From contig JAAYLQ010000127.1 in NCBI GenBank assembly GCA_012521805.1, forward strand, positions 1-61,615: a DNA stretch of 61,615 nt, in the 5' to 3' direction. Below, in pieces: positions 1 to 61,615 of this stretch. Under the pieces are notes generated by a model. The model was not told the DNA's origin. It worked only from the letters and a program-made list of their open reading frames with translations, and did no database searches. The stretch comes from Bacillota bacterium. GTDB lineage: Bacteria > Bacillota > Limnochordia > Darwinibacteriales > DTU012. Both the position numbers and the translations under genes were made by a program. Every line of letters begins with the position of its first letter. Positions within the stretch are counted from its first letter, which is position 1.

Positions 1-948
1 GATAAACATCGAGGACCAGTTGCCACTGTACTGATCAATACAGGCACTTTAGAAATCGGAGACGACTTTGTTGTAGGCTGTGTTTACGGTCGTGTGCGGG
101 CAATTGTCAACGACCGGGGTGAAAACATAGACAAGGCTGTTCCTGCTCAACCAGTAGAGATTGTCGGTATCTCGGAAGTGCCAGAGGCTGGAGATGTGCT
201 GGTTGTTACTGAGGATGAACAAACTGCACGGCAAGTAGCTGAAATCAAACGTCAGAAACAGCGTGAACAGGAATTGAGAGGACCTGTCAGAGCTAATCTC
301 GAGGATTTATTCGCCCAAATCCAGGAAGGTCAGATCCAGGAGCTAAACATCATTCTGAAGGCAGATGTTCAAGGTTCATTGGAAGCACTCAGATCTTCAC
401 TGGAAAAACTTTCTACTGATGAGGTAAGGTTGAATGTGATCCATAAAGGAGTCGGTGGAGTATCAGAGTCCGATGTGCAGTTAGCAGCGACAGCTGGCGC
501 AATTATTATTGCATTTAACGTTCGTCCAGATCCCAATGCACTCCGGGCAGCGGAACGGGAAAAAGTAGATATTCGCGGCTATCGGGTTATTTATGATGCT
601 ATCGATGAGGTAAAAGCTGCCATGAGCGGACTGCTCGAACCTGAATATAAAGAGGAAGCTATCGGCCGGGCAGAAGTGCGCGAGACATTCAGAGTGCCAG
701 GTGTAGGTACGGTGGCTGGGTGTTATGTAATGGATGGTAAAGTTACTAGGTCAGCCAATGTTCGAGTGCTTCGGGACAATGTTATCGTTCATGAAGGCAA
801 GATCAGCTCTCTCAAACGCTTTAAAGATGATGTCAGGGAAGTACTGCAGGGATATGAGTGCGGAATAGGCATCGAGCGTTTTAATGATATTAAGGTGGGA
901 GATTTTATCGAAGCTTATATAATTAAAGAGATTGCCCGCAGTTTGTAG
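1..948 (+). CDS. infB: translation initiation factor IF-2, C-terminal part (5' end lies outside the window)
   Basis: Frame 1 is open from base 1 ([21 protein letters not shown]...). IF-2 C-terminal sequence is present ([57 protein letters not shown]). The gene is followed by rbfA and truB as in nusA-infB operons. Confidence 0.95.
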
Positions 949-967
949 TGTCAAGTGGGGTGACGAT

Positions 968-1327
968 ATGAGTGAACGCATAAAAAGACTTCAGGAAGAG
1001 ATTAAGAAAGAAGCCAGTTTTATTATCCAGCGTAAGGTAAAGGATCCGAGATTGGGATTTGTCAGTATTACTGATGTTGAGCTCTCGCGAGATTATTCTT
1101 ACTGCAAGATCTTTATCAGTGTACTTGGCGATGAAAATGAGCGCGAGCAGACAATGGAAGGTTTGCATAAAGCCACTGGCTTCATTCGCTCGGAGCTGGC
1201 TAAAAAGTTAAGACTCAAGACTGTTCCTAAACTCAGTTTTCATTACGATCAATCTCTGGAATATGGTTCAAAAATCGACGCGATTCTCAAAAAGCTTGAT
1301 CTCGATGGAGGCAGTGATGGTGAATAA
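968..1327 (+). CDS. rbfA: ribosome-binding factor A
   Basis: An ATG at 968 starts MSERIKRLQEEIKKEASFIIQRKVKDPRLGFVSITDVELSRDYSYCKIF, a typical RbfA N-terminus. The position after infB fits. Confidence 0.9.
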   Translation: MSERIKRLQEEIKKEASFIIQRKVKDPRLGFVSITDVELSRDYSYCKIFISVLGDENEREQTMEGLHKATGFIRSELAKKLRLKTVPKLSFHYDQSLEYGSKIDAILKKLDLDGGSDGE

Positions 1328-2276
1328 ACAAGCTGAACTGCTGGCTGCATTGGCAAAATACGACAGATATTTGATCTGCAGCCATGAAAATCCAGATCCT
1401 GACAGTATCGGTTCCATGTTGGCTATGTATCAATATCTTAGGCGAATTGGTAAAAAAGTGTGGATGATGTGCGCCGATCCGATTCCGGATTTTCCGTGGC
1501 CTAATATGAGTCGGATTCTGCCTTTCCAGGACATAGATTATCAAACGGCAATTATTTTGGATTGCGAACCGGAGCGGACCGGAAAACTTTTGCCATTAAT
1601 TAAAAAAGCTGAAGTCACTATTAATATTGACCACCATAAAGGCAATCCGGGCAGCTGCACCATCAATTATATTGATCCTGAACAAGCTGCGACTTGCATG
1701 ATCTTGTATCAGTTGTTTAAGACTGCAGGTATTGATTTAGATTACGGCATTGCTCAGCCTCTATACGCAGGCATTGTAGGCGATACCGGTGGATTTCGCC
1801 ATGCCAATACCACCGCGGAAGTTTTCGCAGCAGCTGCTGATTTAACAACCTGTGGAGCTGTTCCAAGCGTTACAGCCCAAGTTCTGTTTGAATCAAAGCC
1901 CCTGGAATTTATGCAGTTTCTAGGCTATGCCTTAGCGAAATTAAACACAAAGCATTATCGGCGTTTAGTTTGGCTAGCATTGGCTGAGCAAGATTTTGCC
2001 GAGTTCGGCATGGATCCTCGTTGGTGCGATCAACTGATCGATTATGTTAGAATGGTAAAAGGCTGCGAGGTAGCGATACTATTTAGGGAAATGGCTCCAG
2101 GAATCGTTAGGATCGGTTTTCGCTCCAACAGCATCGACATTCATCAGCTGGCTGTACACTTCGGTGGAGGTGGTCACCTTTTAGCGGCTGGCGCTCAAAT
2201 GGAAGGTGAGCTCTCTGCTATTGTAGAGGAAGTAATAAATGCTGCGTCTAAATTGCTGGAGGGTGAAGAATTATGA
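1317..2276 (+). CDS. nrnA: DHH/DHHA1 phosphoesterase (NrnA-like oligoribonuclease / pAp phosphatase)
   Basis: The DHH motif NIDHHKGN and the DHHA1 motif FGGGGHLLAAG are present. The start was taken at ATG 1317 (MVNKQAELL), which overlaps the rbfA end, and is approximate. Confidence 0.85.
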   Translation: MVNKQAELLAALAKYDRYLICSHENPDPDSIGSMLAMYQYLRRIGKKVWMMCADPIPDFPWPNMSRILPFQDIDYQTAIILDCEPERTGKLLPLIKKAEVTINIDHHKGNPGSCTINYIDPEQAATCMILYQLFKTAGIDLDYGIAQPLYAGIVGDTGGFRHANTTAEVFAAAADLTTCGAVPSVTAQVLFESKPLEFMQFLGYALAKLNTKHYRRLVWLALAEQDFAEFGMDPRWCDQLIDYVRMVKGCEVAILFREMAPGIVRIGFRSNSIDIHQLAVHFGGGGHLLAAGAQMEGELSAIVEEVINAASKLLEGEEL

Positions 2277-3208
2277 ATGGAATCATCAATGTAATTAAGC
2301 CTCCAGGTATGAGTTCACATCAACTTGTTAGCTATGTACGGAGAATTCTCAGGATCAAGCGGATTGGCCATACTGGCACGTTAGATCCAGGTGCGGGCGG
2401 GGTTTTACTCCTTTGTGTTGGAAAAGCTACCAGGTTAGTTCCTTTTCTCGCCGATCACGATAAAACATATATTGCTGAGATGACTCTGGGAATTAGTACC
2501 ACGTCGCAGGATGCTGACGGCGAAACTGTTGACTTAGATACTGAGCTGAACATTTCACCAAACAAGTTGGGAACAGCTTTCAGCAGTTTTTTAGGTCAAA
2601 TCAACCAAATTCCTCCAATGGCTTCAGCAGTTAAAGTTAATGGTGTACGCCTATATCAATTAGAGCGCCAGGGGGTTACCATCGAACGTAAACCCCGGAA
2701 AGTTACCATCAAAGAACTGCATATCAATAAAATTTGGCCTGAAACGCAGCACTCGTTAGCTTTCGGCAGTCGGGTTTTATTTTATGTTCGTTGTTCAAAA
2801 GGAACTTATATCCGCACCCTCTGTCACGATCTTGGCCGTGCTTTAGGGACTTATGCCCATATGTCTTTTTTGACAAGGATTGGCGTAGGGCCATTTTCGA
2901 TTGAAACTAGCATAACTTTGGAAGAACTTGAGGCAATGGCAGATCAGGGAAATTTCGACTTTCTCCTTCCGATGGCAAAAGCACTTCCAGATTTTCCCCA
3001 AGTTAAGGTTGCTCCCTTCATGGAGAGGCGTGTGCTTAACGGCAATGCCATCACACCTGATTATTTAGTGGACGTGCCAAAGTCATTGGTGGTGGGGGAC
3101 CAGGTATTAATTACTGCTGTTGATGGAGAACTTTTGGCCATTGGTGAAATTAGATACAAAGAGCAGCTGATCTGCCAGCCTATTCGTGTTCTGAAGGAGG
3201 GACGCTGA
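2273..3208 (+). CDS. truB: tRNA pseudouridine(55) synthase
   Basis: The sequence MNGIINVIKPPGMSSHQLV...GHTGTLDPGAGGVLLLCVGKATR contains the TruB catalytic Asp motif. The start forms an ATGA overlap with the nrnA stop. Confidence 0.95.
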   Translation: MNGIINVIKPPGMSSHQLVSYVRRILRIKRIGHTGTLDPGAGGVLLLCVGKATRLVPFLADHDKTYIAEMTLGISTTSQDADGETVDLDTELNISPNKLGTAFSSFLGQINQIPPMASAVKVNGVRLYQLERQGVTIERKPRKVTIKELHINKIWPETQHSLAFGSRVLFYVRCSKGTYIRTLCHDLGRALGTYAHMSFLTRIGVGPFSIETSITLEELEAMADQGNFDFLLPMAKALPDFPQVKVAPFMERRVLNGNAITPDYLVDVPKSLVVGDQVLITAVDGELLAIGEIRYKEQLICQPIRVLKEGR

Positions 3209-4135
3209 CTGAAACTGTATTGGACAAGTAATCGCAACACGGAAAAAGCAGTTGTTGCCCTGGGGACTTTTGACGGAGTGCATTTAGGGCACCAGCAGCT
3301 GTTGAAGCAGGCGACTGCAATTAAAAATGTACTTAATTTAACCAGTATGGTGTTTACCTTCGATTACCCTCCTGAACAGCTGTTTCATAAAGAACTGAGG
3401 TTAATTACTGATTTCAAGACAAAACAGAAACTGCTGTTAGCATCAGGTGTTGATCAGGTAGTGTGGACTGAGTTTGATCCCGAGTTTGCAGCGATTCCCG
3501 CAGTAGAATTTGTTACTGATATCCTATTAGGTGAACTGAAGGCTGCCGCAGTGGTTTGTGGTTTTAACTATCGTTTTGGCCACCGAGCCGAAGGAAATAC
3601 TGAGCTTTTAAGACAGCTGGGCGAGCAGCATGGCTTTATTGTTGAAGTTATATCACCCTTCTTACATAACAATCAGCCGGTATCCAGCAGCCGTATTAGA
3701 GAACTTATAGGAGAAGGTAATGTTGAACAAGCAGCGGAGCTACTGGGTCGCTTTCATTCTTACCATGGCACAGTTGTTCACGGCAAAAAATTAGGTCGAG
3801 AGCTTGGTTTTCCAACGGCAAATACTAAAATCGATCCACGGCTGGTATTGCCGCAAGCTGGTGCTTACTTAACCTGGTGTTTTCTCCCAGATGGCAGCAG
3901 TTATCCGGCTATGACCTCCGTTAGTCCCAATGGTACGGTGGAATCGTATTTGTTCGAATTCAGCGGTGACTTGTATGGGCAGACTATTGAAGTCTGTTTT
4001 TTAATGAAAATGAGATCCTGGAAGGAGTTCTCATCGATTCAATCCCTGAAGGAGCAGCTCAGCAGAGATTATGAATATGCTGCTGCCCATATCGACAATT
4101 ATCGTTTACAAGGACAAAGAATTGTGTTAGAATAA
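3209..4135 (+). CDS. ribF: bifunctional riboflavin kinase / FMN adenylyltransferase
   Basis: The FAD-synthetase motif VVALGTFDGVHLGHQ starts at 3251, and the riboflavin kinase C-terminus is present (GFPTAN, ESYLFEFSGDLYG). No ATG, GTG or TTG lies between the in-frame TGA (3206-3208) and this motif. CTG 3209 sits 8 nt after AGGAGG (3195-3200), so the start is assigned there and is uncertain. Confidence 0.88.
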   Translation: MKLYWTSNRNTEKAVVALGTFDGVHLGHQQLLKQATAIKNVLNLTSMVFTFDYPPEQLFHKELRLITDFKTKQKLLLASGVDQVVWTEFDPEFAAIPAVEFVTDILLGELKAAAVVCGFNYRFGHRAEGNTELLRQLGEQHGFIVEVISPFLHNNQPVSSSRIRELIGEGNVEQAAELLGRFHSYHGTVVHGKKLGRELGFPTANTKIDPRLVLPQAGAYLTWCFLPDGSSYPAMTSVSPNGTVESYLFEFSGDLYGQTIEVCFLMKMRSWKEFSSIQSLKEQLSRDYEYAAAHIDNYRLQGQRIVLE

Positions 4136-4222
4136 GTAAGGAATAACCATATTCTAGGGGGAAACGCAGCTCCGGCGTTCTGCTTGGATTATGGTGATCT
4201 TGTTAATATGGGGGTGAGAGGT

Positions 4223-4489
4223 GTGATCTCTAAAGAGTGCAAGGAGGAACTGATCAAGAAGTATCAGCGTCATGACAATGACACAGGTTCTCCTGAAGTG
4301 CAAATTGCGATTTTGTCTCAAAGAATCAGTGAACTGACTGATCATCTGCGTGTGCACAAAAAAGACCATCATTCACGCAGAGGATTATATAAGATGATTG
4401 GACAACGTCGCGGTTTGCTGAATTACCTGATGAAAAAAGACATCGATCGTTACCGTGCCATTATCGAAGAGCTCGGTTTACGTCGATAA
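4223..4489 (+). CDS. rpsO: 30S ribosomal protein S15
   Basis: GTG 4223 follows GGGGTGAGAGG. The 88-aa product contains [35 protein letters not shown], the S15 signature. Confidence 0.95.
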
Positions 4490-4493
4490 AAAC

Positions 4494-4518
4494 GAGCGGG
4501 GGAGTCCCGCTCTTTTTT
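4494..4518 (+). terminator. intrinsic terminator after rpsO
   Basis: The hairpin is GAGCGGG-ggagt-CCCGCTC followed by TTTTTT. Confidence 0.85.
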
Positions 4519-4573
4519 GCAACCTTTACAGAATGGAAAAATGGGGAATACTATGTGCAAAGGAGGTATGTCG

Positions 4574-6670
4574 ATGCCCGATACATTTACAATGGAATTA
4601 GGTCATCGAACCCTAACCTTGGAATTTGGCGAGCTGGCCAAACAGGCAAACGGCTCTGTGTTAGTCCGTTATGGCGATACAGTAGTATTAGTTACAGCCA
4701 CTATGGCAAAACAGCCTCGCCCAGATATTGATTTTTTCCCACTAATCGTTGATTATGAAGAAAAAATGTACTCTGTGGGAAAAATACCAGGGGGATGGGG
4801 TAGAAGAGAAGGTAGACCAGGTGAAGAAGCAATCTTAGCAGCCCGGATGATTGACCGACCCCTGCGGCCGCTGTTTCCAGAGGGATTCCGCAACGATGTA
4901 CAGGTTGTTGCAGCTGTACTGTCGGTTGATCAGAACAATTCACCATCAATTGCCGCGATGATTGGAGCAAGTGCTGCCCTAACCGTTTCTGATATTCCCT
5001 TCGAGGGACCGATTGGGGGAGTGAAAGTAGGTCGCGTTGATGGTAAATTCGTGATCAATCCAACTTCTGCCGAAGAAGCCAAATCGGATCTTGATCTGGT
5101 TGTAGCTGGTACTGCTGACGCAATCATGATGGTAGAAGCGGGAGCAAATGAAGTTGATGAAGAGATTATGCTGCAGGCCATCATGTTTGGCCACGAAGAA
5201 GTTAAGAAAATCTGTGCCCTGCAGGAAGAAATCCGGGCAAAGATCGGTAAGCCAAAAGTTGAAGTAGAACTCTTCCAGCCTGAAGAAACCCTTGTTCAGT
5301 GGATTACTGATTTCGCATCCGATAAACTCAAGGAAGCATTATACAATCAGAACAAACTTGAACGGGAACAAGACGTGAGTGACGTCCGCACACTGATCCA
5401 TGAAACATATCAGCAGCAGTTTGGTGAAGAAAAACATCTGGAGAACGAAAAAGCTATTGATGCTATCATTGATGATTTAACCAAAACGATTGTACGCACC
5501 ATGATCATCAATGGCATTAGGCCAGATGGACGCAAAACTGACCAGATCCGACCAATTAGTGTGAAGGTTGGGATTCTTCCAAGAACCCATGGTTCCGGAT
5601 TGTTTACCCGGGGACAAACCCAGGTTCTAACTGTCTGTACCCTTGGATTAAAGTCCGATGAACAGCTGCTGGACAACCTCACTGATGAAGATCGTAAACG
5701 TTATATTCATCACTACAACTTCCCGCCCTTCTCGGTAGGTGAGGTAAGGTCAATCCGCAGCCCAGGTCGGAGAGAGATTGGACACGGAGCATTAGCCGAA
5801 AGAGCTCTGTTGCCTATGATACCATCAGAAGAAGAATTTCCGTACACCATCCGCTTGGTTTCAGAAGTTCTTGAATCTAATGGTTCCAGTTCTCAGGCAA
5901 GCGTATGCGGCAGTACTTTGGCTTTAATGGATGCAGGTGTCCCAATTAAGCGACCGGTTGCCGGCATTGCTATGGGCTTAGTTAAGTACGAAGATCAAAT
6001 TGCGATTTTAACGGATATCCAAGGTCTTGAAGATGCTTTAGGAGATATGGACTTCAAAGTGGCTGGAACCAGTCAAGGAATTACAGCCCTGCAGATGGAT
6101 ATCAAAGTCAGTGGAGTAAGTGAAGATATTTTGAGAAATGCATTAGCCCAAGCACGTGAGGGACGTCTCTTTATTCTCGATAAAATGCTGGAAGTAATTG
6201 CTCAGCCGCGTGAAGAACTATCACCTTACGCTCCTAGGATCATTACTACAGAGATTCCTGTAGACCGGATCCGTGATGTGATTGGACCAGGGGGCAAAAC
6301 TATCCGCAAGATTATTGAGGAAACTAATGTCGCTATTGATATTGATGATGATGGCCGCGTGTACATTGCCTCTACTGCAGACGGCGATGGAGAAAAAGCA
6401 CTGAGAATGATCGAAAGTTACACTAAAGATGTTGAAGTGGGTGCTTCCTACTTAGGTGTAGTTAAGCGGATCATGAAGTTTGGTGCTTTTGTAGAGATTC
6501 TGCCGGGTAAAGAAGGATTGGTACACATTTCACAGTTAGCCAATGAAAGAGTTAATCGCGTGGAAGATGTACTCAATGTAGGAGATGAGGTTTTAGTGAA
6601 AGTTACTGATATCGATCGCCAAGGCCGCATCAACTTATCAAGAAAAGCAGTACTTACAAATGTGGAGTAA
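4574..6670 (+). CDS. pnp: polyribonucleotide nucleotidyltransferase (PNPase)
   Basis: Two RNase PH domains are followed by KH ([15 protein letters not shown]) and S1 ([19 protein letters not shown]) domains. ATG 4574 lies 7 nt after AGGAGG. Confidence 0.97.
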
Positions 6671-6674
6671 ATTT

Positions 6675-6699
6675 AAGCAGGTAATTGCCTGCTTTTTTT
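6675..6699 (+). terminator. intrinsic terminator after pnp
   Basis: The hairpin is AAGCAGG-taattg-CCTGCTT followed by a T-run. Confidence 0.85.
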
Positions 6700-6728
6700 G
6701 ATCCAAAATATGCAAAGGGTGAGCAAAT

Positions 6729-7823
6729 ATGGATTGCTGGGTAGTCCAAGGGCAGGTCATCGAAATTGTAAAAGCAGATCATCGCAAGCAGGAACTGCGG
6801 GTAAAGATCGGAAATAATGAGGAAAAGGCTGTGAATTTTCCAGAGCTAACCGGAACATGTGAACATGGCGATCAGGTGCTCCTCAATACCACAGCAGTAA
6901 CATTAGAATTAGGTTCCGGCGGAACACATTTCGTCATGGGAATTGTCGGTAGAGACTATCAGCCTGAAGCTGGTTCAGGCCACATCATGAAGCTGCGCTA
7001 CACACCCAGCCAAGGACGAGTGTTGAGTGTTGAAGAACATGATAGTCCTTATCATGACATTTTTAATACTGAATCATCGATTGAGGGGATGCCAGTTATA
7101 GTTGGGTCACTCCACAGTATGCTGGCGCCTGTCTGTATTGGTTTCAAGCACCTTGTTCCAGGGGGAAAAATTGTTTATTTGATGAGCGATGGTGCAGCTC
7201 TTCCCCTTGCGTTCAGCAATCAGGTTGCTTTACTGCTCGAGCTTGGTCTGCTCGATGATACAATTACTTTCAATCATGCATTCGGAGGCAGTTTTGAGGC
7301 TGTTAATGTCTACACAGCGCTGTTAACAGCAAAACATGTATGCCAAGCTGATGCCGCGGTGATCCTCATGGGTCCAGGAGTAGTAGGAACTGGTACAACC
7401 TGGGGTACAACAGCTCTAGAACAGGGGATCTATCTGAATGCAGTACATACCCTTGGTGGGCAGGGTATTGGTCTAGTGAGGGTCAGTTTTGCGGATCAGC
7501 GCCAGCGCCATCAAGGGATCAGCCACCATTCACTAACTGCCCTAACAAAAATTTGCGAGCATCCCTGTTTTGTACCACTGCCGCAACCTTTGAAGGATGA
7601 GCAGATCATTCAGACCCAGCTTCAACAGATCAAGCATCATCAGATTAAGTGGGTAGATACAGCTCAATACCGCTCCTTGTTGAGCGGCGCTCAGGTTCCC
7701 TTAACCACAATGGGCAGGAATTTTAATGCAGATCCATTTTTCTTTGAATCAGCACTGGCGGCTGGTTTGTATGCTGGCTGCCTGTTAGGGCACGGTGCCA
7801 TTCACCCAAGGTTTGAAACTTAG
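6729..7823 (+). CDS. conserved hypothetical protein, DUF3866-like
   Basis: A 364-aa ORF with a good RBS. The N-terminus (...VNFPELTG..GDQVLLNTTAV.LELGSGG.HFV) resembles the DUF3866 family as I recall it. This was not verified by search. Confidence 0.55.
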   Translation: MDCWVVQGQVIEIVKADHRKQELRVKIGNNEEKAVNFPELTGTCEHGDQVLLNTTAVTLELGSGGTHFVMGIVGRDYQPEAGSGHIMKLRYTPSQGRVLSVEEHDSPYHDIFNTESSIEGMPVIVGSLHSMLAPVCIGFKHLVPGGKIVYLMSDGAALPLAFSNQVALLLELGLLDDTITFNHAFGGSFEAVNVYTALLTAKHVCQADAAVILMGPGVVGTGTTWGTTALEQGIYLNAVHTLGGQGIGLVRVSFADQRQRHQGISHHSLTALTKICEHPCFVPLPQPLKDEQIIQTQLQQIKHHQIKWVDTAQYRSLLSGAQVPLTTMGRNFNADPFFFESALAAGLYAGCLLGHGAIHPRFET

Positions 7824-7970
7824 CAGCTGCTTGGCGGAGCTGTGCTAAAACCCAGCTGGGCTTGCCAATAATTACAATCATGAGGAAGTCCCCCTTTCAC
7901 GTCAGTGATAGTATATGCAGGGGTTGTCATAAAATACCAATAAATGAATTGATCCAACAGGAGGGTGGCT

Positions 7971-8588
7971 GTGGGTATTTTAGTTCTGGTCCGCCATGGA
8001 GAAACCCAATGGAATAAAGAGGGAAGATACCAGGGACAGCATGATATACCCTTGTCAAAAACAGGACAACAGCAGGCGGAGCAATTAGCCCAGTTTTTCA
8101 GCAGTTGGTCCTTGGATGCAGTATACGCCAGCGATTTAACCCGGGCTGCGGATACCGCGTCCGCCATTGCTCAAGTGCATCAGCTCCCGGTGATAACCGA
8201 TCCGCGTTTAAGAGAATATGCCTTCGGCGTCTGGGAAGGGTTAACACGAGCAGAAATCAAACATAAATATCCCGAGCTGTATTATGGACGAAGGACTAAC
8301 ATCGATATTTTAATCCCAGGTGGAGAAACAGGTTCTCAGGTGCAGGCAAGAGCTTTTCAGTGGTTGTTGGAAGCAGCAGATCAAGAACATGAAACAGTGT
8401 TGGCTGTCAGTCATGGGGGAACGATCCGGGCGCTGCTTGCTAAGATTTTGGAGATTGACATCAGCAAATGTCATAAGCTGAGACTGGATAACGGCGGATT
8501 TTCCATCATCAGCTGGCAGGTGCATGATAACCGACGGCAGTTTAATATTCATGGGATTAACTGCAGAGCAGACAGCAAATGGCAGTGA
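7971..8588 (+). CDS. histidine phosphatase family protein (phosphoglycerate mutase / alpha-ribazole phosphatase-like)
   Basis: The RHG catalytic motif LVRHGETQWNKEGRYQG and the downstream SHGG motif are present. GTG 7971 lies 6 nt after AGGAGG. Confidence 0.85.
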   Translation: MGILVLVRHGETQWNKEGRYQGQHDIPLSKTGQQQAEQLAQFFSSWSLDAVYASDLTRAADTASAIAQVHQLPVITDPRLREYAFGVWEGLTRAEIKHKYPELYYGRRTNIDILIPGGETGSQVQARAFQWLLEAADQEHETVLAVSHGGTIRALLAKILEIDISKCHKLRLDNGGFSIISWQVHDNRRQFNIHGINCRADSKWQ

Positions 8589-8647
8589 CATAACTAGTTT
8601 CTTCTTGTCATATAATCCGGTAGACAGGCAAGAAGGAGGGAGCTGTT

Positions 8648-9265
8648 ATGCTTTACTACTTCCAACAGCGCTTACCAATTTTGATTGGAGTAGTCCTGCT
8701 GTTTCTGATGGGAATTGCTTTTGGCTCTGCAGCAGTAAAAACATTGTCCCAGGCTCAAATTTCTGACCTAAATAATTATCTGAAAAACTTCTACCGCAGT
8801 TTACCGGAAGACCTGGCCGGCGTCAACCGCCACGCATTGGCAGTCAGGGCAGCAGCCGATAATATTATCAAACTTGGCGGTTTAGTATGGGTGTTAGGCC
8901 TAACCATTATTGGCATTCCCTTGATACTAGGCATTATTTTTGTAAGAGGTTTTGTGCTGGGATTTACAGTTGGTTTTATGATTTCACAACTGGAATTTAA
9001 CGGAGTATTGGTGGCGGCTGCATCACTGCTTCCCCATAATTTACTGCTTGTTCCGGCATTGATTATTGCAGCTACAACAGCCATATCGTTTGCCATTTCA
9101 GCAGTCAAAACATTGATTGGCACATCGGAACGAAGCATTGTGAACCAATTCTTAGCGACTACGATCATTATTGTTTTCAGCAGTGGATTGTTAGCACTGG
9201 CATCCCTGGTGGAACTGTACATTACTCCAATATTAATGCGTTTATCCAGCAGTCTCATACTCTAA
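8648..9265 (+). CDS. spoIIM: stage II sporulation protein M
   Basis: A 205-aa polytopic membrane protein. Its N-terminus (LLFLMGIAFGSAAVKTLSQAQISDLNNYLKNF) resembles B. subtilis SpoIIM, and it neighbours xerD as in Bacillus. Confidence 0.78.
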   Translation: MLYYFQQRLPILIGVVLLFLMGIAFGSAAVKTLSQAQISDLNNYLKNFYRSLPEDLAGVNRHALAVRAAADNIIKLGGLVWVLGLTIIGIPLILGIIFVRGFVLGFTVGFMISQLEFNGVLVAAASLLPHNLLLVPALIIAATTAISFAISAVKTLIGTSERSIVNQFLATTIIIVFSSGLLALASLVELYITPILMRLSSSLIL

Positions 9266-9279
9266 GGAAGGTGGTGGGC

Positions 9280-10200
9280 ATGGAGCAGGAGCGGCATCAC
9301 ATTAGTGAATATCTTAATCACCTTTTAATTGAGAGGGGCTTGAGTGATAATACCATTGCAGCTTACGAAAACGATTTAACTCAATTTTACAATTTCTTGA
9401 AAGCCAACAATATCTCCATCTTTGCTGTTACTCCTAACGCGATTATTGATTTCTTAACGGTTATCGAGGCAGAACTCAAAAGTAAGTCTTCAACCATTGC
9501 TCGCAAGACAGCGGCAATCAGAGGGTTCTATCATTACCTGCTGACCGAAGATTTGATTGACGAAAATCCGCTAGACGCCCTGGACGTGGCCAAATCCGAA
9601 ACCAAGCTGCCTGAAATTTTGACTATTGAAGAAGTGGACAAGCTTTTGAGTATGCCTGATTTAACTACAAAGACTGGATACAGAGATTTAGCCATGATGG
9701 AAGTTCTCTATGCCACAGGACTGCGGGTGAGCGAACTGATCGGTTTAGATCTCGGAGATATTGATCCTTTAGGATATGTGCGCTGTTTTGGAAAAGGCGG
9801 TAAGGAGCGGATTGTGCCGATCGGTACCAAAGCGCTCCGAGCGGTGGAACTCTATATCCAGCGCTGCCGCAGCCGTTTAGTAAAACACCGGAGCGAGACA
9901 GCCCTCTTTGTTAATACCCGGGGCAAACGAATGACCCGGCAGGGTTTTTGGAGAATCCTTAAACAGTACGGTCAGCAGTGTGGTATCAAGAAACCTCTCA
10001 GTCCCCATATTCTGCGGCATTCTTTTGCAACCCATTTAATTGCCAATGGCGCTGATCTGCGCTCAGTACAGCAGATGCTTGGTCATGCAGATATCGCTAC
10101 AACCCAAATTTACACACATCTAACTCGCGAACATCTGCGAACTGTTTACCAGACCAATCATCCGCGCGCGAAGATAAATTCTGCTAGAAAGGATTGCTGA
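9280..10200 (+). CDS. xerD: site-specific tyrosine recombinase XerD
   Basis: The N-terminus reads [23 protein letters not shown]. The catalytic residues are present ([34 protein letters not shown]). Confidence 0.9.
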
Positions 10201-10201
10201 T

Positions 10202-11368
10202 ATGGCTCGATTTGTGTTAATCGTTCTTGATAGTGTGGGGATAGGCGAACTTCCGGATGCTTGGCAGTATAATGATCAGGGCAGCAATACTTTGGCCAAT
10301 CTCGCTCAAGCGGTTAAGGGTTTAAATCTCCCTAATTTAGAAAAGCTAGGTCTTGGCAATATCCACCCAATTGAAGGGGTTAGCCCTCAAACTGAGTCCT
10401 TGGCAGCATGGGGTAAAATGGCGGAACAGTCACCGGGCAAGGATACTACCACCGGTCACTGGGAGCTGGCTGGAATTATTTTAAAGCAGCCCTTTCCAAC
10501 CTATCCGCAAGGTTTTCCGGAAGAAGTGATCTCACGGTTTACTAAAGCAATCGGCAGACCTATCTTAGGCAATATTACTGCATCTGGTACTGAAATAATC
10601 AAAGAGTTAGGCGTAGAGCATATGCGCAGCGGTGCACCAATCGTATATACCTCTGCAGACAGCGTATTTCAAATCGCTGCTCACGAGCAGATTGTACCGG
10701 TTTCGAAGTTATATGAATGGTGTCAAATTGCTAGAGAAATCTTAGTCGGTGAGCATGGCGTAGGCAGAGTAATTGCCCGTCCTTTTTTAGGAGAGCCAGG
10801 CAGTTTTTGGCGGACTCAAAATCGCAAAGACTTCAGTCTTGCTCCCACCGCCCCTACAATCTTAGATTATCTTACCGAACAGCAGATTCCGACAGTAGCA
10901 ATTGGAAAAATCAAAGATATTTTTGCTGGAAGAGGTATTCAAAAACACCTTCCTGCTGGAAACAACCTGGAAACTGTTGCAGCGGTAATTGAAGCGCTTA
11001 AACGCACCAAAACGGGATTGATTTTTGCTAATTGCGTTGATTTTGACACTCTGTGGGGTCATCGCAATGATGTTCAGGGATATGCCCAGGGACTGGAAGA
11101 GTTTGATCAGAATTTGCCCAGAATAATGGAACAGTTAGCCGAGGATGATATTCTCTGCTTGACAGCGGATCACGGATGTGATCCGACTACACCAAGCACT
11201 GATCATTCACGAGAATACGTTCCTTTGCTGGTCTATGGCTCTAAAGTTAAGCCAGTTGACTTGGGCACGAGATCAACCTTCAGCGATATTGCTCAGACAA
11301 TCTGTGAATTTTACGATTTGCAACCGGTATTTCCCGGTAAGAGTTTTTTAGGAAAGCTGGGGAGGTGA
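10202..11368 (+). CDS. deoB: phosphopentomutase
   Basis: The sequences [27 protein letters not shown] and TADHGCDPT are characteristic of DeoB. Confidence 0.95.
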
Positions 11369-11373
11369 ATTGA

Positions 11374-12684
11374 TTGCGGGCTTATGACTTGATCTTAAAA
11401 AAGCGCAACGGCGGCGAGCTCACCACAGCAGAAATTGAGTTTCTGATCTCAGGCTATACAGCTGGGGAGATTGCAGATTATCAAATGGCGGCTTTGTGCA
11501 TGGCAATTTATTTTCAAGGAATGAGTATCCGAGAAACAGCTGATTTGACGATGGCTATGGCCTACTCAGGGGATGTCAACGATTTATCCGGTATTGAAGG
11601 AACAGTGATTGACAAACATTCAACCGGCGGAGTGGGTGATACCACCACACTTATTGTAGCCCCGTTAGTAGCAAGCTGCGGGGTGCCGGTAGCCAAAATG
11701 TCCGGAAGGGGTTTGGGTCATACCGGTGGTACGATTGACAAATTAGAGAGCATCCCCGGTTTTCAAACAGAAATCTCTCAGACAGAGTTCGTTCAACAGG
11801 TTAATCAGATTAAGCTTGGCCTCATCGCTCAAACAGAGGCCCTCGTTCCTGCTGACAAGCAGCTGTATGCGCTCCGGGATGTTACCGCCACAGTTGATTC
11901 TATTCCGCTGATTGCTGCCTCAATCATGAGCAAGAAAATCGCATCAGGTGCTGATGGATTTGTTTTGGACGTTAAAACTGGTCGTGGTGCCTTGATGCAG
12001 AATTATGCGCAGTCAGAAGTTCTGGCAAAAACAATGGTTGCAATAGGTAAAAAGGTAGGCAAGCCTACTGTAGCGTTAATCACAGATATGGACCAACCTC
12101 TAGGTTATGCAGTTGGAAACGCCCTGGAGGTAAAGGAAGCAATCTCAGTTTTATCCGGACAAGGAGCAGCAGATTTGACAGATCTGTGTCTCCATCTTGG
12201 TGCTGAGATGTTGGTGCTTGCGGGACATTCTCCTAATCAGGAATCCGGCTATAAGGTGGTAGAGCAAAAGCTAAAGTCCAAAGCTGGATTAGAAAAATTC
12301 CGTGAGCTGATCAGCTGGCAGGGCGGTGACCCTAGGGTTGTTGGTGACTTATCACTTCTGCCGCAAGCATCATATCAGACAGAGGTCCGCAGCAGGCAAT
12401 CTGGGTATGTCAGCAGTATTGATGCCCTTAAAATTGGCAGCATTGCTATGCAGCTTGGAGCAGGTCGGAAAACAAAAAACAGCAGCATTGACCTTGGTGT
12501 CGGAATTGAGTTAAAAGCCAAAGTTGGTGGTTACGTTGAACGAGACCAGCCGTTAGCTGTAATTCACAGCAATCAACCGCTGCAGCAGGAACCACAATTG
12601 GTGTTAAATGCATTCAGCATCAGCCAAGCCAGGCCGCAGCAGCGGCCACTAATCTGGGCAAAAATAACTGAGGCAGATGTATAA
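11374..12684 (+). CDS. pdp: pyrimidine-nucleoside (thymidine) phosphorylase
   Basis: A TTG start gives MRAYDLILKKRNGGELT. The motifs DKHSTGGVGD and SGRGLGHTGGTIDKLESIPGF are present. Confidence 0.93.
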   Translation: MRAYDLILKKRNGGELTTAEIEFLISGYTAGEIADYQMAALCMAIYFQGMSIRETADLTMAMAYSGDVNDLSGIEGTVIDKHSTGGVGDTTTLIVAPLVASCGVPVAKMSGRGLGHTGGTIDKLESIPGFQTEISQTEFVQQVNQIKLGLIAQTEALVPADKQLYALRDVTATVDSIPLIAASIMSKKIASGADGFVLDVKTGRGALMQNYAQSEVLAKTMVAIGKKVGKPTVALITDMDQPLGYAVGNALEVKEAISVLSGQGAADLTDLCLHLGAEMLVLAGHSPNQESGYKVVEQKLKSKAGLEKFRELISWQGGDPRVVGDLSLLPQASYQTEVRSRQSGYVSSIDALKIGSIAMQLGAGRKTKNSSIDLGVGIELKAKVGGYVERDQPLAVIHSNQPLQQEPQLVLNAFSISQARPQQRPLIWAKITEADV

Positions 12685-12734
12685 TAAGGCACCAGTCCCC
12701 ATATGCATTTAAAGAAGGGGGAGGTTGGTGCACA

Positions 12735-13916
12735 ATGAGTCATATCCGCTTGAGGCCGATTATTTTTATAACTGCCGCGGTTTTATGTTTTTCAATATCT
12801 GTTTCGGCAGTCGAATTGGACCTAACAGTCAAGGCTGCCTTGTTAATGGATGCCCACAGCGGCCAAATATTTTACGAAAAAGATATCGATGAGCCGCTGC
12901 CGATTGCCAGCATATCCAAACTGATGACCCTGGTTCTAGTTCTAGAAGCCTTAGACGCAGAAAAGATTGCTCTTTCTGATGTAGTTACTACCAGTGACTA
13001 CGCAGCCTCCATGGGGGGATCCCAGGTTTGGCTGGAACCAGGAGAACAGCTAACTCTCCAGGAGCTGCTGTATGCGATAGCGGTAGGTTCGGCAAATGAC
13101 GCAGCGGTGGCTGTAGCAGAATATCTGGCTGGATCCGAAGCTGCTTTTGCAGAGAGGATGAACCAGCGGGCAGAAGAGTTGGGCTTAACTAACACTGAAT
13201 TTAGTAATGCCAGTGGTCTGCCGCCAAACCTGCTGGGTGGCAGTGGCAGACAAGTAATGAGTGCCAGAGATGTGGCGACTTTGGCTCGGCATGCGTTAAC
13301 TGTGCCGCTGTTATTGGAATTTGTTTCAACTTACGAATACACAATGCGAGCCGACTCAACAAAAAAGCCAGTGCTCTGGAACTACAACAAACTGCTCCGC
13401 CGCTATCCGGGAGTTGATGGATTAAAAACAGGATTTACCACCGAGGCTGGATACTGCTTAGCAGCTACCGCTGAACGGGATGGACTAAGGCTGATTGCAG
13501 TTGTTCTTGGCAGTAAGAACGAAGCCAGCCGTGAAAGTGATGTTACAAAACTGCTGAATTATGGTTTTAGTGAGTATACCAGACACCTTGTCTTACCGAA
13601 GCAGTCTGTTGTAGGAGAAATAGTTGTACCGAAGGGTATTCCGGAAACTGTTAATGTAGTTGTGAGTCAAGACTTTTTTGTTACAGTAAAAAGAGGCGAG
13701 CAAGCTCAGATCAGTACCGAAATCACAATTTATGATACTCTGTCAGTGCCAATTACCACCGATACAGCAGTCGGTAAGATTACTGCGTTCCTGGATGGAC
13801 AGTTTTTATCAGAAATTGAGCTGATTCCGGAAATTGATGTGGCAAAAGCAGGCATAACAGATTTGATCATCCGGATCTTTCAGCACATGGTTTACCAATT
13901 GACCGAAGGAAGCTGA
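12735..13916 (+). CDS. dacF: D-alanyl-D-alanine carboxypeptidase (sporulation-type, DacF-like)
   Basis: A signal peptide is present, together with the SxxK (SISKLMT), SxN (SANDAA) and KTG (KTGFT) motifs. It lies directly upstream of spoIIAA-spoIIAB-sigF, as dacF does in B. subtilis. Confidence 0.88.
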   Translation: MSHIRLRPIIFITAAVLCFSISVSAVELDLTVKAALLMDAHSGQIFYEKDIDEPLPIASISKLMTLVLVLEALDAEKIALSDVVTTSDYAASMGGSQVWLEPGEQLTLQELLYAIAVGSANDAAVAVAEYLAGSEAAFAERMNQRAEELGLTNTEFSNASGLPPNLLGGSGRQVMSARDVATLARHALTVPLLLEFVSTYEYTMRADSTKKPVLWNYNKLLRRYPGVDGLKTGFTTEAGYCLAATAERDGLRLIAVVLGSKNEASRESDVTKLLNYGFSEYTRHLVLPKQSVVGEIVVPKGIPETVNVVVSQDFFVTVKRGEQAQISTEITIYDTLSVPITTDTAVGKITAFLDGQFLSEIELIPEIDVAKAGITDLIIRIFQHMVYQLTEGS

Positions 13917-13932
13917 ATTAGCTTCCTTTTTT
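13906..13932 (+). terminator. intrinsic terminator after dacF
   Basis: The hairpin is AAGGAAGC-tgaatta-GCTTCCTT followed by a T-run. The stop codon lies in the loop. Confidence 0.8.
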
Positions 13933-13941
13933 GTTTCTAGA

Positions 13942-13970
13942 GCAGGAATTTACAGGTAAAGGATGAATAA
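13942..13970 (+). promoter_or_regulatory. sigma-H-type promoter of the spoIIA operon
   Basis: The sequence is GCAGGAATT (13942-13950), an 11-nt spacer, then GATGAATAA (13962-13970). This fits RNAGGAWWW-N11-RNNGAATWW at every specified position, about 50 nt upstream of spoIIAA. Confidence 0.7.
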
Positions 13971-14020
13971 GTACAAAATAGCAAACTTTTCAAAAATGGA
14001 TCGCGAGGGGAGGAACAAAA

Positions 14021-14353
14021 TTGCTGTCGTCGGAAACGGTGAACGGGGCTCTAATTATTACACTCGAAGGTGAACTAGATCTGCATACTGCACCACCCTT
14101 TAAGCAGTATGTTGATGAGCAGCTGGCTGGTAATGACCTGATTAAAGATTTAATTCTTCGCATGGATAAGATTAAATTTATCGATAGTTCTGGGCTGGGA
14201 GTAATTTTGGGGCGCTATAAACAAATCCAGAAGCGTGGAGGCAGACTGATTTTTGTTGCCTGCAGCCCTCAAGTGTACCGTATTCTTAAATTATCCGGTA
14301 TGCAGAAAATTGCTTACTTTACTGATTCAGTAAAAGAAGCACTATCTTTATAA
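14021..14353 (+). CDS. spoIIAA: anti-sigma-F factor antagonist
   Basis: A STAS-domain protein with the phosphorylatable Ser context (FIDSSGLGVILGRYK). TTG start with an RBS. Confidence 0.9.
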   Translation: MLSSETVNGALIITLEGELDLHTAPPFKQYVDEQLAGNDLIKDLILRMDKIKFIDSSGLGVILGRYKQIQKRGGRLIFVACSPQVYRILKLSGMQKIAYFTDSVKEALSL

Positions 14354-14369
14354 GGGGGAGGAGTAAGAA

Positions 14370-14801
14370 ATGGAGGTTAAAAATTGGATTAAAATAGAAT
14401 TTCCGAGTGAATCAGTAAATGTGATGTTTGCTCGGACAGCGATTGCTCTGTTCGCATCCCAATTGGAACTTACTCTTGAAGAAATTGAAGAAATTAAAGT
14501 TGCAGTATCCGAGGCGGTATCCAACTGTGTAATCCATGCATATCGCAACAGTTATGGGAATATTGTTCTAACTGCCCAATACTCCGACGCTGAACTGGAA
14601 GTCACTGTAGAGGACTTTGGCTGCGGTATCCCCGATATCGAACAAGCTTCGGAAGCAAGTTTCACAACAATTCCAGAAGAACGAATGGGTTTAGGATTAG
14701 TTTTTATCCACGAACTAATGGATCATGTTACAATCACATCTGCAGTTGGGAAAGGCACAAAAGTAGTGATGACTAAAACAGTACCGGAAAACAGAGGATA
14801 G
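14370..14801 (+). CDS. spoIIAB: anti-sigma-F factor (serine protein kinase)
   Basis: A GHKL ATPase fold (AVSEAVSNCVIHAY, DFGCGI, GLGLVFI), placed between spoIIAA and sigF. Confidence 0.92.
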   Translation: MEVKNWIKIEFPSESVNVMFARTAIALFASQLELTLEEIEEIKVAVSEAVSNCVIHAYRNSYGNIVLTAQYSDAELEVTVEDFGCGIPDIEQASEASFTTIPEERMGLGLVFIHELMDHVTITSAVGKGTKVVMTKTVPENRG

Positions 14802-14809
14802 GTTTAAAG

Positions 14810-15565
14810 ATGAGCAGCTGGTCGATGGATTTCAGCGAATATCCGGTGTTATCTGGTAAAGAAGTGCACACTCTGCTCAAACAAACGAAATTAGGGGATA
14901 ATGAAGCTAGACAGAAATTGATAGAGTCCAATCTGCGTTTAGTGCGAAGTATTGTAGCACGCTTTGCAGACCGCGGTCACGAAATGGACGACTTGTTTCA
15001 AATCGGATGTATTGGTTTAGTTAAAGCGATTGATGATTTTGATCTATCTTATGATGTAAAGTTTTCCACTTACGCTGTTCCTAAAATCATAGGAGAAATA
15101 AAACGCTATATCAGAGAGTCATCTCCACTAAAAGTGTCCCGATCTCTACGGGAACTCGCAAGTAGAGGGATTGCGGTCAAAGATCAGTTAACTAAGAAGT
15201 TAGGACGCACTCCACTGATCAGTGAGATCGCTCAAGAACTTGGTACTGCGAAAGAAGATTTAATTGCTGCCTTGGAGGCTGTATCCCCGGTTCTTTCGCT
15301 GCAGCAGGTGGTTCACGAAGATGAGGGTGATTCCATCCTGCTAGAGGACCAAGTGGCGGTTGAACCAGAAGAAACTTCTCTATACTTAAAGGACATACTC
15401 CGAAGACTTGATGAAACTGAGCGGCGGTTATTGCTGCTGCGTTATATAGCTGAGAAGAGCCAGATGGAGGTTGCAGCTGATATTGGGATCTCGCAAGCAC
15501 AAGTGTCACGCATTGAGAAGAGAATTCTACAGCAGCTTAGGAAACAACTGCAGACGAAAGGATGA
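14810..15565 (+). CDS. sigF: RNA polymerase sporulation sigma factor F
   Basis: Sigma-70 regions 2-4 are present (NLRLVRSIVARF, DLFQIGCIGLVKAIDDFD, SQMEVAADIGISQAQVSRIEKR). The spoIIA operon context fits. Confidence 0.93.
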   Translation: MSSWSMDFSEYPVLSGKEVHTLLKQTKLGDNEARQKLIESNLRLVRSIVARFADRGHEMDDLFQIGCIGLVKAIDDFDLSYDVKFSTYAVPKIIGEIKRYIRESSPLKVSRSLRELASRGIAVKDQLTKKLGRTPLISEIAQELGTAKEDLIAALEAVSPVLSLQQVVHEDEGDSILLEDQVAVEPEETSLYLKDILRRLDETERRLLLLRYIAEKSQMEVAADIGISQAQVSRIEKRILQQLRKQLQTKG

Positions 15566-15574
15566 GGTTTTTCA

Positions 15575-16393
15575 GTGGCAGCAGATCTGCATCTACACAC
15601 CACAGCTTCAGACGGGAGTTGGACTCCAACAGAGTTAGTTTATAAAGCAATTGAACTGGATTTGTCAGCAATCGCGATAACTGACCATGATACAATTGAT
15701 GGTATCGCAGCTGTCGAAGCAGAAGCCTTTCCGGAATTGGCAATCATCCCAGGGATTGAATTTAGTACCGAGTACCAGGACCATGAGGTTCATATTCTTG
15801 GATACGGAATTGATATCAGCAGTGCCCAGCTGCTGGCAGTACTGCAGCAGCTGAAATCTGAACGAGAAGAGCGGGCACTTGCTATGGTGGAAAAGCTAAA
15901 CAAGCTTGGTTATGCTGTGGACTATGAGCATGTGCGGAGGCTTGCCGGTTCAGGTGTAATTGGGCGGGTGCATATAGCCCAGGCCCTGATTGAATTGGGT
16001 TATACTGCCAGTATTAAAGAAAGTTTCAGCAGGTTTCTAGCTTTTAATGCACCAGCGTATGTACCCCGTAAAAAATTAACAAGCAGGCAGGCTGTGGAAC
16101 TTATTAAAGCTGTTGGAGGAGTACCGGTTTTAGCCCATCCGGGACTGATAGGGGATGATCATATCGTTGTAGAACTGGTTAACTTGGGAATAGATGGCTT
16201 AGAGGTAATCCACTCCAACCATACTGCATCCCAGATTCGCCAGTATGCCCGGATGGTAGACGAGTTCCATCTGTTGCCTACCGGAGGTTCAGACTGCCAC
16301 GGCCCTAAAGGTAAAGATGAGATCTTAATCGGCAGATATCTGATTCCTGACCAGTGGGTTAAAAATCTGCAGTTCCAGTTAACAAAATCATGA
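15575..16393 (+). CDS. PHP-domain metal-dependent phosphoesterase
   Basis: The N-terminal ADLHLHTTASDGS, ITDHD and the C-terminal GGSDCHG are PHP motifs. Confidence 0.85.
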   Translation: MAADLHLHTTASDGSWTPTELVYKAIELDLSAIAITDHDTIDGIAAVEAEAFPELAIIPGIEFSTEYQDHEVHILGYGIDISSAQLLAVLQQLKSEREERALAMVEKLNKLGYAVDYEHVRRLAGSGVIGRVHIAQALIELGYTASIKESFSRFLAFNAPAYVPRKKLTSRQAVELIKAVGGVPVLAHPGLIGDDHIVVELVNLGIDGLEVIHSNHTASQIRQYARMVDEFHLLPTGGSDCHGPKGKDEILIGRYLIPDQWVKNLQFQLTKS

Positions 16394-16508
16394 TCTATTC
16401 CCGCTTTTTACTTGCAGGTTAACAATTGGCAGGCAGCGAATAGACCTAACAGACACCAAACCATCCTAATAAGTTGATCGACCAATATTCACAAAAGGAG
16501 TGGCGGAT

Positions 16509-17054
16509 TTGTTGGAGCTTTATGGCGAAAAGGTTATGCTGCGACCAATTGAGCAGGCTGATTATGACCGCATAATCAGCTGGAGTAAGTACGATGAAAT
16601 ACAATATTTTAGCGACGGTGACTATCCCACAACCGTAGAGGAATGTGAAGAGTGGGTCAAGCGGGCTGAAAGCAACCGTTACCAGGTCAGATTTGGAATA
16701 GTGCTCAACAGGACAATTATTGGAGATATTGAACTGGATCAAATTACCTGGCGCAGCGGTGATGCTGAATTGAGGATCCGGATTGGCGAGAGAGGTTTAT
16801 GGGATCGGGGCTACGGAACAGATGCGGTTAAGGTTTTATTAAAATATGCTTTTTTTAATATGAATCTATCTCGGATTTATTTAAAAGTTTATACCGATAA
16901 CGAGCGGGCTATTAGATGTTATCATAAAGCTGGTTTTAAGAAAGAAGGCCGATTAACTCGGGAAACTGACTCCGGCAGCCGTGAAATTTATTTAATGCGG
17001 ATCCTAAAATCTGAGTTTGAGCGGAAACAGGCACGCTTGAGCAATGCTGGCTAA
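16509..17054 (+). CDS. GNAT family N-acetyltransferase (RimJ/RimL-like)
   Basis: The sequences LRPIEQADYD, GYGTDAVKVLLKYAFFNMNLSRIYLKVYTDNERAIRCYHKAGFKKEG match the family. The start codon is uncertain (TTG 16509, or GTG 16500). Confidence 0.8.
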   Translation: MLELYGEKVMLRPIEQADYDRIISWSKYDEIQYFSDGDYPTTVEECEEWVKRAESNRYQVRFGIVLNRTIIGDIELDQITWRSGDAELRIRIGERGLWDRGYGTDAVKVLLKYAFFNMNLSRIYLKVYTDNERAIRCYHKAGFKKEGRLTRETDSGSREIYLMRILKSEFERKQARLSNAG

Positions 17055-17062
17055 TCCACTAG

Positions 17063-17097
17063 AAAAAACAAGCTGTACAAAAGCAGCTTGTTTTTTT
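17063..17097 (+). terminator. intrinsic terminator after the GNAT gene
   Basis: The hairpin is AAAAAACAAGCTG-tacaaaag-CAGCTTGTTTTTTT. It has A/T flanks on both sides and could be bidirectional. Confidence 0.85.
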
Positions 17098-17241
17098 CTG
17101 TCTGCCTACAATAACAGCTTGTACATGGCGAATAATCTATCTGTGACGACAGAGGATTTTGTGGGATGGACAAGGATTTGGAATAATTATGTCGAACACG
17201 TTTAGTGTTAAGCTTTGTTAATGAACATTGGAGGGGTAGTA

Positions 17242-17856
17242 ATGATCAACATCATTATTAGTGGCGGTCCTATCATGATTCCTTTGCTGCTCTGTTCGGT
17301 AGTGGCAGTAGCTGTAGCACTTGAGAGATTGTGGTATTTATTAAGGTCAAGAACTGATACAGAAGACTTAATGGAAGATATTCAGCTGGCATTGGGACAG
17401 GGTAAGGTTCTGGAAGCGATGCAGGTAGCAAGGAAATCGCGGGGTCCGGTAGCTGCTATCCTCTCAGCGGGAATAGCTTTCTATGACCGTGACAAGGCAG
17501 AAATTAGAGAGCGGATGCAGGAAATCGGAAATGAAGAAATTTATAAGATGGAAAAACGAATGAACATCCTTAATATGATTATCAGTATTGCTCCTATGTT
17601 GGGTTTATTAGGTACGGTAACTGGAATCATAGATGCTTTTAATGTGATGGGAGCAATGCAGGGGATTCACCAACCCAGCGATTTAAGCACCGGTATTGCT
17701 CAAGCGTTAATTACTACTGCCGCTGGATTAATGATTGCCATACCTACGATGGCAGTTACAGCGTATTTAAACGGCATCATTGACCGCAATATTGCAGAAA
17801 TGTCTAAGTGTTCAAGTGAACTGCTGGACATTTTAGGTGTCAGAGGTGAAGAGTAA
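17242..17856 (+). CDS. MotA/TolQ/ExbB proton-channel family protein
   Basis: Three TM segments are present, with the C-terminal conserved region (APMLGLLGTVTGIIDAF...GIAQALITTAAGLMIAIP). ATG 17242 follows GGAGGGG. Confidence 0.85.
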   Translation: MINIIISGGPIMIPLLLCSVVAVAVALERLWYLLRSRTDTEDLMEDIQLALGQGKVLEAMQVARKSRGPVAAILSAGIAFYDRDKAEIRERMQEIGNEEIYKMEKRMNILNMIISIAPMLGLLGTVTGIIDAFNVMGAMQGIHQPSDLSTGIAQALITTAAGLMIAIPTMAVTAYLNGIIDRNIAEMSKCSSELLDILGVRGEE

Positions 17857-18260
17857 TGGAATTTAAGCGCAGAAGACGTAATCCTTTCGCTCAACCTGAC
17901 ATGACACCTATGATTGACGTTATCTTTCATCTATTGATTTTCTTTATGGCATTTTCTGTTTTGTACCAAACTACAATGACAATCAAGGTTGAGCTGCCTA
18001 AAGCTGTAAGCGGTTCTGATGTACGCACGGATGTTTTTGAAGTTAATGTGAGCCAAGATGGGGTTATTTATCTCAACAATAAGATGGTTACCGGTCCTGA
18101 GCTTGAGCAGGCATTAACTGAAGCACTCTCGCGAAACCCAAATTTAGCCGTCGTGGTCAGCAGTGATCGGCGTGCTACCGTTGAGCAGTGGGTGAGCGCA
18201 ATGGATATTGTTTCCAGAGTTGGTGTAGACAGCATTCATATCGGTACACAGAAACCTTAG
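17856..18260 (+). CDS. ExbD/TolR family biopolymer transport protein
   Basis: A 134-aa protein with one TM segment carrying the conserved Asp (DMTPMIDVIFHLLIFF) and a periplasmic domain (VVVSSDRRATVEQWVSAMD). The start forms a TAATG overlap with the upstream gene. Confidence 0.85.
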   Translation: MEFKRRRRNPFAQPDMTPMIDVIFHLLIFFMAFSVLYQTTMTIKVELPKAVSGSDVRTDVFEVNVSQDGVIYLNNKMVTGPELEQALTEALSRNPNLAVVVSSDRRATVEQWVSAMDIVSRVGVDSIHIGTQKP

Positions 18261-18278
18261 AAAAAGGTGGATCATAGC

Positions 18279-19298
18279 ATGATGAATTATGGAGATAAGC
18301 GGGACAGTAATTTAAATATTTTTATTTTTATATCCCTTATCATCCATGCCGTTATTTTCTGGTTTGGTCCAGAATGGGATTCTCTCAAGAATTTCGGTGT
18401 GGAGGGAACAGCACAGGGGGGAGTAATCCGGGTTATCTACTCTCAACCCAGCCCAGCAAGGGAACTGTCTCCGATTACTGATCCAACCTCGCAAACAACT
18501 GCTCCGCAGGTGGAAAGACCCCGGCCTACTGAAGAGCCGTCAAAAGAGCATCCAGCAGCTACGCCAGTCGTTCCTGAATCTCGCGACAACATTACCCCTC
18601 CTGCTCGGACGCGGCCTGAAGCTGTGGAAGTAAAACCACCTACTCCGCCTGTTGTGACAGAAACGCTGCCGGAACGAGAACCGGAAGAAGTCGCCACTGA
18701 GCTGATAACCAGTGAGTCCGGAAAAGAGCTCTACGTCGAACAGTTGGAGACAGAGTCTGAAATTGAACCTGAACAAGTTATTGAGCAGGAAAGCGAACCA
18801 GAAGTCGAGGTTGAACAAAATCTAGATATTGAACAGGAGTCAGAAACGACTGAAGAACAGAGTGTGGACGAATCTGGTGTCTCCGGAACAGGTACAAATG
18901 AGATGGGGGACATTACAGATGGTTCTGGTTCTGTCCAAGAATCTGGTTTTGGTGAAGCGGAAATTGCACCACCTCCTCCGCCGCCACCAGCGGGAGGATC
19001 AGTCCTAAACATCTCTGGAAATGGTGGAGTTCCGTATCCGAAAAATGCAGAGAATGAAAAAGTTGAAGGCGTTGTGCAGCTTGAGGTTCTCATTAGCTCA
19101 AATGGAAGTGCCCTCGCAGCGGATATTAGCCAATCTTCCGGTGATCTGCGCCTGGATCGTCAGGCACAGTGGACGTTTCTTAACAACTGGGAGTTTCTCG
19201 GTGCCGAATTTGATTATATCTTAGTTATTGATGTAAGTTTTTCTATTACAGAGGGAATAAACGTAACTCCCGTAGCGATTAGATGGGCGGAAGAGTAA
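18279..19298 (+). CDS. TonB/TolA-like energy transducer with a long acidic/proline-rich linker
   Basis: The N-terminal TM segment has an SxxxH motif (ISLIIHAV). A linker of about 230 aa is rich in Pro and Glu and includes PPPPPPP. The C-terminal TonB_C-like domain reads PYPKNAENEKVEGVVQLEVLISSNGSALAADISQSSGDLRLDRQA. Confidence 0.8.
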   Translation: MMNYGDKRDSNLNIFIFISLIIHAVIFWFGPEWDSLKNFGVEGTAQGGVIRVIYSQPSPARELSPITDPTSQTTAPQVERPRPTEEPSKEHPAATPVVPESRDNITPPARTRPEAVEVKPPTPPVVTETLPEREPEEVATELITSESGKELYVEQLETESEIEPEQVIEQESEPEVEVEQNLDIEQESETTEEQSVDESGVSGTGTNEMGDITDGSGSVQESGFGEAEIAPPPPPPPAGGSVLNISGNGGVPYPKNAENEKVEGVVQLEVLISSNGSALAADISQSSGDLRLDRQAQWTFLNNWEFLGAEFDYILVIDVSFSITEGINVTPVAIRWAEE

Positions 19299-19317
19299 AT
19301 AGGAAGGAGTGCATGCT

Positions 19318-21357
19318 GTGTTGTCTCTCTCACAAAGGACAAAACTTTTGATCACGGTCATTATGATGCTCGCAGTGTGTACCACCAGCACCGCTGCTGA
19401 TGAACAAGAGGTCAATCTGGAAATTGCCAACGAGTATATCCGGATTATTATCAATAACCTAGAGGAAAACATGGGCAGATTCTCTGTTGGGACAACCGGA
19501 GGAGATCCTGACCGGGTTGGGGATGAGAATCAGCATTTAATCTATGGCGGTGCAGAGCCGTGGACGTCCTATACCACTGTGCGGATAGGTAATCAAAACT
19601 GGGTTTACGGCAACCCAACCAATCGGCGAGCAGGTCGTAATGGTTTGTATGGTGAAGTAGTGCAGCCTCCAACCATCGTTGATGATAGTCTGGTGAGTAG
19701 TTGGCAGTTGGGGCCAATTCTTGTAACCCAAACCCTCACTTTCGCCCGCAGCATCACTTCGGGATTAATGGACACTGCTAAGATCGAGTATCAACTGGTG
19801 AATACTGACAGTGTAGCCCATATGGTTGGTTTAAGATTAGTAATCGATACTATGCTTGGCCAAAATGATGGTGCTCCTTTCCGGTTAAATGATCGGGCAA
19901 TTGTAACAGACACTGTTTTTTACAGAGATCAGATGCCCGCTTTCTGGCAAGCATTTGATTCCCTGTCTAATCCACGGGTTATGTCCCAGGGAACACTGGT
20001 TGGTGGAGAGGTTACTCCTCCAGACCGAGTATATTTTAGCAACTGGGGCAGTATTGTTGATGGTTTGTGGAACTTTGAGTTTCAGCCTGGTAGGGACTTT
20101 ACGCGCTCTGGTGAGTTTGAGCTTGATAGCGCCATCGCTATGTATTGGGATCAAACGCCTTTAGCACCTAACGAAACACGCACTTATGTTTCTTATTATG
20201 GACTTGGCGGCGTTACAATTGCTCCCGGCGAATTGTCAGTCGGCTTAACCTCTCCATGGCAGGTTCGGGGAGATCAGAGACACCGCGAATCATTTACAAT
20301 TGTTGCTTATATCCAAAACACTGGTCAGGGTGAAGCCCGAAATGTCACGGCGACCTTATCGCTACCTCCTGAATTAGAATTGGTCAACGCCAGTGCGACA
20401 CCACTCAAACGGCATTTTGGCAGTCTAGACGTAAATGAAACGATTCAGACCAGCTGGCAGGTAATACCAACCGGTAATAGTTCCGGTACTGTTACATATC
20501 AAGTTCAAGTTGATGCGGAAAACAGCGAATCTAGTATTGCCAACCGAAACATTGAAATTGTTAGACCTGACTATTTAGACATCAAGCTGGAGGGACCACT
20601 GGCATTAGGGGTTGAAAATGAGCGTCTCTCTCCTCTCCCAATGAAGGTAAAGGCTGAAATAACGAACATTGGAGGAGCGGCCGCTCACAATGTATATGCA
20701 GTGCTTTCGCATCCGATGTTCAGCCTGCCCCAAGGTGAGCATGCTGTCAAACATCTAGGAACAATCGAACCCAATAAGACAGCTCAAGCAGTTTGGCATC
20801 TAGATCCGTCAGGAGTTTCTGGCCAATTGGTTTATTCACTGACAGTTTATTCCGACACGGATAGATATGGTTCAGATCCTAATTTCGTTATCGTTCCTTA
20901 TATTGAACCCAAAGTATTTGTTGGGGAACCGCAGACTACTAAGTCCAAAATCACTGCAGGCGAGTATTTTTCAGTTCCGATAATGGCAACAAATATTCCA
21001 GATTTTCGCAAGGCGGAATTAGAGATCGGATTTGACCCAACAATGGTTGAAATTGTCGGCAGAACACTAGATCTTACTCGGGGTACTCTATTTGTTGATC
21101 CAACCCGAGATCCAGCTAAACTATTAGATTGGCAGACACCAATTGTTGATAATATTAACGGCCTTGTTCGCGGTATTGTTGGTGATCGGGGCAGCGACAG
21201 CCCGCTGCAATCAGCGTATGGAACTTTAATTACTATTCACTTTAGGGCAAAGCAAAGTGGCACAACCGAAATTAAAATCAATGATGTTTCAGTATATGAT
21301 AGTAAGCTCTATCCAATTGCAGTGACTGCAGTGAATCGAAAAATCGTGATCGAATAA
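19318..21357 (+). CDS. secreted multidomain protein: unknown N-terminal domain, two Ig-like (CARDB/NEW3-like) modules and a C-terminal cohesin-like domain
   Basis: A signal peptide is present (LLITVIMMLAVCTTSTAADE). Two repeats of the type FTIVAYIQNTGQGEARNVTATLSLPPELELV and MKVKAEITNIGGAAAHNVYAVLSHPMFSLP are seen. The C-terminus (GEYFSVPIMATNIPDFRKAELEIGFDPTMVEIVG...TLITIHFRAKQSGTTEIKIN) resembles type-I cohesin. Domain names come from recall only. The start is GTG 19318 or 19309. Confidence 0.55.
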   Translation: MLSLSQRTKLLITVIMMLAVCTTSTAADEQEVNLEIANEYIRIIINNLEENMGRFSVGTTGGDPDRVGDENQHLIYGGAEPWTSYTTVRIGNQNWVYGNPTNRRAGRNGLYGEVVQPPTIVDDSLVSSWQLGPILVTQTLTFARSITSGLMDTAKIEYQLVNTDSVAHMVGLRLVIDTMLGQNDGAPFRLNDRAIVTDTVFYRDQMPAFWQAFDSLSNPRVMSQGTLVGGEVTPPDRVYFSNWGSIVDGLWNFEFQPGRDFTRSGEFELDSAIAMYWDQTPLAPNETRTYVSYYGLGGVTIAPGELSVGLTSPWQVRGDQRHRESFTIVAYIQNTGQGEARNVTATLSLPPELELVNASATPLKRHFGSLDVNETIQTSWQVIPTGNSSGTVTYQVQVDAENSESSIANRNIEIVRPDYLDIKLEGPLALGVENERLSPLPMKVKAEITNIGGAAAHNVYAVLSHPMFSLPQGEHAVKHLGTIEPNKTAQAVWHLDPSGVSGQLVYSLTVYSDTDRYGSDPNFVIVPYIEPKVFVGEPQTTKSKITAGEYFSVPIMATNIPDFRKAELEIGFDPTMVEIVGRTLDLTRGTLFVDPTRDPAKLLDWQTPIVDNINGLVRGIVGDRGSDSPLQSAYGTLITIHFRAKQSGTTEIKINDVSVYDSKLYPIAVTAVNRKIVIE

Positions 21358-21378
21358 GTCTTAAGGGAGGATATTTTG

Positions 21379-22683
21379 ATGAAAAGCTCGCGGATTGTTA
21401 GTGGTTTTCTTGTACTGGTACTGGTTATCAGCTGTACAGTTCAGCCTGTCCTGGCCAGTGTAACAGATGTTCCTCGGGATCACTGGGCATATCAAGCGGT
21501 AATATCATTGGTTAACCGCGGATTTTTAGCAACTTATGAGGATGGTAGTTTTCAAGGAACCAATCCGGTTGATCGGTACACACTAGCTGTCACTGTAGCA
21601 CGAATTTTAGATGAAATCGAAGCTGGCCGGGTTATGGGTTCCCAAAGTGATATCGACTTGCTGCGTGATTTGAGTAATGAATTCCGTACTGAGCTGGTCC
21701 AATTTTACGCAGATAAACAGCTGCTGGAAAAAAATGTTGACGAAACCCAAAAATTAGGGTTAGCTACAGAAGAACGGGTTAACAAGGTAGTCGCCAGCCA
21801 AGCGGAATTGATGGAAACGGTTGCTCGTTTAAAAGCAGATATTATGGAAGAAGCATCCAAAACGGCGGAAATCTTGAAAGAACAGAGAAGTCTCATTGAA
21901 CAAACGCAGGCGGCAGTAAATGTCCAGGCAGAGTCACTCCAATCGCAGCATGAACAGATCCAGACTCACCAGGAAAGCATCTCTGAACTGCAGCAGGCAG
22001 TCATCAAAGTTGATGAACAGCTGAGGTTACAGCAAGCGGATCTCCAGCGTCTGCAAAATTGGACTGCTGAAAAAGACGCAATTTTTTCGATGCTGGTATT
22101 TGATGCGGATTTTCAATCTTCCTTAGAGGAGCTTTCAACCCAATTAGCCCAGGAGCTTGAAACTCGCGAGCAGGAACAGCAGGGAGAACTGCAGGCACTG
22201 CAGCAAAAAGTGGACGAACTGCTTGCTGCCATTGCCAGAACTGATGGAGAATTGGTTCGCAGCTACGAGCAGTTGAAAGTTCAACTAGAGAATTTGAATA
22301 GGCGAAATCAGGAATTAGAAAAAGATCTCCAGAATATTGCGGTATTGCTTGAACAAGAAAAGCAGAACCGCACTGTTCAAGCTCAGAGCTACGACAGTGC
22401 TCTTACAGAACTGCGGGCAGAAATCGAGCGGGTCGCTGCTCAGGTAGGTATTTCGGAGGAAGAATTGGCAGCACTAAACAAACGAATTTCTGATGAGATT
22501 GCGGTGCAGATGAATGCAGCAATTATTAGGGAGCGGGGGCTATCCACTACAGTTGCTGAGCTGCAGGCTGAATTCGACACTTACAAAGCAGCAGCCGAAA
22601 AGGAAATAAAATCAGCGAAGAGTACTGCCATGATAGCTATTGCAGCAGCCGCGGTGAGCGTTTTAATCGGATTCATAAAATAG
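21379..22683 (+). CDS. SLH-domain / long coiled-coil protein with a C-terminal transmembrane anchor
   Basis: A signal peptide is followed by one SLH domain (DVPRDHWAYQAVISLVNRGFLATYEDGSFQGTNPVDRYTLAVTVARIL). About 300 aa of heptad-rich, Q/E/L-rich sequence follow, then a terminal hydrophobic helix (TAMIAIAAAAVSVLIGFIK). Confidence 0.7.
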   Translation: MKSSRIVSGFLVLVLVISCTVQPVLASVTDVPRDHWAYQAVISLVNRGFLATYEDGSFQGTNPVDRYTLAVTVARILDEIEAGRVMGSQSDIDLLRDLSNEFRTELVQFYADKQLLEKNVDETQKLGLATEERVNKVVASQAELMETVARLKADIMEEASKTAEILKEQRSLIEQTQAAVNVQAESLQSQHEQIQTHQESISELQQAVIKVDEQLRLQQADLQRLQNWTAEKDAIFSMLVFDADFQSSLEELSTQLAQELETREQEQQGELQALQQKVDELLAAIARTDGELVRSYEQLKVQLENLNRRNQELEKDLQNIAVLLEQEKQNRTVQAQSYDSALTELRAEIERVAAQVGISEEELAALNKRISDEIAVQMNAAIIRERGLSTTVAELQAEFDTYKAAAEKEIKSAKSTAMIAIAAAAVSVLIGFIK

Positions 22684-22700
22684 AATACCACTTGATGTTT

Positions 22701-22738
22701 AAATCTAACCTGTTTTACAAGCAGGTTAGATTTTTTTT
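22701..22738 (+). terminator. intrinsic terminator closing the ExbB...SLH operon
   Basis: The hairpin is TCTAACCTG-ttttacaag-CAGGTTAGA followed by TTTTTTTT. Confidence 0.88.
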
Positions 22739-22852
22739 GCTCAATGTTAGTGCGCCAGAGTTTTATGATTTTGCAGGGAATTTATGGATTATAATCGAAC
22801 TTAGTAGTTATATGAAAGACTATATCACTATTTCCGAAAGGAGCACATCGAA

Positions 22853-23365
22853 ATGGCGAATGAACTAACAGTAGAACAAGAAATCCAGTTAGTTGTCTTC
22901 GATCTTTATAATGAAGAGTTTGCCTTCGAAATAACCCAAGTGCGGGAAATTATTAAACCGCCGAGCATCACCAAACTGCCCCATGCAAGTGACTATATTG
23001 AAGGGGTTACTAATATTCGCGGTGAGATTATTCCCGTAATTTCTCTCCGAAAACGTTTCAGCGTGCCTGAAACAGAAAATACCTCTGAAACTCGGGTAAT
23101 TATTGTTGATATCGAGAATGCTTGTGTTGGTTTTGTTGTTGACGCAGTAACCGAAGTAATGCGGGTGCCTCAGTCTGCGATTGAACCACCTCCACGCAGT
23201 GTTGCCGGTTTGCGAGCTGAATACTTAAAAGGTGTTGGAAAAGTCGGCGATCGTTTGATCATTCTCTTAGAGGTAGGGAAAATTCTCACTTCAGAGGAAC
23301 AGATTGAGCTAAAAAATCTGGAAAGTATCCAAACCGAAGCTGCTTCCACTAGAGAAACAGAATAA
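22853..23365 (+). CDS. cheW: chemotaxis coupling protein CheW
   Basis: A CheW domain is present (LVVFDLYNEEFAFEITQVREII...GVTNIRGEIIPVISLRKRF). Confidence 0.92.
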   Translation: MANELTVEQEIQLVVFDLYNEEFAFEITQVREIIKPPSITKLPHASDYIEGVTNIRGEIIPVISLRKRFSVPETENTSETRVIIVDIENACVGFVVDAVTEVMRVPQSAIEPPPRSVAGLRAEYLKGVGKVGDRLIILLEVGKILTSEEQIELKNLESIQTEAASTRETE

Positions 23366-23376
23366 TCTGCCGATAT
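23350..23376 (+). promoter_or_regulatory. candidate sigma-D (sigma-28) promoter upstream of fliM
   Basis: The sequence is TAGA, a 15-nt spacer, then GCCGATAT. The -10 element is an 8/8 match to the B. subtilis sigma-D consensus TAAA-N15-GCCGATAT. It lies 32 nt upstream of the fliM ATG. Confidence 0.5.
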
Positions 23377-23407
23377 ATGTATTAGAGAGAAAAGAGGTGA
23401 GGTAAAG

Positions 23408-24385
23408 ATGGAAGACATTCTCACTCAATCAGAAATTGACCTACTAATTCAAGCCACTTTACAACCACAAGACGCGCTTCAAGAAGTAATCGACAACATC
23501 ACAGACGCCAGCTATGACTTTACCAAACCCAACAAGTTTTCTAAGGATCAGCTGAGGGGACTGCAGAGAATACACGAGCAGTTCAGTCGAGCATACTCAG
23601 GATTAATGTCAGCCAAATTTCGCACTCGCTTTGAACTGAAGTTCCAAGCCATTGATCAGCTTACCTTCGGTGAGTTTGTTCGATCGCTGCCAAATCCTTC
23701 GGTATTGAGTATTTTTGATGCATCACCTTTACCAGGCAGTATTGTAGTGCAGCTCTCACCAGATAGTGCGTTTATCATGCATGACCGCCTCTGCGGAGGC
23801 AGGGGTGAGAGTTATGGGTTTACCCGAGGATTAAGCGATATCGAGATGGTCGTATTTAAGCGCCAGGTGATCGCTAATTTTGGGAAAATCTTGAGTGATG
23901 CATGGCAGGATATCGAAAAAATAGATTTCAAACTTATGCAGGTTGAACACAATCCTCAGTTTTTGCAATTGGCATCAGATCGAGACGTTGTGGTAGTTGT
24001 TTCACTTCGATTTGATTTCAATGAGGTAACCGACAGTTTCAATATCTGTATTCCGTTTAGAACGATTGAGCCTGTACTGTCGAGGATTAACCAGCATCGC
24101 CTGTTTGAATCGCTTTCTCCCCCGGATCCAGAAAAGTTAGCGCAGTTAAGAGAAAAAGTAAAGTCAGCTGTCCTGCCAATAGAAGTTGAGCTTGGAGCAG
24201 CTGTAGTCACTGTAAACGAATTGCTCACTTTAGAAGTAGGAGATGTTATTGAACTGGATCGCAAGCGGAGTGAAAATGTGGATGTCAAAATAGGCTCGCT
24301 TACGAAGTTTAAAGCAACTCCAGGCAAGTTAGGCAGTAAACTTGGCGTTGTTATTACATCGATATGTGAATCACAAGAGGAGTAG
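23408..24385 (+). CDS. fliM: flagellar motor switch protein FliM
   Basis: The N-terminal CheY-P binding peptide is present (LTQSEIDLLI). The FliM middle domain and the C-terminal SpoA/FliN-like domain follow (VTVNELLTLEVGDVIELD). Confidence 0.9.
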   Translation: MEDILTQSEIDLLIQATLQPQDALQEVIDNITDASYDFTKPNKFSKDQLRGLQRIHEQFSRAYSGLMSAKFRTRFELKFQAIDQLTFGEFVRSLPNPSVLSIFDASPLPGSIVVQLSPDSAFIMHDRLCGGRGESYGFTRGLSDIEMVVFKRQVIANFGKILSDAWQDIEKIDFKLMQVEHNPQFLQLASDRDVVVVVSLRFDFNEVTDSFNICIPFRTIEPVLSRINQHRLFESLSPPDPEKLAQLREKVKSAVLPIEVELGAAVVTVNELLTLEVGDVIELDRKRSENVDVKIGSLTKFKATPGKLGSKLGVVITSICESQEE

Positions 24386-24389
24386 GAAA

Positions 24390-25421
24390 ATGAGTAACGA
24401 TATTTTAGATCAAAATGAAATTGATGCTCTGATTCACGCAAGGAATTCTGAGAACGTTAATAATTTAACCGATACGGAAAAAGATACTCTAGCTGAAATT
24501 GGGAACATCTCCATGGGATCGGCTGCAACAGCCCTGTCTACTTTAATCAATAAAAAGGTTAGCATTACTGTTCCTGATGTTTCAGTGAAAACATTAGGCG
24601 AGATCCAAGAAAGTTATCCGATTCCCTGCATCGTTGTGGATGTAAAATACCAAACAGGGCTTCAGGGCTCAAACTTATTGGTGATTAAAGAACAGGATGC
24701 AGCGGTAATCGGAAATCTAATGATGGGCATTGATGAGGGCGAGATTCCAGAGTTTGTTGACGAGATCAGTATGAGCGCCCTGTCTGAGGCAATGAATGTG
24801 ATGATGGGTTCAGCTGCTACAGCTATGTCGGAGCTGTTTAACAAGAAAATAAACATCTCACCTCCAGATGCTTTTAGACAAGATCTTGGTGAAAAGATTG
24901 ATTCACTTGGAGACCGCGATGAGCTCGTTGCAGTGGTCTCGTTCCGATTTAGTATCTCAGATGTAGTAGATAGCGTAATGCTGCAGATTATAGATATTGA
25001 TTTTGCCAAAGAAATGGTTGAGATACTGTTTTCCTCTGGCGAAAGCGAACCAGTGCAGACGTCAGAAACTCAGTACACAGCTGTGGAGGAGCAAGAGCCA
25101 GCTCCAGCTGCTTGGGGTAGTTTACAGGCAGATGGAAATCAGGACAGCATGGAATTAGGCAATCTCAATATCGAACTTATTAAAGATATCCCGGTGAAGG
25201 TTCGGGCCATTTTAGGAAGAACGAAGATGTCAATTGAAAACATCTTGAAGCTCGGTCCTGGTCACATTATGGAGCTTGACACTTTAGATGGCGAGCCGAT
25301 AGATGTTTATGCCAATAATACTTTGATAGCCCGGGGCGAAGTGGTAGTAGTAGGTGAACAATTTGGAATTAGAATCACTGAAATATCTAACGCTCGAAAC
25401 AGAATTAAGAGTATTAGCTGA
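24390..25421 (+). CDS. fliY: flagellar motor switch phosphatase FliY (CheC-like domains plus a FliN C-terminus)
   Basis: The N-terminus reads LDQNEIDALI. There are two CheC-type repeats (EIGNISMGSAATALSTL, EAMNVMMGSAATAMSEL). The FliN domain reads VRAILGRTKMSIENILKLGPGHIMELD. Confidence 0.88.
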   Translation: MSNDILDQNEIDALIHARNSENVNNLTDTEKDTLAEIGNISMGSAATALSTLINKKVSITVPDVSVKTLGEIQESYPIPCIVVDVKYQTGLQGSNLLVIKEQDAAVIGNLMMGIDEGEIPEFVDEISMSALSEAMNVMMGSAATAMSELFNKKINISPPDAFRQDLGEKIDSLGDRDELVAVVSFRFSISDVVDSVMLQIIDIDFAKEMVEILFSSGESEPVQTSETQYTAVEEQEPAPAAWGSLQADGNQDSMELGNLNIELIKDIPVKVRAILGRTKMSIENILKLGPGHIMELDTLDGEPIDVYANNTLIARGEVVVVGEQFGIRITEISNARNRIKSIS

Positions 25422-25448
25422 ATGCTATGAAGAAGGGGGGATGCACTT

Positions 25449-27536
25449 ATGGATGCATCTGAATTCAAAGATGTGTTTGCCGCAGAAGCCCATGAATATA
25501 TACAGGCTTTAAATCAAGATTTACTGCGCCTGGAAAGTAATCCAAATGATCGAGCAGCATTAAATGATATGTTTCGGGCTGCCCACAGCTTAAAGGGAAT
25601 GTCAGGCACAATGGGTTATCAAGAACTGGCGGATTTTACCCATCAAATCGAGAGCTTATTAGATCTGCTTCGAATCGGCGAGTTAACTGCGACCGAGTCT
25701 GTTGTCAACACAATGTTCTCTGCCATTGATAGCCTCCAGAACCTATTAGAGAAAACACTTCTGGAAGAAGAACTGCCAGACTTAGAGGAAGTTACTGCTG
25801 AGCTTCGTCATCTGATTCAGCAGCGGAACAATCTTGAGAGCAATCTTCATCAGCAGGACAGTAAAGAACAAAGCACAATGGAAGCTCAAATAGATATTGA
25901 GTTAGAGGATTTTGACCTTGAGGTAGTGCGAGCTGCGAAAAAGGAAGGGTATTTACCGTACAAGGTCGTTGTTCGTCTACTGCCTAAAACGCTGATGAAA
26001 TCAGTACGAGCATATACGGTATTCCAAGCACTGGAAAATATCGGCACGATCATCAAGAGCAATCCTCCTGCCCAGGAACTTGAGGACGAAAAGTTTGATC
26101 AGGAATTTGCCTTGGTTCTTCTTACCAAAAGGGATGCTGATACAGTAAAAAATACTGTTGAACGAATCTCTGAGATTGAGCATGTTGCTGTTTTGTCAAT
26201 TCAAACTGAATCTGCTGAGTCCGAGAGGCGGTCAGTTTTACCGCGTACAGGTGAGCAAGTGGTCAACGAAACCGCTGCTACTGCACAGGATCTTCCTGTT
26301 AAACAGAAACAATCAAGCTCTGTTACATCATTTTCACGAGGAGCTTTTGTAGATCGCTACATCCGAGTTGAAACTGAACGATTAGATGGATTAATTAATT
26401 TAATTGGTGAACTGGTAATCAGCAAAACGCAAGTAATGGAAATCGAAGCAGACCAGCTCACAGATAATACCAAGAATGCTTTAGTTCAGCTGGAACGGAT
26501 TACTACAGAACTGCAGTATGCTGCTATGAAACTGCGGATGGTGCCGATTAAACAGGTATTTGATCGGTTTCCAAGGCTAGTGCGGGATTTTGCCCAAGCA
26601 TCCGGTAAAGAGATCAATTTGGAAATTGTCGGTGAAGATACGGAGTTGGATCGCTCCTTAGTCAATCAAATTGGTGATCCCTTAGTCCATTTAGTCCGCA
26701 ACAGTATTGATCACGGAATTGAAACTACCGAAAAACGCAAGGCCCTTGGCAAGCCGGCTCAGGCAACTCTGAGGTTGAGCGCCTTCCATGAAGGCGGACA
26801 TGTTATTGTTCAGGTTTACGACGATGGACAGGGTTTAGAATTAGATCGCATCAAACAAACAGCAATTGAAAAAGGTCTGCTGCCTGCTAACTTCGCCAAC
26901 GACTTAACCATGGAACAAGCGGTAGAGCTAATCTTTAGACCTGGATTTAGTACTAATGAAGCTGTTACCGATGTTTCCGGTCGGGGAGTTGGGATGGACG
27001 CGGTTAAAAATATTGTTGAAGGATTGAGTGGACAAGTTGAGGTTGAGTCAGAGACCGGTCAAGGCACTTGTGTTACCATAAAACTTCCCCTTACATTGGC
27101 AATCATTAAAGCACTTTTGGTTACCTGCGGCGGTCAAGTTTATGCCCTGCCGATTCAATCAGTGCGTGAAAACTTATTAGCTGTTGAGAGCCAGATTAAA
27201 ACTATTTCACAGCAAAAAGTAATTGTACTGAGAGATGAAATTCTGCCACTAATTGATCTCAATGAAGCCCTCGGGTTTGGTCAATTAGACTATGGAGACA
27301 CTCTTTCAGTAATAGTAGTAGAGTCACAAGGTGAAAAGGCTGGTTTTGTTGTTGACGATATAATTGGACAGCAGGAGATTGTAATCAAATCATTATCAGA
27401 TATACTTGGCGATATTCGCGGCATCAGTGGTGCTACAGTATTAGGCAATGGTGAAGTAGCACTTATTCTAGACCACAATTCACTGATAAAAGGAAGGAGT
27501 GAATCCATTGGCCAAGACAGTATTAATTACCGATGA
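25449..27536 (+). CDS. cheA: chemotaxis histidine kinase CheA
   Basis: The Hpt domain (FRAAHSLKGMSGTMG) is followed by dimerization and HATPase domains (DDGQGL, GRGVGMDAV) and a C-terminal CheW-like domain. Confidence 0.95.
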   Translation: MDASEFKDVFAAEAHEYIQALNQDLLRLESNPNDRAALNDMFRAAHSLKGMSGTMGYQELADFTHQIESLLDLLRIGELTATESVVNTMFSAIDSLQNLLEKTLLEEELPDLEEVTAELRHLIQQRNNLESNLHQQDSKEQSTMEAQIDIELEDFDLEVVRAAKKEGYLPYKVVVRLLPKTLMKSVRAYTVFQALENIGTIIKSNPPAQELEDEKFDQEFALVLLTKRDADTVKNTVERISEIEHVAVLSIQTESAESERRSVLPRTGEQVVNETAATAQDLPVKQKQSSSVTSFSRGAFVDRYIRVETERLDGLINLIGELVISKTQVMEIEADQLTDNTKNALVQLERITTELQYAAMKLRMVPIKQVFDRFPRLVRDFAQASGKEINLEIVGEDTELDRSLVNQIGDPLVHLVRNSIDHGIETTEKRKALGKPAQATLRLSAFHEGGHVIVQVYDDGQGLELDRIKQTAIEKGLLPANFANDLTMEQAVELIFRPGFSTNEAVTDVSGRGVGMDAVKNIVEGLSGQVEVESETGQGTCVTIKLPLTLAIIKALLVTCGGQVYALPIQSVRENLLAVESQIKTISQQKVIVLRDEILPLIDLNEALGFGQLDYGDTLSVIVVESQGEKAGFVVDDIIGQQEIVIKSLSDILGDIRGISGATVLGNGEVALILDHNSLIKGRSESIGQDSINYR

Positions 27537-27870
27537 TACCGCTTTTATGCGGATGACACTCAGAAATGTGATTCAAAAAAATGGGTTCCACGTAATAGGT
27601 GAAGCAGCTGATGGAGAAGAAGCAGTCAGCAAATATAAGGAACTTCAGCCTGACCTTGTAACAATGGATATTACCATGCCAAAAATGGACGGCATAACTG
27701 CTATCAAAGAAATTATCAAGTACGACGCAAATGCAAAAATCATAGTCTGCAGTGCTATGGGTCAAAAACCGATGGTAATCGAAGCTCTTAATGCTGGTGC
27801 CAGAGACTTCTTGGTAAAACCTTTTGACGCTCAGCGTGTTATCGAGGCTTTACATAAGGCTTCCAGCTAG
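27508..27870 (+). CDS. cheY: chemotaxis response regulator CheY
   Basis: A receiver domain is present (VLITDDTAFMR, DLVTMDITMPKMDG, KP). TTG 27508 lies 8 nt after GGAG and overlaps the cheA 3' end by 29 nt. Confidence 0.9.
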   Translation: MAKTVLITDDTAFMRMTLRNVIQKNGFHVIGEAADGEEAVSKYKELQPDLVTMDITMPKMDGITAIKEIIKYDANAKIIVCSAMGQKPMVIEALNAGARDFLVKPFDAQRVIEALHKASS

Positions 27871-27881
27871 GAGGTTAACAG

Positions 27882-28487
27882 GTGAATAATAAACTGGACT
27901 TTTTACAGGAGCTCGGCAATATAGGTGCCAGTCATGCAACCACTGCTCTGTCGCAAATGCTTCAAGATACAAAATTAGAGCTGACTGTACCCAAAGCTAG
28001 AATGCTGTCGTTCGCAGAAGCAGCAAATTTTATTGCCAGTCGTGAAGAGATAGTGGTTTGTATTTACACGCGCATGATTGATATGATCAAGGGCGACATA
28101 GCCTTTATAATGCCATTTAGCTGTGCAGTAACACTGGCCAACCATTTAACTGGAGATGATCGAGAACAGTTAAATGAAATTGGTGAATCTGCACTTCTAG
28201 AAGTGGGCAATATTATGCTCGGCTCCTATATAACTGCTTTGAGCTTACTGTCAGATACAAAAATTAAGCCAACGGTGCCAGGAATCGTGATTGATATGAA
28301 TGGAGCGATCTGGCAAAGTATTCTAGCCGGTGCTGGTGTTACGGAGGCAGTGACCATTTTAGATACAAAATTTTCTACAGCAGAACTTGAGCTATCAGGA
28401 CATCTAATTTTTATTCCTGACAACGCTGTTTTCGAAGCATTGTATCAGAAGGTCTCCAGCTGCTGGAAGTCGGAGGAAACTCTATGA
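27882..28487 (+). CDS. cheC: CheY-P phosphatase CheC
   Basis: A 201-aa protein with CheC repeats (ELGNIGASHATTALSQML, EVGNIMLGSYITALS), directly upstream of cheD. Confidence 0.85.
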   Translation: MNNKLDFLQELGNIGASHATTALSQMLQDTKLELTVPKARMLSFAEAANFIASREEIVVCIYTRMIDMIKGDIAFIMPFSCAVTLANHLTGDDREQLNEIGESALLEVGNIMLGSYITALSLLSDTKIKPTVPGIVIDMNGAIWQSILAGAGVTEAVTILDTKFSTAELELSGHLIFIPDNAVFEALYQKVSSCWKSEETL

Positions 28488-28966
28488 CCGAGGTTTTCGT
28501 TAATATGGGTGAGATCAGAGTCCTGCGCAGCACCGGTGTGCTGACTACCGTTGGTTTAGGTTCGTGTGTAGGGGTGAGTTTTTATGATCCGATTACCAAA
28601 GTTGGCGCATTAGCTCATGTATTTCTGGCTGAGAGCCGTGCCAATTCGGATCGTGACGCTCTCCCCGGAAAATATGCAGATACAGCGATCCCAGCTTTAA
28701 TTGATCTAGCAGTAAAAGCCGGTGCCAGCAGAGAGCGACTGGTGGCAAAAATAGCAGGCGGTGCCCACCTTTTCAGTAATATTACTCCTGAACACCTCAG
28801 TGTAGGTCACAGAAATGTTAAAGCGGTAATTGAACAACTGAACATTTATGATATCCCAATCATCGGAAAGGATGTTGCTGGTAAACGCGGCCGTAAAATG
28901 AAACTTTATGTTGATACAGGAGTTGTAATAGTCACTATTATTGGTGAAGAACCTAAACAGATTTGA
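28484..28966 (+). CDS. cheD: chemoreceptor glutamine deamidase CheD
   Basis: The sequences TVGLGSCVGVSFYD, ALAHVFL and GKRGRKMKLYVDTG are typical of CheD. Confidence 0.9.
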   Translation: MTEVFVNMGEIRVLRSTGVLTTVGLGSCVGVSFYDPITKVGALAHVFLAESRANSDRDALPGKYADTAIPALIDLAVKAGASRERLVAKIAGGAHLFSNITPEHLSVGHRNVKAVIEQLNIYDIPIIGKDVAGKRGRKMKLYVDTGVVIVTIIGEEPKQI

Positions 28967-28977
28967 GGAGGAGCACA

Positions 28978-30042
28978 GTGGCAATAAAAGTTCTCGTTGT
29001 CGACGATAGTGCTTTTATGCGGAAATTAATCTCAGAAATCCTTAATGAACAACCAGATATTGAAGTTGTTGGTACCGCTCGCAACGGTTTAGACGCGATT
29101 AACAAGCTTGAGCGTTTGAGCTGGGATGTTGATGTTGTAACCCTCGATTTGGAAATGCCTGTATTGGACGGGCTGTCCACTATCGAACAGATTATGACTT
29201 TAAATCCTCTGCCCATCTTGGTGTTAGCCAGCATGACAGAGCGCAGCTCGGAAAGCACTATTAAAGCACTTTCTTATGGTGCATTAGATTTTATTGCAAA
29301 ACCATCAGGTAACATCTCGCTGGATCTGCGCAAAGTTGATGAAGAGCTGGTCGCCAAAGTACGTTCTTTAGCAGGTGTGGTAGTTAATAAACCATTGGTC
29401 AGGGATTATCAAAGAGAGCCAAAACAGAATCCCAAACGCAAAGCTGCAGCAAGAGGTGACACAAGTGAAAATATTGTGGTGATCGGTTCCTCCACGGGTG
29501 GACCAAAAGCCCTTGAAGAGCTGTTCTTACGACTTCCTGCCGATCTGAATGCAGGAATACTTGTTGTACAGCATATGCCTAAAAATTTTACTAAAAGCTT
29601 AGCATCGCGTCTAAATAATCTATCTCAGATTGAAGTACGGGAAGCTCAAGAAGGAGACATCATTAAAAACGGCTTGGCATTGGTAGCCCCAGGAGATTTT
29701 CATCTAGAAGTAGACCAGGAAAAGCGGATCCTCCTCAACCAAAATCCGCCTGTAAAATATCTGCGTCCTGCAATTGATGTGACCATGTTAAGCCTAGTCA
29801 ATGTATTTCAAGAACGCATTATCGGGGTTATCCTTACCGGTATGGGCAATGATGGTTCCGCAGGCATGGCGGCGATCAAGGCTAGCGGTGGCTACACTAT
29901 TGTTCAGGACAGATCTACCTCTACAATTTTCAGTATGCCAAAAGCAGTATATGAGCAGGGGAATGCTGATTATGTACTGCCGATCGAACAAATCGCTGAT
30001 TCAATCGTTAAATTGGTTAAACGAATTAGTGAGGGAAGTTAA
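28978..30042 (+). CDS. cheB: protein-glutamate methylesterase/glutaminase CheB
   Basis: A receiver domain (IKVLVVDDSAFMR) is joined to a methylesterase domain (VVIGSSTGGPKAL, VVQHMP, GMGNDG). The start is GTG 28978, downstream of GAGGAGGA. Confidence 0.93.
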   Translation: MAIKVLVVDDSAFMRKLISEILNEQPDIEVVGTARNGLDAINKLERLSWDVDVVTLDLEMPVLDGLSTIEQIMTLNPLPILVLASMTERSSESTIKALSYGALDFIAKPSGNISLDLRKVDEELVAKVRSLAGVVVNKPLVRDYQREPKQNPKRKAAARGDTSENIVVIGSSTGGPKALEELFLRLPADLNAGILVVQHMPKNFTKSLASRLNNLSQIEVREAQEGDIIKNGLALVAPGDFHLEVDQEKRILLNQNPPVKYLRPAIDVTMLSLVNVFQERIIGVILTGMGNDGSAGMAAIKASGGYTIVQDRSTSTIFSMPKAVYEQGNADYVLPIEQIADSIVKLVKRISEGS

Positions 30043-30044
30043 TA

Positions 30045-30803
30045 ATGGATTATGACGCATTTAAGAATTCAGTCCATGATTTGATAAATCTTGATTTGAA
30101 CAGCTATAAAGAACAGCAGATGCACCGCCGGATTTTGCAATGGATCAGCCGTTATAATTTAGGTGATTTTGCTGGACTGATTAGTAAACTGAGGATGGAT
30201 TCGGAGCACCGCCAGAAATTTCTAGATTATTTGACTATCAATACGTCGCATTTCTTTCGTGATCAAATTGTATTTTCGTATATCGAAACAGATGTTCTTC
30301 CTGCAATTTCAGGTCCTAATGCTAGAATCTGGAGTGCAGGATGTTCTATTGGTGCAGAACCTTACTCGATTGTCATGCTTTTGCTTACACACCAACTGCA
30401 GTTTAGAGAAATTATTGCGACAGACATCGATGAGGAAAGTTTAGAAAAAGCCAGAGCAGGAGTCTACCCTGCAAGCCAGATCAACCAGGTGCCGGAAGAT
30501 TTCTTACAACGATATTTTCTTAAAGTTGATGACCGGTATGAACTTGCCGAAGAAGTTAAACGGCATGTCAAGTTTTCTAAACACAATTTATTAATCGATC
30601 CGTACCCACAACACTTTGACTTAATTTTATGCCGTAATGTATTCATTTATTTTACCGCTGAAATCCAAAAAAAATTGATTGAGCGGTTTGTCCATTCACT
30701 AAAGCCAAAAGGATTCTTTATTGTCGGGTCTGCAGAACATATCATCAATCCAAAACAGTATGGCTTAGAACGGGTCAGTTACTGTGTTTATCGAAAACAA
30801 TAA
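30045..30803 (+). CDS. cheR: chemotaxis protein methyltransferase CheR
   Basis: The sequences TINTSHFFRD, IWSAGCSIGAEPYS and ILCRNVFIYF match the CheR SAM-dependent methyltransferase. Confidence 0.92.
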   Translation: MDYDAFKNSVHDLINLDLNSYKEQQMHRRILQWISRYNLGDFAGLISKLRMDSEHRQKFLDYLTINTSHFFRDQIVFSYIETDVLPAISGPNARIWSAGCSIGAEPYSIVMLLLTHQLQFREIIATDIDEESLEKARAGVYPASQINQVPEDFLQRYFLKVDDRYELAEEVKRHVKFSKHNLLIDPYPQHFDLILCRNVFIYFTAEIQKKLIERFVHSLKPKGFFIVGSAEHIINPKQYGLERVSYCVYRKQ

Positions 30804-30827
30804 TTTTATTTAGAGGTGTGCTTGTAA

Positions 30828-32777
30828 ATGTCGAAATCGGTAATATTTCAAGCCGAAACTGTTGAAAAAGCCATTGAAATAGGCTTACAACAGCTTAAAG
30901 TAGATCGTTCCCAGGTTGATATTGAGGTTATTAGCGAGCCAAGAACAAGCATTTTTGGCTTTCCAACCCGTTCTGCAGCAGTTAAACTTACACTAAAAAA
31001 GATAGACAAAGAAGACAAAAATGGATTGGATGGCAGCGTGTGGGTTGATAATGGAGAGCTTAAATTTGCTCCACCGCAAGCAGGTGGCAGATACCCAACC
31101 ATCTTGTTTAATGATTTGATTAAAGTAACGTACAATGGGGTTGGATATCAGCAGCGATTAGAACTGAAGCAAGGAATCGAACCACTGCAAATTATATTAC
31201 CGACAGAACAAGCACCAAAAAAAGATTTAACCGTATATTTAAGCCACGACAAACTAAAGGCGTATATTCATATAAATCGTGTGGATGGATGCAGATATTA
31301 TCTTGAGGACCAGCCTCCTTCTAGATTACTAGAATTAAAATTAAAAAAGGAAACAATTCCTGCTCCAAAGATTTCCACTGACGAAATGCTTGCTAAGCTA
31401 AAGGAAGCAGGAGTCATTTACGGTTTCCAAATCGAAAACCTGCGGGCATCAGTAGAGAACAATCAAGATGAAATTCTTGCTGCAAGTGGCAAACCACCCG
31501 TGCCGCCCCAAGATGGATATATAGAATACGAATTTCAAGTAGAACAGCAAGAGCCAGATTACGATGCAGATCGAATCGACTATTATGAATTAAAACCGGT
31601 GTTATCGGTTAAACCAGGAGATGTGTTAGCAAGAAAGATTTTAGGGATACCGGGTCAGGACGGAATTAATGTTCTAGGTGAGCCAATACCTGTTGAAAGT
31701 CCAAAAGAACCGAACCTGTTTGTTGGAGAAGGAGTGCGCTTAAGTGATGATCAGTTAACCGCGTATGCCGAACGAGCAGGTCTGCCAACTGTTCAAAACG
31801 GTGTTTTGAAGGTGCTTGAAGTATTAGAGATTAACTCTGATGCCAATTTAGAAACCGGTAATATTCGTTTTAATGGCCAGATAATCATTCGCGGGAATGT
31901 GACAGACCAGGTTACCGTTCAAGCCCTCTCTGGCGGAATTCAGATTTACGGCATGGTAGATCAAGCTCAAATTGAGGCTGAAAGCGAAATTATCATCAAG
32001 CGCAATGCCATTGCATCCGAAATTAAGGCAGGGGGTATGAATGCCGCTTATACTAGGGTCGCATCTTATCTGCACGAACTTGGGATTTTGTTCAATCAAT
32101 TGATCCAAGCCTTCATGATTGTAAATAACCGAATGACAACGATAGATGCTGGATCGCTGATCAAGAACTTGATCGAGATCAAATTCAGCAAAATTCCAAA
32201 AATGATTGAGCAGTTCGAACAGGAGTTTTCCGCTATTTTAGATACATTCCCTCCTGATTTCTATACGCTCATGCTGGAATTGAAGCAGTATTTTCTTGAT
32301 CGCGGACCATTAGCGATTCCTAATATCAATTTTGTTCAGCAGCTGTTGGAACATATCAATTTCTGGCAGTCGCAGTTTCAGGAAAGCCAGGATAAGACCG
32401 CGGATGTCCATGTAGGATATCTGCAGAACAGCACGATCAATGCATCGGGAAAGGTAACGGTTCACGGTAAAGGAGTATATTACTCTACAATTATTGCAGG
32501 AAAAGGTTACCATCAGCCGCGGGGCGTCTTCCGCAACAGCCATGTAACCGTTAAGTCAGGGACTATTGAAATCAAGGAAATGGGCAGTCAAGCTGGCAGC
32601 ACTGCCAGCGCTGCAATAACTAACGAAGGAAAAATGATGATTGGGTTTGTTCACCCCAATGTTACAGTAGCATATCGGAATCAGAAATACCAATTTCTGC
32701 AGCCTGCCTCGCAAGTGAAGGTATTATGGCATGATGATGGAATTGTAGTATATAGTGGTAGACAGAAACTATCTTAG
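30828..32777 (+). CDS. FapA-family (DUF342) protein
   Basis: A 649-aa protein with an N-terminal Jag-N-like segment (AETVEKAIEIGLQQLKVDRSQVDIEVISEP). The central beta-helix-like region reads GNIRFNGQIIIRGNV...IIIKRNAIASEIKAGG. Its location at the end of the che operon is typical. The family call is from recall. Confidence 0.72.
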   Translation: MSKSVIFQAETVEKAIEIGLQQLKVDRSQVDIEVISEPRTSIFGFPTRSAAVKLTLKKIDKEDKNGLDGSVWVDNGELKFAPPQAGGRYPTILFNDLIKVTYNGVGYQQRLELKQGIEPLQIILPTEQAPKKDLTVYLSHDKLKAYIHINRVDGCRYYLEDQPPSRLLELKLKKETIPAPKISTDEMLAKLKEAGVIYGFQIENLRASVENNQDEILAASGKPPVPPQDGYIEYEFQVEQQEPDYDADRIDYYELKPVLSVKPGDVLARKILGIPGQDGINVLGEPIPVESPKEPNLFVGEGVRLSDDQLTAYAERAGLPTVQNGVLKVLEVLEINSDANLETGNIRFNGQIIIRGNVTDQVTVQALSGGIQIYGMVDQAQIEAESEIIIKRNAIASEIKAGGMNAAYTRVASYLHELGILFNQLIQAFMIVNNRMTTIDAGSLIKNLIEIKFSKIPKMIEQFEQEFSAILDTFPPDFYTLMLELKQYFLDRGPLAIPNINFVQQLLEHINFWQSQFQESQDKTADVHVGYLQNSTINASGKVTVHGKGVYYSTIIAGKGYHQPRGVFRNSHVTVKSGTIEIKEMGSQAGSTASAAITNEGKMMIGFVHPNVTVAYRNQKYQFLQPASQVKVLWHDDGIVVYSGRQKLS

Positions 32778-32793
32778 CAGACGGAGGAAACAG

Positions 32794-33303
32794 ATGTCAG
32801 TTAATCATACAAGGAAAATAGTCTATTTAGGGCTGATGGTCGGAATTGCAATGGGACTGCATATTTTTGAGTCGATCATCCCGATTCCAACCCCGGTTCC
32901 AGGAGCAAAACTAGGACTAGCCAACATTGCTGCACTTTATGTGATTATTCGTTTCGGATCTAAGGAAGCAACTGCTGTTACTATCGTTCGTACTGTTCTA
33001 GGCTCAATGTTTGGAGCCGGTCTTTTTACGCCTACTTTTTATCTTAGTTTCTTTGCTGGATTAGTCAGCACGCTAGCTATGGGAATCTGCTACAGATTAT
33101 GGTCAAAGCATTTTAGTATCATCGGTCTAAGTACTTTAGGAGCATTGATCCATAACCTTACTCAGCTGACTGTTGTTAGTTTCATGTATGATCATATTGG
33201 ATATTTTACTACTCTGCCTTATCTCTTATTTTTTGCACTTCCAACTGGATTTTTTGTTGGTATCGTTACCCAGCAGCTGATTAATAAGATTCCGTCTCAC
33301 TAA
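32794..33303 (+). CDS. Gx transporter family membrane protein (heptaprenyl diphosphate synthase component I-like)
   Basis: A polytopic membrane protein. The sequence VYLGLMVGIAMGLHIFESIIPIPTPVPGAKLGLANIA is characteristic of this family as I recall it. Confidence 0.7.
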   Translation: MSVNHTRKIVYLGLMVGIAMGLHIFESIIPIPTPVPGAKLGLANIAALYVIIRFGSKEATAVTIVRTVLGSMFGAGLFTPTFYLSFFAGLVSTLAMGICYRLWSKHFSIIGLSTLGALIHNLTQLTVVSFMYDHIGYFTTLPYLLFFALPTGFFVGIVTQQLINKIPSH

Positions 33304-33680
33304 AGGATATTCTGCAGATTAAACATTTCATTGCGGTATATGTGGCTGAAATGCATATCCAGCTGAGCCAGTTCTGCCAGTCCTGACGATAAATCTTGTG
33401 AGCGGATGTAGCTTACTAGGCGAGCTAGGGTCACTTCAACATTTTCAATATCCTCGTGAAGAATATATAAATCCCAATAGTCCTGGGCTTGATTCCATGC
33501 TTTTAGCAGCGATAGAACCTGCTCTTGCGCTTCAGGCCACTGATCAGCAAGCATGAGTTCACGAATCTCATCAAGTTCAAGGCGGGCGTAATTGATAAAC
33601 TCAAGTGTTTGATTAGTTATATAGCTGGCGAAAATCAAGAAAAGAATAATCAGCACCACTGAACCAATCACCAACCGCAT
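33300..33680 (-). CDS. DUF4363-like small membrane-anchored protein
   Basis: A 126-aa protein with an N-terminal TM segment and a helical domain (WPEAQEQVLSLLKAWNQAQDYWDLYILHEDIENVEV). It is the usual downstream partner of DUF421 genes. Confidence 0.62.
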   Translation of the reverse strand: MRLVIGSVVLIILFLIFASYITNQTLEFINYARLELDEIRELMLADQWPEAQEQVLSLLKAWNQAQDYWDLYILHEDIENVEVTLARLVSYIRSQDLSSGLAELAQLDMHFSHIYRNEMFNLQNIL

Positions 33681-33681
33681 T

Positions 33682-34359
33682 TTACCGCTCCTCTCTCACT
33701 TGATATAACAGCTTTCCTTCGGTATCTAAACTTGCCAGGAATACCTTCTTTACATCTGTAATGTTAAATTTTGCTAATTCACTGATCAACCAGTCCTCAT
33801 CTAGATTTATTTCTTTCAAGTTATCATACTGGATCTTTCCATCCAAAATCAGCGGTACAGGCAGGCCTTCGTATTTGGTATCAATTTGCAGATCTTCTGG
33901 AGTCAGAGCTCGCTTTTGCGACTTTGGCACAACACTTAGATGACCGCTGGTCTCCAGAATTGCAAATTCAATATCAGCAATGTTCGGATACCCCTGGATG
34001 CGGAGTTGCTCCAGGAGTTCATTAATGTTGTACCGTGCCTTAGACAGCTCGTCAATGCGAATTTTTCCATTTTGAATCACAATGCTGGGACTTCCGTCCA
34101 TAAATGCTCGAAACGACAAGCTTTTCATGTTAATATAAGAGATAGCTACTTGAATACAGAGCAGAGTAAAAATCGGAACAAGACCGTTGATTAATGGTAT
34201 TGCTTTATCTTCCATCGGTATCGCAGCTAATTCAGCTATCATGATTGCAACTACCAATTCATAGGGTTCAAGTTGGCCAATTTGTCTTTTACCCATAATT
34301 CGCATGACTAATACTACTATTGCATAGATGATAAATGTGCGCGCAAAAACAATTAACAC
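33682..34359 (-). CDS. DUF421 (YetF/YdfS-like) membrane protein
   Basis: The N-terminus (FARTFIIYAIVVLVMRIMGKRQIGQLEPYELVVAIMIAELAA) and the C-terminal soluble domain match YetF-type proteins. Confidence 0.8.
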   Translation of the reverse strand: MLIVFARTFIIYAIVVLVMRIMGKRQIGQLEPYELVVAIMIAELAAIPMEDKAIPLINGLVPIFTLLCIQVAISYINMKSLSFRAFMDGSPSIVIQNGKIRIDELSKARYNINELLEQLRIQGYPNIADIEFAILETSGHLSVVPKSQKRALTPEDLQIDTKYEGLPVPLILDGKIQYDNLKEINLDEDWLISELAKFNITDVKKVFLASLDTEGKLLYQVREER

Positions 34360-34491
34360 AAACCAGCCTCCTCAGAATCAATCCTTTTACTGTTACTATC
34401 TCCAATTATGGTCAAATTGTGCCCGATTATTCCAGCAGGAAAAATATGAGAAGTCAAGAATTAATCACGAAAGAAGGAGGACAGCACAAGA

Positions 34492-35826
34492 ATGAGCAAT
34501 ATAAATACTAACCAGGAACGTAAATTTTACCTCAAAACCATGGGTTGCCAGATGAACGAGCATGACTCTGAGGTGATTATCGGTATTCTCACAGGTCTAG
34601 GTTACAATCAAACCGAAAATCTAGAAGAAGCCGATCTAATTCTATACAATACATGCAGTGTAAGGGATAACCCTGAGCGCAAAGTATACGGTCACATCGG
34701 GGGCTTTAAGGCTTTGAAGGACAAGAATCCTGACCTGATCATTGGTATCTGCGGATGTATGCCGCAGCAGCCAGAGGAGAGGGCTAATATTATTGAGAAA
34801 CTGCCCCACGTAGACCTCATTTTTGGTACCCACAATATCCACCGCCTGCCGGAATTGTTGGAGCGGGCACTTAATGGGGAGCGGGTAGTAGAAGTTTGGG
34901 AGGATTCTCAAGAAATTATCGAGGACCTGCCGGTTATCCGCAAAAGCAGTCTCAAGGCTTATGTAAACGTTATTTACGGCTGTAACAACTTCTGCAGCTA
35001 CTGCATTGTCCCATATACCCGCGGCAGAGAAAAAAGCAGACAGCCGCAGGATGTAGTGGCAGAGATATCAAAACTAGCAGAAGTTGGTTATAAAGAAGTG
35101 ACTCTATTAGGCCAGAATGTTAATACCTATGGTGCTGATTTAGGTATAGGTACAGACTTTGCCGATTTGCTGAAGATGGTTAACGATATTTCGGGAATAG
35201 AACGGATCCGCTTCACAACCAGTCATCCCAAGGATATGAAAGAAAGCCTGATTGAAGCGATTGCGACTCTGCCGAAAGTTTGCGAGCATCTACATCTCCC
35301 TGTGCAAGCTGGCAGCGACCGGATTTTAAAACTCATGAACCGCCGCTACACTAGTGCATATTATTTAGATCTGGTGGCTAAAATAAGAGAAGCGGTTCCA
35401 AATATCAGTTTGACAACCGATTTAATTGTCGGATTCCCTGGTGAAACTGATGAGGACTTTGAAGATACGCTAGCTTTAGTTGAGAAAGCCGGTTTTTCAT
35501 CAGCATTCACTTTTATTTATTCCCCTAGAACTGGCACTCCGGCAGCGAAAATGAAAGACCAGGTGCCTGAGGAAGTTAAAAAAGAGCGCATTTATCGACT
35601 GATCGAACTGCAGAACGATATCAGCTTTAAATGGATGCAGGCTCAAGTCGGTAAAACAGAAGAAATTCTGGTAGACGAAATCATGCCAAAAACTCAGGAG
35701 CTGTCTGGCCGGACTCGTACCAACAAGCAGGTATTATTTGAGGGTTCACCTGAACTAGTTGGTCAGTTAGTCAAGGTGAAGATTACTGAAGCTAAAACAT
35801 GGAGCTTGCGAGGTGTTCTGATCTAA
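34492..35826 (+). CDS. miaB: tRNA-2-methylthio-N6-dimethylallyladenosine synthase
   Basis: The UPF0004 domain (FYLKTMGCQMNEHDSE) is followed by the radical-SAM motif CNNFCSYC and a TRAM domain (VKVKITEAKTWSLRG). Confidence 0.93.
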   Translation: MSNINTNQERKFYLKTMGCQMNEHDSEVIIGILTGLGYNQTENLEEADLILYNTCSVRDNPERKVYGHIGGFKALKDKNPDLIIGICGCMPQQPEERANIIEKLPHVDLIFGTHNIHRLPELLERALNGERVVEVWEDSQEIIEDLPVIRKSSLKAYVNVIYGCNNFCSYCIVPYTRGREKSRQPQDVVAEISKLAEVGYKEVTLLGQNVNTYGADLGIGTDFADLLKMVNDISGIERIRFTTSHPKDMKESLIEAIATLPKVCEHLHLPVQAGSDRILKLMNRRYTSAYYLDLVAKIREAVPNISLTTDLIVGFPGETDEDFEDTLALVEKAGFSSAFTFIYSPRTGTPAAKMKDQVPEEVKKERIYRLIELQNDISFKWMQAQVGKTEEILVDEIMPKTQELSGRTRTNKQVLFEGSPELVGQLVKVKITEAKTWSLRGVLI

Positions 35827-35846
35827 ACGCAAAGGGAGGAATCGGC

Positions 35847-36197
35847 GTGTGGATCGACAGCAATAAAACTCTGATCATGGAACGCAATCGAGATACATGG
35901 CAGATGCCTTTGATTGATGCTTGCGGTTCAGTGGTAGGGCATGTCGTTGGTCAGATTGTGGAGCCTAAGGAATATATGGTTCGTTATTTTCTTGTGTACG
36001 ATCCCAACAGTGAGCGCAGATTTCTCCTGCCCTCGGAGTTAGTAGTAAACATTGAGAACGAAATATACTGTGAGGTCCAACCAAGTCAGATTGCAGCGCT
36101 GCCCGAATATGAGCAGAATCTAGAACGGGACCTTGAGACTCAAATCTATCAAATAATTGAACGAACTCCTTATTGGGAAGAGTCACTAGAACCCTGA
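35847..36197 (+). CDS. hypothetical protein (possibly PRC-barrel-like)
   Basis: GTG 35847 follows GGGAGGA. The 116-aa product (VGHVVGQIVEPKEYMVRYFLVYDPNSERRFLLPSELV) has no confident family assignment. Confidence 0.4.
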   Translation: MWIDSNKTLIMERNRDTWQMPLIDACGSVVGHVVGQIVEPKEYMVRYFLVYDPNSERRFLLPSELVVNIENEIYCEVQPSQIAALPEYEQNLERDLETQIYQIIERTPYWEESLEP

Positions 36198-36221
36198 AAA
36201 GACTACGCAAGTAGTCTTTTT
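36197..36221 (+). terminator. intrinsic terminator
   Basis: The hairpin is AAAAGACTAC-gcaa-GTAGTCTTTTT. Confidence 0.85.
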
Positions 36222-36291
36222 CGTTTATCCACCCTGCAGGAGTTAACTTACTAAAAAGCGAAGAAATTAGGGATTAACGGAGGTGTATATA

Positions 36292-38886
36292 GTGACTCAA
36301 ACCCCCATGATGCAGCAGTATACTCGGATCAAGTCTCAGTATCCAGACACGTTACTATTTTTCCGTTTGGGAGATTTCTACGAGCTGTTTGGCGATGATG
36401 CTAAAATAGCTGCCAAGGTCCTCGATATAACCTTAACGTCACGTGATCGCAGTAAGGAAAACCCTATTCCAATGTGCGGTGTGCCCTACCATGCGGTGGA
36501 TGGGTATTTAGAGAAATTAATTAAGCATGGGTTTCGCGTAGCCATTTGTGAACAGCTGGAAGATCCGAAAACCGCCAAAGGAGTAGTTAAGCGGGATGTG
36601 GTTCGGGTAGTCACTCCCGGCACCTATTTAGAAGCTGATGTGGAAGATAACAGTAATATTTACCTAGCTGGAATTATCCAGCGTGAATCTGAAGTTGGCA
36701 TGGCAGTAGTTGACTTGTCCACAGGGGAATTTAAAGTTACCCTGATTGATGATCCGACAAGTTTTAGAGATGAAATAACAAGAATCAAACCGGCAGAGAT
36801 TATTGTTCCAGACAATGCTGATTTTGATCTTGCACCGTACCTAGAGCAAATCAGGCCAACGATTACTAAAACAGCCCACAGAAATTGGTTTACCGATTCC
36901 TGTGAATTTCTGCTTGCAAAGCATTTCCAAGTACAAAACTTAGCGATATTGGGTCTGGACCATGAATTATTGGTGCAAAGTGCAGGTGCTGTCCTGGCCT
37001 ATCTGCAGGAAACACAAAAAGCAGCACTGCCCCACATCACCAACATCTCGAAATACTCTTTGTCTCACTATCTGCAAATTGATGCTGCAAGTTTTCGAAA
37101 CTTAGAACTGTCCCGCACAATCCGGGAAGGCAAAAAAGTCGGCTCGCTTTTGGGAGTTATTGATCAAACTGTTACCAGTATGGGCGGCAGATTGCTCCGC
37201 TCTTGGGTGGAAAAACCGTTAATTGATCCAAAAGAGATTAAAAAGCGCCAGGCTGCTGTTAGTTATCTGTACGAAAACAATCTTGTCCGTATGGAATTGG
37301 CTGGGTTATTAGAGCAGGTACAGGACTTGGAGCGTTTAACCAGTAGACTGGTCTACGGAACAGGTAACGCCCGCGATCTAATAGCCCTTAAACGTTCCTT
37401 GATGCAGATTCCGAAAATCCAAGCGCTTCTGCTTGCTCAAGAATCTGCATTAACAGAGTACTGCCATCAGCTCGACTCTCTAACAGATTTAACAGAAATA
37501 ATTGAACAGGCAATTGTGGATAACCCGCCAGTAAGCGTGCGCGAAGGCGGATTGATTAAATCTGGTTTTAGTGCAGAGCTAGATGAGCTGAGAAGGATAA
37601 ACAAGGACGGCAAATCCTGGATTGCCTCCCTTGAGGCGTCTGAACGGGAGCGGACAGGGATCAAGTCGCTTAAAGTTGGATTCAACAAGGTTTTTGGCTA
37701 TTATATCGAGGTGACCAAGGCAAATCTCCACTTGGTTCCTGAAGATTATCAGCGCAAACAAACTCTAGCTAATTCAGAGCGATATTTTACACCAGAATTA
37801 AAGGAAAAGGAAGCAATGATTCTCGGTGCTGAAGAGCGGATTACTGAATTAGAGTATGAGCTCTTCACTCAAGTGCGAGATAAGGTGAACGAACATGTAG
37901 TCGAGATTCAAACTAATGCTCATATCCTTGCTGTGCTTGATGTATTCCAATCTTTAGCGAAAGTGGCTTTGGATCAGGACTATGTGTGCCCAGAAATTAC
38001 AACCGATACCACAATTGAAATTAAGGATGGGCGGCATCCGGTAATTGAAGCAATCCAACCAAATTTTGTTCCTAATGATTTAACCCTTACCGAAGATAAA
38101 AAAATTATCCTGCTTACTGGACCGAATATGGCAGGTAAGAGCACGTTTCTGCGTCAAACTGCATTGATTGTAATTTTAGCTCAGATTGGCAGTTTTGTTC
38201 CGGCTGCTTCAGCTTCAATTGGCATTGTTGATAAAATATTTACCCGGATCGGTGCCAGCGATGACCTTAGTACCGGTCAAAGTACATTTATGGTTGAGTG
38301 CAGCGAAACAGCCAATTTAGTCCGCAATGCAACCGAACGCTCCCTGATCATTCTCGATGAATTAGGACGAGGCACAAGTACTTTTGATGGCATGGCAATT
38401 GCCCAAGCGGTAATTGAATATATTCACAATCGGGTAAAAGCCCGCACCTTGTTTTCAACCCATTACCATGAACTGACGCAGCTGGAAGAGTCACTTCCCA
38501 GTTTGAAAACTTACCAAATGGCAGTTGAAGATCAAGGCGGCAGAATCTATTTCCTCCACAAAGTAATTCCGGGCAATGCAGATAAAAGCTACGGAATCAA
38601 TGTAGCAAAGATGGCCGGGATGCCTGATAGCATTATCCACCGTGCTGAAACCCTGCTTTATAAGTTTGAAGCAGATCAGAAAAAGCCGGTGCAGCTAAAT
38701 CTCTTTCAAAGTCTACAGCATCCATTAGCAGCCGCCGCAAAGGAATCAGAGCCCCAGGCCACAGTGGTTATGTCAGCGGTGAAAGAGCAGCTGTTAAATA
38801 CTGATCTCAATGAAATTACGCCCCTCGCGGCCCTGAATCTGCTGGCGAAGCTGCAGAATATGCTGAATGAAGGTGACCAGAAATGA
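36292..38886 (+). CDS. mutS: DNA mismatch repair protein MutS
   Basis: The N-terminus reads [30 protein letters not shown]. Walker A (GPNMAGKST), STFMVE and DELGRGTS are present. Confidence 0.97.
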
Positions 38887-40724
38887 ATCGAATTCAAGTG
38901 CTGCCTGATTACATAGCCCACAAAATTGCTGCTGGTGAAGTAATTGAACGTCCAGTATCGGTTGTAAAAGAACTGGTAGAAAATTCGATTGATGCGATGG
39001 CAACAAGTATTGAAGTTGAAATTATGGATGGCGGCAAAGAATACATCAGAGTCAGCGATAACGGCACAGGTATATACCGCGATGACCTGAAACTTGCCTT
39101 TTTGCCCCATGCAACCAGCAAAATCAGGACAGTGGACGATTTGTTTAACATCACGTCCCTCGGTTTCCGAGGCGAAGCACTAGCTAGTATTGCCAGCGTG
39201 TCAAATTTGATTTTGCGCTCCAGAACAACAGATACCTTGCAGGGGTATCAGATTAGTTTTAGCGAGGATAATCAGGCTGTAATTGAGCCTGTTGGCATGG
39301 ATAAAGGTACTACAGTAGAAGTTCGAAGGCTATTCTACAATACCCCCGCCAGGTATAAATTCTTGAGGCAATCAGCTACAGAACGGCGATATATCGTCGA
39401 GTTTGTCAGCAGAATCGCTGTGGCTCATCCCCACATTGCCTTTAAGCTAATTGCTGACGGAAAACTTGCGGTAAGAACCCATGGACAGGGTGAACTTAAA
39501 GAAGCACTGGCCAATATATTGGACCACCGCACGGTTAAAGACTTAGTTCCAATTGATACTAAAACCGAGTGGGGAGGAATCAGCGGTTATCTTAGTAAAC
39601 CCAGACTGACCAGAAAAAGCCGCCAGGGACAGCTGATCATCTTAAATGGCCGAATCATCGAAAGCTCACTGATTTCCAGCGCTGTGGAACGAGCTTACGC
39701 CGGAATGTTAGCCAGTAAGCAGTATCCTATCTTTTTCTTAATCCTAACAATGGATCCGAAAATTGTAGATGTCAACGTTCATCCTGCTAAAAGCCAGGTG
39801 CGTTTTCAGGATGATAGTCAGCTTTACCAGGAGATCAGCTCTGCCTGCAGAGAGATCCTCCTGGAAAGTGACCTCACTCATAAGTTAACCAGTGTGAGAA
39901 CAACCGATTCAGTACCGGAACGTAGTGAGCCACAGCAGGTTAACTTAGAATTTGAGCAGTATTTTCCCTGGCAGCCGCTTACTTGGAGTAAAGTAGATGC
40001 ATTTCTCCAAAAAGAAAAACGTATGTCAGCTCCAAGTCCATCTTTTGATTATCGTGACGAAGCATCGGCGGTAGAGGTTCAGCCTGCGGTTGAAGTTGAA
40101 CTGGAAGCTGCAGAAGATAACAAAGTTGCTGAACCAAAGACCAACATATATCAAATCAAGGATCAGCTATTGAATGGACGGATTATTGGTCAGTTTAGGC
40201 AGACCTACATTCTTTTAGAAACTACTAATGGTCTCTGGCTGTTGGATCAGCATATTATTCACGAGCGGATTATCTATGAACAAATCCTAAATAGAGAACA
40301 AGCCGCCTTTGTCCAGCAAACAATTCCGCAGACTTTACATTTCAGCAGCGCCGAGGCTGGACTTGTATCCGAACAGTTAGATAAATTAAGAGATTTAGGT
40401 GTTGAGCTGGAAGAGTTTGGCACCAATAGTTTTCTTCTACGAGGTATTCCCCAGTATTTTGCTGCCCGAGATATTATTGTTGACGAGCAGCTGATTCTGG
40501 AGCTAGTGAACGATCTATCTCAACAAAAAAACTGGCGTGAAAAAGCTGCAGTGACTCTAGCTTGCAGGAGTGCGGTAAAGGCTGGACAGCGTCTGAACGA
40601 AAGGCAAATTCATGCGCTGTTAGCTCAGCTGGCCGAAACGGAGAATCCGTTTACCTGTCCCCACGGACGACCGATTATTGTAAGAATTGAAGATAAAGAG
40701 ATTGAAAGACGTTTTGGTAGGTGA
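38883..40724 (+). CDS. mutL: DNA mismatch repair endonuclease MutL
   Basis: The N-terminus reads [24 protein letters not shown]. The sequences [10 protein letters not shown] and the C-terminal endonuclease motif [12 protein letters not shown] are present. The start forms an ATGA overlap with mutS. Confidence 0.96.
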
Positions 40725-40728
40725 TTTA

Positions 40729-41655
40729 ATGCAAAAACCAGTTGTTTTGGTACTGGTTGGACCAACAGCAGTTGGCAAAACAGAAACAGCTCTCACATTA
40801 GCACAAGAATTAAACTGCGAAATAATATCCGCCGATTCGATGCAAGTATACCGGGGAATGGACATCGGAACAGCAAAAGCAACTCGATATGAGCAGAGTA
40901 TAGTCAAGCATCATTTACTGGATATTATTGATCCGGATCAAAAATTTACTGCTGCGGATTACGTCAGCCTCGCTGACAGCTGCATTAAAGAGATTACCGC
41001 TAGAAATCGACTGCCGTTAGTGACCGGTGGAACCGGACTGTATATTAATGCTTTAATTGACGGATTCTTATTTCCCGATCAGGGAGAAAACAGAACAGTT
41101 CGCAATCAGCTGCAGGCGAGAGCGAAAAGCGATCCTGGTGGTCTTTATCGAGAACTGCAAGAAGTTGATCCTAAGTCTGCTGCAAAACTGCATCCAAATG
41201 ATCTGCGGCGGATTATTCGGGCACTGGAAGTATACTATACTCGAGGACAACCTATCAGCGAACTGCAGGCAAAAAAAGGCGCAGAGAAGAAATACCGTCC
41301 AGTAATGATCGGATTAAATCGAAATCGAGAACTCCTTTACCAGAGAATAGAGGCTCGAGTAGATCAAATGATCAATAACGGACTGATTGATGAAGTAAGC
41401 GACCTCCTGCAGAAATATCCTCATCAGCCCACCGCACTCCAGGCAATTGGCTACAAAGAACTGGCCCTCTATTTAAAAGGATATCTTACAATTGAAGAAG
41501 CAATAGCCCTGATCAAGCGGGAAACTCGCCGCTATGCTAAACGACAGCTGTCTTGGTTTCGCAGGGATAAACGGATCAAATGGTATGATTTGGATCAAAC
41601 AGATATAGCTCAGATAATTTTGGATACCAGAGAAAGATTAAGACAAGTCACGTAA
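40729..41655 (+). CDS. miaA: tRNA dimethylallyltransferase
   Basis: The P-loop GPTAVGKT and the sequences SADSMQVYRGMDIGTAK and KRQLSWFR are present. Confidence 0.95.
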   Translation: MQKPVVLVLVGPTAVGKTETALTLAQELNCEIISADSMQVYRGMDIGTAKATRYEQSIVKHHLLDIIDPDQKFTAADYVSLADSCIKEITARNRLPLVTGGTGLYINALIDGFLFPDQGENRTVRNQLQARAKSDPGGLYRELQEVDPKSAAKLHPNDLRRIIRALEVYYTRGQPISELQAKKGAEKKYRPVMIGLNRNRELLYQRIEARVDQMINNGLIDEVSDLLQKYPHQPTALQAIGYKELALYLKGYLTIEEAIALIKRETRRYAKRQLSWFRRDKRIKWYDLDQTDIAQIILDTRERLRQVT

Positions 41656-41678
41656 CCCCAGTTTACGTGGCTTTTTTT
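41649..41678 (+). terminator. intrinsic terminator after miaA
   Basis: The hairpin is CACGTAA-ccccagt-TTACGTG, then GC and TTTTTTT. Confidence 0.8.
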
Positions 41679-41761
41679 ATGTCTTTATGAACAAAATGTT
41701 TCAAGCTGCGTATATATATTAGGTGAGGTTGCTTTTGTTTGAGGTCTGGTGGAGGGAAAAT

Positions 41762-42703
41762 ATGGATAAGGAAGAGATTATCAATTTGGTAGAGAATGGA
41801 GAGGTTACGGTGAGTGAGGCTTTGTCCAGGTTGAGAAAGGCATACACAGGAACAGACAAAACGAAAGCAGAGTTAACCCAGAATGAAAAAGTTATGGCTG
41901 TTAAAAAGCAGCTAGACAGCTTAATTGGACTGCATTCAGTAAAAGAACTAGTTAACGAAGTCCAAGCCTTTGTCGAGATTCAGCAGCGGCGCAGCGCATT
42001 AAACTTGGCATCTGAACCGGTAGTCCTTCATATGATATTTAAGGGAAATCCAGGAACTGGAAAAACTACAGTTGCGCGGATAATTGGCCAGCTGTTTCTC
42101 GCCATGGGTGTGTTGCAGAAAGGACATTTAGTGGAAGTTGAGCGGGCTGACTTAGTAGCAGAATACATTGGACAGACCGCTCAGCGGACTAGAGAACAGC
42201 TTCGCAGAGCCCAGGGAGGAGTTTTGTTTATTGATGAAGCCTATTCCTTAGCTCGAGGGGGCACCAGAGACTTCGGCAAGGAAGCAATCGATACGATTGT
42301 AAAAACAATGGAAGATCAGAGAAACAATCTCATTGTGATTTTGGCTGGATATTCTGCACCTATGGAAGCGTTCCTGCAGACAAACCCGGGATTACGATCG
42401 CGGTTTCCCATCGTCATTTCTTTTCCGGATTATTCTAGTTTCGAGCTGTTTAGGATTGCTGAGCAGATGCTGCTGCAGCGGGAGTATCAGCTGACCAAAG
42501 CAGCCCGCCGAAAGCTTCTCCGGATCATTGAAGAACTAAAAGAACGGGATACTGAAAATTTTGGAAACGCTCGCACCGTCCGCAATATGATTGAAAAAGC
42601 AATTCGCAAGCAAGCTGTTAGACTGGTAAATATTCCCAATGCATCGCGGACCCAATTGATGGAAATTACAGAAGAGGATATCCAGGAGGTGAGCGATGTT
42701 TGA
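41762..42703 (+). CDS. spoVK: SpoVK/CbbX-type AAA+ ATPase
   Basis: The sequence GLHSVKELVNEVQAFVEIQQRR is followed by Walker A (GNPGTGKTTVAR) and Walker B (GVLFIDEAYSL). NLIVILAGY and NARTVRNMIEKA are also present. Confidence 0.85.
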   Translation: MDKEEIINLVENGEVTVSEALSRLRKAYTGTDKTKAELTQNEKVMAVKKQLDSLIGLHSVKELVNEVQAFVEIQQRRSALNLASEPVVLHMIFKGNPGTGKTTVARIIGQLFLAMGVLQKGHLVEVERADLVAEYIGQTAQRTREQLRRAQGGVLFIDEAYSLARGGTRDFGKEAIDTIVKTMEDQRNNLIVILAGYSAPMEAFLQTNPGLRSRFPIVISFPDYSSFELFRIAEQMLLQREYQLTKAARRKLLRIIEELKERDTENFGNARTVRNMIEKAIRKQAVRLVNIPNASRTQLMEITEEDIQEVSDV

Positions 42704-43308
42704 AGCGCATGATTGTACTCGGACAGCCTAACGCTGGAAAGACCTTATTTACACTTAACTTTGCAGCATATTTAGACTTGGAATCGGTAACAATCAATTT
42801 TACAAACTATGAACGGGGCTGTTACAGTAAAACACTATCAATTGCTGAAGCCAAATCACTATTGGTAAGCGATACCGCTCATCACACCCGAGATATTCAA
42901 ACGCTCACGCTTACTCTGCCGTGGGGAAAAGGAGAAAAGCAGTTTGAATTGGTTGACACTACTGGCCTAACAGATGGTATCAATCATGATGAAGAAATTC
43001 GCAGGGCAATGGCCCAAACCCTAAGATTTATGCGGCAGGCTGACATTATTTTTCATCTCCTTGATTGTGCCAGAATTGCAAAGGTTGGTCTTCTAAAAGG
43101 CATAGGGGAAATCGACTATCAGATTGCCCAATTTGGTCAGCTGAAAAGAGGGTACTTAATATTAGCTAATAAAATTGATTTACCCAATGCCAAGGACGGA
43201 TTAGAAAAAATCATACAAGAATTTCCTGGCAACCGCATTATCAGAATCTCAGCTTTAACACAAAAGGGCTTCAAGGAGGTAAAGAATTATGCCAAAAAGC
43301 TTCTCTGA
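42700..43308 (+). CDS. stand-alone small GTPase (Era/EngA/FeoB-like TRAFAC class)
   Basis: The GTPase motifs are G1 GQPNAGKT, G3 DTTGL, G4 NKIDL and G5 SAL. The product is only about 200 aa. TTG 42700 overlaps the spoVK stop, and ATG 42709 is an alternative start. Confidence 0.75.
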   Translation: MKRMIVLGQPNAGKTLFTLNFAAYLDLESVTINFTNYERGCYSKTLSIAEAKSLLVSDTAHHTRDIQTLTLTLPWGKGEKQFELVDTTGLTDGINHDEEIRRAMAQTLRFMRQADIIFHLLDCARIAKVGLLKGIGEIDYQIAQFGQLKRGYLILANKIDLPNAKDGLEKIIQEFPGNRIIRISALTQKGFKEVKNYAKKLL

Positions 43309-43885
43309 GTGGATCAATCTGCTGCCTAGTTTTGGGGCGATCCTTTTCACTGCGGTGGCTGTAAAATGGCTGGATGATTTTATTGATGGTGAAAGCTATA
43401 CAGAATCATTTCGAGCAGGTGCAGCATACAGCCTAACAGCGATTCTGCTGGCGGCTGCCCTCGAATTTTCCCTCACCTTTGCACTATTTGCAGCCTGCTA
43501 CATCATCGGTATGTTTAACAGCTTGAAGATGCGGCTGCCTTCTGGGCTGCCGAGCTGGGCGGAATCGGTTATTGCTTTAATATTAGCGATCATTTTTAGT
43601 GGTTTTAAGCAGGTATGTTGGGCTTTACTGATCATAATCAGCGTTCAGCTGATTGATGACATTATGGACTATAAACTCGATCAGAGTCAGAACCGGTCTA
43701 ATGCAGTGCTTTATTTTGGACTGGAACGGAGCTGGATCTTGTTCTTGTTCTGCTTTTACTTATCACTGAAATTTCAGCCACTGCTCTCCGTGATCGTACT
43801 GGCCGCGGCTCTGATTACTGGAAACGTGCTGTTCAGTAAAGCAGGAGGAGGGAGAAGCCTTAATGCCACAACTAGATATGATTGA
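43289..43885 (+). CDS. polytopic membrane protein of unknown family with two DDxxD-type motifs
   Basis: ATG 43289 lies 9 nt after AAGGAGG and inside the GTPase 3' end (20-nt overlap). About 6 hydrophobic helices are present. The motifs are KWLDDFIDGE and QLIDDIMDYKLD. Confidence 0.6.
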   Translation: MPKSFSEWINLLPSFGAILFTAVAVKWLDDFIDGESYTESFRAGAAYSLTAILLAAALEFSLTFALFAACYIIGMFNSLKMRLPSGLPSWAESVIALILAIIFSGFKQVCWALLIIISVQLIDDIMDYKLDQSQNRSNAVLYFGLERSWILFLFCFYLSLKFQPLLSVIVLAAALITGNVLFSKAGGGRSLNATTRYD

Positions 43886-44102
43886 TCTGATCATTCTAGG
43901 GCTATTTGCAGTCTTTTATATTAGTTTTACACTAGGTTACAACAAGGGTCGCAAGCGGGGATATGCTGAAGGTGAAATTGAAAGCTTGTTAATACTGCGG
44001 GAAAAGAACTTATTATTGGGACAATGCTGTCTATGTGGGTTAAAGCAGGATTCTGATAGCTTATTACCGAATTATGGTAACTTGGATACCGAAGATTACT
44101 AA
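43863..44102 (+). CDS. 79-aa single-pass membrane peptide (Cys-rich tail)
   Basis: ATG 43863 follows GGAGGAGGG and overlaps the upstream gene by 23 nt. The TM helix is IDLIILGLFAVFYISFTLGY, followed by KGRKRG and then GQCCLCG. Confidence 0.45.
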   Translation: MPQLDMIDLIILGLFAVFYISFTLGYNKGRKRGYAEGEIESLLILREKNLLLGQCCLCGLKQDSDSLLPNYGNLDTEDY

Positions 44103-44147
44103 TCAAACGGTCGCAGAAAATCTACATTGAAGGAACGTGAATGGTAT

Positions 44148-45356
44148 ATGAGTATTATTGAAGCTGCAAAGGCTAAAGTTCAAGACCAATGGTCAGCCCT
44201 AGCAGAGGTCAGCAAGCTGAATCAAGCCAAGGTATTAACAGCATTCCAAGAATGCAGGGTAGGTGCCCATTGTTTTACAGATTCCACAGGTTATGGCTAC
44301 CATGACTTAGGCAGAGATGCCTTAGAAAATGTGTATAAAACTGTTTTTAAAACGGAAGCTGCCTTAGTGCGGCCCCAGATAGTTTCCGGCACCCATGCAA
44401 TCAATCTTTGCTTATCTATTCTAAACGCAGGAGATCAATTAATTTCGATCAGCGGCACTCCTTATGATACACTGCAGCAGGTGATCGGTACTAAAGGCAG
44501 CACAAGAACCAGCCTGATAAAACGGGGAGTAGAATATCAGGAGGTACCCCTCACCGCTGAAGGAAAACTCGATTATGATTTGATCGCCAAAACAGTTACC
44601 AAGGATACCCGCATGGTAATGCTTCAGCGTTCTAGAGGCTACAGCTGGCGCCCTTCAATTACCATCGAGGAGATTAAAAAGGCTTTTGCCATTGTTAAGT
44701 CCATCAATCCAGATTGTATCTGCTTTGTTGATAACTGTTACGGCGAGTTTGCTGAGCTTCAAGAACCAACGGAAGTTGGTGCAAATCTGATTGCTGGCTC
44801 CCTGATTAAAAACCCGGGTGGGGGATTAGCTCCCAGCGGTGGATATATCGTTGGAGACGCTGATTTAGTAGAACTCTGCAGCGAGTACCTGACTGCTCCT
44901 GGCATTGGAGCAGAAGTGGGACCAACATTTAATATGATCCGAGAGCTGATGCAGGGCTTCTTTATTGCACCCCATGTTGTAGGACAAGCCTTAAGAGGCG
45001 CAATTTTAGCTTCACAAGTCTTTCAAGATTTAGGTTATGAGGTTTCACCGCTGCCCACAGAAAAACGAACAGACATTATACAAGCAATTAAATTGAATTC
45101 TCGTGATAAATTATTAGCATTTTGCCGAGCAATTCAATTTGCAGCGCCTATCGATTCCCAATTCGCTCCGATTCCTGAGGATATGCCGGGTTATGATGAC
45201 CAAATAGTAATGGCAGGCGGAACATTCATCCAAGGTTCGTCAATCGAACTAAGTGCTGATGCACCTGTTAAGGAACCGTACATTGTCTATCTTCAGGGCG
45301 GACTGTGCCTAGAGCACGTTGAATTAGCATTAGAAGCGGTAATTAAAACTTTATAA
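44148..45356 (+). CDS. ynbB: PLP-dependent YnbB / 'aluminium resistance' family protein (Cys/Met-metabolism fold)
   Basis: The sequence FTDSTGYGYHDLGRDALENVYKTVFKTEAALVRPQIVSGTHAI is typical of the family. The start is uncertain (ATG 44148 or TTG 44127). Confidence 0.8.
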   Translation: MSIIEAAKAKVQDQWSALAEVSKLNQAKVLTAFQECRVGAHCFTDSTGYGYHDLGRDALENVYKTVFKTEAALVRPQIVSGTHAINLCLSILNAGDQLISISGTPYDTLQQVIGTKGSTRTSLIKRGVEYQEVPLTAEGKLDYDLIAKTVTKDTRMVMLQRSRGYSWRPSITIEEIKKAFAIVKSINPDCICFVDNCYGEFAELQEPTEVGANLIAGSLIKNPGGGLAPSGGYIVGDADLVELCSEYLTAPGIGAEVGPTFNMIRELMQGFFIAPHVVGQALRGAILASQVFQDLGYEVSPLPTEKRTDIIQAIKLNSRDKLLAFCRAIQFAAPIDSQFAPIPEDMPGYDDQIVMAGGTFIQGSSIELSADAPVKEPYIVYLQGGLCLEHVELALEAVIKTL

Positions 45357-45366
45357 GATATTCCTT

Positions 45367-45399
45367 ACCCTGTGTCCGGATTAGTCGGCACAGGGTTTA
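45367..45399 (+). terminator. probable intrinsic terminator after ynbB
   Basis: The hairpin is CCCTGTG(t)CCG-gattagt-CGGCACAGGG followed by TTTACTTT, a weak U-tract. Confidence 0.6.
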
Positions 45400-45471
45400 C
45401 TTTACTCTGATTTTGGCAGGATTTTACAATTTAATGTCGAATATTTAAGAACAATTTAAGGAGGGAAATCG

Positions 45472-46107
45472 ATGGGAGCTCGTACTGATCAGTTAACAGC
45501 GCCAGCTATTGAATGGGACAAGTTAACCGATGAAGAGATTGTCAGAATTGCCCAGCAGGGTAATCGCGACGCCGAAGAACACTTGATAAGAAAGTACCAG
45601 AAAATGGTCTTCATTTGGACCCGCTCATATTTTCTACAAGGAGCCGAACCGGATGATCTGATCCAAGAAGGTATGATCGGCTTGTACAAAGCAATTCGAG
45701 ATTTTTCCGTCGGTACTTCTTCTTTTTGGTCATTCGCTAAGTTGTGCATCATCCGCAACGTAATCAGTGCCATCAAGGGTACTACACGCCAAAAACATCT
45801 TCCGCTAAATTCCTACACATCCCTACATCGTCCGATAAAGGACACTGAAGGTGACCGTACACTTTTAGAAACTTTGACCAACCACAGGGTGGACGACCCT
45901 GAAGTTCTGGTGATCAACCGCGAAGAACTGCAGGCAACCAGCACTACTATCCAATCTATCCTTTCCAAATTTGAAAATGAGGTGTTTAGACTGTACATTT
46001 CCGGATTTACTTATCGCGAAATTGCTGAGCAGCTCAACACCCACACTAAATCTGTAGATAACGCTCTCTGCCGGATCAAAACCAAAATAGAAAAGAAATT
46101 ATCGTAG
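45472..46107 (+). CDS. sigH: RNA polymerase sigma factor SigH (early sporulation / transition state)
   Basis: There is strong similarity to B. subtilis Spo0H as recalled: SYFLQGAEPDDLIQEGMIGLYKAIRDF...FAKLCIIRNVISAIKGTTRQKHLPLNSYTSL...DRTLLE...VKSVDNALCRIKTKIEK. Confidence 0.88.
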   Translation: MGARTDQLTAPAIEWDKLTDEEIVRIAQQGNRDAEEHLIRKYQKMVFIWTRSYFLQGAEPDDLIQEGMIGLYKAIRDFSVGTSSFWSFAKLCIIRNVISAIKGTTRQKHLPLNSYTSLHRPIKDTEGDRTLLETLTNHRVDDPEVLVINREELQATSTTIQSILSKFENEVFRLYISGFTYREIAEQLNTHTKSVDNALCRIKTKIEKKLS

Positions 46108-46179
46108 ACACAGCGGTTTATCTACGGTAAAATAAATACACTAACAACAGCAGGAAAAATAGTCCAAGGAGTGTGGTCT

Positions 46180-46836
46180 GTGGATTTTTCTTTACCAGTG
46201 GTTGCACTTTTTAGATTATTACTTTCGGTAGTTTTTGGTGGTCTGATCGGATTAGAACGGGAAAGTCATGGCCGTCCTGCAGGATTCCGCACCCATATTC
46301 TTGTATCTTTAGGTTCAACTCTAATTATGATTATCTCCGCCTATGGACTCGCCAGTGTTAATCCAAGTTACGACCCCGGCCGCATTGCAGCTCAGGTTAT
46401 CAGCGGGATCGGGTTTTTAGGGGCAGGCACGATTATGCGGGAAGGTGCTAATATACGGGGACTAACCACGGCTGCCAGCTTGTGGGCTGTAGCTGGAATT
46501 GGTTTAGCTGTTGGGATTGGCATGTACTTCGCCGCTGCAGTTTCCACGATTTTGGTTGTGTTCACCTTAATCTACTTAAACAAATTTGAGCTAGGCCACA
46601 ACACCTACACTATTCGGATCACTACCAGCGACCAAATTAACCAAATGGCAGCTATTATTTCAGCTTTCGCTCAACATGGAGTACATATCAATCAGATGAC
46701 AATTAATAATCAGGATCACGGCATTGTAACGATTGAGATTACTGTTAATGCGCCAAAAAGGCATCAGCTCCAGCAGTTAATGGTAAAATTGAACGAGCTG
46801 GAAGGTATTAGTCGTGCTTCAATCGATAGGGAATAG
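46180..46836 (+). CDS. MgtC/SapB family membrane protein
   Basis: The sequences GLIGLERESHGRPAGFRTHILV and GIGFLGAGTIMREG match the family, and a C-terminal ACT-like domain follows. Confidence 0.85.
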   Translation: MDFSLPVVALFRLLLSVVFGGLIGLERESHGRPAGFRTHILVSLGSTLIMIISAYGLASVNPSYDPGRIAAQVISGIGFLGAGTIMREGANIRGLTTAASLWAVAGIGLAVGIGMYFAAAVSTILVVFTLIYLNKFELGHNTYTIRITTSDQINQMAAIISAFAQHGVHINQMTINNQDHGIVTIEITVNAPKRHQLQQLMVKLNELEGISRASIDRE

Positions 46837-46846
46837 GAGGAGTAGC

Positions 46847-47605
46847 GTGCGCTTTTTAGTAACCAATGACGATGGAATATATGCAGAAGGCATACGGGTC
46901 CTAATAGAAACTCTGGCTCGCCTTGGTGACGTTTATGTAGTAGCTCCCAATCAAGAGCGCAGTGGTGTGGGACATGGTATCACCGTCAATCGACCCCTCA
47001 GGATTGAAAGGGTTTCCTTTTTCTCAGGTATTAAGGAAGCTTATATGATGGATGGCACACCAGCAGATTGTGTTAAACTGGCAATTGAGGCTATGGAGCT
47101 GGAAGTTGATTTTGTGATATCAGGGATCAACAATGGGGCGAATCTCGGTACAGATGTTTTTTATTCTGGAACTGTGGCAGCAGCCTTTGAGGGTGCTCTC
47201 CAGAACATTCCATCAATAGCCCTGTCCTTATGTAAAAAGTCTGCTGTGGATCAGGGACTCTACCAAACCGCCGCTGAATGTCTGGTTCAAATCCTCACGA
47301 AACTCAAGAATGCGGCTGTGACTGGCCTGCTGAATGTAAATGTACCGAATATACCGATGGAACAAGTTAAAGGGGTTAGAGCTACAAAACTGGGTGTGGG
47401 CAGGTACAAAAATTTGTTTGAAAAACGCCTAGATCCAAGGGGAAAACCCTATTATTGGATGAAAGGGATCCAATTTGAACTAGAGAATACTGATGAGGAT
47501 GATTACCGCGCAGTTCAACAAGGTTTCGTTTCAATTACGCCATTAAAGATCGATATGACTAATTATGAACAGTTTCAGACTGTTAGGTCGATATTTAACG
47601 AATAA
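46847..47605 (+). CDS. surE: 5'/3'-nucleotidase SurE
   Basis: The sequences RFLVTNDDGIYAEGI, GINNGANLGTDVFYSGTVAAAFEG match SurE. GTG 46847 follows GGAGGAG. Confidence 0.93.
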   Translation: MRFLVTNDDGIYAEGIRVLIETLARLGDVYVVAPNQERSGVGHGITVNRPLRIERVSFFSGIKEAYMMDGTPADCVKLAIEAMELEVDFVISGINNGANLGTDVFYSGTVAAAFEGALQNIPSIALSLCKKSAVDQGLYQTAAECLVQILTKLKNAAVTGLLNVNVPNIPMEQVKGVRATKLGVGRYKNLFEKRLDPRGKPYYWMKGIQFELENTDEDDYRAVQQGFVSITPLKIDMTNYEQFQTVRSIFNE

Positions 47606-47740
47606 CGAAAATTCACTTTCACACCCCGAGAATGGTACCTTGAGACGAATGTTATAATTAGAAAACATCCATACTAGTGTTAAGGTAAAATTTCACCACC
47701 GTTAAAATCTGAGCATATGATTTAACAAGGAGGGGTGAAA

Positions 47741-47935
47741 GTGAACGATAGGTTCCCTAACAATACAGTCAGCCTAGATGTTGAGGAGTTAGGCGAGGTT
47801 AATGCTGAATTTCTTGGCACTTTTAGACGGGAAGATCAAGTGTGCGATTACTACTTAGTTACCACTGAATCCGGGCTCTTATATTATTATGTCCCGCGCA
47901 GTGAAGCTGAAGAAATAAATGGTAATGCAGAATAA
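47741..47935 (+). CDS. hypothetical small protein (64 aa)
   Basis: GTG 47741 follows AAGGAGGGG. No recognisable family. Confidence 0.4.
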   Translation: MNDRFPNNTVSLDVEELGEVNAEFLGTFRREDQVCDYYLVTTESGLLYYYVPRSEAEEINGNAE

Positions 47936-48008
47936 TACGTGCTAGAAAGGTATTTTTTTAAGAGAAGCCAATTAAATATATATATAAATCGAAAAGGGGG
48001 AATCTGCG

Positions 48009-48386
48009 ATGATAGTGGTTGCCAAAGAAGACGTTCTCAATGGTCTCAAGAAGTTCAAGCGCCTAGCCAAGCAGGATCTTTTAGTAAGTCGGTTTACGGA
48101 CGATCCAGAGTTCTGGGTCAAACAGGCTGAAGGGCGAAGAACAGCATACAGCAATCTGATGGAAATAGTTAATGATCATGGGGTAGATCATGCGTATCGA
48201 TATGCCGTTAAAAAATACGCTGGTCTACCTTTTGTTTTTGCAGACAAGAACCAAGAAGCAGAAGTGATTGGGAAAATCCAGGCTCTTGAGATGTTCTTCA
48301 CTATCTTAGGAGTGCAACCACCAGCAAGAAAAGAAATTAAAAATAAAACGAAAACCAAAGATTTAGCTGCCAACGCTCAGCGTTAA
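48009..48386 (+). CDS. hypothetical protein (125 aa, basic C-terminal tail)
   Basis: ATG 48009 follows AAAGGGGGA. No recognisable family. A strong hairpin follows the gene. Confidence 0.5.
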   Translation: MIVVAKEDVLNGLKKFKRLAKQDLLVSRFTDDPEFWVKQAEGRRTAYSNLMEIVNDHGVDHAYRYAVKKYAGLPFVFADKNQEAEVIGKIQALEMFFTILGVQPPARKEIKNKTKTKDLAANAQR

Positions 48387-48420
48387 ACATAAATCAATAT
48401 AAAAGCAGCACAGCAGCAGA

Positions 48421-48465
48421 AAAGCAGTTTGGAGCAAGCTCAAAATGCCCAAACTGCTTTTTGTG
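48421..48465. terminator. hairpin terminator between convergent genes (hypothetical gene + / lexA -)
   Basis: The hairpin is AAAGCAGTTTGG-(16 nt)-CCAAACTGCTTTTT, a 12-bp perfect stem. Confidence 0.75.
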
Positions 48466-48474
48466 TCAACTAGA

Positions 48475-49110
48475 CTATTTTATGCTGCGGAACAATCCGA
48501 TTACTCTTCCTAAAATCAGTACATCTTTGACAATTATCGGTGCCATTGCTGAGTTTTCCGGCTGCAGCCTAATATGAGTTCCTTCATGATAGAATCTTTT
48601 AACTGTTGCTTCCTGTTCATCAACTAAAGCTACAACAATGTCCCCGTTGTTTGCAGCCGCTGTTTTTTCAACAAGAACGTAATCACGGTCAAAAATGCCT
48701 GCCTCAATCATACTATCACCCTGAACCCGAAGCATAAAAACCTCCCGATCATTAACAAAGGCTTGGGGAATAGGGAAGTAGTCTTCTATGTTTTCTACCG
48801 CTAGAATAGGTTCTCCAGCAGTAACTCGACCAACAACTGGTACATTAACAACAGACAGATTTTGGCTGCTGTCGGGATAAATGTCTTCTTCAGTTCTCAA
48901 TATCTCGATTGCTCGCGGTTTAGTTGGATCACGGCGGATATATCCGTAATCTTCCAGTTTACGTAAATGCGCGTGAACAGTAGAACTTGATGCCAAACCT
49001 ACAGCTGCACCAATTTCCCTTACAGATGGAGGATAACCTTTGGTCTGTACCTGATCAAAAATATATTTAAGAATCTTCTTCTGGCGCGCACTTAAATCTT
49101 TAGATTTCAC
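48475..49110 (-). CDS. lexA: SOS repressor LexA
   Basis: GTG 49110 follows AGGAGGAATATCA. The sequences [29 protein letters not shown], the cleavage site TAGEP, and the S24 peptidase motifs GDSM and VKRF are present. Confidence 0.95.
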
Positions 49111-49150
49111 TGATATTCCTCCTAACAGAACCAGGGACAATTCTATGGTA

Positions 49151-49179
49151 ATTATACCACAGCGATTTGCAGAAATCAA
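49151..49179 (-). promoter_or_regulatory. sigma-A promoter of lexA
   Basis: On the minus strand the sequence is TTGATT, a 17-nt spacer, then TATAAT with an extended TG. The -35 element overlaps LexA box 49177-49190. Confidence 0.75.
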
Positions 49180-49190
49180 ACTGTAGTTCG
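49177..49190. promoter_or_regulatory. LexA (Cheo) box 1
   Basis: CAAACTGTAGTTCG compared with the Firmicute consensus CGAAC-N4-GTTCG. The left half matches 4/5 and the right half 5/5. Confidence 0.7.
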
Positions 49191-49210
49191 ATTTTTTTAC
49201 CAACAAACTC

Positions 49211-49239
49211 TTGACAAAACATATGTTCTCAGTTATATT
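49211..49239 (+). promoter_or_regulatory. sigma-A promoter of the yneA-like gene
   Basis: The sequence is TTGACA, a 17-nt spacer, then TATATT. LexA box 2 lies in the spacer. Confidence 0.7.
49216..49229. promoter_or_regulatory. LexA (Cheo) box 2 (degenerate left half)
   Basis: AAAACATATGTTCT. The right half GTTC is perfect and the left half is AAAAC. Confidence 0.5.
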
Positions 49240-49252
49240 AAAGTTGCAATTA

Positions 49253-49266
49253 CGAACAACTGTTCT
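49253..49266. promoter_or_regulatory. LexA (Cheo) box 3
   Basis: CGAACAACTGTTCT is a perfect GAAC-N4-GTTC core. It lies 17 nt upstream of the yneA-like start codon. Confidence 0.8.
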
Positions 49267-49282
49267 CTAGGAGGTTGCCGAG

Positions 49283-49606
49283 ATGAAATTGACCGATGGA
49301 AGCAAATTGTTATTTAATAATGCCCGTTTATTAGTGATCATTCTTGCTACCATTGTGGTAATTATTCTGAGCCTTGCCGGAATAGGAGTTGCCATGAATA
49401 AGTATCAGAGTTACAGTCTACCGAAAGAAGTTACTGAAATAACTGTATCCTACGGGGATACACTTTGGACTATTGCGCAAAAAATTGCTCCAGGCATCGA
49501 TCCCCGCAGAGTAGTTTGGGAGATTCAAGAGCTGAATCAAATCAAATCGTCCCAAATCTTTCCAGGACAAACTCTACAAGTTCCAGTATACGAGACCAGT
49601 AGCTAG
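49283..49606 (+). CDS. yneA: YneA-like SOS cell-division inhibitor (TM plus LysM domain)
   Basis: A 107-aa protein with a TM helix (LLVIILATIVVIILSLAGIGVA) and LysM (ITVSYGDTLWTIAQKI...IQELNQIKSSQIFPGQTLQVP). It is divergent from lexA behind LexA boxes, exactly like B. subtilis yneA. Confidence 0.75.
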   Translation: MKLTDGSKLLFNNARLLVIILATIVVIILSLAGIGVAMNKYQSYSLPKEVTEITVSYGDTLWTIAQKIAPGIDPRRVVWEIQELNQIKSSQIFPGQTLQVPVYETSS

Positions 49607-49916
49607 CCCTTTATGGGCATTTTTCCTATTTTGCGCAAAGACTATCAGCCAGGTTGTTTACCACATCTAATACAAGATTTGGAAGGAATTGATCACGTTC
49701 AAGTAGAACACACTAGGAACCCGATATTTGCCAATTCCATGGCTGTCTTCCGCTTAAGTTGGAAAAATGCTTGAACGCCAATACACAGAATGAAACAGCG
49801 TAAACGGCAATTTGGCTGTAGATACTACCGATGGTGATGATGCCGGTACAATAATGTACGAATTAGATACTTGTTTGAAATTTCTTTATATAATTTCCAG
49901 ATTCAACTTCGTATAA

Positions 49917-49944
49917 TAGATATTATGTAAACTAAAATCGAGAA
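49917..49944. other. dif: dif chromosome-dimer resolution site (XerC/XerD target)
   Basis: ACTTCGTATAA-TAGATA-TTATGTAAACT matches the B. subtilis dif ACTTCCTAGAATATATATTATGTAAACT (from memory) at 25/28 positions. The XerD-side arm matches 11/11. The site lies in a 437-bp ORF-free gap where gene-strand bias flips. Confidence 0.8.
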
Positions 49945-50043
49945 GCTGCTTTGTTGGCTAATGCCAACAGGTATTTGCGTATTTCTGTAGAATCAAATTA
50001 TATTCGAGTTACCAATTACCAGTACAATGACTAGGAGGATTGC

Positions 50044-50856
50044 ATGTATACTAAAGAACAACTATTAGAACACATTCAAGAATTAGGCATTAAACCCGAT
50101 GATACTCTCCTGATTCACTCTTCAATGAAATCAATTGGTCCAGTTGAAGGCCGCGCAGGCACCGTTTTAGACTGCTTCAGCGAATACATGAAGGATGGTC
50201 TGCTCATCTTTCCTACCCACACTTGGGCGCAAATTAACTCAAGGAATCCTGTTTTTGATGTGGAAAACGAACCAACCTGTGTTGGGATCTTAACTGAATT
50301 GTTCCGCAAACGCCCAGGGGTAATCCGTTCCTGGCATCCCACCCACTCAGTCGCAGCTCTGGGCAATGATGCCGCAGAGTTTGTCGAAGGTCAGGAGAAG
50401 TTCAATACGCCCTGTGCAAGAGAAAGCTGCTGGGGTAAACTTTATGACCGGAGAGCTAAAATCCTGTTTATTGGCTGCGGATTAAACCGCAATACGATCA
50501 TCCACGGTGTCGAGGAATGGAACGATATTCCAAACAGACTTACTCCTAATCCCGAGCCATTAAAAGTGCTGACACCTGATGGTAGGTTGCTTGACAGTCC
50601 GCAGTATCGTCACTACAGCCCTCCAGTACCTTTAATTTCGGAGCATTATGTAATCTTAGAAAAACCACTTGTAGAAACTGGAATTGCTACCATTGGCCGC
50701 TTAGGCGATGCTAGAACAATTCTCTGCGATGTGGTGCCGATGGTCAATCTAGTTAGTGATTTTCTCCAGCGGGATCCGGATCTGTTCATGAAAACGGATC
50801 CTATTCCAACGGAATGGTATGCTGGAGTTGAGCCTAACTACGATATCCTTCTTTAA
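50044..50856 (+). CDS. aminoglycoside N(3)-acetyltransferase family protein (AAC(3)/YokD-like)
   Basis: The sequences LGIKPDDTLLIHSSMKSIGPVEG, SWHPTHSVAALG and NTIIHGVEEW are typical AAC(3) family motifs. Confidence 0.85.
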   Translation: MYTKEQLLEHIQELGIKPDDTLLIHSSMKSIGPVEGRAGTVLDCFSEYMKDGLLIFPTHTWAQINSRNPVFDVENEPTCVGILTELFRKRPGVIRSWHPTHSVAALGNDAAEFVEGQEKFNTPCARESCWGKLYDRRAKILFIGCGLNRNTIIHGVEEWNDIPNRLTPNPEPLKVLTPDGRLLDSPQYRHYSPPVPLISEHYVILEKPLVETGIATIGRLGDARTILCDVVPMVNLVSDFLQRDPDLFMKTDPIPTEWYAGVEPNYDILL

Positions 50857-50862
50857 GCAAAA

Positions 50863-50892
50863 ATACCACCTTCCTAAAATGGAAGGTGGTAT
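50863..50892. terminator. hairpin terminator between convergent aac(3)-like and hydrolase genes
   Basis: The hairpin is ATACCACCTTCC-taaaat-GGAAGGTGGTAT, a 12-bp perfect stem. The U-tract is present only for the minus-strand transcript (TTTTGC). Confidence 0.7.
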
Positions 50893-52571
50893 TGATTAAA
50901 TGTAACCTGAGAATGTTTTAAAATCCAATCTCCTAAAATAGTAAGCAGTTCTCGATCTACCCGTCTATTTGGATCGGTGTATGACAGCGGCTCACCGTAG
51001 GTCATTTTTAAAATATGGTCTAAACCCTCAAATATATGCAGTTCACTCTGTTCGTCAGGCAGAGCCGCAGCTAAGGCGTAGGCATCATCTGGTTGAATTT
51101 GGATATCTGCAGTACCCTGCATAATCAAGACTGGAACTTTAACCTCGGCTAAGACCCCTGCAGGATCAGCAGTTAACCAATCTTTGAGCACATCCCTTTG
51201 ATAAACAAACGTAAGGATTAACTGCTCAAACTCCGCAGGCAGGTCATATTGAGAGACATCATACTCGGTGTTATTCAAAACTGCCTGATACATATCATCT
51301 AACGCTTTCACAGCCCGCTCCGGCAGTTCAGGATCATATATCCCTGCTGCTGCGGCAGCCTCGCTTTGAGAAGTAATCTGGCGCTTAATGGTATCAAAAA
51401 AGGGATAGCCAGATCCGGCCAACAGTACAAGCCCCGCCAAATCTTCCCGCTTGCGGGCAACCTCAGAGGCCAGCCAAGCGCCTTCGCTGTGTCCGACAAT
51501 AAAAAGACTTTCAGCATCAACTTTTGTTAAGGTAGCCAAAAGATTAACTACTGCATCGACGTCATTAATGTAATCACTAAACGAGTGAACCTCACCGGTA
51601 CTTTCGCCTACCCCGCGTTTGTCAAACCGGGCGACAACAACTCCTCTCGATGCTAAGTAGTGGGAGATTTCTTTGAGATAGTCAGCAGGTCCTGGCATAA
51701 CATAGCTGTTCCCATCCCGATCAGTAGGACCAGAGCCTGCAACCAGTACTACCCCAGGTAGTTCCCCATCAACTTCCGGAATTGTCATCGTGCCGCTCAA
51801 TTTAGCCCGTTCAACGTTCAAACTGAACTCCAGTTCTTGAAAATTAAAGCCACCGAAATCATCGAAAACCCTTTCAGCTTCCGGATCTAAAGCCAAATCT
51901 ACAGCTTCAATTTCAAAAGCCTGCATCGGAATATGCAGCTTGACTAAACTGCGATCAATTTGCTCTACCCATACATCAACGACGACACCTATATTAATCT
52001 GAAAATGATCAGTGGCATGCTGCCCTATCAATTCTTCACCAACATAGCTGATTATCATCGGTGCTAGTTGGGTTCCGTAAGGCAGCTGAACCGGTACCAC
52101 TAAGCTGCTCTCCAATACATCCATGCTGGATTTATCAAAAATCCAGGTAGCAACCATATAGTCTGAAATTACATTGTTGTCTAGTGCTAAGACATTACTG
52201 TTGGGCAGCTCAACTGTTTGTCCCAACTGCTTAATCGTATATGCAGTTGAGTCCGCCCACTGCAGTTCCAGATCCAGCACTCCACCGGCCTTAACTGAGA
52301 AATTATAACTCACGGGTTTCTTTGGAAAATCAATTCCAGCAAACAGATATTCGCTGTGGATTTCCAGTCCCATCTGTGGATAAACGACAACTGTACTTAA
52401 GTTGGTTTGATCCGCTCCTTGAGAAATTTCAATTGAAGTGGTGCCAATTTCAGCACCAGCCTTTCTAATCACATACTCACGTGTTACAGTTTGGGCATTA
52501 ACACATAACGAGGCACCAATCACTATTGCCAAGGCTGTGAAGAGAATCAACAATCGTTTCGATGCTGTCAC
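50874..52571 (-). CDS. secreted alpha/beta hydrolase with an N-terminal beta-rich domain
   Basis: A signal peptide is present (LLILFTALAIVIGASLCVNAQ). The C-terminal half has VVLVAGSGPTDRDGN, FDKRGVGES and the nucleophile elbow GHSEG. The start is taken at GTG 52571. Confidence 0.8.
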   Translation of the reverse strand: MTASKRLLILFTALAIVIGASLCVNAQTVTREYVIRKAGAEIGTTSIEISQGADQTNLSTVVVYPQMGLEIHSEYLFAGIDFPKKPVSYNFSVKAGGVLDLELQWADSTAYTIKQLGQTVELPNSNVLALDNNVISDYMVATWIFDKSSMDVLESSLVVPVQLPYGTQLAPMIISYVGEELIGQHATDHFQINIGVVVDVWVEQIDRSLVKLHIPMQAFEIEAVDLALDPEAERVFDDFGGFNFQELEFSLNVERAKLSGTMTIPEVDGELPGVVLVAGSGPTDRDGNSYVMPGPADYLKEISHYLASRGVVVARFDKRGVGESTGEVHSFSDYINDVDAVVNLLATLTKVDAESLFIVGHSEGAWLASEVARKREDLAGLVLLAGSGYPFFDTIKRQITSQSEAAAAAGIYDPELPERAVKALDDMYQAVLNNTEYDVSQYDLPAEFEQLILTFVYQRDVLKDWLTADPAGVLAEVKVPVLIMQGTADIQIQPDDAYALAAALPDEQSELHIFEGLDHILKMTYGEPLSYTDPNRRVDRELLTILGDWILKHSQVTFNQYHLPF

Positions 52572-52597
52572 ATGCACCACTCTCCTTGTTGCTAAAT

Positions 52598-53827
52598 CTA
52601 TTCAACTAATTTAACCCGATGATAAACCTTCTTACCCTTCCGCACTATCAAATATCCTTCATCGTCAAATTCTTGTTGAGTAACTAAATAGTCATGCTGT
52701 TTTATTTGGCGATCTGAGAGATATATTCCTCCCTGCTGAATTAATCTTCTTCCCTCCGACCTAGTACTTACTAACTTAACTGTAGTCAGCAGAGTAATTA
52801 AGTCCACTCCCTCACCAAAGTCAGACAGAGATATTTCTGTGGTTGGAATGGATTCGGCATCCCGTCCACCGCCAAACAAAGCTTTTGCTGCAGCTTGAGC
52901 CTCATCGGCAGCCTGTTTACCATGGACATTCTTAGTAATCTCATAAGCCAAAATTTCCTTAGCGTAATTAATCTCGGCACCCTCTAAGGCACCTAATCTT
53001 CTTACTTCATCCATTGGCAGGAAAGTCAGCAGACCGAGGAGGCGCTCCACATTGCTGTCTTCCACATTACGCCAATATTGATAGAAATCATAGGGGCTGG
53101 TGAGATTTGGATCCAACCAAACCGCTCCTGATTCCGTTTTTCCCATTTTCCGACCATCACTTGTAGTCAGGAGCGTAAAAGTCATGCCGTATGCCTGTTT
53201 ACCTGTCATTTTTCTGATCAGTTCTACTCCCCCAAGGATATTAGACCATTGGTCGTTGCCGCCCATCTGAATTACACAGTCATAGTCCTGGAAGAGCTTA
53301 TAAAAGTCAAAAGACTGCATAATCATATAGTTAAACTCCAGAAAAGTTAGACCCCGTTCCATTCTTGACTTATAGCATTCCGCGGAAAGCATCCGGTTTA
53401 CCGAGAAGTGGACCCCAATTTCCCGGATAAATTCAATATAATTAAGAGACCGCAGCCAGTCAGCGTTGTTAACCATCAAGGCTTTGCCATCACTAAAATC
53501 TATGAAGCGAGAGAGCTGTTTTTTAAAAGCTTGTGCGTTAGCTTCAATTTCTTCAACGGTCATCATGCGGCGCATATCCGTCTTACCTGTCGGATCCCCC
53601 ACCATGACGGTGCCTCCACCAATCAGAGCAATCGGTCGATGTCCTGCTCGCTGCATATGGGCCATTGCCATCACTGTTAAGAAATGACCAACTGTTAAGC
53701 TGCTGGCCGTTGGGTCAAATCCGATATAGAAAGAAACCTTTTCTTTACCTAATAATTCGCGGATCTCATCTTCATGAGTAGTTTGTTCGATGAATCCCCG
53801 TTCTTTTAGAATGTCGAATACATTCAC
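52598..53827 (-). CDS. tyrS: tyrosine--tRNA ligase
   Basis: The HIGH motif (LTVGHFL) and the KMSKS-like motif (KMGKT) are present, with a C-terminal S4 domain ([16 protein letters not shown]). GTG 53827 lies 9 nt after AGGGAG. Confidence 0.96.
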
Positions 53828-53849
53828 AAATACCAACTCCCTAGTTTAT

Positions 53850-54085
53850 TATTGCTGAATATAAAAAATGGCGGTTACCAAAAAGGACGAGCTTTACCCG
53901 TGGTACCACCTTACTTTGCATTAAAAAAATTAATGCCTCTAAATCATGATAACGGATGATTCGAACCCGTGAAGGTTTCCCTTCAATGCTCCAGAACCGT
54001 AATTCGAAAACCGTGTGCTGCAGAACTCGCACCAACCGTTCTGCTCTCTGAAATTGTAACCACGTCTTTCTACTTAATTCCTTCT
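53850..54085 (-). promoter_or_regulatory. T-box leader (tyrosine-specific) controlling tyrS
   Basis: On the minus strand, Stem I has an AGAGAG bulge and a GGTGCGA distal loop. A UAC (Tyr) codon lies in ...GAAUUACGG... (53999-54001). The T-box sequence AAGGTGGTACCACGGG lies within 53897-53916 and is followed by a U-run before the RBS. Confidence 0.8.
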
Positions 54086-54230
54086 CAGCATATAATCATT
54101 ATTTACACGATTATGTTCAATAATACCATAATTCCACTGGATAATCAACCAAATCCATACAGGCAGGACAAAACAAACCGATACCGAAGTAAGGTTGTAA
54201 ACTATATGCACTAATGAAGAGGTGTCTAAA

Positions 54231-55397
54231 TTGCAGAACAGGCAGTATTATCTTAATCCCTATCAAACTGTTTTTCAAGCTAAAGTTACAGCCTCAGAAA
54301 AAAGCGGGGATCAATACCACATAGTCTTGGATAATACAATTTTTTACCCCGAAGGAGGCGGTCAGCCTTCCGACAGCGGGTTTGTCGATGAAATCCCTGT
54401 CATCGATGTCTATGAACAAAACGGTTTAGTCTATCATGTGCTGCCAGAACTACCGAAAAGCAATCTTGTGGAATGCAGGATCGATTGGCAGCGACGCTTC
54501 TATCACATGCAGCATCACACAGGACAGCATTTATTATCAGCAATTTTTTTTAGGGAGTTTGGCTATCAAACCTGGGGATTTCATTTATCTGAGGATTATT
54601 CAACCTTGGACATTACAGCGAGCGATTTACCTGACGAATTAGTGAAAGATGCAGAAATTAAGGTTAACCGCCTGATTCAGGCTGATAAAAGTATTAAGAC
54701 TTATTTCATCTCTGAGTCGGTAAATCTAGGCACAAACCTGCTGCGAAAAGAACCGCAGGTAGACTCCAGCATCCGTATCGTAGAAATATCTGATTATGAT
54801 GCTGTGCCGTGCTGCGGTACCCATCTTTCTACAACAGGACAAGTTGGCTTAATTAAGATTATGAAAACGGAAAAAATCAGGGGTATGACCCGCATCTACT
54901 ATCGCTGTGGAGAAGCAGCTTTTAGAGATTACCAGGATAAATTTGAAACCGTTGCTAAGCTGGCCCTTATGTTCTCCAGCTCAGATCAGGATGTATTAGC
55001 TAGAGTTACTGGTGAGTTGGAGCGAAAACGCGAACTCGAGCAAAACTACAAAACCATTAAACAACAATTCTTGGCCTATAAGGCAGCTGAGATTGTGTCA
55101 CAAACAGAAAGTCAGCTGCTTGTTCATCATCTAGGACATCATGAAGACATCGATACTGCCCAGAGTTTGGCCAGGGAAATCTTAGCTTTAGGCAGCTTTT
55201 TTGTGCTGATAACTGTCGGTAATCGTGTACTGCTCTCCCACAACCTTAACGCAGAGATTAATTGTGGTTTGATCGTTAAAAATCACGGACTGCCACTAGG
55301 TGGCCGCGGAGGCGGCAAGAAGGATTTTGCTCAAGTGTATTTTCCTTCCCAAACAGAACTCGACGCATTTATCACTACTGTCAAAACCCTGATATAA
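54231..55397 (+). CDS. alaX: alanyl-tRNA editing protein AlaX-L (AlaRS editing domain plus DHHA1)
   Basis: The sequences TIFYPEGGGQPSDSG, the Zn motifs HTGQHLLSA and CCGTH, and the C-terminal GGRGGGK are present. The start is uncertain (TTG 54231 or GTG 54222). Confidence 0.85.
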   Translation: MQNRQYYLNPYQTVFQAKVTASEKSGDQYHIVLDNTIFYPEGGGQPSDSGFVDEIPVIDVYEQNGLVYHVLPELPKSNLVECRIDWQRRFYHMQHHTGQHLLSAIFFREFGYQTWGFHLSEDYSTLDITASDLPDELVKDAEIKVNRLIQADKSIKTYFISESVNLGTNLLRKEPQVDSSIRIVEISDYDAVPCCGTHLSTTGQVGLIKIMKTEKIRGMTRIYYRCGEAAFRDYQDKFETVAKLALMFSSSDQDVLARVTGELERKRELEQNYKTIKQQFLAYKAAEIVSQTESQLLVHHLGHHEDIDTAQSLAREILALGSFFVLITVGNRVLLSHNLNAEINCGLIVKNHGLPLGGRGGGKKDFAQVYFPSQTELDAFITTVKTLI

Positions 55398-55401
55398 TAG
55401 A

Positions 55402-55430
55402 ACAGGACCCAAATTAGGGCCCTGTATTTG
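55402..55430. terminator. hairpin between convergent alaX and lipoprotein genes
   Basis: The hairpin is ACAGGACCC-aaatta-GGGCCCTGT with one mismatch, followed by ATTTG. Confidence 0.55.
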
Positions 55431-55435
55431 TATTA

Positions 55436-55855
55436 TTATTCTTCAACTTCTTTTGTAACAACAATAATTTTGAGTGTTTCGTAGTGTGTTTCGCCTGTTA
55501 ATGAGCTTTCCACTGCAATATTAATCTTGCCCTCTATGTATGACTCTTCCCCGGCTGCTGCAGCATTAAACACAACATTATAACCCTCGTTAGATTCAAG
55601 GATACCAATAGCGTCGTTTTCTATTGACCACTTAATAGTGCATTTTTTAAGCTCTTGAGCGAATGCATCTTTAACCACGACGCTGATTGTGACTTCCTCA
55701 CCGAATTCCAGTGTATACTCTGAGGTTTTCAGTTCCTTACCATCAACCTTAAAACTGATTTCGGCAACGTCATTCCACGGAGAAAAAAGAGTACACCCCG
55801 AAAAACTCAGCAACACGACCGCCAGAACTAACAGCTTTGCCACCTTTGTTTTCAT
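55436..55855 (-). CDS. small lipoprotein (Ig-like domain)
   Basis: The lipobox LLSFSGC follows a signal peptide. The body is beta-rich, and the RBS is GAAAGGAGG. Confidence 0.65.
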   Translation of the reverse strand: MKTKVAKLLVLAVVLLSFSGCTLFSPWNDVAEISFKVDGKELKTSEYTLEFGEEVTISVVVKDAFAQELKKCTIKWSIENDAIGILESNEGYNVVFNAAAAGEESYIEGKINIAVESSLTGETHYETLKIIVVTKEVEE

Positions 55856-56058
55856 TACTGTTTCGCCTCCTTTCTCGATTAATTGTTTTAATTGTAACTT
55901 AATATTGTTCTGCCTGCAATGCTTTATACTGCATTAAGGCACTACAATAAAATTAATTCGTTAGCGTTTATGCAAAAATAGGGGTTTTTGGAAAAAATAG
56001 TTGCTTAACTGCATTCAAAAGTTGTTGGTGGGTACACTAGTGGTGAGGTGAGACAGCA

Positions 56059-56919
56059 TTGAAAAAATGGTGGCTGAGTTTGCGTCCTTTTAGTTTTACC
56101 GCTTCTATCATACCCATGCTGCTGGGACTTGCAATCGCTGCAGAACAAACTGCGATTAACCTAGTAGGTGCGGCACTTGCTGTCGCGGCTGGATTAACAC
56201 TCCACATTATCGCAAACATTTTTAACAGTTATTACGACTGGAAATACGGGCATGATCGTCCCGGCGACCAACAGGTGGTTCCCCTACTGCTGGACCCTAG
56301 ACTTGGCGAATCAGCGCTTTACTGGTATGGGGTCTGTTTTTTTATTCTCGGCATTATATTAACTATTGTTCTCGGCATAATGTATAACTCAACCGTTTTT
56401 TTAATCACTCTCGTTGGTTTGTTTAATGCCTATTTCTACACCGCACCTCCGATTGCCTATAAAAAAAGAGGATTGGCGCTGCCGTCGGTTTTTATTTCCA
56501 TGGGAATCCTGATGCCATTAAACACTTATTTTGTACAAGTCAGCAATCTCACCCTTAAAATTCTACTGTGTCCGATCCCCCTAGCTGTATTAGTTACCGC
56601 AATTCTGCAGAGTAATGAACTGCGGGACTATGGTGCTGATCTCAGGCATGGCATTCGCTCATTAACAGTAGTGTACGGCATCAAAGTCGGAATTAAGTTT
56701 TATCAATTCCTAATCTTATCGCCTTATATCCTGACCCCCCTCCTAATATCTGCTGGGTTAGTTCCATGGTTTGGAGGTATAGTTTTTATAACCATCCCAT
56801 ATGCCTTGAAGCTTATTCGAAAAGCAGACCTCCATGAGTTTATCAGCCTTGATGCTGCCACCGCAAAACTGCATGCTGCGTTTGGTATTTTATATACGAT
56901 TGCACTAATCATGCAGTGA
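56059..56919 (+). CDS. UbiA-family prenyltransferase (MenA-like)
   Basis: About 8-9 TM helices are present. The Asp-rich motif is NIFNSYYDWKYGHD. The start is TTG, downstream of GGTGAGGTGAG. Confidence 0.78.
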   Translation: MKKWWLSLRPFSFTASIIPMLLGLAIAAEQTAINLVGAALAVAAGLTLHIIANIFNSYYDWKYGHDRPGDQQVVPLLLDPRLGESALYWYGVCFFILGIILTIVLGIMYNSTVFLITLVGLFNAYFYTAPPIAYKKRGLALPSVFISMGILMPLNTYFVQVSNLTLKILLCPIPLAVLVTAILQSNELRDYGADLRHGIRSLTVVYGIKVGIKFYQFLILSPYILTPLLISAGLVPWFGGIVFITIPYALKLIRKADLHEFISLDAATAKLHAAFGILYTIALIMQ

Positions 56920-56994
56920 TACCGTTGATTACTCTAGTTACCAGCAAGGATTCCTACTTTCAACAAAGAATAATAAGAAGGAGGAGGTGAATTC

Positions 56995-57831
56995 GTGCGT
57001 AAAATCCAAATTATAGCTGATACAGGATGTGACCTACCAGACGAGATAATTCAGAAACACAACATCCACTTAGTTCCAGTTAATGTCCATTTTGGAGATA
57101 GAATATATCATGACCGCATGGAGATCAGTGCCGCAGAGTTATATCAGATGATGAAAACAGCCCCCACTCCACCAACAACCAGCCAGATCAATCCAGATCA
57201 ATATTTCCAGGCATTTAAGGAGTACGCAGATCAGGATGTCGACATCTTGGTAATTGGGCTGTCACTTAAACTCACAGGATCCCTGCAGAGTGCCCAGATA
57301 GCAAAGGATATGCTCCAAAATGACAGAATTCATATTTTTGACACCAAATCTGCGTCCCTTGGTACTGGGTTGTACGTGTTGAAAGCTGCAGAATATATTG
57401 CGGAGGGCTTTTCCCTTGACAAAATTATAGCTAAGCTCAAGGCCTATCAAGAGCAGGCATACGCTTTAATAGTTTTATCCTCTTTAAAACATCTGCTGAA
57501 ATCAGGTCGATTAAGTCGCCCTGAAGCGGCCCTTGGCTCCATGTTGAATATAAAGCCGATACTGGGTTTCAATGACGGCGAAGTAGTTGCCACGGAAAAG
57601 GTGCGTTCCCTAAAAGGAGCGCTGTCAGTTATCATCCGGCGCTTTAAAGAACGACAGATTGATTTTAGTACCAGTACCTTAGGGATTGCTCACGCTAATT
57701 GCCTAGGTCTCGCGGAAGATTTTGCTGCGGAGGTAGAAAAAAAGCTACAGCCAAAAAGAATTATTATTAATACTGCCGGTGCTGCCATTGGCGCCCATGT
57801 CGGTCAAGGTGGGATTGGGCTATTCTATTAA
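56995..57831 (+). CDS. DegV family fatty-acid-binding protein
   Basis: The sequences IQIIADTGCDLP, PTTSQINPDQY and SGRLS are typical of DegV. Confidence 0.9.
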   Translation: MRKIQIIADTGCDLPDEIIQKHNIHLVPVNVHFGDRIYHDRMEISAAELYQMMKTAPTPPTTSQINPDQYFQAFKEYADQDVDILVIGLSLKLTGSLQSAQIAKDMLQNDRIHIFDTKSASLGTGLYVLKAAEYIAEGFSLDKIIAKLKAYQEQAYALIVLSSLKHLLKSGRLSRPEAALGSMLNIKPILGFNDGEVVATEKVRSLKGALSVIIRRFKERQIDFSTSTLGIAHANCLGLAEDFAAEVEKKLQPKRIIINTAGAAIGAHVGQGGIGLFY

Positions 57832-57832
57832 G

Positions 57833-57869
57833 AAAAAGCTAACCAGCGTTAACATGCTGTGTTAGCTTT
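57833..57869. terminator. hairpin terminator between convergent degV and yhaN-like genes
   Basis: The hairpin is AAAAGCTAAC CAGC-gttaacat-GCTG(t)GTTAGCTTTT. Confidence 0.8.
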
Positions 57870-60368
57870 TCCATTTAAGTACCTAACCTGCTGCGGTGCA
57901 AAGAGTTTGGCAATATTTTCATGACAGGTCAAGAGCACTATTTGATGCTGTTTGCTGATCAGCTTCATTAATTCAACTGTATTCATTAACCTTTGCCGAT
58001 CGAAATTTACCAAAATATCATCAGCGAAGATTGGTAGCTCTACTTTTTCAGCTCCGATCTGCAGCGCCAGCGCAAATCTTATTGCTAGATAGAGCTGTTC
58101 TACTGTGCCCCGACTTAACTGATGGGGAGCCAGAATCTCACCATTTGCAGTTTCGATCTTTAATTCCTTCATGCCGATGGGAGCGTAAACCCGGGTATAG
58201 CGGTTATCGGTGATTGCTGCAAAATACTCACTGGCGGCTTTGAGAACCCGTGGCTGGCGTTCCCGTTCATATTTACGGCTTACGTGCCCTATCACCCACT
58301 GACATGTCTTTAAGCTGCCCCATTTTACCGCCAGCTCTCTCGCTTTTGCTTGCAGTACTTCCCGCTCAAGCTGATATTCTTCATGCTTATAACTCTGCTC
58401 AATCATTTCCTTTTGAGCAGTCAGACCTCCAATGTTCTGCTGGAGCTGATCAAGTCTTAAACTCAGCTGTAGGATATCAGCTTTTAAATCCTCCTGCTGC
58501 TGCATTAGAGTTTCTTTATCTGTTCCTTCAAAGAAAACCACCGCATCCTTGTATTCAGTGCCAAAATATGTTTGGAGAACAACCTCCAAATTAGCAGCTT
58601 CCTGGGCCAGCTGTTCACGCTCAGCCTGAACTCTGTACCAATGGGCAATCTGTTCAGGATCATTAGTCTGACATGCCTGATAAATCTCTTTTAACTGTTG
58701 TTCTAACAACTGCTTTTCTTGCAGTAAGTTCGGCAGCGTCTCCATAACCTGCAGATAAGTTTCTACTTCTGTTACAGTTAAATCGTCCGGCAGGTGATAC
58801 CTCTTCAGCAGATTTCTTAATTGTTCAAGAAGCAACGCTTTTTGTTGGTGCTTTGCTGCTAAATCCTGCCGATAGGCGGTGGTTCTGGCCTCCAACTGCA
58901 TCAACTGCTGGGACAGCCGATTAATTTCCTGTCTTAGCTCTTCTTCCCGAAGTAGTTTTTGTTCAAAACTCAGCATTTCAAATTCAGGATTTGTTATGCC
59001 AAGTTTAGTGGTTAACTCTTTTAGAGTATTCCGGTGCCGAACAGCTGCTCTGTTGCTTTTGACCAGCATGGTTCCCAAACTAACAGCTATTAGTACCAGC
59101 ACACCGGCTGTGATTCCCATACCTAAGTTGTAATTGGAAGAAGAAAACAGAAACGCTGCTACCAACCAACCACAAACACCTACAGCGCCCAGCAGCACAC
59201 TAAGCCGATTAAAACCTGGTTCAGGATTAGTATCTATCTGTTTCAACTGCTCGAACAACCGTTTGCGAACCAAAAATTCATCTTCACTACCATCAATCTG
59301 ATCTTCTATTGCTGTAATCTGGTTTTGCAGCTCACGACACTCAACGGCTGCCTGCTGGTACCTTTCTTCCGCTACATTTACCTGGATCTGTGCCTGCTCG
59401 ATCTGATCTGCAAAAGCGGAAAACTCCGATAATAACTGCTGGTATTCCCGATTCTCTAGAAGCTGCAGTTCTATTCTCGGGTCAATTTTTGCAGCAGCCT
59501 GGTAATAAGCACTATTAATTCGCTCCAGCTCGACCTTAGCTTGTGTCAATTTTTCAGCGCCATCGACTGGCAGATTTCTATTAGGAATCCGCTCCAAATT
59601 CTGCTTAATCACTACCAGCTTCTGCCACTGAGGCCAAGCTTCAAGCATTAACTCTACTCGCTTAAGCGTCTGCTTCTTGACATCAAGTTCGCTCCTAATT
59701 TCAGCAGCAGCCTTTTTGGCAGCGATGATTTGACCTTTCAGTTGGCGATACTCATCGGTAACCCTGCTTGATTCCCGCAGCTTGCTATTGATTTCCTGAA
59801 GCTGATCCAGAACCTGATTTAACTCAGGCTTGCGGCCGCGGGGTTTGTAAATTCTGTCCATTGCGTTAATCAATTTACCTTCAATATCTGCTAAAGAAAT
59901 AGTGCTGCCAATCCCTATGCTGTATAGAAGAGAATTTAAATCATTGTTATCCAACAGCTTCAACTGCTGTAATTCATCTAAACCAAAAGCATATACTGTT
60001 TCAAACAGCGATTGGGAAATCCCCCCTAACAAATCGTTGATTTGGTTTTCTGAAAGTGAAATACCGCTTTTGAGATCTTCAATGATTAAGGCTCCACTAG
60101 AGCGGCGGTCGGGAACTCTACTGACTAAGTATTGCTGTTCGCCATCAATAATTCTGAGCGAACCGCCGTGGTTCCCACCCTTTATGGGTTCGTAGCGCTG
60201 CTGAGACCCCCGTTGGTAAAATCCATATAGGCAGCTGCGCACAAAGTTCAGGAGCGTGCTTTTGCCGGAGCCGTTTAGTCCATAGATAACGGTTAAATCT
60301 GGTTCTAAGTCGATAGTTAGATTATGCAGAATTCCAAACCCATCAATCTTTATTTGTTCTAATTTCAT
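57849..60368 (-). CDS. Rad50/SbcC-like AAA ATPase (YhaN-like) with a central transmembrane hairpin
   Basis: Walker A is GLNGSGKSTLLNF. The signature-like motif is LSRGTVEQLYLAIRFAL and Walker B is LPIFADDILVNFD. Long coiled-coil arms flank two hydrophobic helices (LSVLLGAVGVCGWLVAAFLF and GITAGVLVLIAVSLGTMLV) at about residues 385-440. Confidence 0.8.
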   Translation of the reverse strand: MKLEQIKIDGFGILHNLTIDLEPDLTVIYGLNGSGKSTLLNFVRSCLYGFYQRGSQQRYEPIKGGNHGGSLRIIDGEQQYLVSRVPDRRSSGALIIEDLKSGISLSENQINDLLGGISQSLFETVYAFGLDELQQLKLLDNNDLNSLLYSIGIGSTISLADIEGKLINAMDRIYKPRGRKPELNQVLDQLQEINSKLRESSRVTDEYRQLKGQIIAAKKAAAEIRSELDVKKQTLKRVELMLEAWPQWQKLVVIKQNLERIPNRNLPVDGAEKLTQAKVELERINSAYYQAAAKIDPRIELQLLENREYQQLLSEFSAFADQIEQAQIQVNVAEERYQQAAVECRELQNQITAIEDQIDGSEDEFLVRKRLFEQLKQIDTNPEPGFNRLSVLLGAVGVCGWLVAAFLFSSSNYNLGMGITAGVLVLIAVSLGTMLVKSNRAAVRHRNTLKELTTKLGITNPEFEMLSFEQKLLREEELRQEINRLSQQLMQLEARTTAYRQDLAAKHQQKALLLEQLRNLLKRYHLPDDLTVTEVETYLQVMETLPNLLQEKQLLEQQLKEIYQACQTNDPEQIAHWYRVQAEREQLAQEAANLEVVLQTYFGTEYKDAVVFFEGTDKETLMQQQEDLKADILQLSLRLDQLQQNIGGLTAQKEMIEQSYKHEEYQLEREVLQAKARELAVKWGSLKTCQWVIGHVSRKYERERQPRVLKAASEYFAAITDNRYTRVYAPIGMKELKIETANGEILAPHQLSRGTVEQLYLAIRFALALQIGAEKVELPIFADDILVNFDRQRLMNTVELMKLISKQHQIVLLTCHENIAKLFAPQQVRYLNGKANTAC

Positions 60369-60369
60369 C

Positions 60370-61587
60370 TTAGTTCTCCCCCGTTAAAAGCTGGACAGCA
60401 AGCAGCTTAGCTTTTTGCAGCAGTTCCTTTGTGCTTAATTCTATCTGACTGATCCGAGCAATATCAGCTGCAGCTGCCGCAATTTCGTCATCTAGAGTTT
60501 CCGTATCTGCTTCCAGCTCTTCGATAAAGGCAATTACCTCTGCCAAAAAGTCACCCCGCTGCCTTAGATTTGACCAATCAATTTCTGGCAGAGTTTGATC
60601 ATCAATCCCGGTTACCCAGATAAAATTTTCAAGCTCCGGTTCGCCTTCCCGCAGATCACTCAACAAATCAGTGATTGTATCAGATTCTTTCAGCAGTTGA
60701 TAACAGCCGCTTGCACCTGTTAGCGTTACATTAAGCATGGTGCCTACTGGGTAATCTGCCCTGTGCTCATCTTTATTCTGATTAAGAGTTGTAAATAATT
60801 GTTCAGGTGTAGTTAGTGTCAGATCAATCCCAATATCTTTCCAGATAATGTCCTGAAGTGGTACAAATTCGGAGGAGATTTCCATATTTCTATCCACATC
60901 AACCAAGTAACAGCCTTTTGGTCCTGATTCCCCTCGGTGTCGACCCTGAAGAATACCGGGATATTGGATAACACAGTTATTTTTCCATTCCTTAGCAGAA
61001 TGGACATGGCCAATAGCCCAATAATGGTAGCCTCTAGCTGCTAGGTCAGACAGAGCAACCGGTGCATACCCAAATTCCTGACTGCCTACATCACAGTGCA
61101 AAACCGCTATATTAAAGCTGCTGAAATCAGGGCGGGGAAACAACTGGCTCAGATCGCCAACATGGGTATTAGCATAGCTGATTCCGCTGAGCGTTACCTG
61201 CCTACTTTTGTAAACTTGACGGATAACATCCACTTTATCGGTACCAAAGAGATAAAGGTTCTCAGGCATGGAAAAAACAAAGTTCGGCAAAAATCCCGCA
61301 TCATGATTACCTGTTACCATATATACATCGATTTCTGCTTTATTTAAGCGAGCCAGCTGGTCCACAAAATGTTTTTGGGTGCGGAGACTCGGTCTGTTAG
61401 TTTCAAAGACGTCACCAGCCAAGACAAGAAAATCCACATCGGATTCAATACAAAAATTTACTAGATTGGAGAAAGCGGACAAACTCGCATCTATTACTCG
61501 TCTGCTCAACCGCTCATGTAGTTCTGTAACACCGGCAAATTGACTGCCGAGGTGCAAGTCTGCTGCGTGGACAAACCTCAACCCCAT
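60370..61587 (-). CDS. Mre11/SbcD-like metallophosphoesterase DNA-repair exonuclease (YhaO-like)
   Basis: The sequences FVHAADLHLG, LVLAGDVFE, GNHD and GHVH are calcineurin-like phosphoesterase motifs. The gene abuts the ATPase gene (TAAGATG junction). Confidence 0.85.
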   Translation of the reverse strand: MGLRFVHAADLHLGSQFAGVTELHERLSRRVIDASLSAFSNLVNFCIESDVDFLVLAGDVFETNRPSLRTQKHFVDQLARLNKAEIDVYMVTGNHDAGFLPNFVFSMPENLYLFGTDKVDVIRQVYKSRQVTLSGISYANTHVGDLSQLFPRPDFSSFNIAVLHCDVGSQEFGYAPVALSDLAARGYHYWAIGHVHSAKEWKNNCVIQYPGILQGRHRGESGPKGCYLVDVDRNMEISSEFVPLQDIIWKDIGIDLTLTTPEQLFTTLNQNKDEHRADYPVGTMLNVTLTGASGCYQLLKESDTITDLLSDLREGEPELENFIWVTGIDDQTLPEIDWSNLRQRGDFLAEVIAFIEELEADTETLDDEIAAAAADIARISQIELSTKELLQKAKLLAVQLLTGEN

Positions 61588-61615
61588 ACTACCCCGTACC
61601 TCCTGTTATTCGTTA

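What the first reader, a model, noticed from the sequence alone, without database searches (positions are those of the whole stretch)
17242..22683. Terminator-bounded five-gene operon encoding ExbB-ExbD-TonB/TolA-like, a 680-aa secreted Ig/cohesin-like protein and an SLH-coiled-coil-TM protein: a possible Tol-Pal-like envelope machine without Pal, TolB or a TonB-dependent receptor
What the sequence shows: the five genes are tightly packed, with a 1-nt overlap and then gaps of about 18-21 nt. A strong terminator precedes the cluster at 17063-17097 and another closes it at 22701-22738. The motor signatures are intact. These are the MotA/TolQ/ExbB C-terminal helices, the ExbD TM Asp (MIDVIF), the SxxxH TM motif of TonB/TolA, and a TonB_C-like C-terminal domain. 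The linker is about 230 aa of Glu/Pro-rich sequence, which is unusually long.

What is missing: there is no TonB-dependent barrel receptor gene anywhere in the window. Instead, the downstream partners are a large secreted beta-rich protein and a peptidoglycan/secondary-polymer-binding SLH protein with a roughly 300-aa coiled coil.

Inference: the gene logic parallels tolQ-tolR-tolA-tolB-pal(-cpoB). That is, a PMF motor, an extended transducer, a large periplasmic beta protein and a wall-binding protein or coiled coil, but built from unrelated parts. In Firmicute-type envelopes, SLH domains (as in OmpM) take the wall-tethering role that Pal/Lpp play in Proteobacteria. This cluster could therefore be an undescribed PMF-energised envelope-tethering or remodelling system.

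Two further observations are only suggestive. The cluster sits immediately upstream of the che/fli operon. A TGTCGAA (Spo0A-box-like) heptamer lies at 17190-17196 in the putative promoter spacer, but this is not statistically significant.
Basis: partly seen in the sequence, partly recalled or inferred. Interest (0 to 1): 0.8.

Follow-up and report, generated by a model that had tools for sequence, protein, structure and literature searches.

The report
Receptor-less TonB envelope machine operon
A five-gene operon pairs a proton-driven ExbB/ExbD/TonB motor with a secreted glycan-binding-like protein and a wall-binding coiled-coil tether instead of a nutrient receptor. It is conserved gene-for-gene across several double-membraned phyla that lack Tol-Pal, so it is a strong candidate for their missing energised envelope system.

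Summary
Five co-oriented, tightly packed genes (17242-22683), bounded by two strong terminators, encode:
- ExbB/TolQ and ExbD/TolR;
- a TonB-family transducer;
- a 682-aa secreted protein (g4);
- a 435-aa protein with signal peptide, SLH domain, coiled coil and C-terminal TM helix (g5).

New findings:
1. The gene order is conserved in all 80 related genome loci examined (Limnochordia-type Bacillota and Halanaerobiales). It is also conserved in Candidatus Margulisiibacteriota and one Armatimonadetes MAG, all diderm Terrabacteria.
2. The conserved core of g4 is an unannotated N-terminal galactose-mutarotase-like beta-supersandwich. The cohesin is lineage-specific.
3. g5 has the Thermotoga Omp-alpha architecture. 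Its SLH/stalk is homologous to the SlpA/OmpM outer-membrane tethers and carries OmpM-type residues.
4. The "insignificant" TGTCGAA belongs to a bipartite sigma-H-type promoter found in 58 of 66 orthologous loci. The window's own sigH gene carries the same motif.
5. Published surveys report no TonB-dependent receptors in Halanaerobiales, and no pal or tolB in diderm Firmicutes.

Best reading: a receptor-less, PMF-driven envelope-tethering or remodelling machine that parallels tolQ-tolR-tolA-tolB-pal. The function is inferred, not shown. I found no prior description. Interest is high.

The parts
17058..17102 (+). Intrinsic terminator closing the upstream GNAT gene; it insulates the operon from read-through
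   Evidence: Perfect hairpin plus T-run seen in the sequence. MFE -19 kcal/mol, z -5.6, 0 of 200 shuffles fold as well.
17173..17197 (+). Sigma-H-type promoter: -35 AGGATTT (17173-17179), 11-nt spacer, -10 GTCGAAC (17191-17197). TGTCGAA (17190-17196) is also a perfect Spo0A-box sequence.
   Evidence: AGGA-N13-16-TCGAA is present upstream of g1 in 58/66 orthologous loci, against 0.2 expected from shuffles. The motif occurs only twice in the window; the other copy lies upstream of sigH. The SigH motif is described as -35 AGGA / -10 GAAT in PMC12456013.
17242..17856 (+). g1: ExbB/TolQ-type proton-channel stator subunit (204 aa from the ATG)
   Evidence: PF01618 1.4e-30. The best NCBIfam hit is TolQ TIGR02796 at 6.5e-26, below the equivalog cutoff. 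Conserved in all loci with enough flank.
17856..18260 (+). g2: ExbD/TolR-type stator subunit with TM Asp (MIDVIF)
   Evidence: PF02472 8e-28. The best NCBIfam hit is TolR at 3e-15, below cutoff. TM Asp motif in 69/69 orthologues.
18267..19298 (+). g3: TonB-family force transducer. It has an N-terminal TM helix with S-x3-H, a Glu/Pro/Thr/Ser-rich linker of about 190 aa, and a C-terminal TonB_C domain (aa ~250-343).
   Evidence: PF03544 1.4e-9 and TIGR01352 1.6e-8, both above cutoff. S-x3-H in 61/61 and the YPxxA...G.V CTD motif in 54/61 orthologues. The only PDB hits are TonB CTDs, and they are weak (E 0.018-0.035).
19309..21357 (+). g4: 682-aa secreted multidomain beta protein (signal peptide aa 1-30)
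   Evidence: AF2 model with mean pLDDT 91.5. The full-length family has 614 hits at E<=1e-3 among the candidates scored in the protein DB and is found in 389 species genomes.
19414..20223 (+). g4 N-terminal domain (aa 36-305): galactose-mutarotase-like beta-supersandwich with no Pfam family. It is the conserved core, with the invariant signature R176-x3-D180-T-x-L-G-x-N186-D187-x-A-P, plus P84-W-x-S87 and W213-x2-F-D217.
   Evidence: Domain-only AF2 model, pLDDT 84, pTM 0.87. Foldseek matches GH94 phosphorylase N-domains, cyclic glucan synthase, GH116, GalM and YidC P1 (E 4e-8 to 1e-5, TM 0.5-0.59). 3,255 cluster representatives at E<=1e-3. Invariant residues.
20233..20898 (+). g4: two Ig-like CARDB/NEW3-type domains (aa 309-418 and 423-530)
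   Evidence: PF07705 4e-7 and PF10633 5e-7 on the first domain. Strand pattern in the AF2 model.
20923..21351 (+). g4 C-terminal type-II-like cohesin domain (aa 539-681); lineage-specific, and not alignable in the Margulisbacteria orthologue
   Evidence: The family profile hits ScaB/SdbA cohesin structures at 6e-14 to 8e-4. Foldseek matches 1qzn and 2xdh. No alignment beyond aa ~436 to the Margulisbacteria orthologue.
21376..22683 (+). g5: Omp-alpha-type tether. It has a cleavable signal peptide (aa 1-27), an OmpM/SlpA-like SLH domain (aa ~30-75), a proline-free coiled coil of about 336 aa (aa ~75-410) and a C-terminal hydrophobic helix (aa ~413-432).
   Evidence: PF00395. Best PDB hits are SlpA 7zgx at 3.7e-13 and OmpM stalks 8bz2/8bys/8bym at 2e-9 to 2e-8. 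OmpM-type residues are conserved in 61-67 of 68 orthologues, and the heptad signal is 0.89 against 0.20 for shuffles. The C-terminal anchor is present in nearly every complete orthologue.
22701..22733 (+). Intrinsic terminator closing the operon
   Evidence: 15-bp stem plus T-run. MFE -17.4 kcal/mol, z -4.8.
45418..46107 (+). Putative regulator: the sigH gene (45472-46107) preceded by the same bipartite motif (AGGATTT-N11-GTCGAAT, 45418-45442)
   Evidence: NCBIfam SigH NF006148 at 253 bits, above the cutoff of 208. Motif match. Sequence.

Best explanation
The operon encodes a self-contained, PMF-powered envelope machine of double-membraned Terrabacteria.

Shown:
- g1 and g2 are an ExbB/ExbD-type stator with its proton-relay Asp.
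- g3 is a TonB-family transducer with the S-x3-H motor-coupling helix, a long extended linker and a TonB_C head.
- g4 is Sec-exported. Its conserved core is a glycan-binding-type beta-supersandwich.
- g5 is Sec-exported. It has an OmpM/SlpA-type SLH domain, a long coiled-coil rod and a C-terminal membrane helix.
- The five genes stay together, in this order, across several phyla.

Inferred:
- ExbB/ExbD convert proton flow into force on g3.
- The g3 head engages g4 and/or g5 in the periplasm, not a TonB-dependent barrel.
- g5 trimerises through its rod so that three SLH domains form one peptidoglycan-binding unit. It tethers a membrane to the wall: most likely the outer membrane, as for Thermotoga Omp-alpha.
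- g4 binds the wall glycan or the tether.
- Motor force is used to release, relocate or remodel these wall-membrane contacts, for example at growth or division sites.

This would be a functional parallel of TolQ-TolR-TolA-TolB-Pal built with non-homologous output proteins. In Firmicutes the operon is read from a sigma-H-type promoter, so it probably peaks at the transition to stationary phase or sporulation. In other phyla it uses other promoters, so the core function is not sporulation.
For: - Domain identities.
- Synteny: the five genes keep the same order and strand in all 80 genome loci with sufficient flank, including cultured Halanaerobiales. The same module occurs in Margulisiibacteriota-type loci L081, L084, L085 and L086, next to lptF/G and lnt. 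It also occurs in L083, in an Armatimonadetes MAG (L090), in Halanaerocella (L089) and in Halanaerobium (L091).
- Motor residues are universal.
- The g5 SLH domain carries W, Y(+2), G(+24) and R-Y(+30, +31), which PMC10628300 links to wall binding by OmpM. Its closest solved relatives are the OM tethers SlpA and OmpM.
- The g5 layout equals that of Omp-alpha: SLH, a 316-aa coiled coil and a hydrophobic C-terminus (PMC3387000, PMC10160955).
- The g5 anchor has its positive charges on the periplasmic side (2.5 K/R before the core, 0.44 after). That is atypical for an inner-membrane stop-transfer anchor.
- Receptors are absent. None is found in the window. None appears among the annotated genes within 7-9 kb in the 11 loci fetched with gene calls.
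- H. orenii has ExbB/ExbD/TonB together but no detectable receptors (PMC2626281).
- Among diderm Firmicutes, complete Ton systems were detected only in Negativicutes (PMC12204202).
- Diderm Firmicutes lack pal and tolB (PMC8871954).
- A SleB-type wall hydrolase directly follows g5 in 9/9 Halanaerobiales loci.
- Promoter evidence.
Against: - No direct evidence exists for any protein-protein contact. Structure-prediction jobs were exhausted and multimer modelling was not available.
- No free TonB-box-like N-terminal extension was found. The conserved N-terminal strand of g4 is packed into its domain in the AF2 model.
- The g3 linker and g5 rod lengths do not co-vary (rho 0.07 within Firmicutes), although they might if both spanned the same gap.
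- One lineage (L088) has no g5, and the Armatimonadetes g5 has no SLH.
- The g4 N-domain also occurs in proteins with no motor nearby (L087), so it is not intrinsically TonB-coupled.
- Absence of TonB-dependent receptors from this particular genome could not be tested.
- Which membrane holds the g5 helix is unknown.
Confidence: 0.5

Rival explanations
1. Ordinary Ton system. g1-g3 energise TonB-dependent outer-membrane transporters encoded elsewhere in the genome. g4 and g5 are envelope proteins that merely share the transcription unit.
For: g3 passes the Pfam and TIGRFAM TonB_C cutoffs and has the S-x3-H motif. tonB and exbBD are often unlinked from receptor genes (PMC12204202). The rest of this genome could not be searched.
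Against: Conservation of the g4 and g5 positions across Bacillota, Margulisiibacteriota and an Armatimonadetes MAG is hard to explain by chance co-location. No receptors were detected in H. orenii (PMC2626281). Ton systems (tonB plus TBDT) were not detected in diderm Firmicutes other than Negativicutes (PMC12204202). There is no receptor in the window, nor among the annotated genes within 7-9 kb in the 11 loci fetched with gene calls.
Confidence: 0.13
2. Glycan capture and import, or a surface-display system. g4 would be a cell-surface glycan-binding cohesin scaffold anchored through the SLH protein g5. TonB energy would drive polysaccharide uptake or release through an unidentified pore, as a Sus-like or cellulosome-like logic without SusC.
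For: The g4 N-domain has the fold of carbohydrate-enzyme N-domains. CARDB/NEW3 and cohesin modules are typical of surface proteins, and databases name homologues 'cellulosome anchor protein'.
Against: The cohesin is not alignable in the Margulisbacteria orthologue, and the shorter Armatimonadetes g4 (565 aa) has no cohesin hit on record. No dockerin partner is seen in the operon. In a diderm, SLH domains of the OmpM/SlpA type act in the periplasm (PMC10628300), and the g5 SLH is of that type. No CAZyme or transporter genes are co-conserved.
Confidence: 0.12
3. Sporulation- or germination-specific machine. It would be switched on by sigma-H/Spo0A to remodel the double-membraned sporangium envelope (asymmetric septum, engulfment, or conversion of inner membrane to outer membrane).
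For: A conserved sigma-H-type promoter contains a perfect 0A-box sequence. The operon lies directly downstream of dacF-spoIIAA-spoIIAB-sigF in Limnochordia-type genomes. A SleB-family hydrolase follows g5 in all Halanaerobiales loci.
Against: The same module exists in Margulisbacteria and Armatimonadetes, which are not known to sporulate, and there it lacks the motif. It is also present in Halanaerobium. In the diderm Firmicute Sporomusa, SigH motifs precede 16% of all TSSs, including envelope and division genes, so a sigma-H promoter does not imply sporulation specificity (PMC12456013).
Confidence: 0.12
4. Motility-associated motor: a gliding machine of the Agl/Glt type, or an accessory to the flagellar/chemotaxis genes downstream.
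For: Agl/Glt gliding machines use TolQR-like motors with TonB-like proteins (general knowledge). The cluster abuts cheW-fliM-fliY-cheA in the window.
Against: A strong terminator separates it from cheW. The che/fli adjacency is absent from the Halanaerobiales loci and the other phyla. No Glt-like components are present.
Confidence: 0.03

Closest known systems
Tol-Pal system (tolQ-tolR-tolA-tolB-pal) of Gracilicutes
   Same: It has the same logic and gene order: an ExbB/TolQ-family and ExbD/TolR-family stator, a TonB/TolA-family transducer, a soluble periplasmic beta-rich protein, then a peptidoglycan-binding membrane-anchored protein. The best NCBIfam matches of g1 and g2 are TolQ and TolR. 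The module occurs in lineages that lack Pal and TolB (PMC8871954, PMC12204202).
   Different: g4 is a mutarotase-like supersandwich plus Ig domains, not a TolB beta-propeller. g5 is an SLH/coiled-coil/TM-helix protein, not an OmpA-like lipoprotein. The g1 and g2 scores are far below the TolQ/TolR equivalog cutoffs. The g3 head matches TonB_C, not TolA. There is no ybgC or cpoB. No functional data exist.
Ton system (ExbB-ExbD-TonB with TonB-dependent transporters)
   Same: Stator and transducer are bona fide family members, with PF01618, PF02472 and PF03544 above cutoff, the TM Asp, the S-x3-H motif and a Pro/Glu-rich linker.
   Different: No TonB-dependent barrel is linked, and published surveys report none in Halanaerobiales. 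Instead two non-barrel proteins are invariably co-encoded.
Thermotoga Omp-alpha (OmpA1) and the SlpA/OmpM outer-membrane tethers of diderm Terrabacteria
   Same: [quoted passage not shown] Its SLH and proximal stalk are sequence-homologous to SlpA (3.7e-13) and OmpM (about 1e-9), with OmpM-type Tyr residues (PMC3387000; PMC10628300).
   Different: It has no beta-barrel, unlike OmpM and SlpA. It is encoded inside a motor operon, unlike any described Omp-alpha, OmpM or SlpA. Its membrane location has not been determined. Direct homology to T. maritima Omp-alpha was not tested.
vWA-type motor-driven force transducers (Williams-Jones et al. 2025, PMC12204202)
   Same: Both are TolQR/ExbBD-like stators co-encoded with non-canonical periplasmic partners of unknown function. 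They illustrate the diversity of 5:2-motor-driven envelope systems.
   Different: In those systems the transducer head itself is replaced by a vWA domain, and they occur in Proteobacteria, PVC and Bacteroidetes. Here the head is TonB_C, the novelty lies in the clients, and the hosts are Terrabacteria.
Cellulosomal anchoring scaffoldins (type-II cohesin plus SLH, e.g. SdbA, ScaB)
   Same: The g4 C-terminal domain is a type-II-like cohesin. Databases auto-name homologues 'cellulosome anchor protein'. An SLH protein is encoded next door.
   Different: Cohesin and SLH sit on different proteins. The cohesin is not conserved across the module. No dockerins or cellulases are present. The hosts are diderms, where this SLH type is periplasmic. 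The database name is almost certainly a misannotation.

Membership tests
Ton system | ExbB (MotA/TolQ/ExbB channel) and ExbD with a conserved TM aspartate | tested here: met
   PF01618 1.4e-30 and PF02472 8e-28. Asp motif in 69/69 orthologues.
Ton system | TonB: N-terminal TM helix with S-x3-H, an extended Pro-rich linker and a C-terminal TonB_C domain | tested here: met
   PF03544 at 38.7 bits against a cutoff of 24.6, and TIGR01352 at 34.8 against 27.1. S-x3-H in 61/61. The linker is 20% Glu and 15% Pro.
Ton system | A TonB-dependent outer-membrane barrel client with a TonB box | tested here: inconclusive
   None in the 61.6-kb window. None among the annotated genes of the 11 loci fetched with gene calls. 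The whole genome could not be searched. The literature reports none in H. orenii (PMC2626281), and no Ton system in diderm Firmicutes other than Negativicutes (PMC12204202).
Tol-Pal system | TolQ/TolR/TolA orthologues | tested here: not met
   TolQ TIGR02796 scores 91 bits against a cutoff of 221, and TolR TIGR02801 scores 57 against 127. These are the best hits but are far below the equivalog thresholds. The g3 head matches TonB_C and TonB structures, not TolA.
Tol-Pal system | TolB beta-propeller periplasmic protein | tested here: not met
   The g4 AF2 model is a supersandwich, two Ig domains and a cohesin, with no propeller.
Tol-Pal system | Pal: an OmpA-like peptidoglycan-binding outer-membrane lipoprotein | tested here: not met
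   g5 has SLH, not an OmpA-like domain. The Cys in its signal peptide is not conserved, and the signal peptides are type I.
SlpA/OmpM tether superfamily | N-terminal SLH domain with wall-binding residues followed by a coiled-coil stalk | tested here: met
   PDB hits to SlpA at 3.7e-13 and OmpM at 2e-9 to 2e-8. Y(W+2) in 67/68, G(+24) in 63/68, R(+30) in 62/68 and Y/F(+31) in 61/68, with clear heptad periodicity.
SlpA/OmpM tether superfamily | C-terminal outer-membrane beta-barrel | tested here: not met
   g5 ends in a single hydrophobic helix of about 20 aa, and nearly every complete orthologue does the same.
Omp-alpha (Thermotogae) | SLH, about 300 aa of coiled coil and a hydrophobic C-terminus | tested here: met
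   The architecture matches the descriptions in PMC3387000 and PMC10160955.
Omp-alpha (Thermotogae) | Association with the outer membrane (toga), and sequence homology to T. maritima Omp-alpha | not testable with these tools
   Localisation needs fractionation or cryo-ET. I had no T. maritima Omp-alpha sequence to compare.
Cellulosomal cohesin scaffoldin | Cohesin module with a cognate dockerin partner | tested here: inconclusive
   The cohesin fold is present. No dockerin-like gene is in the operon. The cohesin does not align in the Margulisbacteria orthologue. A genome-wide dockerin search was not possible.
Sigma-H (Spo0H) promoters | -35 AGGAwWW and -10 RnnGAAT separated by 11-12 nt, upstream of regulon genes | tested here: met
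   17173-17197 matches, with the last base of the -10 being C. The same layout is found upstream of sigH (45418-45442) and spoIIAA (13944-13968). It is conserved in 58/66 loci. The AGGA/GAAT consensus comes from PMC12456013; the spacing comes from my knowledge of the B. subtilis consensus. Actual sigma-H dependence is not testable here.

The most novel reading that the evidence does not exclude
This is the Terrabacterial counterpart of Tol-Pal: an ancient, PMF-energised machine in which a TonB-like transducer mobilises an Omp-alpha/OmpM-type SLH tether through a glycan-binding periplasmic adaptor (g4). It would keep the outer membrane attached and let it invaginate during division, and in Firmicutes during sporulation. 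It would explain the 'orphan' ExbB/ExbD/TonB of Halanaerobiales. It would also imply that motor-driven tether trafficking either predates the Gracilicutes/Terrabacteria split or evolved twice with unrelated parts in the same gene order.
Probability: 0.3. Interest if true: 0.9.

Novelty: new variant of a known kind. Interest (0 to 1): 0.8.

Why it matters
Diderm Terrabacteria tether their outer membrane with SLH proteins (OmpM, SlpA, Omp-alpha) and lack Pal, Lpp and Tol-Pal. How they energise or relocate these tethers during growth and division is an open question.

The ExbB/ExbD/TonB genes of Halanaerobiales have been an acknowledged puzzle since 2009, because no receptors were found. This module offers concrete candidate clients for that motor.

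It also does four other things:
- It defines a large unannotated domain family (3,255 cluster representatives).
- It corrects a widespread 'cellulosome anchor protein' misannotation.
- It supplies a compact five-gene target for genetics, cryo-ET and AF3 modelling.
- It bears on how the outer membrane was maintained, and lost, in early bacterial evolution.

Tried and rejected
1. The full-length g4 Foldseek search was dominated by generic multi-Ig hits (integrins, PrgB, ciliary proteins) and was uninformative. A domain-only model solved this.
2. I tested co-variation of g3 linker length with g5 rod length, as evidence that both span one compartment. There is none within Firmicutes (rho 0.07). 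With outgroups the signal is weak and confounded by lineage (rho 0.27).
3. I looked for a free TonB-box-like N-terminal extension. The conserved NEYIRIxVN strand of g4 is part of the folded domain, and mature g5 starts directly with SLH. No candidate was found.
4. A lipoprotein reading of g5 (VISC) is rejected, because the Cys is not conserved.
5. I first considered TGTCGAA as a lone Spo0A box. It is better explained as the -10 region of a bipartite sigma-H-type promoter, although a dual role is not excluded.
6. The che/fli linkage is rejected. It is restricted to about 30 Limnochordia-type loci and is separated by a terminator.
7. The anti-phage defence (Zorya-like) reading is rejected. Only a marginal ZorA fold-level hit appears, at E 5e-4.
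8. Attempts to name the organisms behind L083, L087 and L088 through exact look-ups of neighbouring housekeeping proteins returned no names.
10. Five full-text literature searches found no description of the g4/g5 partnership. Subscription-only papers are not covered.

Full report
**1.

The + strand between 17242 and 22683 carries five consecutive ORFs. Pfam and NCBIfam identify them as follows:
- g1: MotA/TolQ/ExbB, PF01618, 1.4e-30.
- g2: ExbD/TolR, PF02472, 8e-28.
- g3: a TonB_C-bearing protein, PF03544 1.4e-9 and TIGR01352 1.6e-8, both above their cutoffs.
- g4: a 682-aa protein with CARDB/NEW3 Ig-like hits.
- g5: a 435-aa SLH protein.

g1 and g2 overlap by one base, and the other gaps are 6-18 nt. 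A perfect hairpin plus T-run precedes the cluster (17058-17102, -19 kcal/mol, z -5.6). Another closes it (22701-22733, -17.4 kcal/mol, z -4.8).

The surrounding genes are ordinary Firmicute housekeeping and sporulation genes. Upstream lie infB ... pnp, spoIIM, xerD-like, dacF-like, spoIIAA, spoIIAB, sigF, a PHP phosphoesterase and a GNAT. Downstream lie cheW-fliM-fliY-cheA-cheY-cheC-cheD-cheB-cheR, then mutS/mutL, sigH, lexA and tyrS with its T-box. No TonB-dependent receptor is encoded in the window.

**2. The neighbourhood is conserved over great evolutionary distance.**

- g4 belongs to a large family of full-length homologues: 614 hits at E<=1e-3 among the candidates scored, and 389 species-level genomes.
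- I ran tblastn with the window's proteins against the 80 best genome loci. g1-g2-g3-g4-g5 appear in the same order and strand wherever enough flanking DNA exists. This covers Limnochordia-type MAGs and cultured Halanaerobiales (Halonatronum, Orenia, Halanaerobacter, Frackibacter).
- Look-ups of more distant g4 relatives gave the same module in Candidatus Margulisiibacteriota (L084). Three lineages share its extended synteny: LOG-exbB-exbD-tonB-g4-small SLH protein-holB-S21-lptF/G-TPR-...-lnt (L081, L085, L086).
- The module is also in an unnamed lineage (L083), an Armatimonadetes MAG (L090), Halanaerocella (L089) and Halanaerobium (L091).
- A homology search seeded with the Margulisbacteria protein returned named hits only from Margulisbacteria or Marinamargulisbacteria, apart from generic 'bacterium' labels and one archaeal label.
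- One lineage has only four genes, with no g5 (L088).
- The upstream sigF-PHP-GNAT genes are conserved mainly within Limnochordia-type genomes. The downstream che/fli genes follow the operon, sometimes after a 2-3 kb insertion, in about 30 Limnochordia-type loci but in no Halanaerobiales or other-phylum locus. The flagellar adjacency is therefore incidental.

**3. What the proteins are.**

*g1-g3* are a complete stator and transducer. The ExbD TM Asp is present in 69/69 orthologues. The g3 S-x3-H motif is present in 61/61, and the YPxxA...G.V motif at the start of the TonB head in 54/61. The window's linker is about 190 aa, 20% Glu and 15% Pro.

*g4* is Sec-exported, with type-I signal peptides in all orthologues. 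AlphaFold gives a confident model (pLDDT 91.5) with four parts:
- An N-terminal domain of about 270 aa.
- Two Ig-like domains.
- A C-terminal cohesin. The family profile hits type-II cohesins at 6e-14.

The N-domain has no Pfam family. A domain-only model (pLDDT 84, pTM 0.87) matches the galactose-mutarotase-like beta-supersandwich. That fold is found in the N-domains of GH94 phosphorylases, cyclic glucan synthase and GH116, in GalM, and in the periplasmic P1 domain of YidC (E 4e-8 to 1e-5, TM 0.5-0.59). It typically contacts glycans.

The N-domain is the conserved core. The Firmicute and Margulisbacteria proteins share 38% identity over the N-domain plus the first Ig domain, but do not align over the cohesin.

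An exhaustive profile search found 3,255 cluster representatives. Some have other architectures and no motor nearby, such as a PKD fusion in L087. All keep the signature R-x3-DT-x-LG-x-ND-x-AP plus PW-x-S and W-x2-FD. This suggests a conserved ligand-binding or catalytic site that the motor system has recruited.

*g5* has four parts:
- A cleavable signal peptide.
- An SLH domain that starts at the mature N-terminus.
- A 336-residue proline-free segment with strong heptad periodicity (0.89 against 0.20 in shuffles).
- A C-terminal hydrophobic helix, present in nearly every complete orthologue.

Total length varies from about 160 to 1,447 aa.

Its closest solved relatives are the outer-membrane tethers SlpA (3.7e-13) and OmpM (2e-9 to 2e-8). 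The monoderm S-layer protein Sap matches far less well (0.004-0.03). g5 conserves the residues that Silale et al. link to wall binding by OmpM: W, Y+2, G+24 and R-Y at +30/+31, present in 61-67 of 68 sequences (PMC10628300).

The overall layout is that of Thermotoga Omp-alpha: SLH, a 316-aa coiled coil of about 50 nm and a hydrophobic C-terminus. Omp-alpha is toga-associated and predicted to be trimeric (PMC3387000, PMC10160955).

The g5 anchor has 2.5 K/R on its periplasmic side against 0.44 after it, with only about 2 residues beyond the core. That runs against the positive-inside rule for an inner-membrane stop-transfer anchor. It is compatible with an Omp-alpha-like outer-membrane location, but the location is not established.

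**4. Regulation.**

- AGGA-N13-16-TCGAA occurs 40-70 nt (in a few loci up to about 150 nt) upstream of g1 in 58 of 66 orthologous loci. Shuffles give 0.2.
- The carriers include the Halanaerobiales loci L049, L079 and L076. Halanaerobium (L091) carries the TAGAA variant.
- Margulisbacteria, Armatimonadetes and the unnamed lineages lack it.
- In the window the motif occurs exactly twice. The second copy (45418-45442, AGGATTT-N11-GTCGAAT) lies immediately upstream of a gene that NCBIfam identifies as sigH (253 bits, cutoff 208).
- The region upstream of spoIIAA carries AGGAATT-N11-GATGAAT (13944-13968). spoIIA is a classical sigma-H target in Bacillus (my own knowledge).
- SigH promoters are described as -35 AGGA / -10 GAAT in the diderm Firmicute Sporomusa. 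There they precede 16% of TSSs, and the regulon is enriched in envelope and division genes (PMC12456013).

I conclude that in Firmicutes the operon is most likely sigma-H-dependent. TGTCGAA is more conserved than RnnGAAT requires, and it equals the Spo0A box. An overlapping Spo0A site therefore cannot be excluded.

The same module exists in phyla without sigma-H or sporulation, so the regulation is lineage-specific and the core function is not sporulation. In all nine Halanaerobiales loci a SleB-family wall hydrolase gene follows g5 directly. This is a lineage-specific link to peptidoglycan remodelling.

**5. Mechanism.**

Shown:
- The stator and TonB-family transducer are intact.
- Two exported partners are present. 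One has a glycan-binding-type fold. The other is an OmpM/SlpA-homologous wall-binding rod with a membrane helix.
- The five genes are strictly linked across phyla.

From the literature:
- H. orenii has ExbB/ExbD/TonB together but no detectable receptors, 'suggesting ... a different function' (PMC2626281).
- Among diderm Firmicutes, Ton systems (tonB plus TBDT) were found only in Negativicutes (PMC12204202).
- Atypical diderms lack pal and tolB (PMC8871954).
- Tol-Pal is confined to Gracilicutes (PMC12204202).

Inferred: the motor's force is delivered through the g3 head to g4 and/or g5. It would release, reposition or remodel SLH-mediated membrane-wall contacts. In that scheme g4 acts as a glycan- or tether-binding adaptor, analogous to TolB, and g5 acts as the mobile single-helix tether, analogous to Pal. 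The gene order mirrors tolQ-tolR-tolA-tolB-pal.

This is an analogy, not membership. g4 and g5 are unrelated to TolB and Pal, and g1/g2 fall far below the TolQ/TolR equivalog cutoffs.

**6. What argues against it, and what failed.**

- No free TonB box was found.
- The g3 linker and g5 rod lengths do not co-vary.
- g5 is missing in one lineage, and SLH is missing in another.
- The N-domain also exists without motors.
- The genome outside the window could not be scanned for receptors.
- Rival readings are listed in the report with their evidence. They are an ordinary Ton system, a glycan-capture or display system, a sporulation-specific machine, and motility. The defence-system reading is excluded.

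**7. Novelty and verdict.**

Five full-text searches found no description of this partnership. The most relevant survey describes other non-canonical motor partners (vWA proteins) but not this one.

I rate it a new variant of a known kind: a Ton/Tol-family motor with a new, receptor-less output module. It is conserved across diderm Terrabacteria. It bears directly on two open questions: the orphan TonB of Halanaerobiales, and how Tol-Pal-less diderms manage their outer-membrane tethers.

Interest 0.8.

Noticed in passing
window 45418-46107: The sigH gene (NCBIfam SigH, 253 bits) is preceded by a sigma-H-type promoter, AGGATTT-N11-GTCGAAT, identical in layout to the one before g1. This suggests positive autoregulation of sigH in this lineage. 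Its location, after a methionine gamma-lyase-family gene and before mgtC/surE, is not the cysS...rpmG-secE-nusG context I recall for sigH in Bacillus.
   Followed up: partly
window 13944-13968: There is a sigma-H-type promoter, AGGAATT-N11-GATGAAT, upstream of spoIIAA-spoIIAB-sigF (14021-15565). These genes follow a dacF-like PBP5 gene (12735-13916), the classical Bacillus arrangement. I used it as an internal positive control for the motif.
   Followed up: partly
L049, L061, L062, L070, L075, L076, L079, L089, L091 (about 20-900 nt downstream of g5): In all nine Halanaerobiales loci a SleB-family cell-wall hydrolase gene (PF07486 Hydrolase_2, with an N-terminal TM or signal segment) follows g5 on the same strand. 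This includes Halanaerobium. It is absent at this position in Limnochordia-type and Margulisbacteria loci.
   Followed up: partly
L081/L082 (Tara Oceans scaffolds; NCBI MAQ63796.1 labelled 'Actinobacteria bacterium'): The contig encodes LptF/G, Na+-NQR/Rnf and Lnt. It shares extended synteny with a Candidatus Margulisiibacteriota genome (L084). The Actinobacteria label on these marine MAG proteins is therefore almost certainly wrong, and Marinamargulisbacteria is the likely source.
   Followed up: partly
L087 7001-9508 (P0259), and P0254, P0256, P0261: The g4 N-terminal supersandwich domain, with its invariant signature intact, also occurs without any ExbBD-TonB neighbours. In L087 it is fused to PKD domains, in a 2.6-Mb contig with FrhB-like and GXGXG glutamate-synthase genes (possibly archaeal). 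It also occurs in large proteins of 1,088-1,578 aa, one of them with repetitive C-terminal extensions.
   Followed up: partly
L055 (g5 1,447 aa), L068 (1,039 aa), L077 (888 aa) against L081/L086 (161-162 aa): g5 length varies about nine-fold between lineages, while the SLH head and C-terminal anchor are kept. If the rod were a straight spacer, the implied lengths would run from about 12 to over 150 nm. The longest forms cannot simply span a periplasm.
   Followed up: no
L083 8001-10814 (P0170): This g4 variant of 937 aa has a long Pro/Thr-rich spacer and a second cohesin-like module at the C-terminus. It sits in a full five-gene module behind what looks like a sigma-70 promoter (TTGACA-N16-TATTTT).
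   Followed up: no
window 53880-54095 (- strand): A T-box leader (Rfam RF00230, 114.7 bits) lies upstream of the tyrosyl-tRNA synthetase gene (52598-53836, - strand). This is ordinary Firmicute regulation.
   Followed up: no
protein database names for g4 homologues: Many homologues are auto-annotated as 'cellulosome anchor protein' or 'cohesin domain-containing protein'. Given the conserved ExbBD-TonB context and the absence of cellulosomal genes, this name is misleading.
   Followed up: yes
window 18380-18440 (g3 aa ~45-60) and orthologues: A short conserved strand-like motif, GG(V/I)(I/V)x(V/I), lies about 20-30 aa after the g3 TM helix in 38 of 61 orthologues. It might correspond to the 'motor box' that TonB and TolA use to contact ExbD/TolR (PMC12204202).
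   Followed up: partly

Follow-up and report, generated by a model that had tools for sequence, protein, structure and literature searches.

Downstream of a spoVK-like gene, we identified three small genes, encoding a stand-alone GTPase, a membrane protein remotely related to the UbiA superfamily (mini-UbiA) and a single-pass peptide, which together with spoVK form a conserved and translationally coupled cassette. The arrangement recurs far above chance, and it is built from known superfamilies in a new combination. The trio is unstudied: we found neither a family model nor a paper naming the module, and searches of the literature on SpoVK and on UbiA with sporulation and GTPase did not return a description of it. 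Our best explanation, which we put forward tentatively and at somewhat less than even probability, is that the trio forms one sporulation-linked membrane complex acting on a polyprenyl diphosphate under the control of the GTPase.

A conserved, translationally coupled cassette

The window is the whole stretch of DNA that was analysed, 61,615 nt on the forward strand of JAAYLQ010000127.1 (GCA_012521805.1). Its four consecutive open reading frames (Table 1) are real, and the overlaps of 4, 20 and 23 nt between them, the Shine-Dalgarno sites and the G1–G5 motifs, all listed in a preliminary description of this DNA, were verified in the sequence. The spoVK frame might also begin further upstream, at a GTG at 41723. 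Because a terminator precedes it, spoVK is the first gene of a new transcription unit; a terminator scan of the window found none 3' of spoVK and none between the peptide gene and ynbB. The YnbB-type enzyme is a conserved downstream neighbour outside the core module, present at variable distance in 56 of 80 loci (best 80 of 240 matches), and is possibly co-transcribed with it. Neither hfq nor hflX was found in the whole 61.6-kb window, within which the earlier remark that miaA is not followed by hfq holds true.

Table 1. Features of the spoVK cassette and its surroundings in the window.
Feature	Position	Strand	Basis
Intrinsic terminator, 3' of miaA	41645..41673	+	11-bp stem, then T-run
Candidate mother-cell (sigma-K/sigma-E-like) promoter	41691..41716	+	AC, 16 nt, CGTATATA
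SpoVK-like AAA+ ATPase, 313 aa	41762..42703	+	TIGR02881 score, AAA + AAA_lid_6, synteny
Shine-Dalgarno GGAGG of GTPase gene	42685..42689	+	Within spoVK 3' end; read from sequence
GTPase gene, TTG start, 202 aa	42700..43308	+	Stand-alone TRAFAC G-domain; PF01926
Shine-Dalgarno AAGGAGGT of membrane gene	43273..43280	+	Encoded by conserved GTPase codons K-E-V
Mini-UbiA membrane protein, 198 aa	43289..43885	+	Profile, duplication, topology and AF2 model evidence
Shine-Dalgarno GGAGGAGGGAG of peptide gene	43844..43854	+	Read from sequence
Single-pass peptide, 79 aa	43863..44102	+	Profile match directly 3' of membrane gene
YnbB-type PLP enzyme (Met_gamma_lyase family)	44148..45356	+	PF06838, E 1e-177

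The locus counts rest on the best 80 of 240 matches, with loci from other species. Within these best 80 of 240, the membrane gene lies directly 3' of the GTPase gene in 79 loci, spoVK lies directly 5' of it in 78, and a peptide gene detected by profile search follows the membrane gene in 77. The coupling is equally regular: the GTPase stop is preceded, at a distance of exactly 20 nt, by a start codon in 77 loci among the best 80 of 240 (TTG in 62, ATG in 15), and in 74 the conserved KEV codons of the GTPase supply a GAGG-type Shine-Dalgarno sequence for the membrane gene. The overlap between spoVK and the GTPase gene measures 4 nt in 41 of 78 loci, as it does in the window. These adjacencies and −20 starts bear out the proposal that the genes are one translationally coupled, co-occurring module.

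Bacillota account for nearly all carriers, and the trio occurs in Limnochordia, Halanaerobiales, Thermosediminibacterales, Tepidanaerobacter, Peptostreptococcales, Negativicutes and Alicyclobacillaceae, with Tumebacillus avium, Effusibacillus, Geosporobacter ferrireducens and Tepidanaerobacter acetatoxydans among its culturable hosts; two loci from metagenome-assembled genomes labelled otherwise (L009 and L071) show the same Bacillota synteny. The order mutL-miaA-(hfq)-spoVK is common to related loci. In about 16 of 80 loci (best 80 of 240), dapF and/or dapL, for meso-DAP synthesis, stand 3' of the module on the same strand, in related lineages that may represent few independent events. To our knowledge, model spore-formers lack the module, which is therefore not essential for sporulation in general; B. 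subtilis presumably has no GTPase, mini-UbiA or peptide genes 3' of spoVK. Screening against PADLOC defence models returned zero matches for the GTPase, the membrane protein and the peptide, and generic AAA+ matches only for SpoVK.

Family assignment of the GTPase

The GTPase carries complete motifs G1 (GQPNAGKT, aa 8–15), G2 (T63), G3 (DTTG, 86–89), G4 (NKID, 157–160) and G5 (SAL, 184–186), with the P-loop Asn and a hydrophobic residue after G3. A beta-hairpin and helix inserted between G1 and G2 (aa 29–55) are specific to the family, as is the signature DGIHxDxxIRRAMAQTL. It passes PF01926 (MMR_HSR1) with 46.1 bits (gathering score 21.9), and nearly all of its 109 homologues (about 95) are 194–215 aa long. 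Scans with Pfam and NCBIfam found neither an HflX N-terminal (GTP-bdg_N/M) nor a KH domain, in agreement with the preliminary description of a roughly 200-aa protein (202 aa) with complete G1–G5 motifs that lacks the additional domains of HflX and Era.

The closest structures to the AF2 model (pLDDT 93.8) are Era and the G-domain of MnmE, reached by Foldseek at about 1e-9, and the closest sequence is Obg, at 1e-13 for the GTPase profile against the PDB. No specific YihA/EngB model matched in the NCBIfam lists, and that family was just one among many Foldseek G-domain matches. To judge from sequence and model, the protein is a generic Era/Obg/MnmE-like TRAFAC domain and not specifically FeoB-like. 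It has the complete G1–G5 set in common with the Era/Obg/Der/MnmE/HflX group, as well as two features typical of K+-dependent, Gln-less GTPases, a P-loop Asn and a hydrophobic residue following G3; it is probably stimulated by K+ and without the catalytic Gln. Unlike Era, Obg, MnmE and HflX, it is a single G-domain without an RNA-binding, KH, Obg-fold, HflX N-terminal or MnmE helical domain, and its gene always comes with that of a membrane partner.

The membrane protein as a remote UbiA relative

The membrane protein had been described as an unassignable 6-TM protein. Its AF2 model has seven membrane helices, with N-out/C-in topology, and profiles relate its family to the UbiA superfamily. 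The two halves of the protein are homologous (N vs C, hhalign probability 97.5%, E 5.5e-12). Two Asp motifs, D29-D30-xx-D33 at the cytoplasmic end of helix 1 and Q120-xx-D123-D124-xx-D127...N138 at the cytoplasmic end of helix 5, are placed on this side because they lie on K/R-rich loops; D29, D30, D33, D123, D124 and D127 are invariant or nearly so in about 80 very divergent sequences. A word-indexed homologue search with the single protein gave three matches, and a 78-sequence alignment was needed.

With PF01040 (UbiA), 28 of 56 family members match at E ≤ 1, the best single member at E 1.4e-5 (25 bits), colinear over profile positions 18–225 of 250, and the family consensus reaches 37.9 bits (E 1.6e-9; gathering score 34.2). 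All 13 of the 13 NCBIfam matches of the family are UbiA-superfamily enzymes. Individual members fall below every curated UbiA cut-off, and the window protein itself gave no UbiA match in single-sequence Pfam and nothing in NCBIfam. Other comparisons were weak: hhalign against a thin four-sequence UbiA/MenA/CyoE profile was colinear at P = 0.015 (probability 2.9%), the HMMER profile of the family reached no solved UbiA structure in the PDB, and Foldseek of the model against the PDB gave nothing significant (best E 0.5, TM-score 0.3–0.43), the non-significant top matches being prenyl-PP synthases and UBIAD1 appearing at rank 50 (E 3). Asp motif 2 also resembles the SARM of polyprenyl-PP synthases in sub-significant PDB profile matches. 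On these profiles, the membrane protein is a divergent, internally duplicated seven-helix remote relative of the UbiA superfamily.

The two cytoplasmic Asp-rich motifs are held in common with UbiA, MenA, CyoE/CtaB and DGGGP synthase (PF01040), in the forms (N/D)DxxDxxxD and DxxxDxxxGxx(S/T/N) four helices apart, and both groups are all-helical with internal pseudo-symmetry. Mini-UbiA has about 200 aa and seven helices, whereas UbiA enzymes have about 290 aa and eight to nine, which suggests that it lacks some of the canonical substrate pocket; the AF2 model does not show the UbiA hallmark of eight to nine helices with a closed central cavity and a lateral portal. Its gene is accompanied by those of a GTPase of its own and of a CPxC peptide, a partnership that we know of for no UbiA enzyme.

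The single-pass peptide and natural fusions

The peptide has an N-terminal TM helix, a basic GxxxGxxEG helix (GRRxGxxEG in the family) and a single CxxC knuckle (C55, C58). The earlier reading as a tiny single-pass peptide stands; its CCxC tail does not, the conserved motif being C(P)xC, found in 76 of 78 sequences. Single-sequence scans of Pfam and NCBIfam returned nothing, and the sub-threshold matches were to CPxC knuckles of rubredoxin, RING and Rad50 hook (E 0.0025–1). In the Rad50 zinc hook and rubredoxin, a lone C-P-x-C-G knuckle likewise completes a metal site only together with another from a partner chain; here, in contrast, the knuckle sits on a membrane-anchored chain of 60–90 aa, and the likeness is at the motif level only.

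In two proteins (P0182 and P0217), the membrane protein and the peptide are fused, with an implied tail orientation that contradicts the positive-inside rule. A 393-aa fusion of GTPase and membrane protein (P0331) was dropped as a frameshifted single contig. We did not rely on any of the three as Rosetta-stone evidence.

SpoVK, promoter and expression

The SpoVK-like ATPase, with AAA and AAA_lid_6 domains, scores 402.9 bits against TIGR02881 (spore_V_K) over the full model length (cut-off 422.95), and orthology is supported by the position of the gene between miaA/hfq and hflX/ynbB. Upstream of spoVK, the sigma-K-like motif AC-N16/17-C[AG]TAnnnT is present in 30 of 73 loci, whereas shuffled sequences gave 2.2±1.5 and a coding control 4 of 72; the window promoter CGTATATA is a near-variant of this enriched motif and a near-match only. 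A sigma-E-type pattern was not enriched upstream of spoVK (2 of 73 loci vs 1.2 expected). In metatranscriptome data, an RNA contig starts at about 41748, near the candidate promoter, and contigs cover 41757–43918 and 43268–45339, the latter reaching into ynbB; depth over the module differs from that over the adjoining genes. We consider it probable that the mother cell transcribes the operon during sporulation. The earlier suggestion of a link between the module and SpoVK is upheld by this motif enrichment together with the adjacency and the 4-nt overlap.

According to PMC11513918, SpoVK of B. subtilis is forespore-localised and promotes MurG at the forespore, serving a step that uses an undecaprenyl-diphosphate-linked substrate, and the legend of Fig. 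3A refers to operon arrangements and to "ZnBd: zinc-binding". The spoVK-like gene of the window belongs to the AAA+ family of this SpoVK-MurG axis and sits at an identical syntenic position; a link between the trio and MurG is putative.

Proposed function and alternative explanations

In the complex that we propose, spoVK would head the operon and the products of the next three genes would assemble into one membrane complex. By analogy with UbiA enzymes, the cytoplasm-facing DDxxDxxxD motifs of mini-UbiA would be where a polyprenyl diphosphate, or another diphosphate, is bound by its Mg2+-diphosphate head. The cytoplasmic tail of the peptide ends in a CPxC metal half-site, which only a partner could complete, for example through dimerisation. 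The soluble GTPase, presumably made in fixed proportion to the membrane protein via the conserved 20-nt overlap, would dock on the cytoplasmic face and serve as an on/off switch of the enzyme or binder. The complex may work at the forespore membrane beside SpoVK, the AAA+ chaperone that aids MurG and the synthesis of cortical lipid II.

A bolder version, which we consider doubtful, would make the trio an ancestral Bacillota sporulation machine: a GTP-switched, zinc-bridged mini-prenyltransferase or undecaprenyl-diphosphate handler of the outer forespore membrane, which feeds or regulates the synthesis of lipid-linked cortex precursors, was an original client or partner of SpoVK and was lost in the model lineages of Bacillus and Clostridium. 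This loss would explain why the trio went unnoticed.

An alternative that we consider unlikely gives the membrane protein and the peptide no catalytic role: descended from a UbiA-type enzyme, they would serve as an anchor or lipid sensor that brings the GTPase, and perhaps also SpoVK, to an undecaprenyl-(di)phosphate-rich membrane, and the GTPase would be the working switch, for example on SpoVK/MurG. The gene-coupling evidence is the same as for the complex that we prefer, and the short seven-helix architecture and the weak fold match fit a loss of catalysis. ShfA provides a precedent, since it shows that forespore targeting through undecaprenyl-phosphate recognition exists (PMC13598258), and SpoVK is itself forespore-localised. 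The invariance of both Asp motifs over about 80 divergent sequences is, however, typical of retained metal-diphosphate chemistry; because binding alone would also conserve these motifs, an anchor is poorly separated from the diphosphate-acting complex.

It appears quite improbable that the trio serves envelope lipids in a housekeeping role with no connection to sporulation and owes its position after spoVK to inherited synteny alone. The surrounding mutS-mutL-miaA-hfq-hflX order is an ancient housekeeping synteny, and the RNA contigs, which come from bulk communities, are no proof that the genes are expressed specifically during sporulation. In most loci, however, stop and start codons overlap at the spoVK boundary, which implies co-translation, and the terminator before spoVK with none after it, the sigma-K-like motif enriched upstream, and a distribution almost confined to Bacillota, with spoVK adjoining in 78 of 80 loci (best 80 of 240), likewise argue against a function apart from sporulation.

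We regard as highly unlikely the idea of the preliminary description that the genes encode a split FeoB-like GTP-gated transporter (e.g. of a divalent cation) or an insertase. A G-domain tightly coupled to a polytopic membrane protein recalls FeoB, in which a TRAFAC G-domain with weak similarity to the present one also serves such a protein; the GTPase consensus lies slightly above the Pfam threshold of FeoB_N (28.3 bits vs 27), FeoB G-domains are among the Foldseek matches of the GTPase, and the acidic motifs could bind cations. Yet the window GTPase scores 13.5 bits on FeoB_N (threshold 27), and Der, Era, Obg, HflX and MnmE all outscore FeoB, contrary to the FeoB-type G-domain first proposed. 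FeoB is one fused polypeptide, whereas here the chains are separate and the membrane part is UbiA-like, not a permease; UbiA is its sole recurrent family signal, no FeoB_C, gate-motif or insertase family match was found, and nothing ties it to the FeoB permease or to insertases. Among the 150 listed of 318 representatives there is no G-domain fusion, since all are at most 273 aa, and the single 393-aa protein is the frameshifted contig mentioned above.

Scarcely credible is a substitution of the GTPase for HflX (in ribosome rescue or splitting) where hflX was lost, with incidental membrane genes: its position between spoVK and ynbB, the lack of hflX in the window and a weak G-domain similarity to HflX speak for it, but the N-terminal domain is absent (TIGR03156 28.4 bits vs cut-off 216.75), the GTPase and membrane genes are coupled through their conserved 20-nt overlap, and full-length hflX directly 3' of the module and before ynbB in five loci (L031, L049, L067, L071 and L076) largely refutes both this replacement and the earlier statement that the HflX slot is filled. 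Because the two coexist in these loci, the module has been added between spoVK and hflX and does not stand in for the latter.

Significance

SpoVK has been tied to MurG and cortex synthesis only recently, and for sporulation biology the cassette adds three conserved, unnamed proteins that are co-translated with it. The membrane protein and the peptide have no Pfam or NCBIfam family, and defining both would improve the annotation of many genomes from anaerobic digesters and compost. Mini-UbiA would be the first membrane protein of the UbiA type to have its own GTPase partner and, as the smallest UbiA-like architecture described, would help to define the minimal prenyl-diphosphate-binding membrane fold.

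Gene order and translational coupling of the spoVK module

Re-reading of the sequence reproduced exactly the ORFs, overlaps, Shine-Dalgarno sites and complete G1-G5 GTPase motifs of the preliminary description: genes for a GTPase, a membrane protein and a small peptide directly follow spoVK, and a GGAGG-type Shine-Dalgarno sequence precedes every start in the module.

Features of the spoVK locus and further genes of the window
Feature	Position	Remarks
miaA intrinsic terminator	41645-41673	Strong, at miaA end
Candidate sigma-K-like promoter	AC at 41691; CGTATATA at 41709	16-nt spacer
Poly-A run	41749-41756	Just 5' of spoVK start; length differs among samples; extra A in one metatranscriptome contig
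SpoVK-like AAA+ gene	41762-42703	After miaA; TIGR02881, 402.9 bits vs 422.95 cut-off
SpoVK N-terminus	41762-41840	Residues 3-26 weakly SHOCT-like (PF22746, E 0.004)
GTPase gene, 202 aa	42700-43308	TTG start; 4-nt overlap with spoVK stop
Membrane-protein gene, 198 aa	43289-43885	20-nt overlap with GTPase gene
Peptide gene, 79 aa	43863-44102	23-nt overlap with membrane-protein gene
YnbB-type PLP enzyme	Start 44148	PF06838, E 1e-177
SigH-type sporulation sigma factor, MgtC, SurE	45472-47605	After ynbB; SigH: NF006148, 253 bits vs 208-bit cut-off
MenA-like UbiA-family ORF, 286 aa	56059-56919	Full-length; phmmer vs E. coli MenA, E 1.6e-11

With one genome scanned per species, relatives turned up in 240 genomes; the window proteins were compared with all ORFs of the best 80 loci among these hits (handles beginning with L). 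The membrane protein lies directly downstream of the GTPase in 79 of the 80 and SpoVK directly upstream in 78, while a profile made from the initial peptide matches finds the peptide gene right behind the membrane gene in 77; the co-occurrence check proposed in the preliminary description thus turned out positively. Two of the three loci lacking the peptide are contig ends, and in the third (L047, Tumebacillus flagellatus) an internal deletion has left the module decayed. In 77/80 loci a start codon (TTG 62, ATG 15) precedes the GTPase stop by exactly 20 nt; in 74/80 the codons for the conserved residues K-E-V of the GTPase supply its GAGG ribosome-binding site, and the 4-nt overlap of spoVK stop and GTPase start recurs in 41/78. 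Together, adjacency, the -20 start, the encoded ribosome-binding site and the spoVK overlap are strong evidence that spoVK and the trio form one co-translated unit.

In B. subtilis SpoVK a beta-strand N-terminal domain is described, unlike the weakly SHOCT-like N-terminus of the window protein. The sigH-mgtC-surE genes likewise lie downstream in 9-19 related loci.

The membrane protein remotely resembles UbiA enzymes

The window membrane protein alone matches no Pfam or NCBIfam family, and had been called unassignable. The family consensus, by contrast, passes the gathering score of Pfam UbiA (37.9 vs 34.2 bits, E 1.6e-9). UbiA is matched at E<=1 by 28 of 56 members with no second family recurring, and the best member is colinear with profile positions 18-225 of 250 (E 1.4e-5). 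All 13 NCBIfam matches of the consensus, each far under its cut-off, are UbiA-superfamily enzymes, among them MenA, DGGGP synthase, chlorophyll synthase and homogentisate phytyltransferase. Across 78 aligned sequences D29, D33, Y47, G74, M75, E92, D123, D127 and G144 are invariant, and two Asp-rich motifs are shared, K-L-M-DDxLDxxxD (motif 1) and QLxDDLxDxxxDxxxGxxN (motif 2). Motif 2 is also similar to the second Asp-rich motif found in long-chain prenyl-diphosphate synthases, and the Foldseek hits, none of them significant, are dominated by such synthases.

The AlphaFold model (pLDDT 84.7, pTM 0.81) has seven membrane helices, rather than the six counted previously; helices 1 and 5 carry the Asp motifs at their ends. 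Loop K+R counts indicate an N-out/C-in topology, which puts both motifs in the cytoplasm. By hhalign, the two halves of the protein are homologues of each other (probability 97.5%, E 5.5e-12). Only 318 relatives emerged when 1.84 billion representatives were searched exhaustively; among the 150 of these listed, most measure 180-215 aa, the longest at most 273 aa, and none is fused to a G-domain. Profile matches, motifs, model and size lead us to treat the protein as a putative remote relative of the UbiA superfamily, shortened and divergent; we do not count it as a genuine member of any characterised UbiA subfamily. The main caveats to the UbiA link are that its fold and profile statistics are weak and that helices are missing.

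The 393-aa GTPase-membrane protein fusion called in P0331 (a protein on an ENA contig of the same organism) was rejected as an assembly or indel artefact, its junction being a frameshifted membrane-protein N-terminus, and counsels caution when reading fusions in this family. In the decayed T. flagellatus module (L047 6590-9140) the -20 start is ACG, the deletion fuses motif 1 to the tail of motif 2 and to the peptide tail, and two CRISPR arrays, whose 37-nt repeat is GTCTCAACCYAAGACCCGACTAACAGGGGACTGAAAC, follow immediately 3'. Given its MenA-like ORF, the window genome also carries a canonical UbiA enzyme.

The GTPase and the peptide

No accessory domain of the GTPase was found in Pfam or NCBIfam. 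Its confident model (pLDDT 93.8) is nearest in Foldseek to Era and the MnmE G-domain, followed at similar E-values by HflX, FeoB-N and EngB, and its closest sequence is B. subtilis Obg, so that the specifically FeoB-type assignment proposed earlier was not upheld. The protein carries the P-loop Asn and the hydrophobic residue after G3 that mark K+-stimulated, Gln-less GTPases (MnmE, Era, FeoB). Further features are an insert particular to the family, a beta-hairpin/helix at aa 29-55, and a conserved helix (IRRAMAQTL) that follows switch II. Nearly all 109 detectable homologues are ~200 aa long, and the only names given to them in databases are "GTP-binding protein HSR1" and "GTPase domain-containing".

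The peptide consensus begins with a hydrophobic N-terminal helix and continues as GYAxGRRxGxxEGxxxG...PLxLRxxxLxxGxCPxC, with CxxC in 76 of 78 sequences. Similarities to rubredoxin, RING and Rad50-hook knuckles are motif-level and sub-threshold. As a single knuckle is insufficient for a four-Cys site and the family alignments contain no conserved Cys in the GTPase or the membrane protein, the simplest inference is a putative dimer-bridging metal site.

Relation to HflX and Hfq

The module had been proposed to fill the slot of HflX. Full-length hflX, however, lies between the module and ynbB in five loci (L031, L049, L067, L071, L076), and in 39 of 80 hfq separates miaA from spoVK; the general order is therefore mutL-miaA-hfq-spoVK-[GTPase-membrane protein-peptide]-hflX-ynbB. 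Neither hfq nor hflX was found anywhere in the 61,615-nt window, which bears out the earlier remark that miaA is not followed by hfq here. The window lineage has lost both genes from this locus, and the module is not an HflX replacement. A conserved acidic-tailed ORF of ~90-100 aa without NCBIfam match lies just upstream of ynbB in L007 (8561-8860), L010, L013, L017 and L078.

Carriers, expression and sporulation

Among the carriers are Limnochordia and Darwinibacteriales-like MAGs, Tepidanaerobacter, Thermosediminibacter, Geosporobacter, Marinisporobacter, Thermotalea, Dethiobacter, Halanaerobiales, Dendrosporobacter and Tumebacillus/Effusibacillus. Anaerobic digesters, compost and manure are common habitats of the window organism, whose GTPase shares 77% identity with the Candidatus Wallacebacter cryptica protein. 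The chromosome and the 24.6-kb 'plasmid unnamed1' of Geosporobacter ferrireducens (L062, L063) both carry the mutL-miaA-hfq-spoVK-GTPase stretch with identical coordinates and scores, which suggests an assembly duplication, not a plasmid copy. L009 and L071 are labelled Sumerlaeota and Chloroflexota MAGs, yet show the Bacillota mutL-miaA-hfq-spoVK synteny and are probably mis-binned.

Metatranscriptome contigs covering 41757-43918 and 43268-45339 show that the module is expressed; their coverage is compatible with one transcript, without proving transcript structure or timing. Depth over the neighbouring sigH-mgtC-surE genes is much higher. Upstream of spoVK, AC-N16/17-C[AG]TAnnnT, which resembles the sigma-K consensus, occurs in 30 of 73 loci (controls: 2.2+-1.5 in shuffles, 4/72 coding controls, 2/73 opposite strand). 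PMC11513918 describes SpoVK as a forespore-localised AAA+ protein promoting MurG while the cortex is synthesised. Genes for DapF and/or DapL (LL-diaminopimelate aminotransferase) directly follow the module on the same strand in ~16 loci, namely L011, L014, L019, L020, L023-L027, L029, L034, L036, L038, L040, L055 and L079.

A candidate GTPase-controlled membrane complex

Neither the membrane protein nor the peptide is named by any Pfam or NCBIfam model, and literature searches on SpoVK and on UbiA, sporulation and GTPase yielded no published description of the trio. The neighbourhood may already be drawn, without being discussed, in Fig. 3A of PMC11513918, whose legend refers to operon drawings and a "zinc-binding" label.

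The GTPase, membrane protein and peptide may assemble as the three subunits of one membrane complex. Within it the GTPase would control the putative UbiA-like Mg2+-diphosphate site of the membrane protein, both GTP gating and a substrate being conjectural. Made together with SpoVK, this complex would serve spore envelope assembly. A GTPase-controlled, UbiA-like membrane complex for the spore envelope is the model that we infer to be best supported.
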